Both the position numbers and the translations under genes were made by a program. DNA of 64,000 nucleotides from NCBI RefSeq assembly GCF_041956535.1, contig NW_027192197.1, positions 507,829 through 571,828 on the forward strand, read 5' to 3'. Below the pieces are notes generated by a model. It searched no databases and was not told where the DNA came from. It saw only the letters and a list, made by a program, of their open reading frames with translations. Origin of the DNA: Calcarisporiella thermophila CBS 279.70. Its lineage: Eukaryota; Fungi; Calcarisporiellomycota. Of the stretch, positions 1-64,000 are shown piece by piece; positions within the stretch are counted from its first letter, which is position 1, and every line of letters starts with the position of its first letter.

Positions 1-1594
1 TTCGGGCTACTCTTGTTTGACCCGGATCCCCTGCTCTCGATGCTCTTGGATGCAATAGGATTACGTCCAGCATCAGCCTGACCATCTTGGCCGCCGCTTC
101 TATCCACAGAATAACTCCCGTGACCACCTCCATCAATAATTTCAGTAGGCGTGCTCACTGGCTGCTTTGTCCGGCACATACCCTCCTTCTCGCCCCTATT
201 GATATGCTTATATTCACCTATTGATCCATCCAACGGGTTAGACTTGTGCCCAATATGCATTTCTCTATCTTCGCACTCCACCCCCCTTTTATCTTTATTT
301 CCGACCCTATTCTTAATTGGAAGCGATGTGTCGTTATGAATCTTTGAACGCTTGCGGGCGTGGGCCGTCGCTGAGCTTCCAGCCGCCTCCTGCCGCGCTT
401 TGAATTCGTTTAGATATTCCTTGTATTCTTTGTATTCAGGAGTCTTTTCATACTCTGCCAGTTTTGCCAAATACCCACCCTTCTCTTTCGAGGCCGCTGA
501 TTCGTATTTTTCTCTCTCGTTTGATTCCAGGGCTTGCCAGCGATTTCCGACGATCTTTGCAATGTCAGAGAATGAAAGATTCGGTTCCCGGCCAAGCTCA
601 GCTCGAACAGTATTCGCAAACATAACGTAAGCTGTCGGAGGTTTCACTGGCGCGTTGGGATCTGGTTTAGCATGGCGGCGATAGCGCCGCTTCTGATGAT
701 TTGGATCACTGCCCTGATCGCCGTCATCATTTAACATATTATCGCTTGAATAGTTAGAATTGGAGGTAGGAAGTTGGTTCGAGGCCTCAGAAGCACAGGA
801 TAATGCACCTCTAGTGGAAAGTGCTACAGTAGCAGGGGTAATATCTCGGCGATTAGTGTCGTTAGGGCTAGTTCTTGTGTTGGCTCTTCCAGGCAATAAT
901 ACAGGCACAGTTCTCGGAATTCGCTCCCCTTCAACTTGTCGGTCAGGTGCCGGAGGCAAATGGATCGGAAATAGGACCCGGTGTTGTGGAGATATTGCTT
1001 CGGGCGAATTGCGTGCGGAACTCAATCTGCAGTCGTTCGAAGAGAAGGTTGCATTCGGAGGTGAAAGGCTAGCCACGAAAATGCTTGGGTTCGGATGGCC
1101 TGGCGAACGATGTGTGCTTGGATATACAGGCAAATGGTGAGATGGAGAATTTACGCAGCCATTATTTAGCGCTATTTCATGTTGGAGAAGGCGGCGATGC
1201 CCGCGCTTTACGCCCATTGCGATGAGATCGGCCTCGGTCACCTCAAATACCTTAATATTCCGCCATCATAGTAAGCTCACAATGCAAGTTACAAATTAGT
1301 GTTGTTCCAACTCACGGCATCTATCCGATCAAATCCTTCCTCAAGAAAACGATTGATATACTGCTCGAGACGCAGACGTGTTAGGAACTCAGCTACACCT
1401 TCTTTCCGCGCACGGCTTCGGGGAGATTCTGAGAGTAAATGTGGTTGTGACTGAGAGGCCTCTTGAGAGAAAGAGAGTGGCTCTTTGGATGGAAGCTGAG
1501 GCCGGGACGGAAACACGGAATAATGTAAATGCGGGGGGGATGAAAGAGGCTTAGGTTGATCTTGCGAGGGCAATTGCTTGTCTAGATTATGCAT
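1..1594 (-). CDS. SAM-domain plus HMG-box protein (3' end beyond window)
   Basis: Exon 1594-1316 (VAEFLTRLRLEQYINRFLEEGFDRIDA), GT-AG intron 1315-1251, then VFEVTEADLIAMGVKRGHRRLLQ (SAM). The same frame continues to RRYRRHAKPDPNAPVKPPTAYVMFANTVRAEL...SFSDIAKIVGNRWQAL (HMG box) and stays open to base 1. Confidence 0.85.
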
Positions 1595-2059
1595 AGCGCG
1601 TTGAACTAACTCATTTCATGCCATTGCTCTACAATTTTCTATGAAATGAGTATTAAAGGCCGTCTGCAGTGAGAGAACAGAAAAGAATAAAATAGAACGA
1701 AATGCCTTAACCATATATTGCATCTTATGCCGGCTTTAAGATTGATCGGAAGAGCGCTAGGCAACTTGGGCCAATGGTTCGTTGGTGACTAGTTCATCTC
1801 AGACTAGAAATCTTTTCCTAGTTTCAGTTGGCATATTCGAGTCCTTTTTCGTACTAGCCGTCTGATATTAATTAGCGAAACAGGGCAGTGGGGTTAAAGT
1901 GGGGCTTGAATCTTAACTCTTTCCATTCCATACCGTATCAGAGTGAGAAAATAAAATGCAATTTTATTGTGACATGGTCATCTTTCATAATGAACTATAC
2001 ACTTTTGTTTTCTGCACAATGTTCGAAGTAGTGATTCTTTAAGCCAGCCTACAACACCC

Positions 2060-2668
2060 CTATTCTTTCGACTTGTGTTCTACCCGCTTAGCACAATTCT
2101 CCCAGTCGTCCTAAAGATTTTTGGGATTGAGTATAGAATTCTCTCACAGACACTCCAGATAACTTACTCGCCCATCAAAAGATACCACCTTGTACCTTAA
2201 ATCGGTATCAATGCAACGCACATTTACCTACATGGAATGGATATTTTTAACGATCTTGTTTTAGGCATCGCAATCAAGTTGAAGTTAGTACTAACATCAA
2301 TTCCGTCCGGATTCGACCTAGGAACATAGAAAGGTGCGACTCCGCATCTCCCACAAAACAGATGCTCAGCCAAATGTGTGTTGAAGGTGTACTTGGAAAG
2401 GAATTCTTTTCCTTGGATAACTTGGAAACGAGTTTTGGGTACAATTAGATGCAAATAAGCTAATCGAGCAATGGTTGATTGTCAGATAACACCAGTTGTT
2501 CATCGCCAGCTCTGGACATCATTTAGTTTTCATCTTACCTTTCTTCTTGCATATGGAGCAGTTGCATTCCTCAACTTCCAACTCTCCTTCGGGGGTTCGT
2601 ACTTCGAATACTATTGTCTGACAATGACAAGACCCGGTATGACTGACCAACCTGTCCACCTGTGACAT
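2060..2668 (-). CDS. CENP-V/GFA (Mss4-like) zinc-binding protein
   Basis: Four exons splice to MSQVDRLVSHTGSCHCQTIVFEV...ECNCSICKKKAYLHLIVP...YTFNTHLAEHLFCGRCGVAPFYVPRSNPDGIDVNVRCID...FDGRDDWE, with the GxCHC, CNCSIC and FCxxCG motifs. Confidence 0.9.
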
Positions 2669-4362
2669 TTCGATGGGAATTGAGATAAAGGACAGTTTGT
2701 AACGTGGTTCCCCCTGGTTCTAAAATGCTTAGGTTCAGCCAAAATTAAATAGTACAAGTCATCCTCCAATTTTCCCATAATATAATTATAATTTTCCCAT
2801 GTACTTAATAACCTAAAAAAGTCATTGATCGCCATTAAGTTATCTCAAAGAATCGGTAGCCACTTAAGCATCTCATATGTATATAAGCATGCATTTCCAT
2901 CTTATGGAATCATTATTCCAATGGTATTGGTGAATAACAATTTCAAAATGGACACCATAAAAAAGATAATGGATAGCGATCTTGACATTTTCAGCACGCA
3001 AGGTCCGGAGCAATTATCGATATGCCTCTGTTATTCTGTTATATACTGGCTCCAATCGATAAACTGATAAACTGATCAAAATCGAGTTTCCTATGGTAAG
3101 ATGCTGACTGACATGCTACCAGCCAACTTATGAGTCTGGATCTGCATTATTGTATAGGCCAGTTAGGGCCGGCAATGAAATCCATTGTGTAGTTCTTGTT
3201 GAAGAATTTATGGCATTCACCGAGGGCTCTCTCCATGTTTAAGTTTGTTAGAGCTAATATGCGATGATATTCTCCAAACAACGTTGTGCATTTTCAATGG
3301 CGCTCTAGAGGAGATGGGTGATACTTTCTGACTGTTGTGTGGTGAGGTTGATAGAACTTGCTTGGAGGACAGGTCTCTTGACTATTTTCATTAATGGCTA
3401 GGAAACACTGTTCTAGCAAATTTTCAAACGGGGTCATTCAACTATAAGCAGTGGTGTGAGCGATCGAGAATTTAAATATATTTCTTGCGGGTTGCATGCT
3501 TGTAAACTGGCACAAAATACAAGTAATCTATTATAATTAATGCATAACTTAATCAGCTCTTTTTCATACCTCACCTCGCCTGGAGCGGAGAGAAATCTTG
3601 CTTGCTATATCTCCATGTTTGCACGAGGGGGGAATTTTTATTAGCCAGTGTGGCCAATGTTAGAATTATTTAGTATTCACTTTTCGCAACTTTTTACAAT
3701 CCTTAATTAATAGATTACTACGTTTCCAATTCTTCGAAGGCTCCGAAAAAGATTGAGCATTGGTTCTAACTCACACATCGACTTGGGTAAATGGTACCTG
3801 TTTGTTTGTTTTTTATTTTTTTCTTGCTCTCTGTCTAAGGAGAATGGAATTATTATTTTTTTAATAACTTTTTTTTCTTTCTCTGCTGGACAACTTAGCT
3901 ATTCAAATAAGGAGAGAAGGAACAGGTCATACTTTCATTCTACACTGCTGGTCAGGTATGATGTGCTTCTTTTGGTTCGAATGGTTTTTGAGGGGAGAGA
4001 TTAAAATGTTTCCAAATAAGCTCCAGAGATCGAGAGTTGGCATAGAATGAATTGTTTCGTAAGTACTGAATAAACATATATCTATTTACTAGCATTGTTA
4101 TATTGAAATTAGTGTTTTTTAGAGCATATAGTATTTCACATATTTTTCTGTCTCGCGACCAAGAGGAAGTCCGGCTCCTTTCTCGTATATATATAACGTA
4201 TCAGACTCCATTGCATTCTCTCATCCCTATAATCCTCAACTTGATTTATGTGCACGGTACTACATAACTTTTTTTCTTATTTTAATATCATTCACGTTGA
4301 TCTGACTCCCCCCTCTTTTTTTTTCATTAAGATTGGAAGTGCGAAATTCGAGACTTCCATCA

Positions 4363-6959
4363 ATGATAGACCCGACCTATTCCGGGATGGCTCTTCCAAA
4401 TCCTTCTACAGAACAAAAGTCCTTACAAGTCTCTTCCAGACGTTTTTCTCTGCGATTGTCTAGACAAAATAGTATGAGCAATTTAAAGGAGGATATCGTA
4501 TCAGATTCGACGACGTCGTTAACTGGGGCTACAACAACAGCGCTGCATCTTAGCACCTCCAATGGAAAACTCAAATACAGGACATTGGAAGCCGACAATT
4601 CGCCGGCACGCCGGAAAACTACCCAAGTCAATGTAGAACTCTCAGGCATATCAACCGCAACTACAAGAGCAATTAATACGACCCAATCTCCTTTGAGGAA
4701 AAGAAAGCGGGGGCATGCTAAACTCAGTCTCTCAGTAGATCCCATCAGTCATTCTTCGAATGTATCCTCGAATAGCTCTCCGAAATGCAGATTTACACAC
4801 AATAGTAGCATCCCCAATGAAAGCAATGGTAAAGGCAACAATGTAAACGGAAGGCTTTCTAAGCGTTGTGATAGTCCTCTGATAGCCTCATCGGAGGACA
4901 TGACCGACTACCAGTCTGAACCAACTTCTCCAGTAAGCGTAGCATATTCGGATCAGCGGGTTCTACGGAGAAATAGCTTAGAAAATCATGATGCGACCAA
5001 GTCTCTATCGTCTTCTCCAGCGCCGAAAATCGAGGGCTCCTTTGTGTCAACTTCTGACTTAACATCTGTTGGAAAGAGAAATTTGCAGAACGAGCCTTCA
5101 TTAAACAATGAGAACAGCAAAAACCCGCTCAATGCATCACATCCCAGTCAGTGCGTCGCCAATTCGAATGACCGCATATTGAGTTCAAATGTTGGTGGAG
5201 AGCCGGCGGGGCAGCAGCTCTATGATGACATATTTGCAACCACAGATGAAGATAGTTTATTATCAGAACCTATATTTAATCATTCTTCCTCTTCCGATGA
5301 TCTTGAACGCGGTCCACACCCAAAAACCGCCAGAACAACGCGGCGGCTGCGATCCAGGCATAGCTTAATTCGTAAACCTAATGGCCAGTCGGTCGATGAT
5401 GGATATATAGCAACAAAATCCAAACGTGTCAAGCGTTTTTCTTCTTCCAAACTCGGGCCCGAGCTGAAGGGTGCAATCCCCGACCCGGCTATCTCGAAGG
5501 ATAATATAAGACGTGTGTCGGAGGGCCTTGCTCCCGATTCGACATTGGCCCCAGGCGGAGCGGAAGGTTCGAACTCTGATTCAGTCATTAGGATAGACGC
5601 CTATCATCGCCCAAGACGAAATGCATCCAAGCAAAAACTAGTGACGAGGAGGGATATACGTACCAAGTAGGCGTTTTTGTTTCCGATTGCATGCAATGAT
5701 AAAGCTTAATGTTTAATCCTTTTCTCTTTTTTTAAGCCTTCTTTTTGGGAATCTTCAACAACGAAACGTTGATTCAGATATGGATTCCAGCAGGGTAAGA
5801 AGCAAGTGTTATACATATGATCCTCCACATCAGTTTCATGTTCTTTCTCCCATATGCAACAGAACAACGATTACTGTGAAACCTGCGGGGAGGAGGGCCA
5901 TTTTCTCTGCTGCGATTCCTGTCCGCGATCATTTCATTTCATATGCATTGACCCGCCCGTTGATCCAAATGCTTTGCCCCCTGAAAATTGGTACTGCAAT
6001 GCCTGTCGTCCCAACCTTCAACCAAAATACACGAACCGGATATTTCGAGAGTTGCTGAAATCATTAGACAGTAGAAACCCGACCGTGTTCACTCTGCCCC
6101 CACCCATTAAGACGTATTTTAAGGGAGGTAAGCTTCAATTCTTTTGCAAAAAAAGTAATTTAGATGTTGCTGATAATTACTTGCTCGCTCTTGAAAGTTG
6201 CGGAAGGCCCATCGGGGGAATACATTGACATGACGGATATAAAGTCGGCAAAACTAGGGTAAGCCAATGTCAACCTTATTAAAGAGCAATTGCATTGTGA
6301 CCTGATCTTTCTACTAGCAAAACCTGCCAAGTCGACGAGACAGATCTTCTCCGCTTAAAAGACAAAGCGGGCAACATTATTCTGTGTCATCGATGTGGTC
6401 GATCTGCCCTTGCGGGAGCAATTTTACGCTGTGATTTTTGCCCACTGGCCTGGCACCTCGATTGTCTAGATCCGCCGACGATCTGTCCTCCTCCCGCCTC
6501 TCGGAAATGGATGTGTCCCAATCACGCCATCCACGCCATTGTAAATCAATTATTTATTTTTGTCTTGAGTACACGAAGAGATCCTGATACCCTTCTCCTT
6601 TTATTATTGATTTGCTTTGCATTCCTAGCCGAGACAGAGGCACAAAAAGGTCGAGATGTACAAAACACCCCCGCATCCCTTTGTGTCCAATAGTGGAGAT
6701 ATTCAGATTGTGAATGATGTTGACACAGATGAGCATTATTCGGGGCAGGCTTTTAAGGTGCCCGAGTATGCGATCAAAGTGAAATTCTTCGAGACGGCTC
6801 GAAAGTAATGGCCACCACCATAATTCCTGTTTATTTTTTTCTGATGAAACTCAGTGCTGACTGCATCACTGTGCTCTCTTTTGTCTGTGTAGGATAAGAA
6901 AAAAGAAATATAGTGAGCGCGAAAGGCTTGAAGAGATGTCACCGAACCATATGGCATGA
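4363..6959 (+). CDS. Rco1/PHF12-like double PHD-finger protein (Rpd3S-type subunit); start uncertain
   Basis: Long low-complexity N-terminal exon, PHD1 NNDYCETCGEEGHFLCCDSCPRSFHFICIDPP...WYCNAC, RNPTVFTLPPPIKTYFKGV, PHD2 CHRCGRS...ILRCDFCPLAWHLDCLDPP...RKWMCPNH. Several GT-AG introns. Confidence 0.85.
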
Positions 6960-7583
6960 CACCTTCTGATAAATTTGGGCGCGAACTCTAAGTGAGCCAG
7001 AGCAGCATCCGTTTCGGCCTATGGGGAAAACCTCTAACTTTTGCATTGCATTTTTTTTCCTTTTTTTCATATACTATTATTAGTTTAATAATTTGTTTTT
7101 TTCTTTCTACATTTTCCCTTAATCCATGACGATAATGGTCATTTCTCCGTCCCCCCCTTCTTTTTCTTTTTAGTATTGGCATTAGGACAATTTTCATACA
7201 TTCGCCATTTGCATAAAAATAGTATGATTTTATCATATATTATTTATTCCCAAGAGGTATGTAAAAAAACCCAGCCCAAAAGAGGAGGAAAAAAAATAAG
7301 GAGAGAAGAGGAAAAAGAGGAACGTTTACAACTCAAGAGGGAGTGAAAAAGGAGGGAAAAAGTACCAGACGCACATAAAATAAAGAGAAAAGAAAAACGA
7401 AGGGAAAAAAAAGAGCGAGAGCAATCTCATTTGAAAGGGGGGAAAAAAATTGTAAAACTTTAGACATAAAATAAAAGAAATAGCTTATAAAAAAAACAAA
7501 AGGGTCCAAAAATTATTCAACAGTCTCCCACCCACCGCAATAAATCCAAAGTCAAATATATGTATATGTATATGTATGTATGT

Positions 7584-10007
7584 TCAAGCATCATCCTCTT
7601 CTTCCGCGCTCTTCAGCCAATTAATAAACACAGAGCATTTCTGCTTAACTCCATTGCTACCCACACCCTCTGGTGTAGTCTCCTCGTGCCATCTCAGGAA
7701 TGTTTCCTCCTCAATAAGGTCATTGTCATAGAGCCATTTAAAGATGACCGCGATTTTGGGTAGGAGCACACTGTTGCGTTTGTTGATGTATTTCTCCCAC
7801 GCGGAAACGAAGGCGAACTGATCGGCAGGAGATCGAATGAACTATCAGGGGGGACGCATGGGAGAGAAAAAGCAGAGAGATTAGAAGCCTAAGACATATA
7901 CACACTGCCACGCTTTGAATATATGCTTACCGCCGCAAAAAAGCCTTTCCTGGGACTTAGCACCTTCATCGCTCCCTCGGGGCGAACCTCATCGAACAAG
8001 GCTCTCAAGAGGATCTTGAAGAGTTGCGGCTTAGAGAGATCGTACCGAACCTCCATGCGTGCTACCTCGTTCGTGTCCTCCATAATGCCTTTGTTGTTAT
8101 TGGTCCCTAGTGTTTGCCGCCTCTCTTGCTGGCGCAAAAAGAACGCCTTTAGTTCCTGCGCAAGCGTGTCGTCCAAGGTGGATTTGGTATCGGGGGCCTG
8201 AACCGCCTCGGGCTTCTTTGCTGACTGGAATTTGAGGCGATCGTCAGGAGAAAGTTCAACCACCTTCATCCACGTTTTCTCTTTCTCAACCTTAAATGTG
8301 CATATCAAAGGACACGGAAACAGAATTAAAAAAAGTGATCCGGTTTGCCGAGGCTCGAATTTACCTCGTGTTGCCCGCTGAGGAACTCCTTCAGTGACAC
8401 TTTGTCCTCTCCTCGTCGTCTGGCTGTGGCTGAGGCTGAGGCTGAGGCTACTGCTGGTTTAGCATTGCTGGAAGCTTCAGAAGGGTTTGGTGACGACGCC
8501 ATCTCCGGAGCCTTTGGTAATTCCTCCTTAACCGCAGGCGAATCCGTTTGCTGTACGGGGGGAGGGGCACTGCAGTTCAGAGGAATTTTAGGGGGGAGGA
8601 AGAAAAGTGCGAGTGGGTGAAGATTAGAGCAGAAGGAAACCAAAATGAGAAGCATTCAATTAACTAGCTTACTCTCGCAGTGGTGCTGTACTAGCAGCAC
8701 GACTGGGTACATCGTTGAGGATTTCGGACCGCGCAACATGGGTCGGTTCCTGCACATCTCTGTCGCGCTCTCGCTGCCCACCAGCAGGGGCGCCCATGTT
8801 GACTTCGCGACGATCATCGCCATCTCGTCGTTCCTTGTCTTTCTCTCCAGACTCGCTGCCACTTCCCCCGTTAGTTCGCTCGAATTTTGGTCTTTCGCGC
8901 AGCTCTGAAGTACCATGGGCAAAGTTACATTTCGGGCCATACTGGCAGAACCCATCCTTCATGAACCGTTCGCAGAGTCGCGTTTTGTAAAGCGGATTCC
9001 CTGGGCCATCACGGGCCGCGACCGTACGCTCTGGCTCAGCGGGACGCTCACGCAGCTCCGCAGTGCCATGCGCAAAAGTGCATTTAGGGCCGTACGGGCA
9101 GTGGCCTTCGGTTTCAAAACGCTCGCAGAGCCGCGTCTTGTAAAGGGGATTATCCTGCTCCCGCTGCTGCTGTTGCTGCTGCTGCTGTTGCTCCCTGTCC
9201 CTGTCTCGGCTTTCCCTCTGGTGAGGGTGCTCCCGTGGTTGATTGCCTCGCTCTTTTTTTGGCTCTCCCCGGTTGCGCGCGATCGCCTGCCGCTGCGAAT
9301 CCAGGGGGAGTGCAATGTTCATGCTGCGGAATCTATTTTCCACTTCGTTCAGACTGCCCATCGATGTCGAGGAAGTACGCGAGGGAGAGGTGGGGGACTT
9401 CACGCGCCGTAATTCGACAACCGAGCTGGCCTGCTTGATGACATCCTGCATGCTGCGGTAGAGGGCCTTTTCCATGGCGTCTTGCAGGTTAAACCAGGAT
9501 ATATTGTAGCCTTCACCCGAGGGGAGGATTCGGCCATGGTCCGACAGGCGAGCTAGAAAAATGGCCACATTCTTCGGACTGTCCATTATTGAAGAAAACA
9601 ACATATTAGCAGCCATGGTAAATAAAGGGTGGAAATGGCCAAGATCAAGGCCGGGGTAAACCCGTAGTGGCACGATTCAAACATACCGGGTACCAGAGAG
9701 GTATTTAATTTCGACCTTGAAATTTTCTTCCACTCGCAGATCCTTCATCGGAATACCGGTCAACTCGAGGGTTTCCCGCAGCGCACACCTAACGGTAAAA
9801 GACGGTTAATCACCGATTCGGTAAAGACGGGCCTGTGGCGATGTACTTGATGAGATCTTCATTCCCGATGACCCGCCCCTTTGGTACTGTCCAGTGCCGC
9901 TTATGGGAGAAGGAATCGTTCAACAGGAGGAATTCAGATGTATTACGCTGCAGTCGATAAATCAGAAGGCCAGCATACACGTTCCCTGAAGGACTCAACT
10001 TATCCAT
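7584..10007 (-). CDS. Multidomain protein: Ap4A-hydrolase-like Nudix + tandem CCCH (TTP/Cth-type) zinc fingers + C-terminal W2 domain
   Basis: Exons 10007-9847, 9788-9687, 9578-8673, 8569-8365, 8290-7931 and 7841-7584 join in frame with GT-AG ends. Motifs: HWTVPKGRVIGNEDLIKCALRETLELTGI; two YKTRLC-x8-C-x5-C-x3-H fingers; W2 boxes LYDNDLIEEETFLRW and FINWLKSAEEEDD. Confidence 0.85.
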
Positions 10008-10266
10008 GAGGGCAGAATAATTATCTTGGAGTGAAAAGAAATGGATGAATATGTATAAAACTAGAAAACTCGCGCCGCTTGCTTTATCTTGTTGCTTTCT
10101 CTCTTCTCTTCCGTCCCTTTTGAAAAAGTGGTTGTTTTTTGCTTATTTTCGCGCGGGGTTTCAGCTGCTGCGCCAGCCCAGAGTTAAACAATTGCGGGGA
10201 GGAGGATCACAGGGAGTGGCTCACTATCTTGAAGGGTGTAGAATAGACTTTTTTCCCCGTGAAAAT

Positions 10267-11736
10267 ATGATTTTTCGCCAGGCAGCCAGAGGTAGAGGCC
10301 GCATACAATTCCCACTGCTCGAGCGCCGAATGCTAACTCATCCGATCGCTCTTTCTCTTTGGAACTTGTTTTCATTTTTTTAGCTTTAACCTCTACTTCG
10401 AGTGCTTTAATGGAGTTCACCAACGCCCCCCGTCCTTCCGCTACGTATGTGATTCCATTTCGTGCATAAAGTTGCTTCATAGTTTGGTATTGATGGGCCA
10501 TCTTTTTTTTTTCTCGGCATTGCTGTCAAACAATATAAAGTATTATTATTGCGGCCCATCTCTCGGACGCACTTCGTCCGGCTGGAGGCCACGATGGTTT
10601 TGACTACAAGGTCTTGATGATACAGCGTAGCTCCCGCGGAGCATTCAAGAACTCGTACGTGTATCCTGGTATGGCATTAGAGTCGAAAAACTATATACCT
10701 ACCGGGCTATTCTCACCTCAAAGCTTATAACGTTTGGCTAGGTGGAGTAGTCGATAAAGCAGATGAAGACCCGAAATGGCTCGAAATGTTCCCCCAAACG
10801 GAACTTCCAAGGCAGGATTACGAGTCTATCAATGGCATATCGATATAGCCTCCGCTAATGTGTTTATTTCTCTAAAATAGTGGTTCCATTGCTCGCCGTA
10901 TTTGCGGTATCCGGGAGGCATTCGAAGAATGCGGCCTACTCTTGGCAGAGCCAGATGGAGAGAAGAGCGTGAAAATCGACGAGAAGGATATTGCGCGCTG
11001 GCGAGAGGAGGTTGGCGTCCATTGCAGAGTCGGTCACTACTAACTGGAGATTTACCAACTATAATGTCTCTTTGTCAATTAGGTACACAACGACGCTAGT
11101 CGATTTCTCCACATGATGAAGCAATATCATCTTCGTCCTCTGGTTGAGCGCCTCTTCCTCTTCAGCCACTGGATCACACCTACATTCGAGACAAAACGTT
11201 TTGACACACCTTTCTTTCTCATTACACTGCCGGCACTACCCTCCGGTCCCACCAACGGCCAAGATCCAACCGCTCTAGTAGCCAGTTCCTTTGCGACGGC
11301 AACTACAATTGCAACCCCAGACCACAAGGAAAATGTGCAGCTAAATTGGTTCACTCCCGCGCAGGCGCTCAGGGAGTTTGAGCAAGGAAATATCAATTAC
11401 TTCCCCCCGCAATTTTATACTCTTCAGGAGCTGAGCTGTGTCCCGAGATTGGAAGATCTCAGCCGAAAATTCGGAGCGAGAGAAGTCTCGCCGATATTAC
11501 CGGAATACCAATTTAATGAGGATAATGTGGGAAAAAAGGAAGCTAATGATGAGGATGGCCCATTCCTGGCGCTTCCTGGAGACGCTGAGCACACCTGGAC
11601 CCTTGAAGTGCCCGGCTCGATGGTAAGCAAAAGGCGACATCGAATTTACGTGGCTCCTGAAAAGCCGCCCTTCAAGAAATATAGGCTAGTGATGTCTGGG
11701 ATTGAGAGTGGCTCGAATGCGTGGTCGAAACTCTAG
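10267..11736 (+). CDS. NUDT19-like acyl-CoA diphosphatase (Nudix) with C-terminal PTS1
   Basis: PRPSATIIIA...DYKVLMIQRSSRGAFKNSYVYPGGVVDKAD, ICGIREAFEECGLLL, FSHWITP...KRFDTPFF, FPPQFYTL; ends in SKL. A second in-frame ATG is at 10410. Confidence 0.88.
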
Positions 11737-11837
11737 CCATCCTATAAGAGGAATGCTATTTATTATTTTTATTTTAGCGAAGCTCGATGGAAATAAATGA
11801 TACCCCACCTTTCAGAAACCGTGACTTGAATTAATGA

Positions 11838-11845
11838 TGACGTCA
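11838..11845. promoter_or_regulatory. CRE-like palindrome TGACGTCA upstream of RPL7
   Basis: Perfect TGACGTCA about 120 bp upstream of the RPL7 ATG. Function is inferred only. Confidence 0.35.
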
Positions 11846-11960
11846 CTGTATTTGTTTTCTTGTTCACCCACCTTTTCCAATCCGCTGTTTCCCTCTTTTC
11901 AGATTCCCCTCTAAAATTGATTAGATCTGGGAGCGGACTCGCCATAGAGAGAAAAGAAAA

Positions 11961-13115
11961 ATGTCTACCAGCACGTATGTTTTATGCAGGGTGCTATTCT
12001 TTATGATATCCCCCATCGATCGAGGTTAACCAATTGTTGATTTTTTGGGATTGAAATAGGACTGTTCCCACTGCTGATCGAGTCTTTGTACCCGAGACCT
12101 TGTTGAAGAAACGCAAGGTCCAGGACAAGCAAAAGGCGGAACAAGCTGTTGCTTTGGCCGAAAAGAAGAAGGTATGTAATAAAGATCGATCAGTGCCCAT
12201 GCGATTTCGGTTTTAATGCTGAATATGGATGTGATGCACTCCGATCACTTTGAATTGCCCCCTCTCCCACCTTATCGAACTAATCCAAGTAATGGGTCAT
12301 AAACTAACATGTATCCCATCTGCATGGGTGGAATATTTAGGCTGCCCGCCAGAAACGCCGTGTCATTTTCAAGCGCGCAGACCAATATGTGCGGGAGTAT
12401 CGCTCTGCTGAGCGTGCTGACATTCGCCTTCGCCGCCAGGCCAAGGCCAAGGGCAACTTCTACGTCCCTCCGGAAGCCAAGCTCGCATTTGTGGTCCGCA
12501 TCAAAGGGTAGCTATTAACCGCTCTCTATGGCCGTTTGGCTAAGAGAAAATACTCAATCATTTTATTTCCTACAGTGTCAACAAGATTTCTCCCAAACCC
12601 CGGAAGATCTTGCAGCTCTTGCGTCTCCTCCAGATCAACAACGGTGTGTTCATCCGGTTGAACAAGGCCACTATCAATATGCTCCAGCGCATTGAGGTAA
12701 AGTTCGCAGCACCCCCCCCCCCCTTTTTTTTTGCTCTTACTCGCTTTACTCATCGCTCAATCCGCCTCTTGGTTAGCCTTTTGTTGCATGGGGATATCCC
12801 AACCTCAAGACCGTGCGCGAGCTCATCTACAAGCGTGGCTTTGCCAAGGTCGATCGTCAGCGCATCCCCATTACGGACAACGCCCTCATTGAGGAGCACC
12901 TCGGTGCCTATGGCATCATCTGTATGGAGGATTTGATCCACGAGATCTTCACTGTTGGCCCGCACTTCAAGGAGGCGGCCAACTTCCTCTGGCCCTTCAA
13001 GCTCAATAACCCTACCGGCGGATGGCATTCCCGCAAATTCCGCCACTTTGTCGAGGGGGGCGATTTCGGCAACCGTGAGGACCACATCAACGAGCTAGTT
13101 GGCAAAATGAATTAA
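11961..13115 (+). CDS. RPL7: 60S ribosomal protein L7 (uL30)
   Basis: [83 protein letters not shown]; four introns. Confidence 0.97.
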
Positions 13116-13491
13116 GCTTGTTGAGAATAAATATCTGTTAAAGTAGTCCAAGGTTAGAGGAAACAAAAGAAAAGTGTTATAAACGGCTCTCTAGCCCACA
13201 TTGAAGATACAGTGCCACCGCGGGGGCTGGGAGGTTAGGCGGAAGCGGATATACGGGAGTTGTCAGCAATGAACTTAGAAGCAATAAAGTCTACTTGTAT
13301 TTTGTTCATTCGTTGGCCAAGCCTAGGCCTTGTCGAAACTAGGCCCCTCTCGGGTGGGACGAACGTGTGGCTTAGAAGAAAAACAAAGCCTCCATTCGAG
13401 AGGTTTCGAAATCGCGTTTGGTCGTTAGGTAGAGCAAGCGTAGTGCTCTAGTAGTTAACGAAAAACAAAGCAAGACAAAAGGCCGGGAGCA

Positions 13492-15528
13492 ATGAACAAG
13501 GGCAAGAAGAAGGACAAAAAGCCTCAAGCCGATCAGCAGGCCGATGCGAATGCTTCAGCCCCGAAAGAGGAGCTTCCTGAGGATGTGAAGGACATGGCCA
13601 AAGACGCCGCAAAGTCCCTTTTGAAAGAGACGGGGAGAAATGAGAAGAAAATACAGGATTTGCTCGCGCAGCTTCGGCTAGAAGCGGCCATCCAACAGAA
13701 AAGGACCAAGAGCGTAGACCATGCATTCTGGAACACGCAACCCGTCGTCAAATCTGGTATGCACGATGAGACTTTTAACAAGGACGCACTTGGCCATTTT
13801 TTAAGTGAAGCCTCTTCCTATCTATTTTTCCATGTGTAGCTGAGGAGAGAGACGCGATGGGACCCATTGAACCCGATGTACCCCACGATCAGATTCGGAA
13901 AGATCCATACCCTCTCCCCGCAAGCTTTGAGTGGTGTGAAATCGACATTAATAACGACAATGAGGTCGCTTTCATTTCTTTGAGCTGCTTCTTTATTCAT
14001 CTCCATTAATCTAGGAGACTTTCTTTGGGACTATAGATTCAAGAACTCTACGAGTTGCTCACCAACAACTATGTTGAAGATGATGACGCCATGTTCCGAT
14101 TCGATTATTCTGCGGCCTTCTTGAAATGGTGCTCATCTCTTTCACGTATACACCCCCCCCCCTCTTTTTCTCGCTAACTCTCTCTCGACTCTAGGGCACT
14201 GGCGCCTCCAGGGTATAGGAAATCGTGGCATGTTGGAGTTCGCGTCTCCTCAAACAAAAAGCTTGTAGCCTTTATCAGTGGAATTCCTGCCGCCCTCAGA
14301 ACGTATGAACAGTAAGTGACCATTCATCTCCCCCTTTCTCAGCTCGCGTCTCATAGCTGACGGGGCCCTCTCTCCCCCCCCCTCCTTTCAGTAAGCATCA
14401 CCTGACCGAAATCAATTTCCTGTGTGTGCACAAGAAGCTGCGCAACAAACGTCTCGCTCCCGTGCTGATCAAGGAGATCACCCGCCGCTCCCACCTCGAT
14501 AACATATTCCAAGCCGTGTATACAGCAGGTGTGGTTATCCCAACCCCTATCGGCACTTGCAGGTAGTGTCCCTTCTTCTCTCCCCAGAGCCTTTTGTCCC
14601 AGGGGGAAAGGGACCACGGATTGCTCATCCTCGTCCTTATCCTCATCTTCCTCACCTATAGATACTACCATCGATCCATCAATTACAAGAAGCTTGTCGA
14701 GGCGGGTTTCTCACATCTTCGACCGAATCAAACCATGCATCGCATGCTCAAATACTATCGTCTTCCCTCGGAGACACAGCTGCCCGGGTTCCGCCCCCTC
14801 GAGACACGCGATATCCCTCAGGCACGAGTCCTCTTGAATAACTATCTGTCCAAGTTCCATTTGGCACCGATTTTCGAGACCGACGCCGAGTTCGAGCACT
14901 GGTTTAAACCCATCGATGGCGTAGTTTGGAGTTATGTCGTGGAGGTATGTACTCGCACTTTCCCTCATCTGCTCCTATATTTAGTTGCATTTACGAAATC
15001 ACCCCTTCACACATTCATTCCTTCACTCATTTCCTTTCTACACTTTGACAAATTAGGATTCCTCCACCAAGAAGATAACCGATCTCGTTTCGTTTTACTC
15101 CCTCCCCTCCACGGTCATCGGAAACCCTGTGCACAAGGCCATCCATGCCGCCTATTGCTTCTACTATGCCGTCAATCCACCCTCCAGTGATGATGAAAAG
15201 TGGCTCAAGACGCGCCTCCAGTCTCTGATGAAAGATGCCCTTGTCATGGCAAAGAATGTAAGCAAAAGTCCCAACTCATTTCTACGGAGGAGCTAGGCCT
15301 TCACCGTCTACACGGATGCTGACGCTGTTTCTTGGCATCTTTGTTTTTTTTTTTTGCGGATGCTTATAGCTTGGATTTGACGTATTCAATGGGTTAGATC
15401 TGCTGGACAACAATCTCTTCATTGATGAGCTCAAGTTTGGCCCGGGAGACGGGTTCCTGAACTATTACATGTATAATTGGCGCTGCCCTGAGGTGAAACG
15501 TAACAAGGTTGGGCTTGTTATGTTGTAA
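13492..15528 (+). CDS. NMT1: Glycylpeptide N-myristoyltransferase
   Basis: [83 protein letters not shown] and terminal GLVML; multi-exon. Confidence 0.97.
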
Positions 15529-15987
15529 GGGGGCGGCTTTTCTTTTTTTCAAAGGATGGGTAGAATTTTTTTTTTTGCTTTCTTTTTGTGGATGAAGGGC
15601 GAGATGGGGGGGGGGAGAGGATAAGTTATGCTGGTAGGAGGCTGAGGGGCGACCTCTCCATGATATGGAATTATAAATATATTTCAACGTCAAGAACTCA
15701 CCAAGAAACTCCAAAGTCCACGGGAGGGACCCTTGCAACCCCTATGGAAAAGAAAAGAGGAAGAATAGAACTAGTAGAGAAAATACAGGAGAATGGATAA
15801 GGGCAGCGGTGAAATCATAAATAGATGCTTGGCATTGATGACTTGGAATAAAATATAATATATGTAAGTGATGGAGTTGACAGTAAGAACTACAATATAA
15901 AACAAGTAAAATATTTCCAAGAAAGAAGAGGCTTCAAGTATATACACACAGGATGGGGATGGGGAGCAGCGAGGAGCGAGGGGGAGC

Positions 15988-16476
15988 TCACACGGGCAAG
16001 ATTCCCATCTCGCCATCCAGGAGAATCTCCACGACGTCGTCCTCTTTCCTGCTGGATCCGGACGAGGCCACGGATCGCGGCGTCATCATGCGCTCATCCT
16101 CGATGTCCATTCTCTCCTCATCCTGCCGGTGCAAGACGTGCCGATAGTACGAGGGATAGGAGCGAGTTCCGAGGAAAGCCTGCTCGCTCCACACAAAGCC
16201 ATTGTCCTTGGCCAGCACGATAATGGGGGCGGCATGCGAATAGTCGTAGTGGGTAGGGGGCTCGATGCAGCGGACCTCGGTGCTTGGCTCAGTATGAGGC
16301 CGATATCGCGGGCGAATCGGCTCTTGGGCCCTGCTGGAGGCGTGTGCATTGAGGCCGTGCGGGGGCGACGAGGCGAGGTTGCTGGGATGCTGCTGCTGCT
16401 GCTGCTGCTGCGGGGGGAGCTGTGGCTGTGATGAGAGAGGGGGCGTGGGGCGTAGCTGGATGGAGGAGCTGTTCAT
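15988..16476 (-). CDS. Hypothetical 162-aa protein with poly-Q tract
   Basis: Single ATG-initiated ORF with GC-rich third positions. Has an ordered-looking core (PIIVLAKDNGFVWSEQAFLG) and acidic C-terminus (DDVVEILLD). No family recognised. Confidence 0.65.
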   Translation of the reverse strand: MNSSSIQLRPTPPLSSQPQLPPQQQQQQQHPSNLASSPPHGLNAHASSRAQEPIRPRYRPHTEPSTEVRCIEPPTHYDYSHAAPIIVLAKDNGFVWSEQAFLGTRSYPSYYRHVLHRQDEERMDIEDERMMTPRSVASSGSSRKEDDVVEILLDGEMGILPV

Positions 16477-16862
16477 GGTTCCTGGGCCGAAACTGCGAGA
16501 GAAAAGTTGGCAATGCTCAAGCCGGGCGACTGGTGAGAAAAAGTGCCCAAGGGGGGCGACTGAAACCGTGATGAAAATGAAAAAGTTCGTGCATCACAAG
16601 ACTCCATTTGGCGGCCCCGGCCAATCACCCGAGGCCAAGCTCGAGGAAATTATGCACAAGTTCCGTCAAAAAGCTAGCATGACAAGTTTCAGTTTTGCCA
16701 GCGAATCTCGACTGGGAAGCCGGCCAAAGGCCCCAGCTACCGCGCCAAACGGCCCTCTCAAACCTGGCCACATGGCGCCCAGCATTCCCCTCCCCTCCTT
16801 TCCCCGCACTATTCCTACGGCCGGTTTCCCCGGCACGGGCAGGCCTCTCCTGGTTGTTTGTA

Positions 16863-17745
16863 ATGTTCTTTTGCATCGGCGGCTGGCTAAGTGCGTTGGG
16901 GGGCATGGTCCTCCTCATCTTCGTCCTCATAGGGAATCTCGAGAATCGGCCCCTCCTGAAGAACATCTACTTTCTGCTGATAAACGACGGCTCTCAGTTC
17001 TATACGTTTGGGCTGTGGAACTGGTGCAGAGGCACGTCGACTGAGGTTGAGCAGTGCGGGATTTCGAAGATTGGCTACATGCTAGGTGATTCATGCGCTT
17101 CGCCCTCCCTTCCTCCTCCTACGCATGCTAACTGTCCCCCTTCCCCTCATAGATCCCACTGCCCCCTTCTTCAATGCATGGAATGGGAAAATCGCACAGG
17201 ATGCGGCGCTCTCCTCCGTAGCGTCCGTGGTGTCCATTCTCTTCATTCCCGGGGTGCTCGCCGTGGGTGGCGGGTGGCTGCTGGGGGTGTGCTCTGCCCA
17301 CCGTCGATACACGTCCTGTCTTGCCGGGGTTCTTGTGCTGTTCGGGGCAGGCATCTCCGCGCTCGGGTTCGTCCTCGCCATCGCCTGCTACTACCAGGTG
17401 CAGCGCCTCGCCAGCTCACCCGCGATACAGGTGGAATATGGCCCGGCGACGTGGCTCACCATGGTTGCGACGGGGATGCTATTTGTCGCCGCGGTCAGCT
17501 TCCTGGTCGGTTGCTTGTTCCCCCATGCGGAACTGGAGGACCTCCTGGACAAGGTGGGAGACTTTGTTCGCGGGGTCCACCGGCGACCGGCCAAGAAGCG
17601 CGACGACAAGCAGGACCGACCAAGCTGGGAGGCGGCCAAGGGAGGAAACGAAGAGACAGCGCAGCTGTGTAGGTCGTGCTCGCAGCGCAAAGTGTGCAGC
17701 CGATGCTCGCGCGAGATCGAGGAAGAGGAGAGGCCCGAAGCTTGA
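16863..17745 (+). CDS. SUR7/PalI (claudin-like) four-TM membrane protein
   Basis: TM1, then YTFGLWNWC...C extracellular motif, intron ~17086-17152, three further hydrophobic helices and YGPATWLT. Confidence 0.8.
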
Positions 17746-18620
17746 TGCAGGCTGGGATAAGCCACAGGTCTGCTGGTGGACCCCCGATAGAGTTTAGAAC
17801 TGAAGCCTGGCCTTCTCGCCAGGGACCTGCCCTATCCACTCCCTATACACTCGTTTTATTTTATCATTTTGTATGGCAGTATCTTCCTATTAATACACTC
17901 AGCCTTCGGTAGTCTTGTTCTTTATTGAATGTAACTAAGTAATGCTTCATTTCTCTCGGCCGTGTAAGAAAAAGCCGCTGCTTTGCGCAACATTGTGCCC
18001 CTAGGGGATGGCCGTAGCCGTCCGTGACATCGTTGAGGGCCCTTCTAAGGCTGTCAAAGGGGGAAACCTACTTGACAACCTTAAATAACATTAGGCTCAT
18101 AGTGCCCAGCGTGCTACGCCCGGTGAACTAGACCGGAAGCCGCCGAGGGAATGAGAATGGGGCCCATAGCCATAAATAGGTTGAAGTGTTGGATCTGAAT
18201 AGAGAGCGAGCCGAAATCTGGCGATCTACAAAACACGTTGATAGGAGGCTTCTCAGATGGAGAAAGAGAAATGGCCGCATAAGGGAGAAAGTCGTCTTGT
18301 CCATCTCGATTTATGGATTTTGGTCAAGTATGGTAATTTTCACCTCTGTGAAAGGCCCAATTAGGCATTGCACGGCTCTTAGTCATTCCATCCTCCAATT
18401 CGGACCAAACCTAACCCTAGTCGCAACACCCCCAAACGAAACCCACCACAGCCCGACGTAACCTAGCTTCTTCCATATAAGGAGATTAGAGTTTTTGTAT
18501 ATTCAGGTCTAGTTGACGAAAATCATCCTAAATTTCCTTCTAAGGCAATTTCTCTCCCTTGACTTTCCATAATAGGAACTGTATTGCCCGTAACTAGAGG
18601 GCGAGATGGATCTCTCTCCG

Positions 18621-18628
18621 TATATAAG
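18621..18628 (+). promoter_or_regulatory. TATA box (TATATAAG) upstream of the two-repeat micro-ORF
   Basis: Canonical TATA about 110 bp before an ATG in A-rich context (aaacaccaaatATG at 18736). Confidence 0.5.
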
Positions 18629-18735
18629 ATGGCCCGGCTTGACAGCCTGTCTTCCGAACTCATTCTCTTTTCTCCTCTCACAATATTCTCGAGATAAAAG
18701 CAATTCCAACCGCTTCCAATAAACAAACACCAAAT

Positions 18736-19066
18736 ATGACCCATATCCTCGCGTTTGAATCCGCATCTCAAAAAACCCAATATCGACACAACTCCTTCAC
18801 CGTCACTATCCATAGTCAACCTCGCGTCGTCTCCTCAACTGTTTCCATCTATAGCGCCAAAAAATCCAGGTCAAAACCCAATTCCAAGGATACACATCTT
18901 AGTGGTTGAGACAAAATCTGCCGGAAAGATCCGCTATAAGCACCCTTCCTACACCTTTGTGATTAACAACAACATTCGTGTCGTCTCCCGCACTGTTTCC
19001 ACCCCTGCCACCGCAAAGACACCCTCGATGGGTGTTGCCAGAAGCGGCTATCTCTCTTCCGTGTAG
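18736..19066 (+). other. Small two-repeat coding sequence split by a +1 frame change (gene with assembly indel, recoded gene or young pseudogene)
   Basis: Frame A (18736-18909) reads MTHILAFESASQKTQYRHNSFTVTIHSQPRVVSSTVS. Frame B (to 19066) reads IHILVVETKSAGKIRYKHPSYTFVINNNIRVVSRTVS. The two are clearly homologous. Confidence 0.6.
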
Positions 19067-19794
19067 AGTTGAATTCATTCTCCTTCACCAACCCTGGTTC
19101 ATGAAATATGCAGATTGTATATATTTCAATGTTTTTTAGATGTCTGGTTGCATCTATACAAAAGTCGAAAGGCACCATACCCCCCCTTTCTTCCTCTGTT
19201 TGAAAACCATTGATATTAAGTATTTTAATTTTTGGAAAAGTGGCTTCTTTTCCTTGGGACTAGATAGTATCTGATTTCATTTCCCATTGGATTTGTTTGA
19301 ATACACACCCAAAATATCATCATTGTAAAGTGAATAAAAAAAAGCTCCAAGGTGGAGGCTATTTCGAACTAGTATTTTAATCAAATTAGTCTTTGACAGT
19401 GCGCCGATTTCCTCCTGCCCATTCATCACGGAGACGAAGAGACGGCTTGAATACGCATTTACCCATGATGAACTTGATCCTACGGCTGCACGTCTCTGAG
19501 AAGGGCGGTTAACTCTCGATCTTCCCTCATGGATACTCTCGCGGCGGTTCAATGCTTGCACATACTACTAAGGAATACTTTGTTTCTCTGTGAACCTAGC
19601 AACACTTTGATGAGCTTGGGAAGGGGTCGGGAATGATCTAGTGACGGCCGCGTCGACCAGCATGTAGCTACTCTAGTTATGTCATGGGTTTGGAGACCTA
19701 TATTCGAACATGTATAAGAGTACCGAAAGCATGCGATTTTAAGTTGAAATAGACTCTTCAAGCGGAAACGTCACAGCATGATGAATCATCTCTA

Positions 19795-20699
19795 TCTTAT
19801 GCAGTCGCCTTCCTCCTTTTTAAGGAGCATTTGGACACCGTAACCAATAAGGAAGAGGCAAGGGCATATGAAAAGCCTAAACTTTCGCCATCAAGGTAAG
19901 CCAGACAGCCTATCGGCAAAAGTCTATCTAGTCATTCTTACTCCAGCCTATCCCGCTCCACCCAATCAATTAGGGTCCAGGGACCCTCTTCCATGGAACT
20001 TCGACTGATAGGGGACACAAAGGAGAGGAAATAAGCGCCTTATCTGATTCTGGTAGACATGGTAGGATATGAATGATGAATAGAAAGACAGAAGAGGGCA
20101 AATGTGCATGATTGGCTTTGCAGTGAACAAAAAAGCATTAGGAGCGACGAGGGATAGGGGAGTCTAATCCAGGGAGGATGGTTTTTAGTGTTTAGTAGAA
20201 GGATTTCAGGGGAAGGATCGAGTCTTCTTCAATGACCCAGTGGGGGAGGATGCTTACTTTGAAGGACTGCTCATGAAGTCATTCTTGCGCTGGATTAAGG
20301 AGGGGGGGGGACTGGCATTTCGTTCTGCTTCGTCCGTGTCCATGCCAAATCCGCTTGCCGGACTCCCGGAAAAACAGGATCCTGTCATGTGCATAGAGCC
20401 ATGGGTCATGCACTGGTCGCATGGATGCTTCAACTTGGGGTGCTACCCAGATTCACCCGCCCCGTTGTATATGACTCCAATTAGTAAGGGATGAGTAATA
20501 TCTGATAATGAAGGGTGAAGGTCAGCCGAAATGCTGGAGCAAAATCTGGTGATATCTGGAGAGGTACGTCATGCTCCAAGGCGATGACCGAAGTTGCTTT
20601 TCGGCGTTGGCCACCGAAAAATTCGCATCCGACCCCCTCCTCCTTATCGCGAGGGGGGTTGTTCGCTTTTCGAGCTTTTCAAAAGGCGACTGCATAAGA
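19795..20699. repeat. 17-bp perfect inverted repeat pair bounding ~0.9 kb
   Basis: TCTTATGCAGTCGCCTT at 19795-19811 and its reverse complement AAGGCGACTGCATAAGA at 20683-20699. Confidence 0.6.
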
Positions 20700-21155
20700 A
20701 GCTTGGATAGCGGACGAGACCTGAGAAAGAGACCAGGCAGGTTCGGGGAGGACGCACGCCGCTCGTGTTTCACTGGTTGTATTTATTCCAGAGTCCATTT
20801 GAGGAGCATGAGCATGGTTAGCCATCGGTCGTGGCTATCCCGAAGTTTAAGAATGCTTTTCAAAGTCCGAACACTCGGTTGATAGCGCAGCCGGGACTTA
20901 AACCCAACCCAAATAGTCCCGCTTTTCTGTTTATAAAATTGGAGGCCAACTTGCTCACTGTCAAGCTCAAGAAAGTCATTAGAAATAAACTAAGCTGGGA
21001 GAAGAAGAAGAAGGACCGAAAAGAAGCCTATTTGTTCCTCTTTGCGCACACCATCCCTACGTTGCCATCTGTGCTCTCCCAGTGTTGATTCCTTCTTGTT
21101 CCCATTGTTGTTCTTTCGAGCCAACTTCTCCTGCTTCCCCGATCCTTTTTGTTTC

Positions 21156-22198
21156 ATGAGTGATCAAGATTACGAGGCGCTTCCGGAGACGGCGCCAGTC
21201 TACGTGCATCTTATGGCAGGGGCCGCCGCCGGAATCACCGAGCATGTGGTTATGTACCCGGTGGATTTTTTAAAGGTGATGACTCATCTCCCCCATCTCG
21301 CTTGGATGCTACAAAAATAGACTGCCATGGTTTGGCCATGCCTAACTCTCTCTGCCTTTTTCTCGCATTTCCGGCTCCCCTCCGGCTCCCTTTCCCCTTA
21401 TAGACTCGGATGCAAATTCTGAATCCGTCCCCTGCCGCGGTGTACACGGGCATCAGCAATGCCTTCTCCCGCATCACGTCCACCGAAGGCGTGACGCGTT
21501 TGTGGCGAGGCGTGAATTCGGTGATTCTCGGGGCGGGACCAGCCCATGCCCTGTACTTTGCCACGTATGAGAAGTGCAAGGATGTCTTTGGCGGCAATCG
21601 CGAGGGCTACCACCCCATAGCCACCTCCGTGGCGGGCGCGATTGCGTCCATCTTCCACGATGCATTCATGACGCCCTTTGATGTGATCAAGCAGAGAATG
21701 CAGCTGCACGGATCCACTCACCCGACCATTATGGCATGTGCGCGCTCTGTGTACCGCGTGGAAGGCCTGCGTGCATTCTACATTTCGTACCCCACCACGC
21801 TCTCCATGTCGATTCCATTCCAGTCCATCCAGTTCACCACGTACGAGTTCTTCCGCAAGCTGCTGAACCCGGAGAACAAGTACGACCCCTGGGTGCACAT
21901 CGTGTCGGGGGGGCTCTCGGGCGCCGTGGCGGCCGCGGCCACCACGCCGCTGGACGTGGTGAAAACTCTGCTGCAGACGCGGGGCCAGGCAACCGATCCC
22001 CGCATCCAGAACTGCTCCGGCTTCTGGCAGGGGGCGCAGCTTGTGTACGAGCGCAACGGCCCCCGGGGCTTCTTCCGGGGGCTGCAGCCCCGCATCCTGG
22101 CCCACATGCCGTCGACCGCGCTGTCCTGGAGCGTGTATGAGGCCGCCAAGTATTTCATCCGGCGGAAGGAGCAGAAGGAACAACACCTCCGCTTGTAA
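21156..22198 (+). CDS. MRS4: Mitochondrial iron carrier (mitoferrin, MRS3/MRS4 family)
   Basis: [63 protein letters not shown] and three PxDxxK repeats; one intron. Confidence 0.95.
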
Positions 22199-24173
22199 AT
22201 ATGATCGCCGCTATACAATCTGCTTATATCTCCTCCTTCTCTCCCGTCCGCTCCCCAAAAGAACAGACTGGACACACACACACCCCTTTTTTTATACATA
22301 TTTATGTGTTCTCTTGTACGAGTAAAAGCTTTAACCTTTTCCCCGCCCCCCCGTTTCCTCACCCTCGCCCTCGCCCTCGCCCTCGCCCCCCTCCTCTCTC
22401 CAACGAGAAATATTCCCTATCTTGCTATTCATTCTCTTTTTCCTATTCTCTATTTTATGCTTCTCACTTCTATTGTTTTCTTTTCTTTTTTCTGTTATCT
22501 TTTTGCTTGTAGCCGAGGCAGACAAGCGTGGTTGGACCTTGGTTGGGTTTGCATGGATGTTGCATTTTTTTTTTTTTACTCTAAACAATAAAGGAAAATG
22601 GATGGACATTGGTGATGGACAAGCTCACGCGTCCGCTGCTCACGAGCCCAGGTGGGCCGTGGCGGATCCACCGAGAAGGGTGGTCCAAGGTTGAGGAGGC
22701 GCGTCTGGCCGACCCGGCCGGAAGGACGCCAAGAATACGCAGCAGCCATGACGACAAGAAAGGGATCCCACGTAAGCAAGCCTGAGTTTGATCCATTTCT
22801 CCTTCCGCAAATGGCAGCGCTGCTCGGTGTAAAAGGAGAGACGGGATTCCCACTTTGTTTTTAGGTTGTCTTTGCGGGAGGCGAGGATCGCTTGCCGGTT
22901 GGATGGGGAGGGCAGATTCGGTGGGAGGCTCCTCCCCCTCCCATCTCCGCCGGGGGTCTGGCGCTGGGGGGATGGCTGCCACAAACGTCGGCCCAAAAGG
23001 GGGAAACAAGCCTCCCCAACACGACTCTGCGAAACCGAGTGCCCGGGGGAGTGAGAAGGGTTGACCGAGTGGCCGGTGCCAACCGACAGGCATGCAGCGA
23101 GGGCTTTCTCGGGCGGGCCCCATCGCTCCAAACTCTCTTCCTCCGGCCGCCCCCTTCCCCTGTGGCCGTCGCGCCCGCCCGCCGAGCCCACATTTCCGGC
23201 CAAGTTTCGCCCAACTCGCTCGGCATCCCTTGGTGACAGCTACAGCGGGGGGGTCGGCGGCAGGCCTTGGTTGAACAAGCGGGGGGCCGCCATTTGCACG
23301 GAGTTAGGTTTGGGGGGGGATAGTTCAGGGGCCGGATACACAACTGCTACCAGTGGACAGGAACGGCTGGAGCTTGTTTTCTGTTTGGGATTCTTTCTCC
23401 TCTCTCCTCCCTTGTCTCTCGTGGTGCTGCGGCTCTGCAGCGCTGCGTGAATGTTTCTAAATCGAACGTGTTTTACTCTGCAGAAACACGCGTGCGCGGT
23501 GTTGAGGGAAGGCAGCAGGGCCGTGGGAGGGGGAGGGGGGGGGGCGGTTAGGCCTCTTATAGCGGCAGCCGCCATAGAGTTTAATTAAATCACGAAGTCC
23601 CACTGAAACATTGCTAATTTGTTTTTCCTGTGGTGAAATCATGGCTCTGCATGCAGCAGAGCCATATCCACACCGCGCTTATGGCAACGGCCCGGGATGG
23701 ATCGAGCTGGGCCTTTCTATTTTTGAGCTGCTCATATTCGGCCGGTAACACCCCCGTCTCATAGCCGGAAACCAATCGAATGGCCGCATCGCCCATGGTT
23801 TTAGAGTTGAGCACGGTGCGTCGTGCAAAGGCACCAAAATTCGAACCTCGACACTATCTCAGAACAATTCATATTACAGCATGCTGTTTCATTCCTAAGG
23901 AGAGTGCTTTTCGTTTTATTTGCACTCCCTCCCGCCCGGTCCACTCATTCCCTCCATCATTCCTCCTCGCCCTCCCCCCGCTGCCATTAGCATTGTCGGG
24001 CCCGTCATTCTCCCTCCACTTGTCGCCCTCGCCATTGCCGTCGCCGGCGTTGCTCTCCCCCGCTAACAGCATTGCTGTCTTTGCATTACCGATTCCGGCT
24101 TATTTATTCTGCCCCCCCCCCCCCCTTCGCAAAAATCCCTCGCTAATATCCCTCTCCTCTTCTCCTCGACAAC

Positions 24174-24983
24174 ATGGCTTCCCTGGCAATAAAGAGAGCG
24201 GACTCGGGATACCAGCTAGACTACGACCACCTGCAGCCCGCCCTCTCTACCCGCACGCTCTCGGAACGCGGCCTGCCGTCGCCCGCCTCGCTGTATTTGT
24301 CCGACGGCTCGATCCTCACCAGCGAGCCCTCGTCGCCGCTACAGAGCGAGTACGCGGACGGCGTCACCCTGATAGACGAGCTGCACGACTATTTCATCGA
24401 CGAACAGCACGAGGACTATATCGGTAAGTGACGAGGCATTGGCCCCTCCAACCCTCCCTCTGTCCGAGACTAACCGCTCTCGCCCTCTCCCCCTGCAGAC
24501 GCGGAGCTCAACCACCGGAAGCGTGAGGCGGCGGCCCACGAGATCTTCTCGACCGAGCGTACCTATGTGAGCGGGCTTCTGAGGGTGCGCGACGTGTTCG
24601 CCCAGCCCCTGACCGCCCGCAATTCGGCCAAGCTCTCCCCCGACGACATCCAGGCCATCTTCAGCAACCTGGACCAGCTCATCGAACTGCACGAGCAGTT
24701 TCTAAAGGAGCTGGACGAGCGGGAGCAGATCTGGGGCCCCACGCAGCTCCTCGGCGACCTCTTCCTTCGATTTGTAAGTAACCGCCCGCTCTTCTTCCTC
24801 GCTTCTCCCCCCCTCTCTCGCCCTCCTCGACTAACGCGACCTCTCTCTCCTCTTGCTAGCACGCGTGCCTCCATATCTACAGCCCATACCTCCAAAATTT
24901 TCCCCTCGCCATCGCCACCATCGAGCGTCTGCTCAAGACCAACTCGAACTTCAAAAAAATTCATTGATGTAAGCTATTGTTTG

Positions 24984-25031
<48 letters not shown>

Positions 25032-25550
25032 GTCGTCGTACGNNNNNNNNNNNNNNNNNNNNNNNNNNNNNNNNNNNNNNNNNNNNNNNNNNNNNNNNNN
25101 NNNNNNNNNNNNNNNNNNNNNNNNNNNNNNNNNNNNNNNNNNNNNNNNNNNNNNNNNNNNNNNNNNNNNNNNNNNNNNNNNNNNNNNNNNNNNNNNNNNN
25201 NNNNNNNNNNNNNNNNNNNNNNNNNNNNNNNNNNNNNNNNNNNNNNNNNNNNNNNNNNNNNNNNNNNNNNNNNNNNNNNNNNNNNNNNNNNNNNNNNNNN
25301 NNNNNNNNNNNNNNNNNNNNNNNNNNNNNNNNNNNNNNNNNNNNNNNNNNNNNNNNNNNNNNNNNNNNNNNNNNNNNNNNNNNNNNNNNNNNNNNNNNNN
25401 NNNNNNNNNNNNNNNNNNNNNNNNNNNNNNNNNNNNNNNNNNNNNNNNNNNNNNNNNNNNNNNNNNNNNNNNNNNNNNNNNNNNNNNNNNNNNNNNNNNN
25501 NNNNNNNNNNNNNNNNNNNNNNNNNNNNNNNNNNNNNNNNNNNNNNNNNN

Positions 25551-25590
<40 letters not shown>

Positions 25591-26663
25591 TGGCTCGAGA
25601 GAGCAATGGCCGAGCCGCAATGACTCTAACTCTCTTCCCCCCACTTGCTACTGCAGTCGTGCCAGCAGGACTCGCGGCTCGAAATGATGAACCTTCAGGC
25701 CTACCTTCTCCTCCCGGTCCAGCGAATCCCTCGATACAAGCTCTTGCTCGAGGCGCTGCTCAAGCGCACCACCCCCTCCATCCCGACTACAACAACCTCG
25801 TGCGCGCATGCAACAAAATCTCCGCGCTCGCAGACGAGGTGAATGAAAAGTAGGTGGCGCATGGCTCTTCAAGCCCCGTGATGAGACTAATTTAACCGCT
25901 TTCCTTTTCTGCTCCCCTATTTCCTGGATGCGTGCTTAACAGAGTCCGCGAGGCCGAACTGCACCGTCGACTCGAGGACCTCCAGGAGCGCATCGCCAAT
26001 CTCCCTGCCCCCATCGCCCACCCCTCTCGCCAGCTCATTGCGCAAGCGGACATGTTCAACGTCAATCCCCTCACCACCCAGAACCAGCTGGAGCCCCGCA
26101 CCTATATCCTCCTCTCCGATCAGCTGCTTATCTGCAAGCCGAAGGAGAAGGGGACCTATCTCCTGAAGCAGCACATCGAGATCCGCCCCGGGGTGATGGC
26201 CCGGATCGCGCAGGAGCGCGTGGTCGGCCATCCCGACTGCTTCGAGATCCGTGTTCCCGACGGCGAGTCGCTGGTGGTCAAGGCAAGCGGGGAAGGAGAG
26301 AGGCGAGAGTGGATCGACCGCATCAACGAGGCCATCGAGAACCTAGGGGATTTTGTCAGCGACACCGGCGTGCCCATCCCGTCCTCCTTCGCCCCCAGCA
26401 ACCCCGGCTCCGTGGGGCCGAAGCCTTCCGCCCGCCCCCCTCTGCTTGCCGGGAAGCGCGATGAGGACGTCGTCTCGCTGCGGTCCGTGGAGACCTCCAC
26501 CACCGCCACCAGCAACACGACCAAGTCCGGCTCCAGCTCCCTCTCCCTCCGCTCCCTGGTCAAGAAGCGGCGTCTACCCTCCCCCTTCCTCTCGACGGGC
26601 CAGAACGGCGTTGAGGCCCCGCTGCCCAGCCCACTGTCGATAGGAGGCTTTTCGCTCGGTTAA
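24174..26663 (+). CDS. Rho guanine-nucleotide exchange factor (DH-PH); contains an assembly gap and two probable homopolymer indels
   Basis: EIFSTERTYVSGL, IFSNLDQLIELHEQFLKEL, YLLLPVQRIPRYKLLLEALLK, HPDY, and a PH domain (RTYILLSDQLLICK...ERREWIDRINEAI). Confidence 0.9.
24986..25028. repeat. (CT)n microsatellite, left of the gap
   Basis: About 21 CT units followed by a short (GTC)n run, inside a RhoGEF intron. Confidence 0.95.
25043..25550. other. Assembly gap (508 N)
   Basis: Run of N between two CT arrays. Confidence 1.
25553..25587. repeat. (CT)n microsatellite, right of the gap
   Basis: About 17 CT units. Confidence 0.95.
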
Positions 26664-27212
26664 CCGCCCCCCCTTCCTCCCTCCCTCCCTCGCTGATTCA
26701 CCCCTGCCGATTCACCTCGATGTCCATATGTTTCCATTTGCTCTGTTCATATTCCTACCCCCTCTTTTGTCTCTTCATTCCTTGCGCTATACACTCGTCT
26801 CTCTTTCTGCCTGATCCCCCCGCTTATCTTGTGTGTTTTATCTAGTACTCTTTTTCTCGTTGGATCTCTCGTTTTTATTTCCTTTTTCTCTTCCGCTCTT
26901 CAGTTTTATCTTTTAAAGTAAATACACATTTAATGCTAATGTCTTTATATCATGGCTCACGGATCCGATCCAATGCATTCGGTTGGATGGTTCGCAAAAT
27001 AGACCGGGTATCATTGAATGGATAAATAAAAGGTAGGATAAGTCGTCATGCAAAGAGAGAGAAGCAGAAGAGGCGGATGCGGGAAGAGAGAGGAGGGGGG
27101 GGGGATGGATGGTAGGGAAAGGAGGAAGAAGGCTTTACCTCAAGCATGAGAAGCGATATTAACATTATAAACAATAAGGTATAAAAAAGGGAGGGGGGGG
27201 GGGAAATCGCGC

Positions 27213-29228
27213 CTAAACAGGCGGCCAAACCACTTGTAACACGTCCGCAACAATATCGGCGGCGGTCAGCACCGCCTCTAGATCCATAAACAGATGCCCC
27301 AGCCTAGAGGGGCGCCGCGGGGGGGTTGGCGTCGCTGACAGGCTCCGGAGAGGGTATCTCTCGTGCTCCTCCGCCTCCATCCGCCGAGTGGTCGATAGCC
27401 CCCAGGTCACCTCCTTTTCCTTTCCGTTGCCGCGCTCGCCGCCGTCCCGGTGCTCCCTCTCGTCCTCATCCGCCTCGTCCTCCCGCCACCCATGCGGAGC
27501 CGGCGGGCGCAGCCCGATGGACGGGTGCTCCTTGGGGATGTGCACTCGAGCCGGGTGAAGTCGATCGTGCGGGCGCGTGATGATGAGCCGGTGCGAGAAC
27601 ACTTTCTCGGCCGCAATCAGCAGGAACTCGGGGGTCGCGTAGGAATATTGAAGAATGGCGGAGATCGATCTTCAAATCAACCACAAAACAAGACATTGAG
27701 CACAGAGCCAGGATCCATAGGAGAGGTGGAGTCAAGAACTTTGCAATTTACCTGATGGCCAAGACTAGATCCTGTGAGGAGCGCGAGGTGACGCCCCCGC
27801 GAACCGCTCGATGGGTTCGGAGGCCTACAATGAAATCTCGGATGTACCGCATCATGTCGTTGTTGATGGTGACCAGCTGGGCCCGCCGGGAGAGTTCCTC
27901 GATCTCCGTGCTTCGAAAGAAGGGGTTGCGTCGGCTCTGAACCGCCTTGAATCCACCGCCCCCGCTCTCTGGAAGACCCCCTAACCCATCGTACGCGTAG
28001 CTAATAAAAAACCTGTCGATCTGGTGGGGGGGGGGGGCACAAAGAGGTCAGATCTCTACCTCCGCCAAAACATGCAAGGGATCAGGAGAGCTCAACAAAA
28101 TGCAACGTACCAGGTGGCTAGGCAATCTTGGCCGCTGCAGGGAGGAGTAGGGTAATATCGCTATAATGATAAAGGGTCTTGGTAAATTGTAAAGTGCAAG
28201 TCGATCCGTGACCACCTGCCGGCGCACTAACATTTCTAGCAATGCGGCGTGGACCAGCTCGTTGGCATCCTCTAGCCTCTCCAATACCACTGCTTGAGCC
28301 AGCCGCTTTGCTCCGACGCCATCGGCGGGATAATGGGAGGGGGCTATGGCAAGGTTGTCGTGGCGACGGCCGACAAAGGTGAAATCGACGGGAGTCACGG
28401 GGGGTGGGGCGGCGGCGGAGACGGGGGACCGCGGGACTTCTCTCGCGGAGGTGCGGCGCACAATGGGGGCGGAGAGTAGGCTATTGCGATGCCTTTGCCG
28501 AGCAGAGGACGGGTAGCGTGGGTCTTCAAACTAAGCATCAAGAGCGGTATGAATCTATCTATACTTGGAAAGGGAGGGAAGGGGAAGGCTATCTCTTCAC
28601 CTCATTCAGCTCTTCGGTTTGAATAAATTCGATGTCCTCTGGTTCCATAAGGGCCTGGGTGGAGGATTCGGAATACCACGGCGCATCCTCTCGCCCAACG
28701 CTCACCCGGGACCCTGACGATTGCCCGGAATGCATAGAGTCCGTGGTCCGCAGAGAGCGTGCGGATTTCTGTTGCTGGACACGCGTGTTGAATTGGCCAA
28801 AGGAATCCTCGCGAGGGCGTACACATAAGCTGCCGATAAAGTCAGAGGGGGATTGGGTCGGATCGCAGGTGATAGTGGTGCATGTGAGGCCAAACACGAA
28901 CTGAGCAATCTAGAGTAGCAATTCAAAGTTAAAAATAAAGCCCCCATCGGCGAGGGCACAGGGCTGGTCAGCACAGCGGAAAAGACGGGAAATGGGAGGG
29001 AAAAGAAGGGGCAAAAGGGGACATTACTTGCTCTGTGATCTTCTTAAGCTCCTCCACTTTGTCTTCCGATGCTGTGAGTATGACATGTTTTTCAGAAGCG
29101 ATCAAGCAGAGGAATATAGAAATAAAAATATCCTCGTTGAAATCGATGCCCGATGTTTTCTGGATCGCGAGGATGCGCTGTTTAATCCAGCCGCGATTGG
29201 GCGTTGCCGGGAACGTGTGCCCCGACAT
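27213..29228 (-). CDS. Degenerate MoxR/ChlI-type AAA+-like protein (possibly Mtc2-like)
   Basis: Multi-exon: IFLCLIASEKHVILT, FGLTCTTITC...PSDFIG, AVVLERLEDANELVHAALLEMLVRRQV...YNLPRPFIIIA, LPSHL|IDRFFIS, lid VTINNDMMRYIRDFIVGLR...GGVTSRSSQDL, VFSHRL. Layout follows MoxR but Walker A is missing. Confidence 0.7.
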
Positions 29229-30057
29229 CACAGCTTCAATCGCAAATCGTAGAAAAAATAAAGAGAGGACGCTCTCTCCCCAAAATACAAAATTAAATTG
29301 GAAGTGTGTGTAACAGTTTAATGGACGCTTCTTTTGCAGTTGCGTAGGGATGGTTTGAGAAGAGCCATGGAGGAGAGCACTGGTCCTAAGCCTCGTAGCC
29401 CATCCGGAAAGGGTGGAGGGCGGCCGCCTCACTACGGCCTCTTCTCAATGCTTCCTTCTCCTTATTTCAGGGCGCCCAAAGTTTTAGACTTGCTAGCAAA
29501 AGCAATTTCCAAAATAAAGTCGTTCATTTATACAAAGATAGGTCAGAAAGGTATTGTTGAACCATATAGTCCACGGAGGAATGCCTGCTCTTGCTTCAAT
29601 CGTTAACCTACACTGCTCTCCCGGCGGCTCTTCTGATATGAATGTGCTTTTGAACCTAGAGAGCCGTTCTAAGCGCAGATAAAAACAAGTAATCCCCAAG
29701 ATAGACATGCAGAATCGCGGCTAGTTAACCATGTCCATTTTCATTTTAAAGCAACCGATTGTGTCGGCATCCGATGAAAAGAAGCATTGAGGGGGGTTGT
29801 CTAATGGCCTTAATATATATGAGGAAAGGGAGGAAGTGGAATTTATTTTTAAATTCCTATTTTCGGGTTCAACCAATCGACACTTGTCCCCGAGAGCTTT
29901 GTGGAAATAAGGCTTTAAGTGTTTGCTCGCGGAAACCTTAAAACCTTGTCCTCGTTTTATTTCCATCATACCCCCTCCCCGTCATTTTTTTTTTCCATCC
30001 CTCTCTAGTTAGTGATACCACTCTAGTTCCTCTCCATTCTTTCACGACATTAATAGT

Positions 30058-31752
30058 ATGCGGCTTCTATACCTCCTCGCCGCCGCGGCCGTGGGCGTAG
30101 CGGCCTCGGATGTTCTCTCTCTGACCCAAGCGAATTTTAAGGAGGTGGTCGATGGAGAAAAGATTATCATGGTGAAGTTTTACGACCCATCCTGCAAGCA
30201 CTGTACCAAGATGATGCCCGAATATGAGCGCGCCGCCACTCTGCTCAAGAAATCCAGCCTTCCTCTTGCGACGGTGAACTGCGTGGCCGAGCGCTCGCTG
30301 TGTGAAGAGTTCGAGGTCACGAATTTCCCCACCATCAAGCTGTTCAAAGAGGAGAGCGACCTGCTCGAATTCAATGGGCAGCTCAAGACCGATGCCTTTG
30401 TAAGATACATGAAGAGGTAGCTTCGGCTTAGCTTTCACTAGTCTGCCCCTCTTGCCATGGCCCACTCACACTTTACCATTGACCCTTATAGACACACTCT
30501 CCCTCCTCTCTCCGACCTCGACACCAAACTGGTCGACTCGTTTATTAAACTGGAACGCGTCGCCGTGGTCGGCTTCTTGAGCGAATCCGACAAGGAGGAG
30601 CGGGAGGCCATCGAGCTGCTTGCGAACGACCTCCGAAACGACTTCATCTTCGGCGTCACTTCGTCTCCGGAGGCTGCGGAAAAGTACGGGGTCAAGTCGC
30701 CCAGCGTGGTGCTGTTCAAGACCTTCGACGAGGGCCGGAGTGTTTTCGAGGGCGACTTCAACTCCGACCAGCTGACCCGCTTCGTGCGCCTGAATGCTCT
30801 GCCTCTCCTGGACGAGATGACGCCGGAGAACTACGACCTCTACATCGACTCGGAGTATCCGCTCGCCCACATCTTCATCGACTCGGACGAGTCGCGCCGC
30901 GCCACTGTCGAGGCGCTTCTCCCCGTTGCGCGGGAGCTGCGCGGCCGCGTGAACTTTGGCTGGATCGACGTGCGCAAGTACGACAGCGAGATCTACGACT
31001 CGCTTGCGCTGAAGCCCAAGTGGCCGGCCCTCGCCATCCAGAATGTGACCGACTCGCTCAAGTACCCCTTTGACCAGACCAAGGAGTTGACCACCGAGGC
31101 CGTGCGCGAATACGCGGAGAAGTTCCTGGCCCATGAGCTCGCCCCGGCCCTTCGCTCCCAGCCGATCCCCGAGAAGAACGACGGCCCCACCAAGATCGTG
31201 GTGGCGGACGAATACGACAGCATCGTCGGCGACGACACGAAGGATGTGTTCGTCCTGTTTTATGACCCAGAGTGTGGCTACTCGCGGCGCGTGATGCCCT
31301 CGTGGGAGAAGCTTGGGCAGCTTGTGCGCGAGGGCGGCAACAAGAACACCGTGATTGCCAAGATGGACGCGGTCGTCAACGACATCCCGGTCGATGCGCC
31401 ATACGAAATCTTCGGCTACCCAACCATCAAGCTCTTCAAGGCCAAGACCGGGGCTTCTGTAGAGGGCGGCGAGAAGGAGCCGGTCAGTGACGAGCGCGAA
31501 ATCGTGGACTTCAACGAGGAGGATCGAAACTTGGGGACTCTGGTGCGCTTCCTCAAAGCCAATGCTGCGCATGGGCTTGAGGTGGTCGGAGAGGTGCCCG
31601 AGGTGTGGGATGTGCCGGAGGAGCCGAGCGCCGAAGAGTCGGAGCAAAAGGAGGAGGAGGGGAAGAAGAAAGAGGAGGAGGAGAAACTAGCACCCCCCAA
31701 GGTGAGGCCCGTCAAGAGGGCACGTGTACCCCATAGACATGATGAACTTTGA
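30058..31752 (+). CDS. Protein disulfide isomerase family member (a-b-b'-a') with atypical active sites and HDEL
   Basis: Signal peptide, KFYDPSCKHC, FPTIKLF, LRSQPIPEKNDGP, DVFVLFYDPECGYS, GYPTIKLF, C-terminal HDEL; one intron. Confidence 0.92.
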
Positions 31753-32434
31753 AATCCAATGGACTTTAGAATTTGGCTATTATGTCTTCTTCATTCACAC
31801 ATTTATCCACACATACATCTATATAAACTCTCCCCCTCCCCAGTAGTATTTATCATTGTTGCTTTTGTTGTCTCGCTCTCCGTCTTGTCTATTTATACAG
31901 AAAAGAGGAAATAAACGGAAAAAAAAAAAATGGACACCATATTTATTTGTATAAAATAACCATTCGTTTTACAAAGTAGAAAGAATAGAGTATTAGAAGA
32001 AGGAAGAAAACAACAGAAAAAGAATCACATCTAAACACATGAACACAGAAGAAGAGATCTCGGATTTTGTTTCTTTCTTTCTAAAAAAATAAAAAGAATA
32101 AAGTGAATAAAAACGAAGTCAAATCGGTGGAATTGAAGTTTGTTTTTCCTCATATTTTTTTTAATAAAAAGAAAGAGTAAAAGTCGGTATCAAACCAAAC
32201 CCATGAGCAAATAAGCATGCCATATAGAAATAGATAGATAGATAGATAGAAGAAAGGAGAATGTTCATAAAGATATTAGGACGTTAAAGATTAAATCAAA
32301 AAAGAAGATCAGAAATTAGTAAAATCAACCAAACGAGAAGTAATCAAGTTAAAAAAAAAATATGGAAATATATAAAAAAAAAAGAATAAGGAAATAAAAA
32401 TATATATAAAATAATAATGAGGAAAAAAAAAAAT

Positions 32435-34248
32435 CTACATCGGAATATTGTTTTGCACGCAGTGCGTCTTCACCATCTCGAACACCTTGAGCATCTTTCT
32501 TCTCGCCCCCAGGGCTGCAACGCCGCGCCCTGCCAAGTCCTCGTCGTTCATTTGTAACATCTCGCGCCACGACATTCCCTCGAACAAGGGGGTGTACTTG
32601 TGGAGTCGAAGGCTTCGAAGCCAAGCCGCCACGTCCTCCAACAAGTTCATGTCAATCCCCTCACCCGGGCCCGGCTTCTTATCCTTCCCCGCCGCCCCGG
32701 TCCTTACACCATTGCCACCACTCACACTATTTCCACTAGTACTCGCTGGGCGACGTCCGGACACGCTCGAGACATCGCTGTGATCGCTTAAATATTCATC
32801 GTGGCCGTCATCGGGGACGGTGGTGAGATAGGTGCCAAAGTTGCTCCGCTTGGGAGGCTGCAGATGGCGGTTAGGATAGGCGCCGCTGGAGGCACGAGTC
32901 GTCCACGAGCCGATCTTCATCCCAGCCCCACCGCCCATCCCACTGGCACCCTGAGGCTGGTCCTCTTGCTCCGCGGTAGAAAGGATGATGTTCTTGGGCG
33001 GGGCCAATTTCCCATCGGAGGACAGGTTAGTGGTGGCCGACTTGAAAGAATCCACGTTATTCAGCCCCCATCCGTCGAATTGCCCCGTCAGCCTATCGAT
33101 ATCTGCCGCCGATTGGGGCCGTTCGATGACCTGATCTCTTGCAGGATCCCGATCCTGCTGCTGGAATGAGAAGTTTGTGGGCGAAAGGGCATTCCACCCG
33201 CCTCTACCTCCCCCTCCTCCGGCGCCTCCCCCGGTAGGCTGTTCCATTCGCACGTTGTGCAAGAGGCCCGTGCCTACTAGAGATGACAGATCTGCGGAAC
33301 GCGGCCGACCACCTCCAACCCGATCGCCGATCACTCCAGCGGACGCCCGGTGCTGTTGGTGCGTGGCCATAGAGGAAGAATATCGCGTATCGTCCACCCG
33401 GCGCATGTAGCTTGGATCGCTCGCACGCGTACCCGCGCCGTGCTGCTTGAGATGCTGGCTCTTTTGGTCAAAAATGCCAGAGCTGCCAACACTCGCAGAG
33501 AGGAGGTCTCCGGCTCTTGCCACACCACCGCCGTCGCGCGCCCAGCCCCCCTCACTACCTAAATTTTTGTCGCTCTGCATCACGCGGGTCTGGTAGAATT
33601 GCTGCGGCATCGTCTCTAGATTCACATGCTGTTGCTGCTGCAGAGCCGACATCGTGCTCAACATCTGCATCTGCATTGCGTCCTTCTCGGGGCTCACCGG
33701 TGACACCATCGCGCTTGGTATACGCTGTTGCAGCATCTGCTGAAGCACCACAATGAAAAACTGCATCTGTACGGGGGTGCAATACTGGAGCAGATTGTAG
33801 AGGGCAGCGGTTTTTTCGGCGGGGGATAGCGCGACGAACCACTGGTCGATCGCATTCAATTCCTCGACAAACACATCATCCTGCATCGCTTTGGTCATGT
33901 CGGCCGCAATTAGATTATGCTGCTTACCAGCGTAGTCAGGCAACCAGCGATCATTAAATGGGGTGGGGCGGGCTTTTAAAAGCAAGAGGAGATTCCAGGT
34001 TAATTCGAGTCGTGATGCTGCATTGGGTAAAATGAAGTGATCTGATTTTTTTTACCTTGGAGATTAGACTGTTTGTCCTCGATGAGACTGGTGGAAGCCG
34101 GACGGCCGATCCCCGAAATGGGGAGATTTATGGCGGCCGCGGCCGAACTGGAAGACATCGGACGGGTATTGAATAGGAGGCTGGAGCCGTCTGTGCCCCA
34201 TCCCATGAGATTAGCAGTAGATTCGGAAAGAGGGCGTTGAGTCGCCAT
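32435..34248 (-). CDS. VTS1: Vts1/Smaug SAM-domain RNA-binding protein
   Basis: IDQWFVALSPAEKTAALYNLLQYCTPVQMQFFIVVL, RPRSAD, and SAM DVAAWLRSLRLHKYTPLFEGMSWREML...GVAALGARRKMLKVFE. One coding intron plus a probable 5'UTR intron at 34254-34362. Confidence 0.93.
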
Positions 34249-34994
34249 TACACCTGTAACAATGCAGGATCAAGTTAATTATGTAGGCCGAGCAAAAAAC
34301 ATCAGATCTGCTGTCTGGGCAGGATCGCCCATCCATCATCCAACAAAAATGCGCCTACTCACCCTTCGCTCAGGAGATATTTACAAATTAGAAATAAGGG
34401 ACGAGAACAAGAGATTCAAATAGAAAACGGCTTGCAAGAATCCCAACAAGATCGCTTAACTCGATCGAGCAGAAAAGAACAGAGCAAACAAGTAAGTAGA
34501 TCCTAGATTCATAGGGAACCAGTCCCCCTATACACTTTCCTCCGCAAAAATGAAAAGAAATTAATGGCCAATGTATTAAGGAAATAAAAGAAAAAAGGAG
34601 AAAAAAAGTCTAAAGGGGGTGAAGATCGAGGCACAACAAAGTTAGGTTAGGTTATAATATAACTGGATGTCTCCGAACATTTTTCTCAACGGCCCGTTCT
34701 CCTGCTTAGTTCCATGTGTGTGTTCTCGGAAAAAAAAAAATCAGGATCTCGAGTGCTTTGACTCAGAGAAACATGGGCGTCCCATGATTAACCGATGTGT
34801 TATTAAAATTTCCAAGTATATTAAAATAGAATCGTTCCTTCCTCAGATTAATTTTGTTATCAAATAATTTAGAGAAAAAACAGGATCATTGGGGACTTAA
34901 AAGGGTAACCAGCGGATATACATAGGAATTTTATGTCCTTTTTATCATAGAGGGGGAAATGAGGTATTTGGTTTTGATACACATAGCAAAACGG

Positions 34995-35615
34995 TTAGTT
35001 GGTGGGGGCGGGGGCGGGAGCGGGGGCTACGGCGGGAACGCTGGGCTCAGGAGGGCAGTTGGGGGCGCAGTCGGCCGCCATGATGGTGAATGGGCCTCCG
35101 TAGTTCTGCTCAGGGGGGTTACCTGGATACGCAAATCGGAGGTTGTTATCGCAACTCATCTCCAATTGAATTGAGGGGGTACCTACCAATCTGGATAGCA
35201 TAGGTGTTATCCTGAGGGGTGCTAGTCGGGATGTGCCACGTGTAGTTGCCCGAGGCTCCATCTACGGTCGCGTTGATGACGTAGAGCAGCTGCAAGGCAC
35301 CAGGGTTTCCGTGCAAAAGCTTGATAGGGGTGGGGCCAGCAGTGCCGTTGGTCCTAGAAGCGAGAACACAAAGATTAAATTCAGGTTTTTGCTATATGCC
35401 TGCGGATGGAGATAGCTACCAGACAATGTACTGCGTGGTACCGGCCTTCCACACGGTTCCTATCCGTCAACAAGCATGTTTACTAATGGGAACAAAGCAA
35501 TTCGCAATGAGCCTAGAAAAGAATTACCGGTGAGGGGCTGGGTGAGGAGGGGTATAGCGCTGGCAAGGCCGACAAGACCGGCAGCGGCGAAAGCAAGGGC
35601 AGAGAGCTTGACCAT
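34995..35615 (-). CDS. Small secreted Kre9/KNH-like Ig-fold protein with Pro/Ala tail
   Basis: Four exons: signal peptide MVKLSALAFAAAGLVGLASA, TQPLTGTVWKAGTTQYIVW, IKLLHGNPGALQ...SGNYTWHIP...YAIQIG, NYGGPFTI. TATA-like element near 35690. Mostly missed by the ORF track. Confidence 0.85.
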
Positions 35616-37087
35616 TGTGAATTAGTGTGATGTTAATGAGGAATGTGAAGATGAGTGTAAGGAGGAATAAGCGAGCGAAAGCGTGGATTTATATTTACGC
35701 ACGTTCTCTAATAAACACAAAATATAAGGTTTATTTGGAGTTGTACATTTCTCGAGGCACAGCGAGTTTATTTCCGACGGCGAGTAAAAGGGCGGCAGTG
35801 GGATCGGGCGACAGGCTAAAGAGTGGAGGAAGAACCCGATTTCCAGCGGATCACACTGCTAGCAAGACTGCGGCTTCAACTAGGACGCGTGGTTGAAGAA
35901 CAGAGCGAGCTGGCGCGCTCCCTAGTCCTAGGAATGGTTCAAAAGTGAAGCCGCGCCCATAGCGGCCGGGCTCAACTCTCTGGTAACACACACTTGGGCA
36001 AGCAATCGAATTGGTTAGTAGTCGCAGTGGCTAGAGGCCTTTTTCCCTAACCCGCATCCGAGTCAGCGGTCAAGAAGAGCCTTTCATCCCAGCCCAATTA
36101 AATATTCCTTCTCCGGCTCGATGTTTGCCAGTCTCCATGCCACACTGGCATCTCCACTCCTGAAATACGACAAGGCACGGCGTGCAATCAAACTATTGAT
36201 AGTAGCGGAAGGTGCCTGCAGAGTTTCACAAAGATTACACTTCAACGCTTAGTGAGGCAGTGAATTAAATATAGGTACAGCTAGTCCACGAGGAATCAAG
36301 GTACACTTTAACCCATTTATATTGGTAAAATGCATATAAGAGAGAAATTTGGTTCTACTCGGAATAAAACGCACCTTGCTTGATACCCTGGACTCTTCCC
36401 CGGTGGATAAGCGATAAGCATGAGCCTACTATAGATTGGCATTCTATCTGGCCCCTTAAATTAGAAATTACTGAACTAACCATACATGTAGAACTTTAAA
36501 ACGGTGCGGATTTTTAGTCTTTTACGACCTGTAAATTCCTCATTCAAATGTGGTTTTATAATCAAACTCCGTGAGTGTCATATATACAAAATACGACGGT
36601 TATATATTTGATTATATTATAAGGCTGAATATAGCGGAGCCTAATGTCACGAGAAAGAACGTCAATTTCTAATGTAAATAAATGGTAGATTACCGTGAAT
36701 ATATATGTTATACGCACAAATATATACCGTATATAATTATATTGTGTGTATTTTATTAAATAATTGGAAGTGGGCTTTAAAGTGTATGAAATTCGTTTTC
36801 TATAGTAGTAACTTTTGCACTTAACGTTACCAAGAGAACATTTTCGAGCAACAAGATTTCTAATTGAATCCTTTGATTAGTGAAGCCGCCAGTTGGATTA
36901 GTAGAGTGATTTCGTTAATAGTAACTGGCATGGTCTGTATAGGCTCATTTTTGAGAGTCATAAGTTAAAATGGCAAGTTTAAACAATAAAATCAAACAAC
37001 AAATGGATGAACTGTATGAACACAATTGATTGAATTATTAGATAAATGATTATATATAAAGCAAAGCTGACTCTTTTCCTATAGACA

Positions 37088-38838
37088 TCATCTATCTGAT
37101 CTAGCATCGGCATTCTCACCCATAATTTTCATCAGTCGCTCTAATGTCTCCTGATTTCTTCGCGTCATTTCAAACAGTTCCTGCACCTTCTCCTTCAGGT
37201 CGCCTCCTTCTCCTCCTTCATCCCTCTGATGGCGCCGGCGTGGATGACTGGAAGTAGGCGTGGTCGGTGAAATGACGTCGAAGCTTGGCCGCGTACGCTC
37301 ATTTCCGCCTAGCATCTGATACAAGCTATCCTGGGGCTCTTCTTCCTCGTCCTCATCTTCGCCATGATTTTCCGTTGCCACACGGTTTTGTTCTGATTGG
37401 GAGCGGTAGTATTTCCTCATGATTTCCCACACAATCGAAAAATTCCGCCCAACAATGATAGATGGGAGTGCGATTAACAAAATCCCGAAAAGCATGGCTG
37501 GTATGGTGATTAGCTTCCCGACGAAGGTTGTAGGAACCATGTCACCTAGTTGATGGTCACACACTCATGTAAATCATATCGAAGAAAACTGGAGAATAAT
37601 TGTCTTACCGTAGCCAGTGGTTGTGATAGTTACTAAAATATACCAGATTGCTGCAGGAATGCTGTCAAATGAACTGTAAACCGAAAAAAAAGCGTAAGAA
37701 AGTTTCTAGAATGCCTTTACTTGTTAATGACGTATACCTCGGATTTCCATCAGCGTCAAGGAATATTTTTTTCGTGTCATCCCATTCGCCACGCTCAGCT
37801 AAGAAGAAAACCATAAGTATCACTTATAAAAGCCAATTGCATAGCCAAATGGAACTTACCAAAATAGAGCAAGGTCGAAAAAATGATAACCGTAGCAACC
37901 ATAAAAAAGAGCAGAGCTCCCAGCGCGTCAGCACTCCTTCCCATCGCAATGATCAGCACCTCAATGGTCATGGCTAGAGTTGAGGTATAACGATAAGGTT
38001 TGAAGATACGAAGAAGACGAAATATCCTAAGGATGGTGAAGCGAAACTCATAGGTGGTTTCATGGCGAGCAATGACCTCTATGTAATAGGGAAGAATGGC
38101 GAGTATATCGAGGATCACTAAGGGGGCTGTAGAGAAAGAAAATCAAATTGGATCAGATATCAGCACACTCAAATTGAAATAGTGGATAAAACTCACAGGT
38201 AAAGAAGCGCTTAATCAGCATCATCGAATCAGAGTGGGCAAGAAGTCGTAAGATAAACTCGATAGTGAAGAAGAACACCATGATGGTTTCCAAGACAAAC
38301 CTAATTATAAAGTTGATTAGAATAGCTCTTATTTCTCACTATACATTCGCCATATTGGAAAAAAAAATTTTTGATATAATCTCAAGGGAACATATTAAAA
38401 TGTGGGCAGCTAGCCCGAAATGTAAATCACTTACCAGAACATATTTCCAACGGCTCTTGCAGCAGGAATAGTTTCCACTGTCGTTAACACCGCACTTAGA
38501 AGAATCATGCCAGTCACCGACATATTTACCCAAAGCGCAGCCCTACTCGAGCTCGAATCTTCTAGCAATAAGTAGAGCTCCCGTTTCCACGCCGATCTTA
38601 TCTGTGTTTTTGGATCGAAATAGCGGCCTTCAATATTGACATGATCCCCCATCATAGTCGGGAACCGGGCCATGGATATAGAGGCCCATTGTCGGCGATG
38701 CGGATGTTGATGCGAATTCCGATCGCGTTGAATGATATCCGCAGTAGAATGGGTGGGAGAGCTGGGCTCCGTGTTCTCATCATGCATGGGAACACTCACC
38801 GTGGACTGCAACTCAATCCCTGCATCATCCCCAGCCAT
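37088..38838 (-). CDS. Voltage-gated potassium channel (6-TM Kv-like)
   Basis: LLEDSSSSRAA, FFTIEFILR, IILDILAILPYYIE, S4 [44 protein letters not shown] (selectivity filter), S6 GILLIALPSIIVGRNF; six exons. Confidence 0.95.
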
Positions 38839-39130
38839 TATTTATCTGTAAATATAATAAACTAAAACTAGAAGAAATCAAACAGTGAAGTTAGTCATTT
38901 CTTTCAGATTGTTTTCTGTCTATCAGATTTTCGGAGTTCTTTCGCGTGCTTAAATTAAGGGCTTTGCATCTCGATAAAAAATATCTTTTGTTATAAAATG
39001 AGGGTGGAGCCGTCTAAGAATCGTCCAAAAGAAAAGAAAAAAGAAAAAAAAAGTGGGAGGTTTGAAAGAAAGAGAGAGGGCATACAAGAAGCAAAGTAAA
39101 ATTGATATTTATATTATAAGAAAACATATT

Positions 39131-40943
39131 TTAGAACGACACCTTCAAACTCTCTAGACTAGCTTGGGTCTCGATAACTTTGAGCGCCTGCTCGACCTCA
39201 AGGCGATTCCGTGCAGCCTCTAGCCATCCCTTCGCTAGTTTCTTTGGCCATCCTGTCAGCTGATTCAACTCTCGAGTCGCACTATCGAGATCGTTCTCGT
39301 GTAAATAGTGTTCTGTGCGGGCAAGGACAGACTCTACGTCGTCGCCTTCGCACAATCCCTGCTTGTGGAACATGAGCTTCGACAAGATAATAGAGAGCAC
39401 ATGTGACAAAAGACCGCCATCCTCGGGAACCAAAGCGGCCCGACGCACTTCGTTAGCCACTCCCTGGAAACGAGCTAATAGGGACGGGACTGAGTCCAGG
39501 CCTTCCTTGGCGATGCGTTCATCAATCGTTGCAAGAACTGTGTTGACGATTGCATGTGGGGCACCTACTTGTCGTAGCGCCTCTAGTTCGGCTGTGAATG
39601 GTTGTCGCTCTGTGCTCTCAAACACATTACGTAGAGATAAAACGGCATTCCACAGTAGGTGTGCACGCTGACTATGTTCCAAAAGTTCTACGTTATCCAG
39701 CACCGAGCGCTCAAGCGAGTGAAGCCGCGCGTTAATATGGTCGAGTCTTGCCAGACGGCCTGCCCGCTCATTCTCCACCAAGTATTGCACTTCGCGTACC
39801 CAACGGCGTTGCGTTTCTACTGCCTGACGCACAAGAGCTTCCTGTAGACGCTGAGCGTGCTCAGCGCCCTGACGCTCCAATTCGGCTTTCAGCTCATCTC
39901 GATACTGCTCAAATAAGCGCAGCTTCTCCTCGTTCCATAAGGCAGCTGATTCAGCCAAATGTTTTTCGACGTTGGTTGACACTTGAGCTTCGTGCTCATG
40001 CAGCAATTCATGGAAGGCACGCGCTTGCTCTTTCAATGCTGCTTTAACAATGCTGACATTGCGATCTCTTAGTTCATTGAATTTCTCCCCAAGCATGGAC
40101 AGCTCACCGCGTGCCTCTTCGATTACCTTTGCGAGCTTAGGGGTAGGGCCGATCTCGTTCACCACTGCGCTCAACTCATTCAAAGTCTGAACCAATTGAC
40201 ACACTAATGCCTCATCGGTCGTAGGCACCAAATTAGTAGGCAGCTGGAATCGATGGAAATCATCTACTGCATCTTTCTTCTCTTTCGCTACTGGTAACTC
40301 TTTTTTATCAACCCCATCAACCGGTAACGCCACTTTCGTCCGCTTTTTTACTGGTGATGGCTCAGGTACCGAGGTAACCTTGTCGTCTTCAGTCAATTCT
40401 GATACCATATTTTTTACCTGTTCCGCAGCATCTTTTGTAGTAGTGTATACGTTCTTGGACACATTGGTCGTGCTCTCAGCCAATCCACTCAACCTTTCAC
40501 TCACATTTTTGAGCGTGGGGTTTTTACGAAGATTTTCAACCATATCAAGAACTTGTTCAGCGCCATAGACGTTGTCGGTGAATATATCTCTAAAATCCTC
40601 ATCTTTGAGTGAGTAGTAAACGCCAGCACCATAACCAGCGGCTCCAATAAGAGAGAGGGTCAGTAGGGCGTTGCGATAGAAACGCCAGCTAGATTTTTGG
40701 GGAGTAGCAGCTGCCTGTGCCTCTGATGTTGCCGAAGTGGTCGTCTCAGTGGAATTGAATCGCTATGAATAGAGTCAGGAAATTGCAGATGCGTTGGAAT
40801 GTAACCTTAGTAGTGGGAAAAAAAACATAACTCACCTTGGATACATTTATCGGCTGTTGGTTTAAGCGTAGCTGTCTATTGGCATTTCTAAGCTGTAGAG
40901 TCGTCCGCTTCGACGCGTGGTTTAATCTCGACAAGTTGAGCAT
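39131..40943 (-). CDS. MIC60: MICOS subunit Mic60 (mitofilin)
   Basis: Mitochondrial presequence, TM segment with YGAGVYYSL, long coiled coil, VENERAGRLARL, mitofilin domain GDDVESVLARTEHYL...LDSATRELNQLTGWPKKLAKGWL. Confidence 0.95.
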
Positions 40944-41155
40944 GTTAACAAATCCTGATACACCCGAGCGTCGAGAAAGATTTAGAAAGATGAAGAGCAT
41001 TTATTGATTGAATTGTGAGTAAGGTACCTTTTTCCCAGCTCTAAATTGGCTTTCTACCGATCGAGCACTTTGGTTTCTAGTAACGCTGGAAATTCTTGCT
41101 CGACTTAACAAGAGATCTCGCTTCCCCCTGCTTGCACTATTTTCTTCGAAAATTG

Positions 41156-41174
41156 TGACGTTTTTCGATGACGT
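41156..41174. promoter_or_regulatory. Two TGACGT motifs in the MIC60/RPL38 bidirectional promoter
   Basis: TGACGT at 41156-41161 and 41169-41174, 80-95 bp upstream of the RPL38 ATG. Confidence 0.3.
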
Positions 41175-41250
41175 TTTCTAAAGATTATTTTACTAATCTC
41201 TTTTCACGAAGAATAGGCTCTCTCTCTCACCATATCCATCCATCCTAACT

Positions 41251-41841
41251 ATGGTAGGTCATCCTCACACTTGTGTTAAAGATATCGCTGGGCCCATCCT
41301 CTACGACTCAGGATGGGAATCCTTGAAAATTTTTTTTTGCTGTTGGATAAGCTGGAAGACGAAGCTGAGATCTCGAGATGAAATTGATGTTTAGATTCCG
41401 GATTATCATCTATGCCTATATATGTACTCAACGAATTCAGTGCTAATTTTTCCTTTACAATCTGTATCTCAATCTTTCTATAGCCTAAGCAGGTTACTGA
41501 CATTAAGGAATTCCTCGAGATCGCCCGGAGGAAGGATGCTAAGTGTAAGTACCTTCACATTTTTTTCCCGCATAACCGATGCGCTGTGATGCAAATGTAT
41601 CTAATCTCTCCTTCTCATTTTCCTGGATATTAGCTGCTAGCATCAAGAAGAATGGCAAGCAGATTAAGTTCAAGGTCCGTTGCTCACGTTACCTCTACAC
41701 TCTGGTCGTCAATGATGCCGACAAAGCAGGGAAACTGAAGCAATCCCTCCCCCCTGGTAGGTTTATTTTAATGGACCTCTCATTCACGAACATCGAATAA
41801 TTTTTAAATTTTTTTTAGGTCTTACTACCAAAGAGATCTAA
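41251..41841 (+). CDS. RPL38: 60S ribosomal protein L38 (eL38)
   Basis: ATG-only first coding exon, then [48 protein letters not shown]. Confidence 0.96.
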
Positions 41842-42328
41842 AGGGATAGATTATTCTCAGTCCTTGTTAATAAAATTGAACTTATATAATTTCGATTTGC
41901 ATACGATATAAAATTTTTCCATATGATGTGGATGCAGTACGTGTAGAAACCGAGACAGCAACACTTTATATCCATACATGACCTAAGTGAAATATTGTAG
42001 ATACAGATTACAATCAAGCCGCGACAATATCATGATTTTTTATATCATTTTTGTTCAGTATTTCGCCTGAGCAAATGATTTCCATATCTGAAGAGATAGC
42101 ACAAACTCTCATAATTAACTGTTAGAAAATTGCCTATGATCTCTTGCGATCTAATGGCCTTCATGCTATTCCCTTAATACTCTAGCATATTGATACTCCA
42201 GTGTAGCCAGCTATAAAATAAACTTCTGGTACTTCAATTTGAATTTGTGACTGCTAAAACATTAATAACATTTGTATTTTTAATAAGTTGCAACTCCCGT
42301 AGATATCGATTGTAATTGTAAGGGAAAA

Positions 42329-44559
42329 ATGACCGGAGAACTAACGGGACCGACGCCATTTTCGGACGATGGCTCAGCAGTAATTGAGAAGAATGTTGAA
42401 GTTCAGAGTACACGCAGGGCCACAACTATTAGTGAGCTTGAAGACATCTATGAAATCAACCGCACAGTGAATGCCATAATCACCGGTCGTTACCAAAAGG
42501 TAAGCATTTCCTCGAACTTTTTCTTACATAATTCTTCGTATAAAGAAAACTTGTCTATATATCCTTGATCGCTTTTACCGATTACCTAAGAAAGATATCT
42601 AATATATCCAAACCGATAGGTTGCGCTACAATTTCCTGACGAACTTCTGGCCGATTCAACGGCCATTTCTCAGGTCATTTCAGAGCGAGCAGGTTGTAAA
42701 ACATTTGTGTTAGCAGACACTTCATATGGCAGGTTAGTTTATTCAGATAAAATGACATTAAGATTTTATTAACACATGGTTTTATAATGGATATGTGTAG
42801 TTGCTGCGTCGATGAAGTAGCTGCCGAGCATGTGAATGCAGATTTTATAGTGCATTATGGAAGGGCCTGTTTAAGCGCGTAAGCTTTCGAAATCATATAT
42901 TAATGCCCAATTCTGCTCGTAGCTAATGCGCTTTAATAGAACTTCTCGGCTTCCAGTACTCTATGTTTTTGGAAAAAATCCTATCGACATCGAGAATTGT
43001 GCACAAGGATTCGATGAAATATTTGGCGAGGAAAAATCGAACCCCATTTTGATTGCAAGCGACCTGGTTTATCTTCATAGCATTGGTAGGAAACGAACTA
43101 GCATTTGTTTATTTATGTGCTTTACTTAGAATGAACTCTGTTTTACTTAGATTCATTGATTGAGGCTTTAAAAAATCGTGGATATACCAACTTAATCTTA
43201 CCGACAATTGAATTAGAATACAAACCAGCTTCTCCATCAACTTGTTCTACAGAACGCACTACACGTTCAGGTGGTACTTGCTGCTCTAAGCTTAAACAAC
43301 GGTGCGAGGAAGATGATCAGCAAGTTCCTATGTGTGCAAGTGGAGACCAAGAAGTTCCCAACTCCAATTGTTCCTCTTGTGCATGTCCTACTAGACCTAT
43401 TATACCGCAGCCAGCTCATGGCGAGGAACCGTATGGAAAAGGGGGGTGGAAATTCCAAATGCCTGACAATGTTAAGCTTGAAGATTGCAAAATATTTTAT
43501 GTCGGAGGAGAAAGCATGCGGTTAACTAACCTGATCATAACGCATAATAAATGCCCTGTATGTACAAGTGGCGCCAGACTTCCAGTAACTTTCGCTCATG
43601 ATGATTTTTTTTATCTGCTAGACCTTCACTTATGACCCGGAAAACATGAAAACTCGCCGTGAGTCGATTCAAGTGAACCGACTTCTAATGCGACGATTTT
43701 ATCTAGTGCAGAGGGCAAAGGATGCTGATGTTATTGGTATCCTTGTTGGTACTTTGGGTGTTGGTAAGCCTTTTTTGTGTACATATTCAGTTTCATCTTG
43801 AATTGAAATGGATTGTCTTTTTTTAGCGTCGTATCTTCAAGTCATTGATCGTATCAAATCTCTCATTAATAAAGCCGGAAAAAAGCACTACACTTTCGTT
43901 GTGGGTAAACTGAATGTGGCAAAGCTTGCCAACTTCATGGAGGTGGATTGCTATGTGCTTGTCGCTTGCCCTGAAAACAGTCTTATCGATTCAAAAGAGT
44001 TCTATCGGCCAATTGTGACCCCATATGAATTAGAAATTGCGGTGGATCCTGAAAACGGGTGGACGGGCGAATACGAGACAACATTTGACCGGTTATTGGA
44101 GAAGGAAGCAGACGTCACTGGTGAAGCAACCCGAGAAAAAGATGAGAAGAGTGAGGAGGTTAGCGAAGATGAAGATATACCCCACTATTCCTTGGTGACT
44201 GGACAATTAAAGCAGGGGCGTAGGTGGGCATCTGCATCTTCGGAAAAAGGTAAATTTTAATTTTTAATCTATTTATTTTTTCTACTATAGTATTTTTACT
44301 CAATACTGTTGGGATAGATAACAATCAACTCGTTTCAAGTATGCAGCAACTCACCTTGAGAAATCAGGATTCTGCATTGATATCACGAACCCTCGGAAGT
44401 GCCGCGGGAGAATTCCTAAACCTTCGAACTTTCCGAGGTTTGGATCCACGAATTGGGCAAACCGAAGTGGAAGAAGTAGAGGAAGGCCGCGGAGGGATTG
44501 CGCGAGGATACTCGGGAGAGCCCGATGCTACTAACCGACAAGGGCCGTCCTATAGCTAA
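42329..44559 (+). CDS. DPH2: Diphthamide biosynthesis protein Dph2
   Basis: [79 protein letters not shown]. Confidence 0.95.
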
Positions 44560-44776
44560 TGGACAGCTACTCGCTCAGTATTGTACAATTCACGTTAGAA
44601 TATTTTTCAATAGAATCACTTTCATGTTTTTAACACCTAATGTTCGGAATTTAGAACCTCCCATTATACTGGCTTTTATTTTTAAGAAAAAATTAATAGT
44701 ACATGGTTATAAAATTACAAGGATAAATAGAAGCATTATATATAGCGGACCTACTGCATACAGTGGCCAACGATAT

Positions 44777-46740
44777 CTAAACTCGTGCTACATCCTCTAC
44801 TTCAGAAATCGCATTCTCCTCCTTGCTGCGATCGACCTTGACTTCCAACGTTTGATTTGATGGGTTGAGTCGAGAATGGCGATAACCATAAACAGCATAG
44901 AAGAGTATTCCAATAGCTACCCAAATAGCCAGTCTATACAACGTTTCAGTCGTCGAAGTACCAAGTAGGAGAATACAAAGGGCGGCACCGATCAGTGGCA
45001 AGATCACGATTTTTCCTCCTGGGACTTTAAATTTACGGGGAGCGTCGGGCTCCTTGAAGCGTAGATAGATCACTCCAATATGAACAAATAGGAAAGCCAG
45101 AAGGGTACCAGCGCTGGTGAGCTCACTTAATACCCCAAGCGGCAAAACTCCACTCAGAATGGCTGTGATCATTCCACAAAAGATAGTTGTGTAGACAGGC
45201 GTCTTAAATCTTGGATGCAGATATGTAGTGAATTTAGGGAACAGCCCATCCTTCCCAATTGTGTAAAGGATTCGTGGCATAGCGATAAGAAGTACTAGAA
45301 TCACTGAAGTAAGCCCTGCTATCGCTCCCAAATCTACAATGATATTAAGCCATCTCATTCCCGTGTGATTTAGGACAAGGGCCATTGGCGCGGCGTGTTG
45401 GGACGCTAACCTTGCAAAATCTTTATAGTTCACGACCCCAGTCATAATTAAACATGCCGCGATATACAAGACGGTGCACACGAGTAGCGAACCGAGGATT
45501 CCAATGGGCAAATCACGCTGCGGGTTCTTTGCCTCTTGAGCAGTGGTGGTGACTGCATCGAAGCCAATGTAAGCGAAGAATACGATGGATGCAGCTTGGA
45601 ACATGCCCGTGACTCCATATCTGCCAAAGCTGCCTTCGTTTTCTGGGATGAAGGGTGTATAGTTGGAAGGATCAACGAACTTGATGCAGGCAAAGATAAC
45701 TGCAGTTGCCATGAAGATGAGGAATGTTACCGAATTTTGGGACGGAAATAAGCTCAACCAAAGAGATACTTACACACTAGAACAACAAGGACCTTCATGG
45801 TCACAATTATATTATTGAAGCGAGCTGATTCGCGAATTCCAAACATTAAGATAATGGTGATGGTTATACAAATGCATACTGCAGGTAAGTTCAAGTAATC
45901 GCCGGTAACATGGAAGGCGTTCTCTGTCCACTCTACAGGGGCATTCGTCAAATGCTTATTGATACTAACGCCCAATGACCCGAAGAAATCTGTAGTATAT
46001 CCTGACCATCCTGTTTATAAATAGTGGCTCAGTACATTTTAACTACATCGCCAGCAGTATATCATCTCCACATACCAACGGCGACTGTTGATGCTCCCAA
46101 AAGGTATTCCAAAATTAGACTCCACCCAATCAGAAAGGCCACAAACTCGCCCATAGTTGCCGACGCATACTGTAAAATGGCGCAGAGGTAAGCAGGTGGT
46201 CAGAACGAAAATGGACTTTTCTCACTTACAGTATAGGCGGAACCAGCAACAGGTATCATCGAAGCCATCTAAATTATAGGGAGAGGCTTGGCTTTAGTAC
46301 TGGGAAAAGGCTTGGCCCAAACACGTATACCGAGAAAGTATATCTCTCGGTGCCGATTAATATCTCTAAACTGCTCCATTTACCTCAGCATAAGACAAGC
46401 CAGCTAAACCACTGGCAATTCCTGCAACAATAAACGAGATGGAGATTGCTGGTCCTGCATTGTCCCCTGCAACCTTACCTAATTATAGGAATGATGAAGT
46501 TAATATTCAACCTACACGCTTGGTCTGTATGAATATACCTGGAAGCACGAAAATGCCTGTGCCTATAATTGCACCTACTCCCACCATAATTAGATCTAGA
46601 GCCCCTAGACTCCTCCGAAAATTGGAGTGGGCAACCTCTTCCTCCAGTTGATTAAGAGGCCTTCGCGTGAACAGTCTACGTAATACATGCCTCCAGAAAG
46701 ACCCCTCGTATGAGACAAGTGATATTGATTTTTCCGCCAT
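44777..46740 (-). CDS. APC-superfamily amino-acid permease (CAT/YfnA-like)
   Basis: LGALDLIMVGVGAIIGTGIFVLPG, AGPAISISF, YAEMASMIPVAGSAYTY, FFAYIGFDAVTTTAQEAKNPQRDLPIGI, LTSAGTLLAF. Confidence 0.93.
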
Positions 46741-49099
46741 CAACACGACCGTGGATATATAATAAATCCGAAAAGGAATTCTACAGAATTATAAATAGGT
46801 CTACTCTGGGGGGTGCGTCAGGGTTTGCCGCTATTTATAGTGCATCCTCTCCAACATGTAATGAGGAAAAAAAATGACTCTTCTCGATAGAATCGGGAAT
46901 GGAGGGGCTCAGGTTAGTTGCCTGCTCGGCGTTCATTTTTTTTTTTCTTAGAGAACAAGTACGACCGAGTATCGTTAAATTGAAGTTCCGAAAAGGCCAA
47001 TTTTTTTACTTTCGTGAAAGGGACATATGTGGTATTGTGGATGACAACGAACGCTGCTGTGAAACTGAGTGGTCAGGATTGATGGGTTCCCTTGTCTTGG
47101 CCCTTCCTATTGAATAACTATTTACCGGCTTATATAAGGTTATCACCAAACAATCTATACATATTACTTTTCATTTCATTTCGTTTCGTTTAGGAAGCAC
47201 TTTCGACAAAGTATGTTGGAGCTCCCCACATATTAGCACCTTAGCCTCGCTCAAAGAGGGTTTATTTCCCGCTTGGTTACTTAAAAGCAAAACTTATTCT
47301 TATATTATCAAGCAATTAATAATCTATTACTGAGGTTCTCTTGTTGAGAAAGAAATTTAAGGCCCAGTTGGTAAAGACTTCCACTAAAAATGCAACGGAG
47401 ATGAATTCGGACTTAAGCCACGCTTGAATCGATATAGAAACTCCATGGCAGCTTGTTGGGGGAAACGTGAACGCGGTGCCTGACCTAGCTTCACTGTCCC
47501 ACTCGGACTTTCTTTTGCTGCTTATGGCTACGACAACAGCGCTAATCCTGCTAGCTTTTACCACTTCCTTATGAACAAGATCTTATGACCACGTTGAGTT
47601 TTAATTCTGTTGAAGCGGCATGCGCTTGGAGAACTCCACGGTTATTCTTGACATAAGGACTTGCTTTACCGAACGAGAAGAATACGACGTTAGATTCTAC
47701 GCAAGCATGAATGCATCCCTCTAAGCATTCCTATAATCTAACACTATTTTATTTGCGAGGTCCAAGCTAATGAGAATACTAACACTTGTGTGCCAAAATT
47801 TGATATTGGCGCCCCGTATTAGGGCCGAACTTGCGAAGAGTGTTCTTCCCAAATCAACTGGGACATAATGCATGCATGATGCAAACAAGTCATTTACATT
47901 GAATTTCAGCTACAAATATTTCATTTTTGTGAAATCATTTTATTCACAGTACTCTGGGCGCTAAAACTTTTTATCCCTTATAACCGCCCATTAATTAATT
48001 TTCAGGTGCCCGACTCAAGATAAAACAATCACACGCCAACCGGTAAACTTGTTTCTTTTTATGATGGCTCTCTCGTTGATATAGTACATTTCAACAATAA
48101 TATTCTAGCTTAATCTCACCAGACTCCTCCTTTCTGTAAGTTTATGCAAACAGTCCGATTAAATAGTGATGGATAGTTCTAATACAGCTCACCATAAGGG
48201 CAAAATGCTCTTCCATCATAAAGGGAAATATGCCTTGACAAAAGTAAATCGCGGTAGTGCCAATGTGAATAATGAATCTCAGATGGAAACTTGTTCACCT
48301 AGTCATGGGGATATTCGGAGTCAACAACTGCTTGTACTACAAAGCGATGTTAGATAGGTTGATATAGGTTGAAGATTCGGGATAACTCCCGTCATAACAA
48401 ATATTACCATCTATATCTTTTAGATGTTGAGGTCATGTTTTCATTGCGATGCTCTACTTGCTCCACTTTATATTGCACGCCTGGTGTCTGAAATAAGTTA
48501 TCATTATAAAATCTGTATCTTCCGCCATTGATTTTTGGTGCATTACAAGCCACCCATGGATTGTTTTCATAGAAACATATATTCAACTATTGGGAAAATA
48601 CCTTAAAGCCTTTCCTACAATTAATACAAGAACGGATCAGCATTGATTGTGCAAAGTCAACTGTGATTAAGTAAAGTCCAAGTCATGTTAGAGGTGTTCA
48701 ATGTGTGTTCAATATTTCTCTTTTTTTTTTAATGGATTTGTATGGAAATGGTCGTTTAATTCGGAAATTTGCTGTTTTGTTTAGTCACTGATGCACTCCC
48801 TATATATGGACTTACATAGAAACCGCTTGGGAGTTAATTCATCCATGAGACTAGTAAACATTCTACGCAAGGTCCAAAAAAAAATTATGCAACTACAATT
48901 GGCCATGAACATCCGAACCCACTCTTGTCTGTTATTCATATTGTGTAGTAGAAATTTAAAAAATAATAACTTGAGCGAATTGCGTGCACTGTTGGTTTAA
49001 TTTATATTCAATTGAAATACTCGTGGCGCAGATATTAACGCGTTAAAATTTGTAAAATATCGCGTTACTTGCATTGCCAGGAGAAAAGATTTATTGCTT

Positions 49100-52000
49100 A
49101 TGACCACCACGCCAATGAAGCGCAAGGAGGGCGCGCACGCCCACACAATTGGTGGAGATTCGATCTCGATCTCTTCTTCTCCATTCGCCCCTCCTTCCCT
49201 CAAGAAACGCAAGACTGCTGGATCAACAAATTCCGATGTGAACTCGCGATCATTCGAAGAAGATCTTGAAGAATTGAGTAAGATACAAACAACAACACGA
49301 TCTTGGTCACGACCACCACCTCCATCACTAGATCCGAAGAACGATGTCCTTAGTAATTATTCTTCTTTTCATGTGCGATAATGCCACCCTTTGTTTAATA
49401 TCATTACTTTTAATTTTAGTTTTTCAACAATTGGAATCCGATGATTATGTTGATATGAAAACTAATGAACCAGTAGTTCGGTTTTTTGGCGTGACTGAGG
49501 TGTGATCATTTCTAATCACATGTTAGATTCGAGATTGCAATGTGTTCATAACTGCATAATAATAATTTAGGATGGTGCTACCGTGCTCTGCCACGTACTC
49601 GGGTTTTTCCCATACTTCTACTTCCCAGCGCCAAATGGACTTACCCTGCAAAATCTCAACGATATTAAGACAACACTTGCTGTATGTATCAGTCTTACCA
49701 TATAGATAGTAATTTTCTAATGTCTTCTCTGCATTATTCAAATAGGAGAAAGTTAAAGGGCAGAATGGGATACTTAAGGTTGAAATAATCCAGAAACAAA
49801 GTATTTGGGGATACCACGGGAAAGTCAAGTTTCCTTTCGTGAAAGTAACAGTGCGAGATCCTAAACAAATCGCTCCTCTTCGGAGGGCAATAGAGGAAGG
49901 AATACCGCTGTCTGGTTTTCCAACTGGCGAACGCCGGACATACGAGAGTAACATTGAATTCACGCTACGTTTCATGATCGATCATAAGGTAATGGGTGCA
50001 AACTGGCTCGAGTTGCCTGCGGGTTCATATAGAATGAGAGCAAACAAGATATCCAACTGTCAAATTGAGGTTGAAGTAAAGTAAGTAAAAGGTGGATTAA
50101 ATACCTTCGGATTTATTTAACAATATCATATCTATTTAATTCTGCTATAGTTGTGATAAAATAATAAGTCATGCACCTGAAGGGGATTGGCAGAAGATAG
50201 CTCCTCTTCGCATTCTCAGTTTCGACATTGAATGTGCTGGTCGAAAAGGGATATTTCCGGAGGCTGAAGTCGACCCTGTGATTCAAATAGCTAATATTAT
50301 AACAGTTTATGGTTTTTATCCGTTTGATTTACTTCTATATTCTCGCTGCCATGCTTATTCTCGTTAATTAAATAGGTCAAGATCAGCCCCTCATTCGCAA
50401 CGTATTCACATTAGGGAGTTGCGCACCCATTGTTGGCGCCCACATCCTGTCATTTGAAAAAGAGGAGGAGCTTTTGCAGAAATGGAGCGAGTTTATTGCA
50501 GAGGTTCGCTTTTTGTACTCAAGCTTATGCTTTAGATCTATTATTTACAGCCTTCATGTTTTGTTTGACAGGCGGATCCAGATATAGTGATAGGTTACAA
50601 TACCGCAAACTTCGATATTCCTTATCTCTTAGACCGAGCCAAGAGCCTAAAAGTGGATTCTTTCCCATTTCTTGGACGCCTACGAGGTAAGCTGTATTAA
50701 TATGATTTATGTTAGTAGTACTTTAATAATAATATATTTAATGTAGGCGTACGTTCCGAGGCTAGAGACAGTCGATTCTCTTCCAAAGCATACGGCACGC
50801 GTGATAATAAGCACACAAATCTTGACGGTCGCCTCCAAATTGATTTGCTGCAAGTTATGCAACGGGACTATAAATTGCGTTCATATACCCTCAACTCGGT
50901 CTGCGCGCATTTCCTTGGTATGAAATTATTTACACTCGTATTTTTAAGTTGGGAAAATGGGACCGACTCATGATTAATTGATAGACGAGCAAAAGGAGGA
51001 CGTACATTATTCAATTATCACAGAGCTGCAAAATGGCAACGATGAGACAAGACGACGTTTGGCTGTATATTGTTTGAAGGTAAATTGCCAACTACATGGA
51101 ATGAATACTGTAACTGTCGTTTGAATATATGTATGTGGATACCTAGGATGCTTATCTACCGCAACGACTTATGGACAAGCTTATGTGTCTTATCAACTAT
51201 ATGGAAATGGCTCGTGTCACAGGAGTGCCCTTCAGCTACCTCCTTTCTCGAGGCCAACAGATCAAAGTTATTTCGCAGCTTTACCGGAAAGCTTTCGAGG
51301 AGGATCTTGTTATTCCGGCAATGAAATCAATGGGTATGAATGAACGTTTTCCACAAAGTATTCCATTATTTGATGGTTTCCACTGACTCTACATTATCAT
51401 TCGTTCAGGATCTGACGAACAATATGAAGGAGCCACAGTCATAGAACCTAAAAAGGGATATTATAGTTTGCCCATCGCTACGCTCGACTTCAGTTCCCTG
51501 TATCCGTCTATCATGATGGCTCACAATTTATGCTACACTACGCTCTTAGAACCCAACAACCCGATTAAGCAGCAGATGGACGAAAACGATTACATCGTGA
51601 CTCCGAATAAAGGTAGCATATTATAAAATAGGTACATTATTTAATGACCAGCAGATTGAGGATTTTACTACAGACTGTTTCGTGAAACCGAGCGTTCGCA
51701 AAGGCATTTTACCCACAATTCTTGAGGATCTGATTTCCGCACGAAAAAGAGCAAAAGCCGACCTGAAAAAAGAGACTGATCCATTCAAAAAAGCAGTACT
51801 TGATGGCCGCCAGCTTGCCCTCAAGGTATGAGAAAAAACTTTTTTCGCTTTCGCTACAAACCATTTGACATTGAATGTTCAATATTGTAGATAAGTGCCA
51901 ACTCGGTGTATGGTTTTACGGGTGCAACCGTCGGCAAACTACCCTGTCTCGAGATTTCGTCAAGTGTCACAGCATACGGACGAGTGATGATTGAACAGAC

Positions 52001-53433
52001 TAAAAATGTAAGCATGTCTCTTCTCTTCTTGAAATGAAACGATGATTAAATTCTGCCGCTCAGCTTATCGAAGCCAATTACACTATTGCAAATGGTTACA
52101 AATATAATGCCGAGGTCATCTATGGTGATACCGACTCTGTCATGATCAAATTTGGACCCGACAAACTAGAGGATGTTATGGAACTTGGTATGATGTTATA
52201 TTAATCATTTTGCTTGAGCCACAACGATGTCTAACTTTTACTATTAAACAAGGTAATGCTGCTGCCTCTTTTGTCAGTCAGACATTTATTCGACCGATCA
52301 AACTCGAGTTCGAGAAGGTGTATTACCCATATTTGCTCATCTCCAAAAAACGATATGCTGGACTCTATTGGACAAATCCTGAGAAGCCAGACAAAATGGA
52401 TTGCAAAGGAATAGAGGTAAATAAAACATGAAAGAAAAGCCTAAGTAGTAAATGGTACTGATGTTAACTCTACCTGCTTAGACTGTTCGTCGTGATAACT
52501 GCCGACTTGTTTCAACGGTAATAGATACATGCTTACGAAAGATTTTGATTGACAAAGATGTCAAAGGAGCGCAAGAGTAAGTGATATTAAAATACCATCG
52601 GATTGCTTAGTGCTTAATCCATTTTTTCGCCAAATAGCTATGCCAAGCACGTTATTGCAGACCTCTTGCAAAATAAGATAGATATGTCACAGTTGGTGAT
52701 CACAAAAGCACTCAGCAAATCTGACTACGCTGCTAAACAGGCCCATGTGGAGCTTGCCGAGAGAATGAGGCAGCGCGATGCAGGCTCCGCTCCTACGCTT
52801 GGTGATCGTGTCGCATATGTTATCGTTAAAGCGTATAAAGGAGCTGCTGCATATGAAAGATCGGAGGATCCAATCTATGTGCTTGAAAATAATATTCCAA
52901 TCGATACAAAATATTACCTTGATAACCAGCTCTCAAAGCCACTGATGCGTCTATTCGAGCCAATCCTTGGAGAGAAGGCGGAATCTCTTTGTAAATTTCT
53001 TGTTTTTTTTTTTACTATTGGAGTATGATCAAAGGGAAGATCTATTGACTTTTTCTGGCTTTCTCTAGTGACGGGTGAACATACTCGAACGGTCCAAGTA
53101 TCCACTCCAACCGTCGGGGGTCTGATGCGCTTTGCCGTCAAAACACTTACCTGTATGGGGTGTAAGACTCCACTTCCAAAAGGAGAAAAGGCCGTTTGTA
53201 AATACTGCAAACCTCGCATCGACGAGCTATATCAAAAGCAGCTGAGCACGGTGAATGACTTGGAGGTGCGGTTTAGTCGATTATGGACCCAATGCCAGCG
53301 ATGCCAAGGAAGTTTAAATCAGGATGTTATCTGCACGAGCAAAGATTGTCCGATTTTTTATATGCGAAAAAAAGCACAAAAGGACTTGAAGGATGCGACC
53401 AACAATTTGGAGCGTTTTGACTATGAATGGTAG
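49100..53433 (+). CDS. POL3: DNA polymerase delta catalytic subunit
   Basis: [63 protein letters not shown] and C-terminal CysA/CysB; about 17 introns. Confidence 0.98.
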
Positions 53434-53804
53434 AAAAGGGCGGTTACTATAAAGGAAGAACGGAGGTTGAGGCCCAAGTGAAATTTTGTAGTTTTGCATA
53501 TTTTAGTTTTCTTCTTATATTATCACCTTCATACTCTATATGAACCACAAAATTTCTTTGACACTGGTATCTTGTCACTCCACTGGCTGTACTCTCGTAT
53601 TGAGACCACAGAATTCTCCTGATGGAATAAAACCTCGTGAGAATCTTGTGGCTTAGTCTCACCAATTAATCTTTCCAACGAATACAGCTACTCCATAGAA
53701 ATCCCAAGAATTGGCCACTCTTAATTTTAGTAATTCAGGGCTTTAAGGACATCATCGTAACGAGAGGGGTTGTTTTCAAGGAAGACATATAAATTTCAGA
53801 GGCG

Positions 53805-55259
53805 ATGGACCCCGCATCACTAGCAGAATATCACAAACGCAAGGGCAACACTTTATTTAAGAGACATGACTTTGAACTGGCAATTAACGAATATTCCATA
53901 GCGATCGTAAGTGTTCTTTAATACTCAATGCAACGCAGATAATAGGAGTGTATGCTCCTTTCCATTTCAAATCTTTGTTTTTATCTCACTGTTTAGGACA
54001 GAGTGATAATGGATAAGGATTACTAAGCAAATACTATGTTTTTTATTAGATCAAAAATCCCATTATATCCACCTATTATACAAATCGCGCGCTATGTGAA
54101 CTTAAGGTGAGAAGAGTAGAACTTGGATCGCAATCAATTCAGTGAATTTAGCTTTTTTTTTATTCTATTTCAGTTAGAGAAATATGACGCAGTAGTGAAT
54201 GATTGCCAAAAAGCAATCGAGTTAGATCCGAATACAGGTAAGCAATGGATGTTCTTATTTGTGAAGACTGATCCATCATCATTAACTCTTTTTAACCTAA
54301 TTTAAATATAGTCAAAGGCTATTATTTTGTAAGTCATCGTATATTCTGCGCTAAGTCGTCCATATCTACATGAGTCTCCTCTATAGATGGGTCAGGCATT
54401 TTTAGAAATGAAGCGATTCGTGGATGCTATTGCGTATCTTAAAAAAGGTGATTATACCCGCTATAAAACTATAACTACAATATTTAATGGGCATCTCTTT
54501 TTTCTGGATAAATTTTTGCAGCTTATCATCTCGCATTAGATCAACAAGTCACGTACACTTCGGATATTGTCAGCGCATTACTGAAGGCGCGAAAGGCAAA
54601 GTGGGATGCTGACGAGACGCTAAGGGTTCAGCGTGAGTCCGCATTGCTAAGATATATGCGTGATTTGATCAACCAAGAACGGCAAAAGTAAGACATGGAT
54701 CAATTTTTGAGGTGATGCTGGCACTCAATGACATATTGTTTTGTTTGTATTTCCCTTCCAGACAACTTGATAACGTTGACAAAGAGGATCCAGACCACTT
54801 GCTGATTATAGACACAGTGAATACTGAACATGTACGAGTTTTTTGATCAAATGAATGCGCCAGTTTAAGTATAACAGCGGTATTTTCTAATATAGGATGA
54901 GAGACTCTCTGAACTCCAGGTTGTATTCGAGCGCTCAGAAGAGAGATTACAGCGACGGGAGATACCCGAGAGCTTCATAGATCCCATATCTTTTAATATT
55001 ATGCATGGTAGGATTCCGTTGGGTATTTAAATGCACTTTCTTTTCTTAAAAAAGCTTTGTGTTCCTCCTAGATCCTGTCATCACACCATCTGGAATCACA
55101 TATGAACGCACTGCTCTGAAAGAGCACATCAAAGTCATTGGTTCATTCGACCCTCTAACCCGCGCACCGCTCAACGAGCGAAATTTAATATCCAATCTTG
55201 CTCTCAAGGAAGCAATAGAGGACTTTTTACGGAAAAATGGATGGGCCGCAGACTATTAG
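53805..55259 (+). CDS. STUB1: CHIP/STUB1 TPR-U-box E3 ubiquitin ligase
   Basis: TPRs (HKRKGNTLF, YYTNRALC, VKGYYFMGQA including a 17-nt micro-exon), KARKAKW helix, U-box EIPESFIDPISFNIMHDPVITPSGITYER...FDPLTR...NLALKEAI...NGWAADY. Confidence 0.95.
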
Positions 55260-55652
55260 CGGATTTCTCTCTTTTGGATTGCAATAGATTATGGGGGGTT
55301 AAAGACAATAGATGAACAAAACTATTATATCAACATATTTACAAGCGACATACTGGTTTGTTCAAACCTTGAAAGTTGTTAAATTTTACATCAGATCTCC
55401 ATTTATTTTTCAAGCTTTCTCTTTCTTCTCTCTCTTATACTTGTAAGCCCTTTTATCGATTTTTTTTTTTTGTATTAAAATATAATTATTAAATGTTTTT
55501 AATCACCCATTGAAAACCAAATAAGCCTTTTCAACGACCTTGTGACCGCAAAATCTGAACTTAAAAATGTGTTGCACAGGGTGGCCAAACACCCCTTTCA
55601 TTTCTTCCTCTTTCTGTTATGGCTAAATGAGCTTGTTGTAAATCCTTAGAAA

Positions 55653-58171
55653 ATGAGCAAGTATACCGCCAAAAGTGCGCTTCGCGTCGTGTAAGTGGAT
55701 TCATTCCTCTCTTTCTCATTAGCATGCGTTTACCTGGGGTCGCCATGCTGACCCCTTGAAAGTTGAATGAAGAATTGTTTTATGTTGAAATGTTAAAATG
55801 TCACAAAAAACTTAATTGACTCACCAACTCATTTCTTCTGCTCAAAAACAGTAAGAATTATACCAGGGGCTATTCAGATATCCAGGCGAAGATCCGTGAA
55901 GCAACCTCGAATGATCCATGGGGACCGTCGGGAACCCTCATGCATGAGATTGCACAGTACACATTCAATGAGTGAGTTTATTAAATATATCCCCATTGGT
56001 CTTACCTTCTAATACTTAACTAACTGACTTGCGTCCATATTCAGAGGTGCATTTCCTGAGATAATGGATATGTTAAGTAAAAGACTGAATGACAAAGGTA
56101 TAAAGGCATTGATATATTGTAAGGGAATAACGGTAATGAACTTTTCTCTTTTGTTTCAGGGAAAAACTGGAGACATGTTTTCAAGGTGCTCAACGAACTA
56201 TATGAGTAATACATCTAAACTATGTGTTTATTTTGAGATATATCTACAGGCATTGAACCTCCTTGACTACTGCCTCCACGTTGGTTCTGAAATGGTTATT
56301 TCATATATGAAAGAAAATAGCTATCTTATTAAGACTCTTCGACAGTTTCAACATATCGATGAAAATGGAAAAGATGTGGGAGCAAATGGTAATTCACCCC
56401 GGCTCCGGTTTATCACTTAAGCTAATTTATATCTATGCTCCACAGTGCGTCTTAAAGCGAAAGATATTGTTAATTTAATTGAGGATGAGCCGCGCCTGTT
56501 GGAGGAGCGTAAACAACGCAAGAGAATGCTGAACCGTATGACGCCCAGTTCCATCCATAAAAACTCACTTGGAGTTCGTTCATACACATTAGACCACTCC
56601 GAAATGAATAATTCATATCGACAAAGTTATTTGGATGAAGATCGGGATTTGCAGCGCGCTATCGAGGAGAGCAAGCAAACCGCGCTTGAACATGAGCAGA
56701 GGATGAAGGCCAGGTAGGGTGTTCATTGTGAATATTGGTAGTACAGCTAAATCGACTTTTGGCTTTTTCCCTCTCAGAGAATCATTTTTAGAGAAATACC
56801 TCGATAACGGCAGGCGAGAATCGAAGGATGAAAATGAAACGATCAAAAAACAAGCCGACAGTGGCTCGACAGCTCCTTCTCTGCCGGTTCAATATGACAT
56901 TTTCGGCAGCCCAGTTTTCGGCAACTCAAAACCCATAGTCCAATCACCTCAACCTCTTGAGCTTGCTTTTCAACCTTACGTGACGCCACAGAATTCGCAA
57001 GCGAACCCAGGCCATAATGTCGGATATTTTGACATCTCGACAGGTGCCATTGGATTCCAGAATATGATCAATACACAATGGAGTATGAACTCTAGACAAT
57101 CTCCTCATGCGCCTCTGTCGCTATTGCATCAGAACACACTAGGGGTCCTTTCAAATTCGCTCCCCCAAGCGCATTCGCTGTCAACCCCAGTGTCGCCCCA
57201 GAGCCAACCAAATTTCCAAGAAATTAACCCCTTCAAACAATATAATGGGCATGCGTTCAGTGCTCCAACCTCACCTGTTGCCGTCCCTCCTTCGTTCCGA
57301 TCTCATTCGTTCAGCATATCATCGATGCAGAACCGTGAATTTCCATTCAATCAAACAGCCTATGATGCGGCCATTTCGATGAGCACCACTATGCAAAATC
57401 CAGTGAGTCAATTGAGCAATTGAAGATATATAGAGGCTTCCTAATTGTTTTACAATGATTCAGTGTAATGCTGAGCTTTTTGCGCAAACTCCTCACGAAA
57501 AATATGCACAACTTGACTCTATAATTGCGACACGCAATCGTGGAGTGGATACTTTCGGAAACATGGGGGACCTTCGGATCCCTTCGTGAGTCTCAAAAAT
57601 CAGCATCCTGAGCTATCACAAATATTAACCTTGCTTGAATATTTTAGTGGAACCGGATTCAAAACCAATGCAAATAGGAATGGGAGCGAGGTAGGTGTCA
57701 ACAACAATCCATTCGACACCGCGCTTGTATCCTCTAAACCTGCTCCGATAACCGCTGATTTACTTGGTCTGGAGACTGAGAGCAGCATGAATAGTCCGCA
57801 GTTCACGGAAATTCAGGTAATAATTAAAGGTTATTTACTTGGCAGCTTAAACCAACCAAAATTGACGCTTTCTATCCCCATACTTGCCTGCACGCGATTA
57901 GTCTAACAACACCTCTATCTCCTCAATTTCTTCTCGTGCGCGCACACCTTCTCAAATCGAACAAAGCTACTCTTCCGACCGTGCCAACGAATTAGGCAAC
58001 GCTTATTTTGGCAAGTTCCCATCCAAGAATCATACCAACCCTTTCCAGGAGAGACTTGGTGAAATATGGGGTGAAAAGGGTTTTGACAGATTTACATCAG
58101 TGCAGTCCGCCGTGCCAGTCAACGAACCCAACGTGTATAGGGACACCGGCCGTTCCTTTTCACTGATCTAA
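55653..58171 (+). CDS. Epsin (Ent1/Ent2-like ENTH protein)
   Basis: KNYTRGYSDIQAKIREATSNDPWGP, RLNDKGKNWRHVFKAL, UIM DEDRDLQRAIEESK, GVDTFGNMGDLRIP and three NPF motifs. Confidence 0.92.
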
Positions 58172-58593
58172 GTTATCATTCCTCTCAAATAGTCTACGCA
58201 TTGTTAATTGCTATTACGGATATCATTGATTCTATATCGCAAACTGCCCTAATATAGCAAATTTCGGTTATAAATTGTATTTTTATCCTCTTGGAATCTC
58301 TTCTAGTTTGAACTATGGAATAATCCTAGTATAGGACTTGTCTCACTCCCCTGGCTCTGATATCACCACTATTCATTCCCTATTCCTATTTTCTATCGTT
58401 TTGTGTTTTGATTTTTTTTTTTCTATGGCTATTATCTCTTCGCCGTATCACAGATGCTTTCGTAGGTTGGATAGGAATTCAGTGACTTAAATACAATATT
58501 ATATTAACTTCTGGACGCATAATATCGCCAGTCAGGATCATATTCATATCAAAACCGAAAAACAGCCTTTGAAAAGCAATCTGAAATATAGAA

Positions 58594-60908
58594 TTAATGG
58601 CGGAGGCTTGTCAATATACTTTCCTTCCGTCGGTTGAACATATCCTTTTCCGTCACGCCCAAGGTCGAATCTCCTAACTTTTGCCAATCCGTTTCAGCTT
58701 CCGGCTCAACGCTGATGGATGACGAGGTAGTTTCCGTGATTTCTCCCTCTTCCATCGAGGGGGTGTCGAAACCTTCCCGAATCCATTTGCCCAACTTAAT
58801 GATGATGCTCTTGCACTCCGGCATCATAAGTAGCATCTGCAGGAATCCATGCGATGCGCCCCGCAAAATCTCAAGCTTCACGGCGCGCTCATCATCCCAC
58901 AGTCCGATCCCCTTGGCTTCGCGGATTCGGCCGGCGAATATGACGGAATCATCCACAAGAGGATCCATCTCACCACAAAATATAAATGTGCGCGGAAACT
59001 CTTGCAAGAGTTCCAAAGGTGCATGAAGGGGTGCAAAATGATAGTCGCCGAATATGTCTGAAGGTGTGTTGGGTCCCACGTACACTAGTTCAAGAGAGAA
59101 GAAGAGAGATAAGTAAAGAAATCAGCATTATAGAATAATGGAGAATGAGCAAACGTATCCTTACATATAGTCAAGGCGCGCACCAGACTGGCATATAGAA
59201 TTCGGTCGTCGAAATAACACATCTTACTCGTCATTGCCAAACGAGTATCTAACGTGATTTCGCTTGATACCGTTGCACCATCCCAGTGGGCAATTCCTTC
59301 TGTTGACATTCCTTGGCCTCCAGACCGCACCACATCCTCAATCGCCTCGTCAGAACTGTCGTCGTCCTTTGAAATCCGCGACATCGTCAAATCCTCAGGA
59401 GCCAGGCGGGATTTGCGGTGGTACGGTTTCACATCAGGCACGACACTCAGCGGACTTTTGTGCCTGAAGTGGTCTTTAGCTTGAAATAGATTCACCATGG
59501 ATTTATTGCTTTGTGCACGCATGAGGGACATTGCTTTGCGGTCCATCCAACATTTAAGCTCAAGCTCAAGGGCAGGGTAGATCAAGACAATGGCGTTAGG
59601 GCGCGGGAGCTCAGGATGTGTCTTTCGAAATTCAAGGATTCTAATGATAGTGGTTGCGACTAAATTTCCTCCCCTAAATTGAAATAAAAAAAAATCGGAT
59701 AGGCGGATCAGCACTTGCTTAGACGACGCTAATGGCAATGCAGTACAACTTACGCAGAGTCGCCTACGATCACAATCTTCGGCATCTTTTCACCCTTAAG
59801 CCCAATGCATCGTCCCCTTGTCTCACAAATCGTACGATATACATCAAAACATTCTTCACACCCCCAAGGGTAGGGATATTCGGGGGCTTTTCCATAGTTG
59901 ATGCTCACTATTGGGACTCCCAGCTGCTTCGCCCAAATACTCAAATAGTCGGAGTGACATTTGGGAGGCATCGCGACAAAGCCTCCGCCAGGAATGTGAA
60001 GCAGAATTTCCTCCTTTTCTTGAAGCCGCGATTCAGGCGGGTGGAAATAGAGATATGACTCTACAGAGTGCCGCATACGAGGCTCGACCTGAGGAGGGGG
60101 GATCATGATCTTGCGGGCGTCGATGCTGAGGCGCTCATGAGCAAGCAAACGAATAAATAGTCGCAAATAAGGGTTAAGGGACTTCTCCCAAGACACACGA
60201 ATATGCTTGGCGGTGATATTGGAACGATAGTATTGGGCCTTCAGAAAAATTAAACGAGATTAGAGAAAAACATGGATAGTACGACGTAACATCCAGCCAT
60301 CATTACCTTGGCTTCGGCTTCTTCCGAAAACACTGCATAGAAAAGGGTGAGTACGATGCTTAGAAAGTCGCGGAGAAATCGGGGACGCACGTTCATGGCG
60401 GACCAAAAACCAGCATCCATGGCGGTCATCAGCCAAGTTGCTCTGTAAAAACTCTTAGAATAACGCCGAGCCATGGGTTCAGGACCTAAGCAGAGATATA
60501 ATGAGCTCTGCACCGAATTAGACTAGAGCATCAATGCTAAGCCAGTACTGACCATTAAGCCCAACCAGTAAAAAGGTATGCTTGAGTACATAGAGCGCAG
60601 TTATTGTCCCGAGAAATGTTTTCCAAGGCGGATATTTCGCTGATGGAGACAAGAAAGCCAAAATTGATTTAGCACGTAATATAATCTTGTTAGAATTACT
60701 CTCTTTACCTAACCAATTATTTAAAAAAACTAGGGATGAGGGTGTCCCTTTCTTATAACGAGTGATAAAAAGGGTGCTAACAAGAAAAATAAAGTTATGA
60801 AATCCATCTAGCATAAGCAAACTCCATGCAATACCTCGCAAGGGTAATGGCCAAAACTTCCAAGCGTCTGATGTTCGGCGATGGCTTTCCTATGATGTTA
60901 TCCAACAT
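58594..60908 (-). CDS. Hormone-sensitive-lipase-like alpha/beta hydrolase
   Basis: FYRATWLMTAMDAGFW, HIPGGGFVAM, YGKAPEYPYP, GDSA|GGNL nucleophile motif, GEMDPLVDDS, HGFLQM. Confidence 0.92.
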
Positions 60909-63180
60909 TATGGAATTTCTCTATTGAGGTTTCCAATACCAAGATAAAACTGCGGTTATTTGAGGGGAAATCCTAAAAAAGGCATCATTAGACATGTGAA
61001 AGCGATCGAAAGAAAAATTTTGGCAAATTGTTATTGAAATAAAAATGTGATTGATTAACTACATCCCCCCCACAGTCCTTCGTGCAACTCTATGACTCAT
61101 GGGCATATTCATAGCAAGCTAACCCCCATATTAGCTCGAGAATATCACGTTGATAAAGCTTATGGCTAGAATTGCTGCGAAACTTACGGGTCGAAAATAT
61201 TCAGCTCTCTATGACCCAGAGTAGACTTTCGAAAGGGTGAAAAAATACATTAAAGGTTATAAAGACATATTTCTAGAATACTTTAGATGTCACAATTTAC
61301 ATACATGCCAGAGACATTATCTACTATTTAGTAAAAGCATTCCACAATCCATTCTTTTAACTTTACCTGACACAAGTGTCAACTGCCACGATAGGGGAGC
61401 TTCAGTCAAACTACCACGGCAGGGAAAAAGATAATCCCACATAGAATAATTGTGTTAAAATCCTTATGATGTTGGAAAAGCTACACGTTTTTTTCCTGAG
61501 CTTTGACTCATAGCATGGCCCTCTTGAGATTAAATGTACTAAAAATTTGGTAAGGAGTCTACTAGTATAATTAGAATTAATTCCACGTTAGATTAATGTG
61601 GACTTTAGCTGCGAAGGGGATTTCTTTTAATTGCTCGTGAAAATATAAATATTTATCGTCCGAATATTAACGTTGCAGTGGTATGATACTCACAGTGAAA
61701 GCACGCAGATTTTTCTAATTCTCTTGTCGCTTGCAACATCTTGCCACATTATGCCACACCGAGAGAAAAGTGTTTTCTTTTTTTTGAAGGAATTTGGTCA
61801 GATAAAAATGATGAGGACACTGGAATATTAACAACGACCAAGAGTGATGAACTCGACGGAAAGTAAGATAAGGCAGAGTTGCAATATAGGCCACGCAAGC
61901 ATTTAATAGTACCCTTTATTAACTAATATAAAATAATAGAGGTTATAGGTCAAGCAGATATACCGTATAAAATTTTCCTGAAGTAAAATAACCTCTTCCC
62001 TGTTCTTCTTAATCTGGACTTGCATAAAATTGATTCTAATTTGCCACTTGTCCTGTCGTATTAATGCATGCCAAAGCAATCAACGTAAAAAAGGAGTTAT
62101 AAATAAATTGTTTGGTAATTGCATACTTGTTTTTATGCTATCAGCACAGGCTTTTATTTTTTCTTTTGCATATTCCTGTTAAAGATGATGCTCTACATCC
62201 AAAAGCATGCCCATGGACAAGAGTCTCTTCAAGCTAAGAATTTGGTTTTAAAGGCTTTATTTTCACTTCTGAGAGGGTGATGAAATATAAAATATTGTCA
62301 GGGTTCAGAAGCTCCCATAAATGTGTCATTGATGAGGATGGTCCTTCTTGCAAGTGTATTTGTCCCCAAATGGACAAAGAAACTAGAGTTTCAAAAAAAA
62401 AATAATTAAAGATATTTTACATAATACTGAAGAGCATAGGTATAAAAAGGCACTACTTGATTGTCGGCATTTGCTCCTTAGGAGTTGTAGCTCTTATTAA
62501 TGGCCATCGAGATTCCAAAAGAAAAAAATAGCTGAGAGTTGGGATGCAATAGCTGCAAGAATTCGAGATCAAGTGAGAATTACCTCCTGAACTTGATTTA
62601 TATTTCATTTTTTGGCACACACTTGTAGACCTGTAGAGAATTTTTTTGTTTTTTTTTACATTTTTAGATTTCTCCCTGTGAGAGCAGCTTAAATTATGCA
62701 AGAACATATTACTTTTTCTCCTACTGCTTTATCAGTTCTTCCTGGGCTGATAATCCTAAAGAGGAAAAGTAGAAGGGGTTCAGTTTAGCTTCCATTGGAG
62801 CACGGGCTTTGTTTAACAGCATAAAGGGAGCAATTGCTCCTAAATATAATTAAAAAAACCCTGAAAGAAGCCCATCATGTTATCTTTTGCAAATCTTGTT
62901 AAATAAAATATTACAAATCGTTTCAAATCGCGAACAAGAAATCTCCTCTGAGAGTTGCTTGTCGAATACGTCGTCGGCTTGTTAATTTTTACGAATGAGC
63001 TGGATGCAGTTGAAAAGAAGCTGTTTTCATAACAATATACATGAAATTAATTATTCGTTAGGAAAGTCACGGCCTCGAGCTAGAGGGATTAATTACATAC
63101 ATCGTGTTTAATTCGGCCATATTGAATGCTTCTTGTCACTTGATTTCCTCTATTCAATTACTAAATTAAAACACGCCTTG

Positions 63181-63188
63181 TATATAAA
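63181..63188 (+). promoter_or_regulatory. TATA box upstream of OLE1
   Basis: TATATAAA about 220 bp before the ATG. A (TA)n run also lies at ~63354-63378. Confidence 0.5.
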
Positions 63189-63401
63189 CGCAGCACGGTC
63201 CCCTCACTTGTTACGCATTTTTTTCCCTTCTCTTTAGCTTTTCTAGATCAGTACTGTGTACTGGGGAATTTTTGTCCTTTTGGTCGCTCCCCGAGCTGGT
63301 TCATCTGTGAATAAATCAGCGTAGAGACGTAGAGATAACTGGGTGATATTCTTATATATAAATATATATATATATATACAAAATTCGGCTCCTTATTCAG
63401 C

Positions 63402-64000
63402 ATGAGTCAGACAGCTACTATCACCCTCACAAAGACGCAGACGTTTTCACATTCGCGCAAGAAGTCAAGATCCGAGAAGAAGCGCGAGAAGAAGCGTCTG
63501 AAAAAATCAGTGGCTAGGCCGTCCGGACACGCGCCGCTCTTTGATGAGCCAGTGACCTGGTGGAACTGGTACAAGTACGTTAACTGGTTAAATACGTTCT
63601 TTGTGGGTAGTCCTCTTGTTCTGTGGGCATATGCTCTCTCCAACACCGTCCTGCATCGGCATACTCTCTATCTTTCGGCAATTATGTATTTCTGTGGTGG
63701 CATCTCCATCACAGCTGGTTAGTGTCCAATCGTTATTTAGTCGGGTTACCTTGGGGGTATCTGATGGGTTTCCCCTCTTGTAGGTTATCACCGCTATTTC
63801 TCTCACAACTCCTACCGAGCCCATTGGTCTCTACGTCTGTTTTATGCTCTGTTTGGTGCCAGTGCTGTCCAAGGATCCATCCGCTGGTGGGTTCGTGGGC
63901 ACCGCGCCCATCATCGCTATCTTGACACGGACAAGGATCCGCATAATGCACACCGCGGACTCTTCTGGTCTCACATCGGCTGGCTGATTATGCGGCGACC
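63402..64000 (+). CDS. OLE1: Delta-9 acyl-CoA desaturase (5' part)
   Basis: NWYKYVNW, GISITAG|YHRYFSH, AVQGSIRWWVRGHRAHHRYLDTDKDPH, GLFWSHIGWL (His boxes). Runs off the window. Confidence 0.95.

Follow-up and report, generated by a model that had tools for sequence, protein, structure and literature searches.

The gene VTP21DRAFT_10492 of Calcarisporiella thermophila raises the question of what a protein does that joins a Nudix domain, two CCCH zinc fingers, and a W2 domain in a single chain. The answer favored here, with a probability of about 0.5, is that the protein would act in non-Dikarya fungi as an RNA-tethered, nucleotide-binding adaptor or competitor of eIF2 that tunes initiation on chosen mRNAs. 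The gene lies in a 64,000-nucleotide stretch of DNA that is called the window in the following.

Gene structure and range of the fusion

VTP21DRAFT_10492 (record P0191) is located on the minus strand and comprises six exons that are separated by five GT-AG introns (Table 1). The CDS of 1989 nt contains no internal stop, and the 663-aa translation of the joined exons is identical to the independently annotated NCBI protein (663/663). In the frame check of the exon model, any single intron that is kept in leads to an early stop. Pfam searches of the whole protein find NUDIX at aa 19-135 (E 1e-9), two zf-CCCH (7e-20), and W2 at aa 585-662 (2e-18); each of these passes its curated cut-off. An earlier note, made from the DNA letters, had predicted six in-frame exons for one protein of ~660 aa with all three domains on the same polypeptide, and both predictions are borne out. 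Exon by exon, exon 1 gives a weak NUDIX match, exon 3 contains the two zf-CCCH, and exon 6 matches W2. The searches used the exons singly and then the annotated protein, and joined exons served for the frame and identity checks only.

Table 1. Features of VTP21DRAFT_10492 in the window.
Feature	Position	Strand	Remarks
Exon 1 (aa 1-54)	9847..10007	-	Start codon, first half of Nudix with H38-W39-x-x-P42-K43-G44, start of Nudix box
Intron 1	9789..9846	-	58 nt, GT-AG, phase 2, within Nudix box
Exon 2 (aa 54-88)	9687..9788	-	Remainder of Nudix box; Y83 adenine stack
E59 codon (= human NUDT2 E58)	9775-9773	-	Exon 2, Nudix box
L63 codon (replaces last box Glu)	9763-9761	-	Exon 2, Nudix box
Intron 2	9579..9686	-	108 nt, GT-AG, phase 2
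Exon 3 (aa 88-390)	8673..9578	-	End of Nudix (to aa 148, base 9398), both CCCH fingers
Exon 3 linkers	within 8673..9578	-	Q/R/S-rich disordered linker before the fingers, disordered linker after
CCCH finger 1 (aa 233-258)	9068..9145	-	YKTRLC lead-in; stacking Tyr and Phe retained
CCCH finger 2 (aa 284-309)	8915..8992	-	31 residues beyond finger 1
Intron 3	8570..8672	-	103 nt, GT-AG, phase 2; agrees with NCBI model
Exon 4 (aa 390-458)	8365..8569	-	Linker, poorly conserved, predicted disordered
Intron 4	8291..8364	-	74 nt, GT-AG, phase 0
Exon 5 (aa 459-578)	7931..8290	-	Short conserved motif and first half of W2/HEAT (from about aa 491, base 8194)
Short linear motif (aa 462-476)	8237..8281	-	Family consensus K-x-W-M-K-V-V-E-L-S-x-E-E, in disordered stretch
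Conserved W2 patch (aa 532-547)	8024..8071	-	On N-terminal helices of W2
Intron 5	7842..7930	-	89 nt, GT-AG, phase 0, within W2
Exon 6 (aa 579-663) and stop	7584..7841	-	C-terminal half of W2; coding to 7587, TGA 7586-7584
AA-box 1	about 7733-7689	-	E623/E624 = yeast eIF5 E358/E359
AA-box 2	about 7628-7590	-	W653 = W391 of yeast eIF5, then CK2-type S-x-x-E tail

The order NUDIX, two zf-CCCH, and W2, for which the earlier note had suggested an architecture search, is recovered in fungal orthologs from Chytridiomycota, Blastocladiomycota, Olpidium, Zoopagomycota, and all Mucoromycota subphyla (with named members in Mucoro-, Mortierello-, and Glomeromycotina). When exon 3 is searched against 1.84 billion representatives, more than 20 clusters turn up that also match the Nudix and W2 exons in the same order. 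No member from Dikarya or from outside the fungi is among the homolog-search matches, and such searches cannot prove absence.

The poor conservation of exon 4 would suit an artifact in which gene finders merged an adjacent Nudix/CCCH gene with a W2 gene. This reading is largely refuted and retains next to no probability, given that the fusion is common to dozens of species in five phyla and that three short intron-free contigs of relatives hold the complete ORF, to which genomic loci match in pieces split at introns. Several introns are also shared in position and phase: intron 1 with the orthologs of Mucor, Entomortierella, Rhizophagus, and the chytrid Cladochytrium, intron 2 with Mucor, Entomortierella, and Rhizophagus, and intron 5 with Mucor and Rhizophagus. 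Near intron 4, phase-0 introns are found 3-5 residues off in Entomortierella and Rhizophagus; the position of intron 3, which lies in an unalignable linker, is not clearly common to relatives. As the intron-free contigs align with the relatives' loci in the way that spliced mRNAs would, and as introns are shared, the fusion gene is real, and it is conserved across early-diverging fungi.

The architecture is already published, contrary to the novelty that the earlier note implied. Pasterny et al. (2025, PMC12210691) catalogued it in BMC Genomics as the fungal NUDIX “subfamily A”, a set of 84 proteins found in fungi only, distantly related to NUDT2 and expressed in several phyla, most of which carry W2 and two zf-CCCH. 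From docking alone, subfamily A was proposed to be an Ap4A hydrolase that keeps Ap4A levels down; the paper contains no experiment on it, and the fingers and W2 are not discussed functionally. VTP21DRAFT_10492 has the same PF00293, two PF00642, and PF02020 in one protein, and the NUDT2-type residues W38, P41, G43, Y82, and K89 (human numbering) of subfamily A are W39, P42, G44, Y83, and K90 here. Its orthologs occur in the same orders as the published members, among which Rhizopus delemar EIE82761.1 is listed, and architecture, phyla, and restriction to fungi are without difference. VTP21DRAFT_10492 is thus a further member of a catalogued family. New here are the Blastocladiomycota members, the family-wide loss of the last, catalytic Glu of the Nudix box (at odds with the hydrolase function proposed in that paper), a finger spacing that departs from TTP, and a conserved patch in W2. 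A literature search with combined domain terms and member accessions found no other paper on the family and no characterized member, in agreement with the earlier note, which knew of no characterized protein of this architecture. The database names “bis(5'-nucleosyl)-tetraphosphatase” and “Cth1p” that some members bear are probably misleading.

Nudix domain and zinc fingers

The N-terminal domain is of the NUDT2/Ap4A-hydrolase type, as had been proposed. Asymmetrical Ap4A hydrolases are closest in sequence (E 5e-18), and the predicted fold matches the C. elegans Ap4A hydrolase with a Z of 20.3 and an rmsd of 1.5 Å. With NUDT2-type enzymes (human 3U53, C. elegans 1KT9) the domain shares the fold, about 34% identity, and the adenine clamp and P1-phosphate residues (described in PMC4734340). 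H38, W39, K43, Y83, K90, W116, and Y/F128 are kept family-wide. NUDT2 is a stand-alone active enzyme, whereas the domain here is fused to fingers and W2. A second difference concerns the Nudix box, where REUxEE of NUDT2 is replaced by R-E-T-L-E-L in VTP21DRAFT_10492, and the intact pattern G-x5-E-x7-R-E-U-x-E-E-x-G-U is broken by Leu63. The last box Glu is present in 0 of 104 sequences, with nearly every row having I, L, V, A, or T instead. The first Glu of REUxEE (human E58) is missing from 36 of 102 sequences, among them every Glomeromycota row shown. Because Mortierellaceae are heavily represented in the sample, these counts are not independent events, but the last Glu is lost in every sampled phylum. 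This residue is reportedly required in Ap4A hydrolases, according to mutagenesis work on the lupin enzyme. The human NUDT2 variant E58A is inactive (PMC8616924). VTP21DRAFT_10492 itself retains E59 and E62, with which slow catalysis may occur.

CFIm25 (NUDT21) is an analog in the way it works. It binds Ap4A (Kd 2.4 µM) and ATP without hydrolysis and carries hydrophobic residues at both Glu positions (PMC2425470). In its Nudix fold, as in the domain here, a hydrophobic residue takes the place of the last box Glu, and it binds RNA as well as nucleotide; it differs in belonging to another Nudix family (PF13869) and in acting in nuclear 3'-end processing, and the comparison made here is one of folds. 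The absent glutamates together with the kept pocket fit a nucleotide-binding pseudo-enzyme of this kind, and the NUDT2-derived domain probably binds adenosine polyphosphate but does not hydrolyze it efficiently. Such binding would not be universal in the family, as the Nudix domain is heavily eroded in the Blastocladiomycota ortholog from Paraphysoderma (P0228), in which fingers and W2 are present. A second Blastocladiomycota relative, from Sorochytrium (P0134), also keeps fingers and W2, and across the two the Nudix domain is eroded or undetected, which makes them a natural comparison for the role of the Nudix part.

No part of the protein is better conserved across the family than the CCCH fingers. 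Each of them singly matches the TIS11d/TTP fingers (E about 1e-16), and the YKT-x-LC lead-in, the C-x8-C-x5-C-x3-H spacing, and the stacking aromatics are shared with TTP/TIS11/Cth1-2. The earlier note had described a TTP-type tandem; its two YKTxLC-x8-C-x5-C-x3-H fingers stand, but the type does not. Fingers of TTP/TIS11/Cth2 are 18 residues apart (PMC3759886), whereas 31 residues lie between the fingers here and 26-102 in 59 orthologs, with 18 in none, and each finger resembles a repeat of a single unit. Membership in the TTP tandem zinc fingers is rejected because the linker is never 18 aa and another gene of the genome has the true TTP spacing. As the TTP spacing is missing, AU-rich-element specificity cannot be carried over, and the binding of AU-rich 3'UTR elements that the note drew from the TTP likeness is unsupported for the same reason; TTP/TIS11/Cth fingers bind UUAUUUAUU-type elements, a specificity that is putative for the fingers here. 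Judged by their sequence, the two fingers very probably bind single-stranded RNA, presumably U/A-rich, as semi-independent readers without the fixed TTP geometry. A TTP-type CNOT1-binding motif and a conserved eIF4E-binding motif were looked for in the family sequences, and neither was found.

The true TTP/Cth-type gene of this genome (L031:1054-2400, plus strand; contig C8 of assembly G000) is a single exon that encodes 448 aa with 18-residue spacing. In VTP21DRAFT_10492, a CAG/CAA run (window 9155-9190, minus strand) encodes nine glutamines right before finger 1, in an unconserved linker.

W2 domain and its conserved patch

The predicted model shows a full four-repeat HEAT-type W2 domain at about aa 488-660. 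The family W2 profile is matched best by the eIF5-CTD (1e-19), with a match that covers the C-terminal two thirds of W2, and scores 75 bits with eIF5 vs 35 bits with the 5MP-like gene of the genome. Among structural matches of the W2 model, the eIF2B-epsilon CTD ranks first (Z 16.9, 160 residues) and eIF5 reaches 14.4. The complete W2/HEAT domain, both AA boxes, and the acidic tail are common to eIF5-CTD, 5MP/BZW, eIF2B-epsilon CTD, and the protein here. In yeast eIF5, E358/E359 and W391 are important for eIF2 and eIF2-beta binding; their equivalents are E623 (59/60 rows), D/E624, and W653 (58/60 rows), which confirms the earlier claim of a C-terminal W2 with both AA boxes. K313 of yeast eIF5, which forms a salt bridge to eIF2-beta, is Ala here and variable in the family. 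A CK2-type site closes AA-box 2 in 40 of 56 family sequences and is also found in eIF5, eIF2B-epsilon, and 5MP (PMC12439599). It is fairly likely that the eIF5-like AA boxes bind the lysine boxes of eIF2-beta. AA boxes accept other basic tails as well, for instance those of MNK1/2 on eIF4G (PMC9177959), which counts against the eIF2-beta reading.

VTP21DRAFT_10492 lacks the eIF5 GAP domain (PF01873) by Pfam, which is present in the eIF5 of the genome (P0232), and it also lacks a significant DWEAR, the N-terminal helical domain of 5MP, and the eIF2B-epsilon core. 5MP/BZW proteins consist of an N-terminal helical (MA3/HEAT-like) domain that is followed by W2. Membership in 5MP/BZW is rejected since the N-terminus is made of Nudix and fingers and the W2 profile is nearer eIF5; the “eIF5 mimic” of the earlier note therefore does not hold in the sense of a 5MP member. 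As the genome has its own eIF5, along with separate genes that we take, from their sequences, to be eIF2B-epsilon and 5MP-like, VTP21DRAFT_10492 is an extra W2 protein.

The family is set apart from eIF5, 5MP, and eIF2B-epsilon by a near-invariant patch on the N-terminal helices of W2. Its family residues are K532, E533, T535, E538, K545, and Q547, with N532 and A535 in VTP21DRAFT_10492, and it maps to helices that eIF2B-epsilon uses against eIF2-gamma. E533 (53/60 rows) is at profile position 36, where yeast E569/human E577 is placed if the match start is ungapped, and hhalign gives the same register. The half of W2 with the patch is not above shuffles in its similarity to eIF2B-epsilon (hhalign P 0.046) and finds no eIF2B-epsilon among PDB sequences; the neighbors of E533 differ from the LEINxLxM of eIF2B-epsilon, with a charge reversal at E538. 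The position of E533 on that of the catalytic Glu is a hint with similarity not above chance, and an eIF2B-epsilon-type catalytic face is unsupported by sequence. The motif at aa 462-476 takes a place similar to that of eIF5 DWEAR and is rejected as its equivalent (hhalign E 0.56). Neither patch nor motif has a match in eIF5, 5MP, or eIF2B.

Functional readings and related genes

In the favored reading, three modules (pseudo-Nudix, finger pair, and W2) would be joined by flexible linkers. The NUDT2-derived domain would hold an adenosine polyphosphate, be it Ap4A, ATP, or an RNA 5' end that resembles them, without efficient hydrolysis, as CFIm25 does, and the CCCH fingers would place the protein on selected mRNAs. 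The AA boxes would bind the lysine boxes of eIF2-beta, and W2, without a GAP domain, would be a rival of eIF5 and eIF2B for access to eIF2. Holding eIF2 on bound mRNAs would lower or tune their initiation, and nucleotide binding is a possible stress input. The coupling of nucleotide binding to W2 is a guess, because the structure model (pTM 0.43, linkers with pLDDT <50) shows no readable domain-domain contacts. The contacts with eIF2-beta, the cap, and Ap4A that the earlier note had envisaged are putative.

Known W2 proteins, to our knowledge, act globally on initiation; a W2 protein with its own RNA fingers would, if this is true, act on chosen transcripts. Eukaryotic Ap4A receptors are few, and the alarmone role of Ap4A is debated. 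A family with an Ap4A pocket, without the catalytic residue, and with RNA- and putative eIF2-binding modules is a concrete candidate for such a receptor. The further step to an Ap4A/ATP sensor without catalysis that links the alarmone to eIF2 for transcript-selective initiation, possibly with eIF2 exchange activity, is unlikely. The family is present in Mucor and in mycorrhizal fungi and seemingly lost in Dikarya yeasts and moulds, and this distribution would account for the lack of studies on it.

Among other functions, an mRNA-binding scaffold for storage, localization, or decay is conceivable though doubtful. Its W2 would have a partner other than eIF2-beta, for which the MNK kinases on the W2 of eIF4G are a precedent, and its Nudix domain would serve as an RNA or protein surface. 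The strongest W2 conservation is indeed the family-specific patch, to which the motif at aa 462-476 adds, and long disordered linkers suit granule scaffolds. In the AA boxes, however, which resemble those of eIF5 most, the residues described as critical for eIF2-beta binding are retained, and the family sequences yielded neither of the CNOT1- and eIF4E-binding motifs. The published reading, an active NUDT2 equivalent that keeps Ap4A low in stress with fingers and W2 as accessories for localization, is quite improbable. Closeness to Ap4A hydrolases in fold and sequence, the kept substrate pocket, the docking preference for Ap4A (PMC12210691), and the remaining E59 and E62 speak for it, as does a first-look search of the genome in which no eukaryote-type stand-alone NUDT2 was seen. 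Docking, however, is no test of catalysis, the last box Glu is missing throughout and the first in a third of the sequences, and a housekeeping role leaves the top conservation of the fingers unexplained.

Highly improbable is an mRNA-tethered eIF2 recycler, which would sustain the translation of bound mRNAs in stress by eIF2B-epsilon-like GDP release or by displacement of eIF5. The HEAT domain of eIF2B-epsilon alone is a minimal exchange core (10.1101/503540), the eIF2B-epsilon CTD is the top structural match of W2, and eIF2B-epsilon profile matches run through the catalytic helices, with E533 at the position discussed above. Differences in Z between helical-repeat folds carry little weight, however, the overall sequence is nearer eIF5, and the shuffle comparison and the residues beside E533 argue against a catalytic face.

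The only other NUDT2-like match in the genome is an intronless gene for a 149-aa Nudix protein with an intact box (L005:1471-1920, plus strand; contig C12 of G000, about 545.6-546.1 kb), which may serve as the active Ap4A hydrolase of this fungus. All its NCBIfam matches are bacterial, MutT-type, and below cut-off, and the flanking ORFs look eukaryotic; acquisition by horizontal transfer is possible. Within the window, a second Nudix-looking gene (10550-11736, plus strand), presumably with NUDT19-like motifs, stands head-to-head with the fusion gene. No Nudix neighbor is seen in four orthologous loci, so that the pairing looks incidental. On the other side, an ORF with a PHD-finger-like Cys/His pattern (window 5854-6228, plus strand) is part of a gene that converges on the 3' end of the fusion gene.
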